IMG/VR virus record: IMGVR_UViG_3300033808_000111
Source: an uncultured virus (IMG/VR IMGVR_UViG_3300033808_000111)
Lineage: Duplodnaviria; Heunggongvirae; Uroviricota; Caudoviricetes
Length of the DNA stretch: 20,000 nt
Strand: one strand, 5' to 3'
The notes beneath the pieces are model-generated. The model searched no databases and was not told the origin of the DNA. It was given only the letters and a program-made list of their open reading frames with translations. Shown in pieces: positions 1-20,000 of the stretch (its first letter is position 1; every line of letters begins with the position of its first letter). The translations under genes were made by a program, and so were the position numbers.

Positions 1-2
1 AG

Positions 3-176
3 GACCTGCACTTCCGCGTGACGGCTGGGCAGAAGGCAGCCATGGAGAGGGGCGCGGCGCGCGTGGGGCTCACGGTCTCGAGCTGGATCATCACGACCAT
101 GATCCACGCGCTCAGCGAGCAGGGCATCGAGGTCGAGGAACCGGACGAAGAACAGCGCGGCGCGAAGAAAAAATGA
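3..176 (+). CDS. Ribbon-helix-helix DNA-binding protein, 5'-truncated by the window edge
   Basis: Frame 3 reads DLHFRVTAGQKAAMERGAARVGLTVSSWIITTMIHALSEQGIEVEEPDEEQRGAKKK*. The alternating beta strand LHFRV followed by helix-GLTVSSWI-helix is the RHH pattern. Not in the ORF track. Confidence 0.7.
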   Translation, partial: DLHFRVTAGQKAAMERGAARVGLTVSSWIITTMIHALSEQGIEVEEPDEEQRGAKKK

Positions 177-363
177 GCTGACCAACCAGGCGACATGGAA
201 CGACTTTTTGTCCATCGGCATCTCGGCACGCGAAAGAGTGCTCGTGCCGGCGACGTCGCGTGATATCGTCCAGTTGCTCGACAACTCGGAGAGCAGCTGG
301 GCGATTCGTCATCCGGCACGACGCCTTCACCGCTGAACACGGTGGAGGCGTTGTTCTATGGGC

Positions 364-1284
364 TCAATGAATCGGCGGTTCGGCCCTCCCTTCCACGAGC
401 GCGTAGTGCGGTCCCCGCTCGGAGGCGCCCACGTGCGTCACGAAGCCTTTCTGGATGAGCTGATTGATGGCCTGCGACACGCACCCGTCATCGATACGGC
501 CCAGCTCGCGAGCGACGAACGCAACGCCGACTCTGTCGCCGATGCCGCTCTTGTCGAGCGCCTTGCCGTCGCCGAGCGCGATCACGACGGCGTTCATCAC
601 GGCGTCGAACGAAGGAGTTGGCCAAGCTTTGATTGGCGCCCAGAGCCAATGCCTTCGGCGGCCGCGGCGCGAGATCCGGTGGTGGCCCCAGAGGGTCGCG
701 AGAGCGGTGAGAGCCTCGACGTTGGTGAACCCGAGCGCGCTCGCGACCTCCTCGAACTTCACGCCCTCGGGTCTCGAGAGGACGAACTGAAGGACCAACT
801 CGAGCGTGGTTGTTGGCTTCGTACCGATGACGGGCGTTTTCGGCTCCGAGAAAGACGTCGGTGCCTCAGCTTTGGGCTCACATTCTTCGGCTTTCGTGGG
901 CGCTCGCGGCTCTTGCGGAGGAGCAGGCGGAGGCGTGAACGCGAGGCGGGCTTGAGCACTCAAAAGCTGCGTGTACGCGTGACTTCTGACCTGAGCTTCT
1001 TTTGACGGGCTGAACTCGGGAGCACGAGCAACCGAGGCGCGCTGCATGATCTCATCGACGACTGCGTCCCACATGACGCCGCGTTCGGCCGCGGCTGCCG
1101 GCGTGACCGTCATCTCGAGTAGCTCGAATCCGAGGGCCATCGCGGCGCGAAAAGCATCGGCTCGCGTCATCTCGTTGCCAGGTCGAGCGAAACTGTTAGC
1201 GATGCGTTGAGCCCGCTCAATCCAGGCTTTGTCGACGCGGACAGCGACCTGTTCAGTCTCAGACCGGATGTGGCGCTTCCTCAT
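364..1284 (-). CDS. Multi-domain DNA-binding protein: N-terminal RHH, Pro-rich linker, two winged-helix-like domains
   Basis: Likely start MRKRHIRSETEQVAVRVDKAW at 1284 (ATGA overlap with the upstream ORF stop). RHH-like EQVAVRVDKAWIERAQRIA...MTRADAFRAAMALGF. wHTH-like segments LELVLQFVLSRPEGVKFEEVASALG...RISRRG and VSQAINQLIQKGFVTHVG. Confidence 0.7.
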   Translation of the reverse strand: MRKRHIRSETEQVAVRVDKAWIERAQRIANSFARPGNEMTRADAFRAAMALGFELLEMTVTPAAAAERGVMWDAVVDEIMQRASVARAPEFSPSKEAQVRSHAYTQLLSAQARLAFTPPPAPPQEPRAPTKAEECEPKAEAPTSFSEPKTPVIGTKPTTTLELVLQFVLSRPEGVKFEEVASALGFTNVEALTALATLWGHHRISRRGRRRHWLWAPIKAWPTPSFDAVMNAVVIALGDGKALDKSGIGDRVGVAFVARELGRIDDGCVSQAINQLIQKGFVTHVGASERGPHYALVEGRAEPPIH

Positions 1285-1574
1285 CGGAAGCTCCGAGACG
1301 GAATCTGGGACTGAGGTCTTGGTTCTGGATCGGTGGCTGACGGCGGCGCTGCTCCTCGCGGTCGGCGAGAGCGCGGAGAGCGTCGACGCGACGTAACACG
1401 CTGAGCGCGCAGCACACGCAGACTCGGAGAGCGCCGACGAAGGCGCCATGATGCGACCTCGCGGCCGTCGGCGTCCGTCATCAACGTGAAGCACCGCCAC
1501 GTGTGGAGGCGAGGTTTGTCTTCACCGGACGGATTCACGTGATGGACAACACCATCCATCTCTTCGCCGAGCAA
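1281..1574 (-). CDS. Hypothetical protein with Arg/Pro-rich C-terminus
   Basis: ORF whose stop overlaps the next start (ATGA, 1281-1284). Start position uncertain. Confidence 0.35.
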   Translation of the reverse strand: MLGEEMDGVVHHVNPSGEDKPRLHTWRCFTLMTDADGREVASWRLRRRSPSLRVLRAQRVTSRRRSPRSRRPRGAAPPSATDPEPRPQSQIPSRSFR

Positions 1575-1728
1575 ACACTTTTCTTGCCTCTAAAATGATT
1601 CGGCGCGGATCTGTCACGAATAATCGCGCGCTGCTGCCCTAGAAATGCCGCGGCTGTCACCACAATCCGCGCTGTTGGACCATTTGTGAGGCACACTCAG
1701 GCACACTCGGATCGCGGTATACAGTGAC

Positions 1729-1757
1729 TTGCACTGGTATGCATATGCATGTATGGT
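1729..1757 (+). promoter_or_regulatory. Sigma70-type promoter TTGCAC-N17-TATGGT with TGGTATGC in the spacer
   Basis: Hexamers at 1729-1734 and 1752-1757 with a 17-nt spacer, directly upstream of the + strand gene block. The spacer also holds the palindrome ATGCATATGCAT (1739-1750). Confidence 0.65.
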
Positions 1758-1771
1758 GATGACGTGAGAAC

Positions 1772-1951
1772 GTGAGAACCACGGCGAAGCAGCGGGAGGA
1801 TCTCCTCACGTGGTGGTGCGGCGTGCCCGTGGACCGCTACGAGCTGGTCCTCGAAGACTTCAACGCGCTCCTCGACGAGCGCGACCAGCTGGTCGAGGAG
1901 AACAAGCGCCTCCGCGAAGAGATCGAGCGCCTAGCCAAGCACATCCCCTGA
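1772..1951 (+). CDS. Small coiled-coil protein (59 aa)
   Basis: GTG-RTTAKQREDLLTWWCGVPVDRYELVLEDFNALLDERDQLVEENKRLREEIERLAKHIP*. Heptad pattern; the stop shares a base with the next ATG (TGATG). Below the ORF-track cutoff. Confidence 0.65.
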   Translation: MRTTAKQREDLLTWWCGVPVDRYELVLEDFNALLDERDQLVEENKRLREEIERLAKHIP

Positions 1952-2319
1952 TGAAGTACGACCGCACTGAGCCCTGCAAGTCTTGCCCGTACCGGCGCGA
2001 CGCTCCCCGCAAGCTCTGGGCTCCGGCCGAGTTCATCAACCTCTTGCGGCAGGAAGCCGACCCGATCTACGGCTCGACGTTCGGATGCCACGAGGGCCGC
2101 AAGCTCCCGAGCGACCACGCCGACCAGCGCATGTGCGTCGGTTGGCTCGTGCACCAGAAACGGAGGAACACTCCGTCCATCATGCTGAGGATGCGGCTCA
2201 TGAAGGACGCCGATCTCGACGCGCTCTACGCGCGCATCGACGAGCGCCAGAAGGGGCTCTTTCGCACGATCGAATCGATGTGCCGCGCGAACGGCGTCGA
2301 TCCTCGTCGACTCGAGTGA
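1951..2319 (+). CDS. DUF6283-like Cys/His metal-binding protein
   Basis: MKYDRTEPCKSCPYRRDAP..LW...EF..L...FGCHE...MCVGWL matches my recollection of the PCxxCPxRxD / FxCH / CxGW phage family. Confidence 0.65.
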   Translation: MKYDRTEPCKSCPYRRDAPRKLWAPAEFINLLRQEADPIYGSTFGCHEGRKLPSDHADQRMCVGWLVHQKRRNTPSIMLRMRLMKDADLDALYARIDERQKGLFRTIESMCRANGVDPRRLE

Positions 2320-2333
2320 GTAGGCACACCCGC

Positions 2334-2360
2334 AAGTCCTCGAAGTCCTCGAAGTCCTCG
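2334..2360 (+). repeat. Tandem 9-bp repeat (AAGTCCTCG)x3
   Basis: Three exact copies ending 6 nt upstream of a TTGACA hexamer. Confidence 0.9.
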
Positions 2361-2366
2361 ACCGTC

Positions 2367-2396
2367 TTGACATTCACTGGGATGCGTCTGTACGGT
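2367..2396 (+). promoter_or_regulatory. Sigma70-type promoter TTGACA-N18-TACGGT
   Basis: Consensus -35 at 2367-2372 and -10-like hexamer at 2391-2396, upstream of the 2460 ORF. The spacer contains TGGGATGCGTCT, a one-mismatch variant of the TGGTATGC motif. Confidence 0.6.
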
Positions 2397-2459
2397 GGAG
2401 GACGAAAGGTCGGACGCGCGGCGAGTAGGTGCGCTCACGCGTTCGAACGGTGAACGATC

Positions 2460-3083
2460 ATGCTCATCCAAGCCGGAGTCCCACTCCGAGATCAGCTTCC
2501 CCCAAAGCCGGGAGTCGAGCCCAAGAAGGTTTCTGCTGCACTCGTAGAAGCCATGCGCACCGAGATGGTCGCCATGATGGAGGGCGACTTGAGCGACCCC
2601 CAGGCGCTCGCGCAGATCGCCGCGGTCGCGCACAAGGCCCGCGATCTTTTCGCCGTCATCAGCGGGCAGCCGGCAGGTCACCCGGCGATGAACGCCGGGA
2701 ACACCGCGTACGGCGGCTCGGCCGCTTTCATCGGCGGCTCCGTTTACCCGAACACCGAGCAGTTCGGGGCGAAGGCTATCCGCGAGCTTGTGGGCCTCTT
2801 GCCCGAGGTGCTCGCGATGAGCAAGAAGGAGTCGCCGGCCGAGATCGCCGAGGCGATGAGGATCGCCAAAGAAGACGGCGACGAGGAGCTGCACAAGGCG
2901 CTCCGCGACAAGCTCATGGGCAAAAAGCCCGCAGGGATCGTCGAAGCGACGGCCGAGGTCATCACCACCAAAGCCGAGCTTCTTCACTGTACTCACGAGA
3001 GCCACGAAGATCATGAAGAGCATGAGGCCTCGAACGGCGTGAACGGCGTTGCCGCTCTACTCGCCGCAGAGGTTACGCCATGA
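2460..3083 (+). CDS. Hypothetical helical protein
   Basis: 207-aa ORF with GC-ending codons; ATGA-coupled to the next gene. Confidence 0.75.
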   Translation: MLIQAGVPLRDQLPPKPGVEPKKVSAALVEAMRTEMVAMMEGDLSDPQALAQIAAVAHKARDLFAVISGQPAGHPAMNAGNTAYGGSAAFIGGSVYPNTEQFGAKAIRELVGLLPEVLAMSKKESPAEIAEAMRIAKEDGDEELHKALRDKLMGKKPAGIVEATAEVITTKAELLHCTHESHEDHEEHEASNGVNGVAALLAAEVTP

Positions 3084-4153
3084 GGGCCTGGTACATCCCG
3101 GCCTGGAATGGCGACTGGCGCATCGAGCCCGACAAAGATGACAAGGCGTCGGTCCTCACCATCGAGAAGCCCACGGCGAGCGAGCGCGCGATGCTCAAGA
3201 AGCTAGCGACGGCGTTCCTGAGCAAGAGATGGATCGATGACGGCCGCGCGGAGAAGATGCGCGACCCGTCCGGCTGGAGGAAGACCTCAGTGGTGCTCGA
3301 CGCGTCGCTCGTGGAGGTCGGGCCGCACGTCGCGTCGATCATCAAGCCCGGCCAGAACGTCATCACGGCCGTGCGCTTCAAAGACGGGCGCATCGAGGTC
3401 TCCGAGACGTCGCGCGTCGCGACCGAGGAGGAAGAAGCCGCGGAGAGCAGCGGGCATCCATACAGGCCGGAGCCGAAGAAAGACGAGCCCGTGGCCGCCG
3501 CGCCTGCTGCGACCGCGGCGAGCGCGCCGCCGCCCCAGCCGAAAGCCGCCGACAAGCCGACCGAGGAGAGTAAGGCGCTCGCGAAAAAAGAGGGCGCGGA
3601 GGCCGCGGCGACGGTCAAAAGAGCGACGCCGTGCTGCCCAAGTTGCTACCGATCTGAAGAGGTGAACAAGCCGGCCACTGAAGTCCTCCTTTCGTTCCTC
3701 GATGAAGAGCAGCACGCAGAGTGGGCCGCGCATCGCTTTTTCCGGTTCCGCGGCGGCATGTCGGATCACGAGTACCTCGTGGCCCACCGCAACAGCGCCA
3801 TCGCGGAGCGCAACTCGCGCGTCGCCTACGACCTCGACGACGACGCGGTGCTTCACTGCCATGACTGGCTCGTCCCACCCGAAGAAGAAGTGCTCGGGAT
3901 CTATCTCATCTTGCGGTTCCGCGAGCACTGGCTCCGGAACGAGGCGACGACGTTTTTCCCCACCGACGTTCGGTTCAAGAACCCGTTCGGCGACGGCATG
4001 GACGGCGTCAGGGACTCGTGGTTCACGGCGAACGTCGGAAAGTTCCTGCTCGAAGTCCTCGAACCGTCCGCTTTCCCGTCTTTGCCCAAGACCACCGTCT
4101 TCAATCCGCAGACGGGCGCGATGGAGCTGATCGACACCGCGGCCATCATCTAG
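3080..4153 (+). CDS. Hypothetical two-domain protein with Ala/Pro linker and a PCCPSC motif
   Basis: 357-aa ORF, coupled start, strong codon bias. The C-terminal domain (ATEVLLSFLDEEQ...FRFRGG...LHCHDW.VP.EEEVL) looks globular, but I cannot assign a function. Confidence 0.8.
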   Translation: MRAWYIPAWNGDWRIEPDKDDKASVLTIEKPTASERAMLKKLATAFLSKRWIDDGRAEKMRDPSGWRKTSVVLDASLVEVGPHVASIIKPGQNVITAVRFKDGRIEVSETSRVATEEEEAAESSGHPYRPEPKKDEPVAAAPAATAASAPPPQPKAADKPTEESKALAKKEGAEAAATVKRATPCCPSCYRSEEVNKPATEVLLSFLDEEQHAEWAAHRFFRFRGGMSDHEYLVAHRNSAIAERNSRVAYDLDDDAVLHCHDWLVPPEEEVLGIYLILRFREHWLRNEATTFFPTDVRFKNPFGDGMDGVRDSWFTANVGKFLLEVLEPSAFPSLPKTTVFNPQTGAMELIDTAAII

Positions 4154-4166
4154 CGAAAGACGAGCG

Positions 4167-4400
4167 ATGGACTCGAGCGGCAAGTTCTACCGAGACGAGA
4201 GCAAGATGGCTGGCGCGGAGCGTGATCGCGCCGTCTCGAGACTCAAGACGATTTACGCGACTGCGAAGGAATCGTCGTGTTCGAGAAAACGCTGTTCGAA
4301 CGCCGAGCACATCCTCGCGCGCAAGATTCTCGAGATCTTCGAAGAAGGAGAGCGTTACGATCGCGAGCACCCTGTCCGCGTTGGAGACGGTTACACATGA
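4167..4400 (+). CDS. Hypothetical protein
   Basis: 77-aa ORF in the operon; stop overlaps the next ATG. Confidence 0.6.
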   Translation: MDSSGKFYRDESKMAGAERDRAVSRLKTIYATAKESSCSRKRCSNAEHILARKILEIFEEGERYDREHPVRVGDGYT

Positions 4401-4660
4401 AAGACGAAAAGGACGTCGCGCAGGAGAAGCTAGCCGCGCTCTCGTTTCCGCTTGGCCGCTACCAGCACTACAAGGGACCGTTCTATTTCGTCTTCGCCGT
4501 CTCGATTGACGAGGAGTCGCTCGAGCCGCTCGTCCATTACGAGTCTCTCGTGCACGGGACGTTCTGGACGCGCAGGCTCTCGAACTTCACCGAGTCGGTC
4601 AGGCTCCCATCGGGCGAGACGAGTTCTCGGTTCGTGTGGATCGGCAAGGAGCGGTCATGA
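4397..4660 (+). CDS. DUF1653 family protein
   Basis: GRYQHYKGPFYFVFAVSIDEESLEPLVHYESL...FWTRRLSNFTESV...RF matches the G.YrHyKG..Y.V...E.lVvY..l...wvRp...F...RF signature. ATG 4397 with GGAGA upstream. Confidence 0.85.
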   Translation: MKDEKDVAQEKLAALSFPLGRYQHYKGPFYFVFAVSIDEESLEPLVHYESLVHGTFWTRRLSNFTESVRLPSGETSSRFVWIGKERS

Positions 4661-5127
4661 AGAACATCTTTCGAACGATCACGACGATATTTCAGAACAT
4701 TTTCGGTTGGTTCAGGGCTTTCGTGTGTGGCAGCGAAGAAACGCAGCCACGAAGATCAGAAGAGCCAGGTCCCACGGAGCAAATCAGCGAGCCTTCACCA
4801 CCATCGCCGCGCTCAGATCATCCATACCGCGAGCCACCAGCCTCGGTTGCCGAGGACGATGGAGATGGGGTCATCGGAGCCGAGCTGGTCTCTATCACGG
4901 GCGACGAGAAGCTCCCCGAGAGCTTCATGAACACGTGCAAGGACAAGAGCAAACGCAGAGCCATTCGGTACTTCAAAGGAAAGGAGGTCAAGCATCGGGT
5001 GACGTACAAGAGCAAGGACGAGATCGAGCTGGAGTTCAACCGCGAGGGTGATCCGGGCAAGATCGCGGGCAAGTCTGTGCGCATCCGGTGGAAAAAGACA
5101 ACTACTGGTCTTGTAGTAGACGCATGA
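4657..5127 (+). CDS. Hypothetical protein with amphipathic N-terminus and Pro-rich linker
   Basis: AAGGAG RBS then ATG 4657 (ATGA overlap); begins MKNIFRTITTIFQNIFGWFRAF. Confidence 0.7.
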   Translation: MKNIFRTITTIFQNIFGWFRAFVCGSEETQPRRSEEPGPTEQISEPSPPSPRSDHPYREPPASVAEDDGDGVIGAELVSITGDEKLPESFMNTCKDKSKRRAIRYFKGKEVKHRVTYKSKDEIELEFNREGDPGKIAGKSVRIRWKKTTTGLVVDA

Positions 5128-5141
5128 CGGCGGAAGTAAGC

Positions 5142-5422
5142 GAGCCGATATGGCTCAAGGTTCGAGAGGACCGAACCCAGCGCGTGACCCCGCTGGCAAA
5201 TCCTGGCGCACTAGGAGAGCACGTCCCACTCATGTTGGGGACGGGCTTCGAGTGGATGGCTCCGGCGAGTGGTAGATCGCCTCCCGAGAGGGAAGACAAG
5301 CCATTGCACCAAGTGTACTTGGAAGAAGTGCAGTGCCGACAAGCAGGCAGAATGTCCGAGAGGACGAAGGTCTGGAAATTGTGGAAGTTGGGGCCGGGGC
5401 AAGAGAGGTCCCGGCCCCCTTC
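5142..5422 (+). ncRNA. Candidate large structured non-coding RNA of unknown class
   Basis: About 12 helices in near-continuous succession, including a multibranch junction and two GAGA tetraloops. G-U pairs and GNRA loops favour the + strand. See findings. Confidence 0.55.
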
Positions 5423-6179
5423 ACGAGAGGCAATGAGCGCCGGTGTTGTGGTTCCAGCAGAGGACTCGGAAACCCTCGGGAAAGCCGCTCGCCAACAGCC
5501 ACTTGTATATCGAGATTCCGCTGACTGTGCCCAGCGATTTACGATGGGCGCAGCCCCCTCCGCCGATGTGATCGATAGTGAGCACTCGAACGTCCGTGAT
5601 ATCGCACATGGCGCATTTGATGGGTCCGTTGGCGTAATGGGTCAACACTTCGCGCCGGATCTCCCGGTGTCGCTGGGCGTGGCGCGAGATGCCGATGGGT
5701 GCAGCTTCGAGTCGTTTCAAGAAGTTGCAGTTGTGACAAAGCACCTGAAAGATCGAGGGCCATCCGTTGTTTCGGGCCCAGAGAGCTGTCACCCTCATAC
5801 CCGTCATGCGACGATGGTCGGCGCCATCGTCCCTCTTGTGATCCAATGCGAGAAAGGTGATGTCAGTGACTCCGCAGCGGGCACATTTAGGCTCTCCTTC
5901 GGAATAGTGACGCAAGGCTTCGAGTTTGATCGCAAGTCGCGATCTCAATCCGGACTGTTTGACCTGCTCAGGGTGTTCTCGCACATAGCGGGCCGCTGCT
6001 GCGATTGCCGGAAGGGGGTTTGCCCGATACGCTGCTCGACGGTCTCGATTCACGCGAGTCTTGTTGGTCGCGTAGTAGCGGGAAGCTCTCGCCTGATTAC
6101 AGGCCTTACACCGTTTTCTCGATCCATCGACGTACCATTGACCCTCGCTCAAGGGGCCATGCGTTATGCAGGCAAACAT
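5421..6179 (-). CDS. Tandem HNH / endonuclease VII-like zinc-finger endonuclease, putative homing endonuclease
   Basis: N-terminal CKAC and Arg-rich helix, then two repeats: HYS..PKCARCG..DITFLALDH..DDG..HRR...FQVLCHNCN and HYA..IKCAMCD..DVRVLTIDH.GGGG..HRK...FRVLCWNHN. Inverted relative to its neighbours, with more A/T-ending codons. Confidence 0.85.
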   Translation of the reverse strand: MFACITHGPLSEGQWYVDGSRKRCKACNQARASRYYATNKTRVNRDRRAAYRANPLPAIAAAARYVREHPEQVKQSGLRSRLAIKLEALRHYSEGEPKCARCGVTDITFLALDHKRDDGADHRRMTGMRVTALWARNNGWPSIFQVLCHNCNFLKRLEAAPIGISRHAQRHREIRREVLTHYANGPIKCAMCDITDVRVLTIDHIGGGGCAHRKSLGTVSGISIYKWLLASGFPEGFRVLCWNHNTGAHCLS

Positions 6180-6196
6180 GCTCTTGGGGGCGTAGC

Positions 6197-7309
6197 ATGA
6201 GTTGGCTGAGGGATCATTTTTTCCACTTCGTGTTCCCAGCGTTCGTCGCGGCCGAGAAGAAGTCGACCGAGATCGGGGAGCCGTTTCACATCATGGTCAG
6301 CAAACACGCGCCCGAGAGGCTGCCGACCGAATTGCAGAAGCTCTGGACGCTCTGCGCCGAGCACGGCGTCCCGTGGTCGTACGACGTCCGGATGCTCAAC
6401 ACGCACGGCGGGATGTCGAAGTTCAGAAAGACCGCGCGCATCCATAACCAAATCTTGCGCGAGACCGCGACCGCCGCGGCGTCGGTCATGAGGCGCGAGG
6501 GCTGCTCGAGGCTGCTCTTGCCGGGTCGCGACATCTACATGCTCGTGCCCATCCTCGCGCACCGGCGCGTGCCGTTCCTGTTCGTGCCGGAGCTGTCGCG
6601 CCCGAACTCGACCGCGCCGGCGATGCGCGGGTTCCTCGAGCACCTCGGCGTCACGGGCGCCGAGCTTGTCGTCGACACGGGGTTCGTGGGCTCGATCCCC
6701 GCGAACATGAACAAGCTCTTCCCCGGCCGCGACTTCAAGTTCCGCCTCATGAGCGAGCAGGACAAGGGCGATCCCCGTGACCGTTTTTACTCGAGGCCGC
6801 ACCAGTTTTTCCCGAACCGCAAGGGCGCGCGCGCCGAGGCGGTCGAGAGCGAGTACCTGAGCAAATACTGGAAGAGCGGCACGACCGACGAGTCCGGGGC
6901 TATCGTGCAGTACCTCGCTGACAAGCGAAGCATCCAGCGCGCGGCGCTCCTCACGTCGATGCTCTTCCGCGGCATCCCGTACTGGAAGGTGCAACCGTCC
7001 AAGGAAAAGCAGGCAGCTATTTTCCAGAACAGTGGCACTGGGTGGGTGCCCTTGCAGGGTATGCAAGGTGTTTTCAATCCCACTGCGCAGACCATAGTCT
7101 ACGGGTCGACGGCATCCGTTCTTGTTGGCACGCCGCTTACGGCGCAGACGCTGGCTGCTCATCAAGCGCTGGTTGCTCAGCAGGCGGCCTCTCAGTCTCA
7201 GGTCGTGGGGTTACAGGCGGCTCCGTCGATCCATGCGACCCCTCCTGCTCCCGCACCAGTAGCTCAAGCTCCAGTTTCTACTATTCTCGTGCCTGCGGGG
7301 GTGGTGTAG
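6197..7309 (+). CDS. Hypothetical enzyme, possibly PRTase-like fold, with low-complexity Ala/Gln/Pro tail
   Basis: Likely start MSWLRDHFF (ATG 6197). Motifs LLLPGRD and LVVDTGFVGSIP resemble the FLxRD...vDxGwxGsi pair seen in PRTase-like domains appended to HAD-family proteins. Confidence 0.6.
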   Translation: MSWLRDHFFHFVFPAFVAAEKKSTEIGEPFHIMVSKHAPERLPTELQKLWTLCAEHGVPWSYDVRMLNTHGGMSKFRKTARIHNQILRETATAAASVMRREGCSRLLLPGRDIYMLVPILAHRRVPFLFVPELSRPNSTAPAMRGFLEHLGVTGAELVVDTGFVGSIPANMNKLFPGRDFKFRLMSEQDKGDPRDRFYSRPHQFFPNRKGARAEAVESEYLSKYWKSGTTDESGAIVQYLADKRSIQRAALLTSMLFRGIPYWKVQPSKEKQAAIFQNSGTGWVPLQGMQGVFNPTAQTIVYGSTASVLVGTPLTAQTLAAHQALVAQQAASQSQVVGLQAAPSIHATPPAPAPVAQAPVSTILVPAGVV

Positions 7310-7337
7310 CTCATGGGATTCAGCACGTGCCACTCTA

Positions 7338-7458
7338 GCGAGCGAAGCGAGCGAAGCGAGCGAGTCGCCAAGGATTCTCGGCAAAGCCGAGAGTCCGACT
7401 CTTTCTGCCGAGGCGTCGAAGACGCCGTAGACAAGGAAGGGCTCCGAAGGAGGCCTTC
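7338..7458 (+). other. Intergenic cluster of hairpins plus a GCGAGCGAA tandem repeat
   Basis: GCGAAGC at 7342 and 7351. Stems 7372-7382/7386-7396, 7362-7366/7397-7401, 7412-7417/7421-7426 and 7436-7445/7449-7458; the last covers the GGAGG RBS of the 7459 gene. Confidence 0.7.
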
Positions 7459-7737
7459 ATGAAGGGTTCGAAGGAGACTCGGCAGGCGCCTCTCGAGACG
7501 AAGGCCGGCAGGCACTTGTCGGCCGAGGAGGCGCGCGAGGTGCTGGACGACGTCTTCGCGTTCTGTAGCAAGCTGCTTCACGATCGCGACTCAGGATCCC
7601 AGGTGCAGATGGACGACCTCGTGGGTCTGCGGGACTGCATCACGCAGATCCGCGACGCGGTCGCTGGTGGCCTCGGCTACAAGGCCTTCGAGGGGCGCAT
7701 CGCGCCGGGCGGCGTACAGTGGAAGAAGAGTCTTTGA
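7459..7737 (+). CDS. Hypothetical protein
   Basis: GGAGG RBS 5 nt before the ATG; stop overlaps the next start. Confidence 0.7.
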   Translation: MKGSKETRQAPLETKAGRHLSAEEAREVLDDVFAFCSKLLHDRDSGSQVQMDDLVGLRDCITQIRDAVAGGLGYKAFEGRIAPGGVQWKKSL

Positions 7738-7928
7738 TGTTCATGGACAGTATGTCGAGGCCCATCGAGGTTGGCGACCGAGTGCTCTTTCGCGGCAAGG
7801 TCTACACCATCAAGGAGTTCATGCCGGGTCGCGGCCGGTTCGGCACCGCCGAGATCCTCTTCGAGGAGTCGCAAGAGGGACACACCGACGAGATCGCTGA
7901 CGAGATCTCCGTCGATCGAGTGCAATGA
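7737..7928 (+). CDS. Small beta-barrel (SH3/KOW-like) protein
   Basis: MFMDSMSRPIEVGDRVLFRGKVYTIKEF shows the D..G..I.VGD.V pattern typical of small phage SH3-like proteins; coupled at both ends. Confidence 0.65.
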   Translation: MFMDSMSRPIEVGDRVLFRGKVYTIKEFMPGRGRFGTAEILFEESQEGHTDEIADEISVDRVQ

Positions 7929-8461
7929 CTAAGCAGAAGGTGGTCGACCTCGGGCAGCGTCGCGAGATCCGCGAGGCGTACGAGCGCGCGGGCCGCGACG
8001 TCGAGGCCCACATCAAGAGCGTGAACGACAAGGATCCGCCGCGCGCGTACTGGCTCGCGATCGCCGAGGCGTACCTCGACACCGCTCTTCGCTGGATCAT
8101 TCATCACATGTCCAAAGAGCAGGCGAAGATCGTTGCGATGCGCGGGGTCGCGTCGCTCGACAATGACACCTACGCCTCGGTGCCTACCCATCCTGGAGAT
8201 GTTCCCGACGTCCTTGAGGTTGCAAAGCACGTCGAGGCGGCTGTGGACGACGTCCGTGCGCACTTCGGCGCGATCGAGGAGCGAGACGAGAAGGCCGGCT
8301 TCTGGGTCGTGCTCGCCGCGGCGTACATGGACCAGGCGACGCGACTACTCATCCAGTTTGCGTCGCCGGATGCTGCGAGACAGCGGCTGCTCCTCGCGAC
8401 CGAGAAGCAAGTGGACGAGATCAGCAAGCAGCTCGAGAAGAAAGAAGCCGAGTCGCCGTGA
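7925..8461 (+). CDS. Hypothetical protein with an internal duplication
   Basis: Two similar helical units: DVEAHI...D...YWLAIAEAYLDTALRWII...S.EQA and DVRAHF...D...FWVVLAAAYMDQATRLLI...S.DAA. Confidence 0.8.
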   Translation: MTKQKVVDLGQRREIREAYERAGRDVEAHIKSVNDKDPPRAYWLAIAEAYLDTALRWIIHHMSKEQAKIVAMRGVASLDNDTYASVPTHPGDVPDVLEVAKHVEAAVDDVRAHFGAIEERDEKAGFWVVLAAAYMDQATRLLIQFASPDAARQRLLLATEKQVDEISKQLEKKEAESP

Positions 8462-8616
8462 CGGAGAACGAAGTCGAACAGCTAGACGCCGTGACGAAGG
8501 AAGAACTCGAGCGCCTGATCGCTGCTGATGAGAACGAAATCGATGACTTGCCGCCTGCTGGTCGTCCGAAGGAAGAGACTTGGTGGTCTCGGCTTATTGC
8601 TTGGATTTTTTCTTGA
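8458..8616 (+). CDS. Small acidic protein with amphipathic C-terminus (52 aa)
   Basis: GTG-TENEVEQLDAVTKEELERLIAADENEIDDLPPAGRPKEETWWSRLIAWIFS*. GTGA overlap with the upstream stop; fills the gap exactly. Not in the ORF track. Confidence 0.6.
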   Translation: MTENEVEQLDAVTKEELERLIAADENEIDDLPPAGRPKEETWWSRLIAWIFS

Positions 8617-8629
8617 CGAGGAGGAAACC

Positions 8630-9538
8630 ATGACCGCGCCCGAATGGCACAAACGCTTCGGTATTTCGCTTGTCGTCGAGCGCTTCAGCTTCTACCGCCA
8701 GCTTCGAGGACCGACACTTCGGTTCGCCGAGCATGCACCGGCGGATGCTCACTCGAAGGAGCCGTTCGAATGCGGCTGCACCACGAACGTCTCGGCGCGG
8801 CCCGCAGGGCAACCGCACGAGGTCCAGCAGGAGATCTACCTCCGGTGCCCGATGCCGTCCCAGAAGGTGCGGGCTGAGTTCAAGCTCTGCTCTGGTTGGG
8901 TGACGCTCTGGCTCGACGAGCTTCTGCCCGAGGTCGCCGGCGGTTACACCAAGAGCAAAGCCAGGATCAAGCGAGCTTTCAAGGACGCGCTCGCCAGCTC
9001 ACCCACCCTACCCCATGCCTATTTCATCCTCGGCGGCAGACGGCCGGAGGCGGATCCACATCATGCGCGTGTCGAGATGACGCTCCCCGGCTACGGCTTC
9101 ACCGACTGTTTCTTCTCGGACGTCTTCATCGGTCGCGCCGAGACCTCGAGGCTCATGAACGGCCACTCGCGGTCGCGCATCGTGGACCCTTCGAAGCTGC
9201 GCTCAGACGACGTCTGGCTCCACGGGTGCCTTTTCGGCCATGAGGCGATGCGCATCTTGCCGCACGACGACGTCGAGGCGTCGACTTGGAGGGAGATCTT
9301 CGGCGAGGCGGAGTGGATCTCGAGACTCGCTGCACCATACGAAGAAGATCATCATCCGGTGGAGTGGGTCCTCGGGGCCGTGGAAGCCGACGAGAAGCTC
9401 GTCCTCGCTGCCTATCACCAGGTCGAGCGCCTCGCGCGCATCGTCTCCGGTCTTCGCGGGACGCAGCTCTATGCAGCGCAGGACGAGATCGACCGCCAGA
9501 CCAGCGAGGCGAACGCCAGGGAACGCGAAATATCGTGA
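8630..9538 (+). CDS. Hypothetical protein
   Basis: Strong RBS GAGGAGG before ATG 8630 (MTAPEWHKRF), GC-ending codons, coupled to the next gene. Confidence 0.8.
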   Translation: MTAPEWHKRFGISLVVERFSFYRQLRGPTLRFAEHAPADAHSKEPFECGCTTNVSARPAGQPHEVQQEIYLRCPMPSQKVRAEFKLCSGWVTLWLDELLPEVAGGYTKSKARIKRAFKDALASSPTLPHAYFILGGRRPEADPHHARVEMTLPGYGFTDCFFSDVFIGRAETSRLMNGHSRSRIVDPSKLRSDDVWLHGCLFGHEAMRILPHDDVEASTWREIFGEAEWISRLAAPYEEDHHPVEWVLGAVEADEKLVLAAYHQVERLARIVSGLRGTQLYAAQDEIDRQTSEANAREREIS

Positions 9539-10542
9539 GCCGCGACGAGCGAGAGACCGGCAAAGGCCCGCAGAGCTGGCAGCAGAGCATCCTGCCGGCG
9601 TTCAAGAAGTACATGCCCCAAGAGCCGCGCGACTACCGGCAGTGGACCGATGGTCGCGGCAACAAGATCGACTCGCCGCCAAGACAGGGACGAAGCTCCG
9701 GGGGCAAGCTCGTGCCGCCGCTCACCACGGCTTCGGGCGAGGAGATCCGCATGGGGAGCTTGCAGGCCGTCCGCGGGGCGCGAGGAGAGATCCGCGTCGT
9801 CGATTGGTCGCTTCCAGCGTTTCCTGAAGAGGGCTGTACGATCATGGGCAAGTGCGTCTTCGAGACGCGCGAGGGCTTGGACCGCGCGCTCGCGGCGATG
9901 GTGGTGCTCGTGCGCGACAAAGCTGCCGAGGCCGCGCGGCTGCCGCTCGAGCCCGCCGTGTGCGCGGACAAAACGGGGCGAGAGATCAAGCTCGGCGCGC
10001 TTGCGCTGTCGCGGTTCGCGCGGGGGGCTGAGAAGGGACGCTTCGCGGTCGTCGACTCGAGTTTCTCGCCCAGAAGAATCTACGACTTGAAGGAGAGAGA
10101 CATCAAGAGCGCGCTCAAGGCGTTCGAGAAGATGGCGCGCGGGCGGAGGACTGTCGCGACGCCTGCTCGCAAGCCCCACGCAGGGCTCATGAACTTCTCA
10201 CCACCCGTCGGATTCGGCGGGGGAGGCGGTTTTGCTCGAGAAGAGCGGACCTACCCTGAACCTTCAAGTCTCTCGACGAAATCCATCATCGCAATCTACG
10301 CCAAGACCGGCAAGTGGTGCCGGACTGCTTCGCTCATTTGGGCTGACCAGCGTCCCGCATGGATCGAAGAGCGCGTCGAGGAGGCGCGGCAAGAGTTCTT
10401 GCGTGAGCAAGCGAAGAGGGAAGAAGAAAAGATCGAAGTTACAGTGCGCGGAGCGCTGTCCAAACAGGACCTACTGTTTCTGAATGGCGTTCTAGAACAC
10501 TTCGAGCTTCCTAGTCTCGCCAAGAAGGGCGAACCGAAGTAG
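9535..10542 (+). CDS. Hypothetical basic protein
   Basis: Likely GTG start at 9535 (GTGA overlap). Two weakly similar segments: TASGEEIRMGSL...IRVVD.S and DKTGREIKLGAL...FAVVD.S. Confidence 0.75.
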   Translation: MSRDERETGKGPQSWQQSILPAFKKYMPQEPRDYRQWTDGRGNKIDSPPRQGRSSGGKLVPPLTTASGEEIRMGSLQAVRGARGEIRVVDWSLPAFPEEGCTIMGKCVFETREGLDRALAAMVVLVRDKAAEAARLPLEPAVCADKTGREIKLGALALSRFARGAEKGRFAVVDSSFSPRRIYDLKERDIKSALKAFEKMARGRRTVATPARKPHAGLMNFSPPVGFGGGGGFAREERTYPEPSSLSTKSIIAIYAKTGKWCRTASLIWADQRPAWIEERVEEARQEFLREQAKREEEKIEVTVRGALSKQDLLFLNGVLEHFELPSLAKKGEPK

Positions 10543-10552
10543 CTTTGGACTC

Positions 10553-10879
10553 ATGGCCAAGAAGCGCGGCAAGGGTGGGGAGACGTCGAGGCAGGTCGAG
10601 ATCCTCCTCGACATCGGCGACGCGCTACGCGACGAGGGCCTGCTGATCATGGATTTCCCACAAGAGTCCTTCAAGCACGAGGGGCGCTCGGTCACGTACC
10701 TCTACGCGCACACGCTCGATTGGGCCTCCGAGATGTCGATCGGCCACGGGCCGACGGCCGTCGTGATGGTCGCGAGCGACGGATCCATCGGCATCGAGCC
10801 GCGCCGCGGACGCGAGGACGACGACGTCGCGCTCGCCGAGCGCGTGCGGCGGATTCTTCTCAGTGGCCGGTTTGGGTGA
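10553..10879 (+). CDS. Hypothetical protein, member of the local repeated-domain family
   Basis: LLDIGDALRDEG...AVVMVASDGSIGI...LAERVRRIL. Last gene of the + block, convergent with the - block. Confidence 0.75.
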   Translation: MAKKRGKGGETSRQVEILLDIGDALRDEGLLIMDFPQESFKHEGRSVTYLYAHTLDWASEMSIGHGPTAVVMVASDGSIGIEPRRGREDDDVALAERVRRILLSGRFG

Positions 10880-10882
10880 CGT

Positions 10883-11080
10883 TCACCACCACGATCTCGG
10901 ACGATAAAAGCGGCGGCGCGGGAAGACGGGATAAAGCCACCGGTGGCGGCCCATCCAAGGCGAGATGAAAGGCGGCCGCCCGTAGAGCACGGTGGGAGGG
11001 TAGGGCGTCTCGGGGATCGTGGCGAAGGACCAGTACGAGGGGACGCCTGTTAAATACATTAGCGTGATCCTATCACTCAT
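10883..11080 (-). CDS. Small Pro/aromatic/Arg-rich protein (65 aa)
   Basis: MSDRITLMYLTGVPSYWSFATIPETPYPP...FPRRRFYRPRSWW; the ATG overlaps the end of the upstream gene. Confidence 0.5.
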   Translation of the reverse strand: MSDRITLMYLTGVPSYWSFATIPETPYPPTVLYGRPPFISPWMGRHRWLYPVFPRRRFYRPRSWW

Positions 11081-11837
11081 CGCTGACGCGCAGGTGCCTG
11101 CCGAGGCCCGCCTGCTTGATGATGCTCTCCACGAACCCGGGCTTGTTCTCCTCGTCGACGACCACGCGCGCGTCGTCGAGGACGTGGACCTTCGCGAGCG
11201 TCCAGTCGTAGCTGACACCCTTCTGCTTGATCTCGAGCAGGTAGCCCGAGAATGCCGTGGGCTTCCCCTCGAGCAGGTAGCCGAGTTCCAGGAGGGCATC
11301 GGAGAGGACTTCGCCGTACTCGCGGGAGCGTTCCTCATCGACTTCGCGGTCCTCTTCGTAGACGTCGATGAACTTCTCGGCATCCGTCCCGCGGATCGCT
11401 TCGCCGAACTCGTGAGCGCTGAGAGCCCACGCATCGCCGTTAATGTTCTCGAAGTCCTCGGCTTCGTCCTCATCCTCATCCTCTTCTTCTTCCTCCTCGA
11501 ACATCTCGAGCTGCGGCCGCTGGGCGCGCTCCTCTTGTTTCCGCTTGCGCGTCTCCTCGCGACCCTCCTCGCGGCGTTCGCGGATCTCTTCCTCGAGGAT
11601 TTCGACCGCGCTTTGGAGGGCAGCGTCCCGGCTCCCGTGGTAAGGGTTCTGCATCGCGTAGATAGCTGCGAGATGAGGTCCGTACCCGGAGACCTCGTAG
11701 GCGAGCGCGACGTGCACCCGGCCGGCGTCCTCGGCCACGTTGATGGTGTCGCCATCGCCGGCCACGAGCACCGCGCTCTTTTCGAGCGCCTCACGGAACG
11801 CTTCGGCTCGCGGGCCGAGTTGACGCTTGCGGGCCAT
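11073..11837 (-). CDS. Highly acidic protein with a C-terminal repeated-family domain
   Basis: Start MARKRQLG at 11837, 1 nt after the upstream stop. Poly-Glu/Asp tract EEEEEEDEDEDEAEDFE; C-terminal EVLSDALLELG...VESIIKQAGLGRHL. Confidence 0.8.
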   Translation of the reverse strand: MARKRQLGPRAEAFREALEKSAVLVAGDGDTINVAEDAGRVHVALAYEVSGYGPHLAAIYAMQNPYHGSRDAALQSAVEILEEEIRERREEGREETRKRKQEERAQRPQLEMFEEEEEEDEDEDEAEDFENINGDAWALSAHEFGEAIRGTDAEKFIDVYEEDREVDEERSREYGEVLSDALLELGYLLEGKPTAFSGYLLEIKQKGVSYDWTLAKVHVLDDARVVVDEENKPGFVESIIKQAGLGRHLRVSDE

Positions 11838-11838
11838 G

Positions 11839-12171
11839 TCAGAGCAGCCTCTCGCCGCGGCGGACCGCGCGGAAGAGATCGTCTCGCAACGTCTCCATCG
11901 CCCGTTTGCCGTCGGCGAACCTGATGAGTTCGGTGATGGCTCGGTTGCCCACGATCTCGGTTCTGCCGCGGCGCTCGTCTTCCTCGACATCGCCGAGGAG
12001 ATTATCGATTTGATGGGCAAGCCACTCCTCGTAGCCGAGGCGCGTGTTGTACTCTGCAACTTCAGTGCGCCAATCAGCATCGTCGAAAAGATTCGTGAGA
12101 GCATCCGTCATCGCGCGGAGGTTCTCCGGACTGACGCGCTCGTAGGGTTTGAGGTGCTCGCGTCTAGCCAA
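11839..12171 (-). CDS. Hypothetical acidic protein
   Basis: 110-aa ORF (TTG start) containing DWRTEVAEYNTRLGYEEW; abuts the downstream gene. Confidence 0.7.
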   Translation of the reverse strand: MARREHLKPYERVSPENLRAMTDALTNLFDDADWRTEVAEYNTRLGYEEWLAHQIDNLLGDVEEDERRGRTEIVGNRAITELIRFADGKRAMETLRDDLFRAVRRGERLL

Positions 12172-12236
12172 GACCTACCACTCTTGCCGACGAAGTCGGC
12201 ATGAGGACTCCTGCTGGGAAGATGCCGAAGGCATCG

Positions 12237-12836
12237 TTACCACCTTGCTTCCTCGAGCGGTGGGATGTCTTTGACGCCAAGACGATGCAGCTTGTCCGCG
12301 AGGTCGTCGTATTCTTCTTGTGCCAACTCCTTGTGGTAGTCGGGCGAGTCCGACTCGACGCCGCCGATACCACTCGAGCGAACGGTACTCTTGATTGGGC
12401 CAACCTCGACTTCTGCTTCCACACGAATGTAGACCATGTACCACTCGCCGGCATAGAAGGCCTCGAGCCGTGCCTCGTCCGCTTCGCGCTCTTCTGCGTT
12501 CTTGCCACGGTAGTCGCGCAAGAAGCTGACGTCTTGGTGGTCGTCGCGGTCAATGACGACATCCAAACCGGTGACCACCGGATCCAGAAGCGCGCCGCCG
12601 AGACCAATCTTCTTGATGACATCGCGCAGCACTTCCGGCTTGCTCGACATAGGGTCGATCCCGAGTTCGCCGAACGCGAACACGAAGACAGCGCCGACGC
12701 TCCATTGGTCGACGATGATGCAGATTTGGCCGTCGATTCTGTCGATGAAAGCTACGTGCCCCTGGTCTCGGAACGCGTCCGCCAAGACCTCGGCGGACTC
12801 CCACTCCCGCGTGTCACGAAGCTTGGCGGCTTTCAT
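12237..12836 (-). CDS. Acidic two-domain protein: repeated-family domain plus a C-terminal GGVESD-motif domain
   Basis: Likely start MKAAKLRD at 12836 after GAAGGGAGAG. N-terminal EVLADAFRDQG...LRDVIKKIGLG; C-terminal DEARLEAFYAGEWYMV...SGIGGVESDSPDY. Confidence 0.75.
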   Translation of the reverse strand: MKAAKLRDTREWESAEVLADAFRDQGHVAFIDRIDGQICIIVDQWSVGAVFVFAFGELGIDPMSSKPEVLRDVIKKIGLGGALLDPVVTGLDVVIDRDDHQDVSFLRDYRGKNAEEREADEARLEAFYAGEWYMVYIRVEAEVEVGPIKSTVRSSGIGGVESDSPDYHKELAQEEYDDLADKLHRLGVKDIPPLEEARW

Positions 12837-12875
12837 GACGTTCTCTCCCTTCGGTCGGTCCATCCCGTCGTTCGT

Positions 12876-13132
12876 TCGAGCTTCCAGCTCGATCTCGGAT
12901 TCATCTTCGGGTTGGCGGCTCCTCCGACCTGGCGGGCCTGGAAGCTTCTTCAGGTCGCGTGGGCCGGAGGTTTTCGGGCCGCAAACCAAAGACTATGCGG
13001 CGAGAGCCGCATTGTCGACTCTGACCGAGGAGGCTCCGAAGGAGCCGGACTCGAGATGCCGGCAAGAACAGCTTGAGTCAATCGTCTGGGCGTCCCGTCG
13101 TGACCTTCGGCACGACGTGGGCTCGGTCCACG
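12876..13132 (+). ncRNA. Second candidate structured non-coding element (RNA or ssDNA), opposite to the flanking genes
   Basis: Nested long stem 12911-12987, ATGCGGC-GAGA-GCCGCAT, GGCTCC-GAA-GGAGCC and CGTCGTG..C-TTCG-G..CACGACG. The G-U pairs work only on the + strand. Confidence 0.5.
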
Positions 13133-13141
13133 AGGTGGCCT

Positions 13142-13405
13142 TCAGCCGCTTTGGGGCGACCGCTTCCGCAAGCCGGAGTTTTTGACGACGTGCGTGAGCG
13201 CGTCGGCGGCCGCGTCGAGCCCGGCGTTGAAGCCACGCCTGTAGGACTCCTTGAGGCGTGGCTCCAGCTCGCACTGCTTGCAGGTAATGCAGTCGCGGAA
13301 ATCCGAGTACTCGGCGCGCTCGCGGACGTCTTCCAGCTCCACATAGAAGCCGCAGCCGTGGCAGTGGACCATGACTTTGGAGGTCTCGGTGGGGTTCATC
13401 GTCAT
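13142..13405 (-). CDS. Small zinc-finger protein
   Basis: CHGC ... CITCKQC followed by ESYRRGFNAGLDAA; ATG 13405 overlaps the upstream stop. Confidence 0.7.
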   Translation of the reverse strand: MTMNPTETSKVMVHCHGCGFYVELEDVRERAEYSDFRDCITCKQCELEPRLKESYRRGFNAGLDAAADALTHVVKNSGLRKRSPQSG

Positions 13406-13599
13406 GCTTTTTTCGCTTCCCACCGCTCGGGTTGTCCGGGTAGCCGCGGTTCGACGATCGTGGAACCAGCGAGCCTCGGGATGACTCGCGTCGCCGCCGT
13501 CAGCCGATCCAGCTCGGCTTGGAGGGCCAGCGCGTGGCCGACGACCTCGGCCTTCGTCATGCTCGAGAGTTTAGAGCGCGTGTATCTGATCATGGTCAT
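13402..13599 (-). CDS. Hypothetical protein
   Basis: MTMIRYTRSKLSSMTKAEVVGHALALQAELDRL; purine-rich upstream region and coupled stop. Confidence 0.6.
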   Translation of the reverse strand: MTMIRYTRSKLSSMTKAEVVGHALALQAELDRLTAATRVIPRLAGSTIVEPRLPGQPERWEAKKA

Positions 13600-13610
13600 G
13601 GTTCTCTTCT

Positions 13611-13973
13611 TCACTCCTTCGGGAAGCCTCGGTGCTCGGTGATGACGTCGTAGGCCCACTGCACCATCGCGGCCTTTGCGCTGCACGCGTGACCGTCATT
13701 CAAACTCTTGACGGTCTTGTCTACAATCGGACAGGGCGGCAAGGCCCTTGCGATGGCGACGATGTCCTTTGGAAGCTCGCTCGGGTCCGCGCAGTGCCAG
13801 AGCCCGTTCTTCGCACAGCGCAGGCAGCAGCTCGGGTAGATGCGGTCGGGCAGCGTCTTTTGCCATGGCGCTTTCCATTGCACGATGATCGGCGCTTGCG
13901 CCGTAGGCTCTGCGCAATAGAGGCACTCGTAGTTCTTCTCGCCAGTAAGGTGCGCTTCGGGACATTCGCTCAT
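13611..13973 (-). CDS. Cys-rich hypothetical protein
   Basis: MSECPEAH...CLYC...CCLRC; ATGA overlap with the upstream ORF. Confidence 0.65.
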   Translation of the reverse strand: MSECPEAHLTGEKNYECLYCAEPTAQAPIIVQWKAPWQKTLPDRIYPSCCLRCAKNGLWHCADPSELPKDIVAIARALPPCPIVDKTVKSLNDGHACSAKAAMVQWAYDVITEHRGFPKE

Positions 13974-14224
13974 GGACAGAGGCGCGCCCCCGTCGCCGCC
14001 ACTTCTTGCTCCGCGCACTCCTCGCACACGTCTTCGCGCCGGCCGTCGGGCAGCACGTGGCATTCCTCGACGGTCAGGGAGCGAAAGCACAAGCAGCAGT
14101 AGAGGCAGTCGTGCTCAGAGAGACGAAGACCGTGGACTAAGCACACGGGGGCGATCGGCTCCGCGATGCGGCGTGCGAGTTCGCCGGCATCGAGGGTATT
14201 GACCTTGTCCTTCTCCACGTTCAC
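13970..14224 (-). CDS. Cys-rich zinc-finger-like protein
   Basis: CLVHG...HDCLYCCLCF...ECH...DVCEECA; GGAGGAG RBS and GTGA overlap. Confidence 0.7.
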   Translation of the reverse strand: MNVEKDKVNTLDAGELARRIAEPIAPVCLVHGLRLSEHDCLYCCLCFRSLTVEECHVLPDGRREDVCEECAEQEVAATGARLCP

Positions 14225-14406
14225 TTCCGCTCCTCCTTACCTTGGTCGAGGTTCTTGATCAATCGCCCGAGCCTGAAGCCCATCACGACCAGGCACGCGA
14301 GGAGCCAGAACCCTTCTTCTAGAGTCCAGTGGTGAGGACCGTGAGAGTGGGACTGGTCGATCCAGCTATGGCCGCTGGCGCGCGCTGGTTGAAGGACGAC
14401 AAGCAT
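14221..14406 (-). CDS. Small putative membrane protein
   Basis: His-rich N-terminus, then hydrophobic FWLLACLVVMGF, then a charged tail; coupled to the next gene. Confidence 0.5.
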   Translation of the reverse strand: MLVVLQPARASGHSWIDQSHSHGPHHWTLEEGFWLLACLVVMGFRLGRLIKNLDQGKEERK

Positions 14407-14437
14407 GGCTGACAGTTTACATCGTGGGTGCTGCCCA

Positions 14438-14683
14438 CTATGCCTTCCTCTGCTTACCTTGGACTCTGTCGAACTGGATCGTGAGGAGCATGTCCCTCGT
14501 CTCCCGCATGTCTCGAAGCTCGGCCTCGAGACGCTGGACCTCGCTCTCGAGGAGAAGCGTCCCGTCGTGGGCAGCTCTGAGTTTGTCGGCGAGTTCCGAA
14601 GGAGTGAGGTTGCCGAATCGTTTGTAGGCCGCGTCTTTGAATTCGTCCTCTGCCTCGTATCCTTGAGATATTCCGTCGCTCAT
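14438..14683 (-). CDS. Small coiled-coil protein
   Basis: LLLESEVQRLEAELRDMRETRDML heptads. Confidence 0.65.
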   Translation of the reverse strand: MSDGISQGYEAEDEFKDAAYKRFGNLTPSELADKLRAAHDGTLLLESEVQRLEAELRDMRETRDMLLTIQFDRVQGKQRKA

Positions 14684-14708
14684 TCCGGTCAGTGTCCCGC
14701 CTGGATGT

Positions 14709-14936
14709 TCACGCGTCCCCCGGGAAATTCTCCATCATCGTCCGCAACTCTTGCTCGAACCACTGGCGGTGTCGCTTACAGAGCGCCCTCGGCATCATTT
14801 CGCGGCTGAGCATCCCTTTCTGTTGAAACGCTACAGCCATCGCGATGCCACTTGTCACGCCCAGATCGACGCGTTTGCCCGCGAGATCTTTCCGCGTGAG
14901 GCACACGACGCAGGCCCGATCTTTATCCTTCTTCAT
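14709..14936 (-). CDS. Small zinc-binding protein
   Basis: CVVC ... LCKRH ligand set. Confidence 0.65.
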   Translation of the reverse strand: MKKDKDRACVVCLTRKDLAGKRVDLGVTSGIAMAVAFQQKGMLSREMMPRALCKRHRQWFEQELRTMMENFPGDA

Positions 14937-14944
14937 GGGGCTCT

Positions 14945-15463
14945 TTATCCGAGCGTGGTGAATACTTCGTCGATCGCGCTCCGGAGCGCGGCGATGGCGC
15001 GCCCATAGCCGATCACGGAGGCGATGCGGAGCATGCGCGCCTCGAGCCGGTCGAGACCGGCCTCGATGTCGTCTGGCTTCGAAAGCTGTGGAGCGTACCC
15101 TTGTGACGCTAGCTTCTTCCCTCGCCTCTGTTTTCGAGCTGGCGGCTTGGGTTTGGATGGCTTCGACGACGCGAGCGCGCTCTTCTTCTTGATGTCGCCG
15201 AACACCGAAGATGTCGTCGTCGTGTAGAGACCCCCACTGGTGTAACCGGAGACGGGCTTGCCGTCCTGGTCGACGCGCGTGAGCGCGCCCTTTCTGACGA
15301 GGTCGCCGAGGGCCACGGTGAGCGGCCTGTCCTTCTTGTCCGGTCGGCCCAGGCCCAGCCTGATGAGGGCGAAAGGCGTCGGACCTTTCTTTTTGATGAG
15401 GGCGAGGACTTCGCTCGGGAGGGAGCCGGGTTTCGGGACATAGGGCTGCTTGGATCGAGACAT
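14945..15463 (-). CDS. Winged-helix DNA-binding protein, probably leaderless
   Basis: EVLALIKKKGPT...LTVALGDLVRKGALTRV...GLY. ATG 15463 lies 7 nt after a -10 hexamer, with no room for an RBS. Confidence 0.7.
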   Translation of the reverse strand: MSRSKQPYVPKPGSLPSEVLALIKKKGPTPFALIRLGLGRPDKKDRPLTVALGDLVRKGALTRVDQDGKPVSGYTSGGLYTTTTSSVFGDIKKKSALASSKPSKPKPPARKQRRGKKLASQGYAPQLSKPDDIEAGLDRLEARMLRIASVIGYGRAIAALRSAIDEVFTTLG

Positions 15464-15470
15464 GCGCTGG

Positions 15471-15499
15471 AGCTTAGCTCGAGACGCATACCACTGCAA
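15471..15499 (-). promoter_or_regulatory. Sigma70-type promoter TTGCAG-N17-TAAGCT with TGGTATGC in the spacer
   Basis: The minus strand reads TTGCAG TGGTATGCGTCTCGAGC TAAGCT CCAGCGC ATG. Confidence 0.7.
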
Positions 15500-15532
15500 G
15501 ACAGTAAAGTTACAACGGACTCTATTCCTATA

Positions 15533-15573
15533 CGTCTAACGTCTAGCGTCTAGGTCACCGGGTCACCGGGTCA
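15533..15573. repeat. Adjacent short tandem repeats (CGTCTAR)x3 and (GTCACCGG)x2.5
   Basis: Seen directly in the intergenic region upstream of the 15499 promoter. Confidence 0.85.
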
Positions 15574-15807
15574 TGATCCGTGTCTTGCCATCCAGTCCGC
15601 GCGGCAATGAAAGAGCAGCTTGCGAACGAGCGCCGTATCTGGTGGCGTTTCTTCTGGCATTTCTTTGATCGTAACGAACCAATCGCCGTATTCGTCCGCA
15701 TACTCTTTGGGCAGGATGATGCACCATCCATGCGGCGCGACGTACTTTACTTCATACGGCGGCAGCACCGCATCGTCAGGTATGTCCGGCAGATCCGCTA
15801 GCTTCAT
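15571..15807 (-). CDS. Hypothetical protein
   Basis: 78-aa ORF, ATGA-coupled. Confidence 0.65.
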   Translation of the reverse strand: MKLADLPDIPDDAVLPPYEVKYVAPHGWCIILPKEYADEYGDWFVTIKEMPEETPPDTALVRKLLFHCRADWMARHGS

Positions 15808-16040
15808 CGAAGACCGTACATGATCCCTTCTCCGTCTTCGGGGTATCGTGGATCGATTCCCTTGTGCGCGAGACCCAGGACTTGGAGTGCTTCGTCACAG
15901 TCCATCTGGTACGGCGTGAAGTCGTACTCGAGCGTCTGCGACCACAACTCTCGGGCCCACTGCTTGTGTTGCGGCGTCGGATCGCTCGCGAGCACCGTGA
16001 ACACCTTTCCAAATAGCGCCGCACTCGTTCGGTCAGCCAT
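15804..16040 (-). CDS. Hypothetical protein
   Basis: MADRTSAALFGKVF...YDFTPYQMDCDEALQVLGLA; coupled to the next gene. Confidence 0.7.
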   Translation of the reverse strand: MADRTSAALFGKVFTVLASDPTPQHKQWARELWSQTLEYDFTPYQMDCDEALQVLGLAHKGIDPRYPEDGEGIMYGLR

Positions 16041-16044
16041 GTCG

Positions 16045-16338
16045 CTAGTAGGGCGGCGCTCTGAGCCACGATCTCAGATCGCTTTTCTCGATGGCTCGGC
16101 GGACTTGATGGCTCAAGGCCTCGTCTTCTCCGTGGTAGAGTTGAATGGCTCCCGTGTGTGGCCTGACGACAACGAGCGTCGTGTCGCGGAGCACGAAGTC
16201 TCTGTCCGGGCGCCAAACATTGAACGTCGCCTCTTCGTTCAGAAAGGCCTTGGGTAGGTCCGTGCGGAATCCTGCTTCTTGCAAGAAGTCAGCGAGGACA
16301 GAAGCTCTCTCGAGGGTTTCTTTCACAGAAGCTCCCAA
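16045..16338 (-). CDS. Hypothetical protein, stand-alone copy of the repeated-family domain
   Basis: ERASVLADFLQEAGF...LVVVRPHTGAIQL...QVRRAIEKSDLRSWL. Confidence 0.7.
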   Translation of the reverse strand: MGASVKETLERASVLADFLQEAGFRTDLPKAFLNEEATFNVWRPDRDFVLRDTTLVVVRPHTGAIQLYHGEDEALSHQVRRAIEKSDLRSWLRAPPY

Positions 16339-16964
16339 GAACCATCGGTGAAGACCATCTCGACCGCGGCGTACGGTCCGTGCGACTCGTTCAAAGCGTA
16401 GGCATCTTGTCCGTCGATCGTCTTGTCGCGCCCGTCGATGATGAAAGCATGCCGCGCGAGCGAACCGTCCTCGTCTTTCCAGACGACGGTGTCGCCCGCA
16501 ACGGGGAACGAGGCCAGCCTGCCGCGGCGAGCTTGGGTGAGGCCGCGGAAACCCACGTAAAGACTTCCACGTTGCGGGTAGCTAAGGACGGCGGCAGCGG
16601 TGACGTAGCTGTCAATGTCGACGTCGGAGTCCGCGGCCGCTACGCGAACCATCCGAGCTGAGAGGCGCTCTTCCAGCTTGTCGACGGAGGTGACCCACTT
16701 CCTGAGTCCCTTTTCTTCGAGCAGCGCGAGGACGTAGTTGGTGATGGGTGGATGGCCGATGATTCTGATGAGTCGATCGGGGCCAACGACAATCCTCGCG
16801 ACGGTCTGAGCCGTCGGGTCGTCGATCTTCCACACGTCGAGATCGAAGTTGATCTTCGAACCGCTTGCGACCTCGTAGATGTGCGCCCCGAAGCCGCGCT
16901 CCATGAAGAGGTCGGCGAGGACCTCGAGGTGCTGGCGGGTCTCGAACTGGGGCAGCATCATCAT
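16323..16964 (-). CDS. Hypothetical protein with an N-terminal repeated-family domain
   Basis: QHLEVLADLFMERGF...RIVVGPDRLIRI...YVLALLEEKGLRKWV plus a beta-rich C-terminal domain. Confidence 0.8.
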   Translation of the reverse strand: MMMLPQFETRQHLEVLADLFMERGFGAHIYEVASGSKINFDLDVWKIDDPTAQTVARIVVGPDRLIRIIGHPPITNYVLALLEEKGLRKWVTSVDKLEERLSARMVRVAAADSDVDIDSYVTAAAVLSYPQRGSLYVGFRGLTQARRGRLASFPVAGDTVVWKDEDGSLARHAFIIDGRDKTIDGQDAYALNESHGPYAAVEMVFTDGSWELL

Positions 16965-16978
16965 TCACGCAGCCAAGC

Positions 16979-17179
16979 TCAGTCGCCGATCTGCTGGAAC
17001 GTGATCGGAGGCACGGTGACGAGGGGAGCCTCGAGGGGCGCGCCCTTGTCGGTCGAGAGCGCCGGCTCGGGGTTGCCTGGAACGAACGTCGGGACGCCCG
17101 ATACGAGCGTCACGCCTTGCGGGCCGTTGCCCGGCTCGTTGATGGGGATAGGCGGGAAGAACTGCGAGGGTCCTGACAT
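16979..17179 (-). CDS. Small Pro-rich protein
   Basis: GAGGAG upstream of MSGPSQFFPPIPINEPGNGPQG. Confidence 0.55.
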   Translation of the reverse strand: MSGPSQFFPPIPINEPGNGPQGVTLVSGVPTFVPGNPEPALSTDKGAPLEAPLVTVPPITFQQIGD

Positions 17180-17196
17180 CTCATTCTCTCCTCTGG

Positions 17197-17216
17197 TTCT
17201 CCACAGCTGTGGAGAA
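17197..17216. repeat. Perfect 20-bp palindrome TTCTCCACAGCTGTGGAGAA between divergent genes
   Basis: Equals its own reverse complement. Confidence 0.9.
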
Positions 17217-17219
17217 GAT

Positions 17220-18014
17220 GTGAACTCAGCAGCAAGAGAGTACCATGACCCTGTGGTGCGCGGCTTCGAAGACCCAGAACGAATCAAGATGGAGCTGAGC
17301 GCCGAGCTAGGCCTCTACCCAAGCGACTTGCTGGATTTTGAGTGCGACGACAAGAACATCGCGGCGGTCCCGGTGTGCAGCGCGACGACGCGCGCGGGAC
17401 GCTTCGCGATCGTGAGGGACCGCAAAGCCGCCGAGCGGCTCGCGGACGCGACCTTGAAGTTCCGCTTCAACGTGTACTTCAACGACGTGCGCCGAAAGAC
17501 CGCGGCGCCGCATGAGACGCGCGAGTGGCTGCCGCTCTACCCCCTGCTCCTCCACCTCTACGGCGGTGAGATGCGGGAGGTGCTCGCTTTGCGGGAGCGC
17601 CCGAACATCGATCGCGAGTACTCGCTCATCGCGAGGAGCTATCCGGACACGTTCTGGGAGGCGTGGAGAGATCAAGATATCGCGACGCTCCCGGCTGGGA
17701 CCATCGGAAAAGAGGTCATGGCGTGGGGGACCGCGCGTTCGCCAACGAAAGAAGAGTTCTCCCGGTTCGTTCACGCCGTCGCAAGGCAGAGGGCACAAGA
17801 CCCGCTCGAGTACCTCATGGAGCGCGGCGGTTACCGCGACAAGACGGACGCTTTCGAGCAGCTCCTCAAGCTCGCGCCGATCGATTCGCGGCGGGTGAGC
17901 AAGGAAGCCCTCAAGTGGTTCGGCTTCGAGCAGTTCTTGGCCGCTGATGGCAAGGCGTGGGAGACACCGAGCGGCTTCATCTACTTCAGCCCGATCTCTG
18001 CTTACCGCGCCTGA
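17220..18014 (+). CDS. Hypothetical protein
   Basis: Likely GTG start at 17220 after GGAGAAGAT; GC-ending codons from there on. The upstream part of the 16752 ORF is an antisense shadow. Confidence 0.75.
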   Translation: MNSAAREYHDPVVRGFEDPERIKMELSAELGLYPSDLLDFECDDKNIAAVPVCSATTRAGRFAIVRDRKAAERLADATLKFRFNVYFNDVRRKTAAPHETREWLPLYPLLLHLYGGEMREVLALRERPNIDREYSLIARSYPDTFWEAWRDQDIATLPAGTIGKEVMAWGTARSPTKEEFSRFVHAVARQRAQDPLEYLMERGGYRDKTDAFEQLLKLAPIDSRRVSKEALKWFGFEQFLAADGKAWETPSGFIYFSPISAYRA

Positions 18015-18345
18015 GAGAATCGAGAATGGTCGTGTGCTCGCAATGGAGCAGGCGCCCGAGACCCTTGGCGCTCATCCCGAGCCGCTCGCGGAGGAGCACG
18101 ACGAGCGCGTCGCGAGCGCGAACGACCGCGGGCACGCGGCCCGGCCCGAGCGCCGCGGTGAGAAAGACGCCGCGATCCTTGCAGAGCGTCTCGATCTCGG
18201 CGAGCACGCCGAGCTTGCCGAGCGCCACGATGATCGCGCGGACGTCGGCTTCGGTGCGATGACGCCGGTTTTTCTGTCGATTCAAACGATTTAGCGAACC
18301 TGGTATTGACAGGTTCTTCGGCTTGGGTAGGCTTCTTTCAGACAC
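17986..18345 (-). CDS. Stand-alone DnaA domain IV-like helix-turn-helix protein
   Basis: LGPGRVPAVVRARDALVVLLRERLGMSAKGLGRLLHCEHTTILDSLRR matches the R...aRq.amyl.r...S...iG..f.rDHTTvlh pattern. No AAA+ domain, so not dnaA itself. GTG 18345 has GAAGGAG 10 nt upstream. Confidence 0.8.
   Translation of the reverse strand: MSERSLPKPKNLSIPGSLNRLNRQKNRRHRTEADVRAIIVALGKLGVLAEIETLCKDRGVFLTAALGPGRVPAVVRARDALVVLLRERLGMSAKGLGRLLHCEHTTILDSLRRGKQRSG
18306..18333 (+). promoter_or_regulatory. Promoter TTGACA-N16-TAGGCT
   Basis: Consensus -35 at 18306-18311 and -10 at 18328-18333. Confidence 0.65.
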
Positions 18346-18402
18346 TGAAAAGAAACTCCTTCACGGGGCCCCGCCGAAGTAGCGCTCGGCGGGGCTTTTT
18401 TT
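18339..18402 (+). ncRNA. Candidate sRNA of about 64 nt with an anti-Shine-Dalgarno segment
   Basis: Bounded by a promoter and an intrinsic terminator, with no ORF between; contains ACTCCTTC (18355-18362). Confidence 0.55.
18368..18402 (+). terminator. Intrinsic terminator
   Basis: GCCCCGCCGA-agtagcgc-TCGGCGGGGC followed by T7. Confidence 0.9.
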
Positions 18403-18423
18403 GTTCGCTCACTCGAGCTGGGC

Positions 18424-18452
18424 TTGTCAACGTGCAAGTGCGGTCTTAGGCT
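18424..18452 (+). promoter_or_regulatory. Promoter TTGTCA-N17-TAGGCT for the PTH2/tRNA-like cluster
   Basis: Hexamers at 18424-18429 and 18447-18452; an ATG follows 8 nt later. Confidence 0.7.
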
Positions 18453-18460
18453 CTGGTTTC

Positions 18461-18490
18461 ATGCAAGCTCGAATGCAGCGGCTCGGCTAA
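18461..18490 (+). CDS. Putative leaderless minigene MQARMQRLG*
   Basis: ATG at the predicted transcription start; stop TAA at 18488-18490, just before the PTH2 coding region begins in the +1 frame. Confidence 0.4.
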   Translation: MQARMQRLG

Positions 18491-18815
18491 CCGCCGACAA
18501 GAGAATCCCGTCGCCCACTACATCATCGTCAGGGAGGACCTGCCGAGAGGGATTCAGGCGGCGATGTTGGTTCATGCCGCTGGAGAGAGCAGCCCTGGAA
18601 CGCTGAGCAAGGACACGTTCGCGTTTGTGCTCGGCGTGATCGACGAGAAAGCGCTCGTGGGCGAGGCCGCGCGCCTGCTCCAAGAACGCGTGATGTTCGT
18701 CCCCATCTTCGAGCCCGACGCTCCGTACTTCGGGCAGCTCATGGCGATCGGGATCATCCCCGCGAGGAAGGAGGTGCTCAAGCGTCACATGCGACGCCTG
18801 CCTCTCCTTAAATGA
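18489..18815 (+). CDS. PTH2-type peptidyl-tRNA hydrolase-like protein; no canonical start upstream of its conserved N-terminus
   Basis: The frame reads NRRQENPVAHYIIVREDLPRGIQAAMLVHAAGES...VLGV.DEKAL...IFEPD...GQLMAIGIIP...MRRLPLLK. This matches the PTH2 signature yiivR.DL..G..aAQ..HA ... t.igi.P ... l.Ll. The first ATG (18564) lies inside the conserved helix. Confidence 0.85.
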   Translation, partial: NRRQENPVAHYIIVREDLPRGIQAAMLVHAAGESSPGTLSKDTFAFVLGVIDEKALVGEAARLLQERVMFVPIFEPDAPYFGQLMAIGIIPARKEVLKRHMRRLPLLK

Positions 18816-18822
18816 TCATCAT

Positions 18823-18859
18823 GCGCCTCTTGTTCGGGAAACCGGGCGGGGGCGCGCCA
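18823..18859 (+). ncRNA. tRNA acceptor-like minihelix ending in G-CCA
   Basis: GCGCCTCTTGTTCGG-GAAA-CCGGGCGGGGGCGC-G-CCA: 14 bp with G-U pairs and one bulge, and a GNRA loop. It ends 1 nt before the next tRNA. Confidence 0.65.
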
Positions 18860-18860
18860 A

Positions 18861-18934
18861 GCCCGCGTAGCTCAGTGGCAGAGCACCCGAGTTTCTAACT
18901 TGGGAGGCCGGTCGTTCGAATCGATCTGCGGGCT
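18861..18934 (+). tRNA. Atypical tRNA-Arg(TCT)-like gene with a 6-bp anticodon stem
   Basis: GCCCGCG/TGCGGGC acceptor, GCTC/GAGC D arm, CCCGAG-TTTCTAA-CTTGGG anticodon arm, GGTCG-TTCGAAT-CGATC T arm. Discriminator T; no encoded CCA. Confidence 0.75.
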
Positions 18935-18935
18935 C

Positions 18936-19018
18936 TGGGGAGTAGCTCAGTGGCAGAGCATCGTGTACTCCTTGCGGGTTCACGAGTGTCGGAAGTTCGA
19001 ATCTTCTCTCCCCAACCA
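18936..19018 (+). tRNA. Atypical tRNA-Gln(TTG)-like gene with an elongated anticodon arm
   Basis: TGGGGAG/CTCCCCA-A-CCA acceptor (U1-A72), normal D and T arms. The TCGTG/CACGA stem encloses 15 nt (TACTCCTTGCGGGTT) with TTG at the centre. Confidence 0.7.
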
Positions 19019-19019
19019 A

Positions 19020-19095
19020 GCGCCCTTAGCTCAGTCAAGCAGAGCAACTGGAGTGCATAACCAGTAGGTCGCGGGCGCAAATCCCGCAGGGCGCG
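19020..19095 (+). tRNA. Atypical tRNA-like gene with a 9-nt anticodon loop (CAT or GCA; identity ambiguous)
   Basis: GCGCCCT/AGGGCGC-G acceptor, GCTC/GAGC, ACTGG-AGTGCATAA-CCAGT, GCGGG-CGCAAAT-CCCGC. The D loop lacks GG and the T loop lacks TTC. Confidence 0.65.
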
Positions 19096-19773
19096 CTAGG
19101 TTCCGCGAAAGCTTTTTTGTCGTTTCTTTTTTGTCATGTGAGGTGCGCGAGCACCCTGACGTGTGCGGCGAGCGACGCGGCGATCCGAAGTCGAAGTGAT
19201 CTGGACGTTGCCAGCGATGCCTCCAAGGTTCTTGAGCTGCGCGTTCGGCGCGAGCGCGAGCATGGTCGGCTTTACGCGCTTTTCGGTTGTTCGTGAGGCG
19301 AGCGGCAAACCGCGCTCGCGCGCGAACTCTTTGGTGGACGCCATGATGGTGACGGGCCGGTGCGTGCCGTCAAGCACGCCGTCTTCTTCACAGATGGTTG
19401 CTTGCGCGAGGCTGTCGTCGATCACGATGTCGATGCCGCTCGTCGTGCGAACGTCTTCGTTGATGGTCTGGACCAGCTCTGCCCAGGTGGAAAAGACGTT
19501 GTCGGCCGATTTCGTGGGCGGCGCACCCGGGCGGAAGATCACCGTCCATCCGGCGGACACGAACCCCTCTCCGGTTTTGCGTGACCACTCGAGCATCCGT
19601 CCGCGTCTCGTGACCATGAAGAGTCGCACCTCGCGGCCACCGGCCCGAGCTTGCCGGTAAAAGTCCACGGCGGCTTTCTCGTCGCTCTCGACAAGCACCT
19701 CGCGATCGCCCTCGATGATCACGAACTCGCCGGTGGCATGGCGCGCTTCCACTGCCACCAGCATACCATCCAT
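19096..19773 (-). CDS. Hypothetical protein
   Basis: Long ORF with GC-ending codons, convergent on the tRNA cluster. Start uncertain (ATG 19773, ATG 19764 or GTG 19752). Confidence 0.7.
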   Translation of the reverse strand: MDGMLVAVEARHATGEFVIIEGDREVLVESDEKAAVDFYRQARAGGREVRLFMVTRRGRMLEWSRKTGEGFVSAGWTVIFRPGAPPTKSADNVFSTWAELVQTINEDVRTTSGIDIVIDDSLAQATICEEDGVLDGTHRPVTIMASTKEFARERGLPLASRTTEKRVKPTMLALAPNAQLKNLGGIAGNVQITSTSDRRVARRTRQGARAPHMTKKKRQKSFRGT

Positions 19774-19820
19774 TGCTGGGTTGCGCCGCGACAACTGTCC
19801 TGGTATGCGTTGTAGTGCAA

Positions 19821-20000
19821 ATGACCAAACAATCAGGCAAGAAGAACGGTTCGCATGCTCGCTCGAGCCGGGTCCAAGTCACCTTCCGCGTCGATCCAGC
19901 GTGGCTCCGCCTCGCCGACCAGCTCGCCAAGGACCTCAGCTCGCGCGGCGTGAAGCTCACGCGGACCGACGGCTTCCGCGAGGCGATGGCCCGCGGGTTC
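19821..20000 (+). CDS. Ribbon-helix-helix protein, 3'-truncated; paralog of the N-terminal domain of 364..1284
   Basis: MTKQSGKKNGSHARSSRVQVTFRVDPAWLRLADQLAKDLSSRGVKLTRTDGFREAMARGF aligns with EQVAVRVDKAWIERAQRIANSFARPGNEMTRADAFRAAMALGF. Not in the ORF track. Confidence 0.8.
   Translation, partial: MTKQSGKKNGSHARSSRVQVTFRVDPAWLRLADQLAKDLSSRGVKLTRTDGFREAMARGF

What the first reader, a model, noticed from the sequence alone, without database searches (positions are those of the whole stretch)
18823..18859. Genomically encoded tRNA minihelix with a GNRA loop and 3' G-CCA
Seen: a 37-nt hairpin with the end geometry of a tRNA acceptor arm (paired 5' G, unpaired discriminator G, CCA) and no D or anticodon arm. 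Its first five pairs (GCGCC/GGCGC) and discriminator match the third tRNA-like gene. It has no U tract, so it is not a terminator. Established: minihelices are substrates for RNase P, the CCA-adding enzyme and several synthetases in vitro. Inference: a natural stand-alone minihelix that tRNA finders would miss.
Basis: partly seen in the sequence, partly recalled or inferred. Interest (0 to 1): 0.75.

Follow-up and report, generated by a model that had tools for sequence, protein, structure and literature searches.

The report
Hairpin tRNA mimic in phage tRNA array
A 37-base hairpin ending in CCA sits directly in front of three tRNA-like genes of a large phage, and it looks like the most stripped-down member of a recurring set of tRNA mimics that have lost their anticodon.

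Summary
Window 18823-18859 is a 14-pair hairpin with one bulge, a GAAA loop and an unpaired G-CCA tail, 1 nt before tRNA-Arg(UCU). It is the most stable closed 33-nt hairpin in the window on either strand. It forms only on the tRNA strand (-24.8 against -11.0 kcal/mol). It lies in one unit: PTH2-like ORF, hairpin, then three tRNA(-like) genes.

No sequence homologue was found, and one of the two closest relatives found lacks it. But in 165 unique loci carrying PTH2-like genes the ORF is usually followed by odd tRNA-like arrays. These include cloverleaves whose anticodon loop is a GNRA, UNCG or CUUG tetraloop, two-armed mini forms, and bare 12-14 bp hairpins. Short elements inside arrays carry N-CC tails in 17 of 24 cases, against 11 of 92 outside.

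The window hairpin fills the slot that in L125, L108 and L113 holds a cloverleaf with a tetraloop in place of the anticodon loop (GAAA in L125 and L113). It has the four features of the laboratory RNase P substrate pATSerUG-GAAA.

Best reading: a reduced tRNA-like unit cut out by RNase P. Its role is open: punctuation of the transcript, or a mimic of the acceptor end acting in trans. No RNA data could be found.

The parts
18365..18408 (+). terminator-like hairpin plus T run that closes the upstream unit, so the PTH2-like ORF, hairpin and tRNAs form their own unit
   Evidence: 13-pair stem followed by TTTTTTT; sequence
18450..18815 (+). PTH2-like ORF. The frame is open from 18450 and the conserved part starts at 18516. 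Stop TGA is at 18813-18815. There is no ATG/GTG/TTG at the conserved N-terminus.
   Evidence: frame; phrog_1866, 5.7e-6; 286 homologues, PF01981 precomputed for many; profile against solved Pth2 1rzw, E 0.0036; no Pfam hit for the window protein itself
18822..18822 (+). T at position -1 of the hairpin (U-1 in the RNA). It can wobble-pair with G18856.
   Evidence: U-1 is discussed as an RNase P determinant in PMC11143913 and PMC10465520 (passages)
18823..18855 (+). stem-loop: 14 pairs, one bulged U (18828), GAAA tetraloop (18838-18841)
18856..18859 (+). G (discriminator position) plus encoded CCA
   Evidence: The same CCAAGC junction recurs at 19016 between the second and third tRNA-like genes (repeat D5).
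18860..18860 (+). single-base spacer before tRNA-Arg
   Evidence: A 1-nt spacer after an encoded CCA is the commonest junction in related arrays: 16 of 29.
18861..18934 (+). tRNA-Arg(UCU), 7-nt anticodon loop, no encoded CCA
   Evidence: Rfam tRNA, 50.1 bits
18936..19018 (+). second tRNA-like gene. Its anticodon arm is extended and capped (15 nt between the 5-bp stem halves, containing CTTGC). ACCA is encoded.
   Evidence: (50.7 bits)
19020..19095 (+). third tRNA-like gene: 9-nt anticodon loop AGTGCATAA, T loop CGCAAAT, no CCA. It shares the first five acceptor pairs and G73 with the hairpin.
   Evidence: 47.5 bits; not called by ARAGORN
19108..19130 (+). T-rich stretch after the last tRNA-like gene, the probable end of the unit (inferred)
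   Evidence: sequence; not listed by the terminator scan

Best explanation
The hairpin is an RNA-level mimic of the tRNA acceptor arm. It is one unit of a small tRNA-like array transcribed together with a phage PTH2-like gene. It is the most reduced form of a series seen in related phages: cloverleaves whose anticodon loop has been replaced by a stable tetraloop, then two-armed minis, then bare 12-14 bp hairpins. All keep a closed terminal stem followed by N-CC(A).

Proposed mechanism (inferred, not shown). RNase P cuts at the 5' end of tRNA-Arg (between A18860 and G18861), which leaves ...GCCA-A. It also cuts at the 5' end of the hairpin (between U18822 and G18823, or one base upstream), using the stem length, U-1 and the G-CCA tail as it does on laboratory hairpin substrates. 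One base is then trimmed, which releases a 37-nt CCA-ended RNA and frees the mRNA from the tRNAs.

The most likely role is punctuation, meaning orderly processing of the mRNA-tRNA transcript. A role in trans for the released RNA is possible but has no support yet.
For: Shown:
- The hairpin is strand-specific and exceptionally stable.
- Its 3' junction (N-CCA, 1 nt, tRNA) equals the tRNA-to-tRNA junction in the same array. It is also the modal junction in relatives: 16 of 29 upstream tRNAs with encoded CCA have a 1-nt spacer.
- Of 172 tRNAs not preceded by an ARAGORN tRNA, 21 have CCA plus exactly 1 nt in front (12.2%). The figure is 1.5% at 26,400 random positions.
- Short closed hairpin or two-arm elements inside arrays carry N-CC in 17 of 24 and N-CCA in 11 of 24 cases. 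Equally defined elements outside arrays carry them in 11 of 92 and 4 of 92 cases (Fisher 3e-8 and 3e-6). These fall into roughly 11 independent families with the tail and 6 without.
- Three lineages have a 12-14 bp hairpin plus N-CC(A) between the ORF stop and the first tRNA: the window, L134 and L041.
- The window hairpin aligns into the slot of an anticodon-less cloverleaf in L125, L108 and L113, with the C-A/G-CCA-A-GCCC junction in register. Those cloverleaves pass Rfam's tRNA threshold.
- Two-armed minis show compensatory changes: 6 of 18 pairs, none broken, in 4 sequences.

From papers (passages read):
- E. coli RNase P RNA cleaves hairpin substrates made of the acceptor and T stems.
- The 3' RCCA pairs with GGU in the P15 loop.
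- The 12-bp stack acts as a measuring device (PMC11143913).
- The model substrate pATSerUG-GAAA has U-1, G+73, a GAAA tetraloop and CCA, and it is cleaved (PMC10465520).

Circumstantial: a genome of the likely host phylum has a type A RNase P RNA with CGGGU at that place.
Against: - No RNA data: one DNA run only.
- No sequence homologue of this hairpin was found. L003, one of the two closest relatives, has none, so the element is dispensable or recently gained.
- The counts are not corrected for shared ancestry. They rest on my own segmentation, which mis-folds some tRNAs.
- GAAA-capped model hairpins are cleaved more slowly and less accurately than those with a T loop.
- The stem has 14 pairs plus a bulge, not 12.
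- U18822 can pair with G18856, which in model substrates shifts cleavage to -1.
- The host is unknown. The link to Myxococcota comes from metagenome bins.
Confidence: 0.5

Rival explanations
1. It acts in cis only. After RNase P cuts at the 5' end of tRNA-Arg, the hairpin stays on the PTH2-like mRNA as a 3' stem-loop that protects it from 3' exonucleases. It is never released.
For: - It begins 8 nt after the stop codon and ends 1 nt before the tRNA.
- It is very stable, with a GNRA loop.
- L134 and L041 have hairpins at the same place.
- The short 5-nt tail would be a poor landing site for exonucleases (general knowledge, not tested).
Against: - Equivalent hairpins in L001, L083, L016 and L092 lie between two tRNA-like genes, not behind the ORF.
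- The N-CC(A) tail is enriched on such elements, and a stabiliser does not need it.
- In most relatives the first tRNA follows the stop codon within a few bases with no hairpin.
- In about 10 of 133 relatives the ORF has no stop codon before the first tRNA-like element.
Confidence: 0.28
2. It is a decayed tRNA gene, or an insertion that happens to fold, with no function of its own.
For: - It is absent from L003, one of the two closest relatives.
- No homologue was found.
- Its acceptor pairs equal those of the third tRNA, so it could derive from a copy of that gene.
Against: - An internal deletion of a tRNA would not leave 14 contiguous pairs.
- All four U.G wobbles are oriented so that only the tRNA strand folds.
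- It is the top-ranked hairpin of the window.
- Related reduced elements keep their pairs through compensatory change.
Confidence: 0.12
3. It is a transcription terminator or attenuator between the ORF and the tRNAs.
For: It is a G+C-rich hairpin directly after a stop codon.
Against: - No U tract follows: the next bases are GCCAAGCCCG.
- The terminator scan does not list it.
- Three tRNA-like genes follow on the same strand with no promoter-like site between.
Confidence: 0.03

Closest known systems
Laboratory RNase P model hairpin substrate pATSerUG-GAAA (PMC10465520, passages read; McClain/Altman hairpin substrates as described in PMC11143913)
   Same: A single hairpin about as long as the acceptor stem plus T stem, capped by a GAAA tetraloop, with U at -1, G at +73 and a 3' CCA.
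   Different: That is a synthetic 12-bp construct derived from E. coli tRNA-Ser. This one is encoded in a phage genome, has 14 pairs and a bulge, and its cleavage is untested.
tRNA minihelix (acceptor stem plus T stem-loop) of the aminoacylation and origin-of-tRNA literature (review PMC4033280, passages read)
   Same: G1-C72 start, coaxial helix of similar length, unpaired N73-CCA end. According to the review this 'top half' is what RNase P, the CCA-adding enzyme and many synthetases recognise.
   Different: There is no 7-nt T loop, the helix is 14 pairs rather than 12, and there is no evidence of charging. That review treats minihelices as experimental or hypothetical ancestral molecules, not as present-day genes.
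Natural hairpin-type RNase P substrates, such as the precursor of E. coli 4.5S RNA (PMC11143913) and the C4 antisense RNA of phages P1/P7 (recalled, no call)
   Same: They are non-tRNA hairpins processed at the 5' side by RNase P.
   Different: Those RNAs have known functions and are not units of a tRNA array.
Polycistrons of irregular tRNAs from forest and peat soil metatranscriptomes (Mukai et al., PMC5389517, passages read)
   Same: Tandem non-canonical tRNA-like genes from soil or peat. Some are charged in vitro but not used in translation.
   Different: Those are allo-tRNA-like (8/4 acceptor branch), assigned to Acidobacteria and linked to toxin-antitoxin genes. No PTH2-like gene, tetraloop-capped anticodon arm or bare hairpin is described in the passages I read.
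Armless mitochondrial tRNAs (review PMC4033280)
   Same: Extreme reduction of the cloverleaf with the acceptor end retained.
   Different: Those keep the anticodon arm and decode. Here the anticodon is what is lost.

Membership tests
tRNA (Rfam RF00005) | cloverleaf with D, anticodon and T arms scoring above the family threshold | tested here: not met
   No match to 18823-18859 even at E up to 10. ARAGORN is silent. The fold is a single hairpin.
tRNA minihelix (strict sense) | 12-bp acceptor/T helix | tested here: inconclusive
   14 pairs plus one bulged U. Sister hairpins have 12 (L134) and 13 (L041) pairs.
tRNA minihelix (strict sense) | 7-nt T loop (T-psi-C) | tested here: not met
   The loop is the tetraloop GAAA.
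tRNA minihelix (strict sense) | unpaired N73 followed by CCA | tested here: met
   G18856 and CCA 18857-18859, although U18822 could pair with G18856.
RNase P hairpin substrates (pATSer-GAAA type) | hairpin with 3' RCCA, N-1 leader base, tetraloop cap | tested here: met
   U-1, G+73, CCA and GAAA all present. Compared with the description in PMC10465520.
RNase P hairpin substrates (pATSer-GAAA type) | is cleaved by RNase P at +1 | not testable with these tools
   This needs an enzyme assay or RNA end mapping. No RNA run was listed.
Intrinsic (Rho-independent) terminator | G+C-rich stem followed by a U tract | tested here: not met
   The tail is GCCAAGCCCG. It is not in the terminator scan.
Unit of the PTH2-linked tRNA-like array | lies on the array strand between the ORF and the last tRNA-like gene, closed terminal stem, N-CC(A) tail, short spacer to the next unit | tested here: met
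PTH2 peptidyl-tRNA hydrolase (PF01981), for the neighbouring ORF | significant match to the family profile | tested here: inconclusive
   No Pfam hit for the window protein. Many homologues carry a precomputed PF01981. A profile of 48 homologues hits solved Pth2 chains only at E 0.0036-0.0098.

The most novel reading that the evidence does not exclude
The 37-nt RNA is released and acts in trans as a bare acceptor-arm mimic. It would be the minimal member of a phage toolkit of non-decoding tRNA mimics (anticodon-less cloverleaves, two-armed minis, minihelices) encoded beside a PTH2-like hydrolase. It could soak up host enzymes or defence toxins that act on the tRNA 3' CCA end or acceptor stem. 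Or it could itself be charged and then handled by the PTH2-like enzyme. In either case it would be the first natural stand-alone minihelix gene.
Probability: 0.2. Interest if true: 0.85.

Novelty: new variant of a known kind. Interest (0 to 1): 0.66.

Why it matters
Hairpins with a CCA end have been laboratory tools for RNase P, the CCA-adding enzyme and synthetases, and a thought experiment for the origin of tRNA. A review states that bacterial tRNA genes lack structural diversity (PMC4033280). Here a phage encodes such a hairpin inside a tRNA array. Relatives show a graded series from cloverleaf to hairpin in which the anticodon is lost and the acceptor end is kept.

That points to a use of tRNA shape that is not decoding. 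It would be either RNase P-based punctuation of an mRNA-tRNA transcript or mimicry of the tRNA acceptor end, in phages that also carry a PTH2-like enzyme.

My five literature searches found no description of these arrays or of a natural minihelix gene. The library lacks most subscription journals, so this is not proof of absence.

The question is directly testable with one transcript and RNase P.

Tried and rejected
- Whole genome: none is held for the window.
- Phage GenBank records, distant blastn of 17900-19300: only tRNA-level hits to one Gordonia phage deposited under two accessions.
- RNA evidence: no RNA holder listed. One DNA run (peat metagenome) is the probable source.
- Homologue of the hairpin by pattern (5' arm start, GAAA, 3' arm end plus CCA) in viral contigs: 54 hits, 0 of 54 next to a tRNA, none related.
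- Earlier notes of this scan: nothing by place, words or sequence.
- L046 1797-1833, a 37-nt hairpin plus GCCA found, was dropped. It overlaps the stop codon and the next element and is absent from the sister locus L025.
- The lax scan (7-pair closure plus N-CCA) gives about 14 hits in the window's + strand, so that criterion alone is not informative. I replaced it with the controls.
- Chromosomal PTH2-like genes of Archangium and Nannocystaceae have no arrays and say nothing about the hairpin.
- The first segmentation script timed out. Two runs failed on an interpreter import. completed. Its folds mis-assign some tRNAs as 'hairpin' or 'Y-deep', so its counts are approximate.
- I considered an integration-site tRNA fragment (abstract of bioRxiv 10.1101/2022.07.05.498093 read) and rejected it. 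The protein scans showed no integrase. The repeat scan found no tRNA 3'-half repeat, only the CCAAGC-plus-tRNA-start junction D5. A full stem is present.

Full report
WHAT IS THERE

Window 18823-18859 reads GCGCCTCTTGTTCGGGAAACCGGGCGGGGGCGCGCCA. As RNA it folds into 14 pairs with one bulged U, a GAAA loop and an unpaired G-CCA tail. The MFE is -24.8 kcal/mol, z = -3.5, and 0 of 200 shuffles fold as well.

The hairpin starts 8 nt after the TGA (18813-18815) of an ORF. It ends one base (A18860) before tRNA-Arg(UCU), 18861-18934. Two more tRNA-like genes follow.
- 18936-19018 has 15 nt between the halves of its anticodon stem and an encoded ACCA.
- 19020-19095 has a 9-nt anticodon loop and an odd T loop. 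It passes Rfam's tRNA threshold (47.5 bits) but is not called by ARAGORN.

A terminator-like hairpin with a T run lies upstream at 18365-18398, and a T-rich stretch follows the last tRNA. So the ORF, the hairpin and the three tRNA-like genes look like one unit. That is an inference: no promoter-like site was found.

IS IT MORE THAN CHANCE?

- Of all closed 33-nt windows on both strands of the 20 kb, only 7 reach -20 kcal/mol. This one is the most stable and the only one followed by N-CCA.
- Four of its pairs are U.G with the U in the 5' arm. The opposite strand therefore folds to only -11.0 kcal/mol. The structure is specific to the strand that carries the tRNAs. That argues for an RNA element rather than a DNA palindrome.
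- In a fold of 18760-19100 it remains an independent domain beside three cloverleaves.
- The junction CCAAGC plus tRNA start occurs twice: hairpin to tRNA-Arg, and second to third tRNA-like gene (repeat D5).
- It is not a terminator, because no U tract follows.

THE NEIGHBOURHOOD

The ORF is a distant relative of PTH2 peptidyl-tRNA hydrolases.
- It matches phrog_1866 at 5.7e-6.
- It has 286 homologues, many with a precomputed PF01981.
- A profile of 48 of them reaches solved Pth2 structures only at E 0.004-0.01.
- The window protein itself has no Pfam hit.

PTH2 in jumbo phages has been noted before, in Iyer et al., PMC7824862 (passages read). The passages returned by my term search there do not mention neighbouring RNAs. 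The window's contig is 121.7 kb. Relatives lie on viral contigs of up to 619 kb. Genome-collection hits are mostly metagenome bins of Myxococcota, which is a hint at the host and no more.

RELATIVES

I collected 200 loci with PTH2-like genes, of which 165 are unique by their downstream sequence.

No sequence homologue of the hairpin turned up. A pattern built from its ends and loop hit 54 viral contigs. None of the 54 is next to a tRNA and none is related. The two closest relatives found, both at 69% protein identity, differ from the window.
- L003 has tRNA-Arg 5 nt after the stop codon and no hairpin.
- L001 has a different, 55-nt hairpin that also ends G-CCA, 1 nt before a tRNA. It lies between the second-type and third-type tRNA-like genes.

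So this sequence is not conserved, but the kind of element recurs.

THE RECURRING PATTERN

In most loci the ORF is followed at once by an array of odd tRNA-like genes. In my segmentation of the 165 loci, 106 have arrays, with 216 cloverleaves. The middle arm of these ends in a GNRA tetraloop in 29, UNCG in 10 and CUUG in 29 (plus 5 CTTGC). A further 22 have 9-nt loops. Examples of these anticodon-less cloverleaves pass Rfam's tRNA threshold: L125 52.3 bits, L004 56.8, L113 47.2, L108 53.1, L012 48.9, L096 42.3, L107 39.9.

Further reduced forms occur.
- Two-armed minis consist of a 7-bp acceptor stem, one hairpin (GNRA-capped in most) and a T-like arm, 41-53 nt in all. In one family of four, 6 of 18 pairs show compensatory change and none is broken. 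A second family of three shows 2 of 15.
- Bare hairpins also occur.
- Three lineages have a 12-14 bp hairpin between the ORF stop and the first tRNA: the window (14 bp, GCCA plus A), L134 (12 bp, GCCA plus C) and L041 (13 bp, ACCU plus G).

COUNTS AND THEIR LIMITS

- Among 65 tRNA-to-tRNA junctions, 29 upstream tRNAs encode CCA, and 16 of these are followed by exactly 1 nt.
- Among 172 tRNAs with no ARAGORN tRNA in front, 21 (12.2%) have CCA plus exactly 1 nt. The figure is 1.5% at 26,400 random positions. Many of the 21 are tRNA-likes that ARAGORN missed. Five are shorter than 60 nt.
- Short (62 nt or less) closed hairpin or two-arm elements inside arrays carry N-CC in 17 of 24 and N-CCA in 11 of 24 cases. 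For the same kind of element downstream of the arrays the figures are 11 of 92 and 4 of 92 (Fisher 3e-8 and 3e-6).

These numbers are not corrected for shared ancestry. I count about 11 independent families with the tail and 6 without. They also rest on MFE folds that mis-assign some tRNAs.

POSITIONAL HOMOLOGY

L125 (58% identity) has this order: ORF, a cloverleaf whose anticodon arm is CCGG-GAAA-CCGG and which ends ACCA, one A, a tRNA-Arg-like gene starting GCCC, then the extended-arm tRNA-like gene. This is the same order as in the window, with the cloverleaf where the window has the hairpin. MAFFT places the hairpin in that slot in L125, L108 and L113, with the CCA-A-GCCC junction in register. 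I read the hairpin as the end point of the reduction series. Whether it descends from that cloverleaf or from a copy of the third tRNA, whose first five acceptor pairs it shares, is unresolved.

HOW IT MOST LIKELY WORKS

This is inferred. According to the passages I read:
- E. coli RNase P RNA cleaves hairpins made of the acceptor and T stems.
- The 3' RCCA pairs with GGU in the P15 loop.
- The 12-bp stack serves as a ruler.
- U-1 matters (PMC11143913).

The widely used model substrate pATSerUG-GAAA has U at -1, G at +73, a GAAA tetraloop and CCA. It is cleaved, more slowly and with more cutting at -1 than the T-loop version (PMC10465520). The window hairpin has all four features.

RNase P cutting at the tRNA-Arg 5' end would leave GCCA-A. 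Cutting at the hairpin's 5' end would free a 38-mer, which is trimmed to 37. A genome of the candidate host phylum has a type A RNase P RNA (225 bits) with CGGGU at the P15-loop position. That is circumstantial.

What the released RNA would do is open. I put most weight on punctuation of the mRNA-tRNA transcript and less on a role in trans.

RIVALS

- The hairpin may never be cut off and may simply protect the mRNA 3' end. Against this, sister hairpins lie between tRNAs, and the N-CC(A) tail would be unnecessary.
- It may be a decaying tRNA or a chance insert. Against this stand the strand-specific wobbles and its top-ranked stability.
- It may be a terminator. It has no U tract.

WHAT COULD NOT BE DONE

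No RNA run holds the region, so expression, ends and charging are untested. Supplements of the papers were not opened. The figures of Mukai et al. (PMC5389517), which show their irregular tRNA polycistrons, are not held, so I cannot exclude overlap with the arrays described here beyond what the text says.

VERDICT

The hairpin is best filed as a new, extreme variant of tRNA-like genes. It is not a tRNA and not a strict minihelix.

Noticed in passing
window 18936-19018; relatives L003, L004, L006, L012, L017, L023, L027, L114, L125 and others: The second tRNA-like gene has a long extended anticodon arm capped by CUUG (motif GCTTGCG) instead of an anticodon loop. 29 CUUG-capped (plus 5 CTTGC) cloverleaves were seen among 216. 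It cannot decode in the usual way.
   Followed up: partly
window 19020-19095; relatives such as L001 3459-3534, L017, L013, L066: The third tRNA-like gene has a 9-nt anticodon loop (AGTGCATAA here; NGTAATGAN, ACTGTAGAA and others elsewhere; 22 of 216). If the outer bases are taken as an extra non-standard pair, the inner 7 nt often read as a normal loop with anticodon GUA, GUG, GCA or GAA. ARAGORN misses or mis-names many of them.
   Followed up: partly
related loci L123 (sister copies L008-L010), L013, L111, L131, L154, L156, L150, L222, L233 (scored); L022, L133 by eye: In about 10 of 133 unique loci with an aligned C-terminus, the PTH2-like ORF has no stop codon before the first tRNA-like element. 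The frame runs into the array; one of the 10, L126, is probably segmentation noise. In L008 it ends at the TAATGA of a 9-nt anticodon loop. If RNase P cuts there, the mRNA would lack a stop codon. This recalls regulation of ArfA by a non-stop message (recalled, no call).
   Followed up: partly
L096 704-1050 (-) and L094 1830-2174 (-): A tmRNA gene (Rfam 100.9 bits; tag ANDNAVPFIAEKIAA) lies about 100 nt beyond the tRNA-like array, on the opposite strand, in two related short contigs. Flanks elsewhere were only 1.2-1.5 kb, so more may exist.
   Followed up: no
window 18516-18566: The PTH2-like ORF has no ATG/GTG/TTG at its conserved N-terminus. ATC stands at 18522 where L001 has the GTG start of its 97-aa protein. 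The first canonical start (ATG 18564) would remove 16 conserved residues. Either a rare start codon is used or the protein is truncated.
   Followed up: partly
L025 1818-1904 and L046 1826-1910: Two adjacent elements are shared by both loci. The second is an 11-bp stem with three compensatory pair changes, an identical 19-nt loop and an ACCT tail. Eight bases of that loop are complementary to AGCGGAGG in the first element, which suggests a loop-loop contact or another fold.
   Followed up: no
related loci L004, L011, L012, L096, L107, L108, L113, L125, L147, L103, L156: The first cloverleaf after the ORF has a GNRA or UUCG tetraloop where the anticodon loop should be, and still scores 40-57 bits with Rfam's tRNA model. 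In other relatives the same position holds tRNA-Arg(UCU).
   Followed up: partly
window 13231-13263: A near-perfect palindromic hairpin folds equally well on both strands (-22.1 and -21.0 kcal/mol). It lies inside the long + strand ORF 13073-13642.
   Followed up: no
window 1810-2319 (+): This is the only other ORF of the window with a family match: DUF6283 (2.5e-20). 23 of the 25 ORFs scanned have no Pfam hit, and PHROGs adds only weak hits.
   Followed up: no
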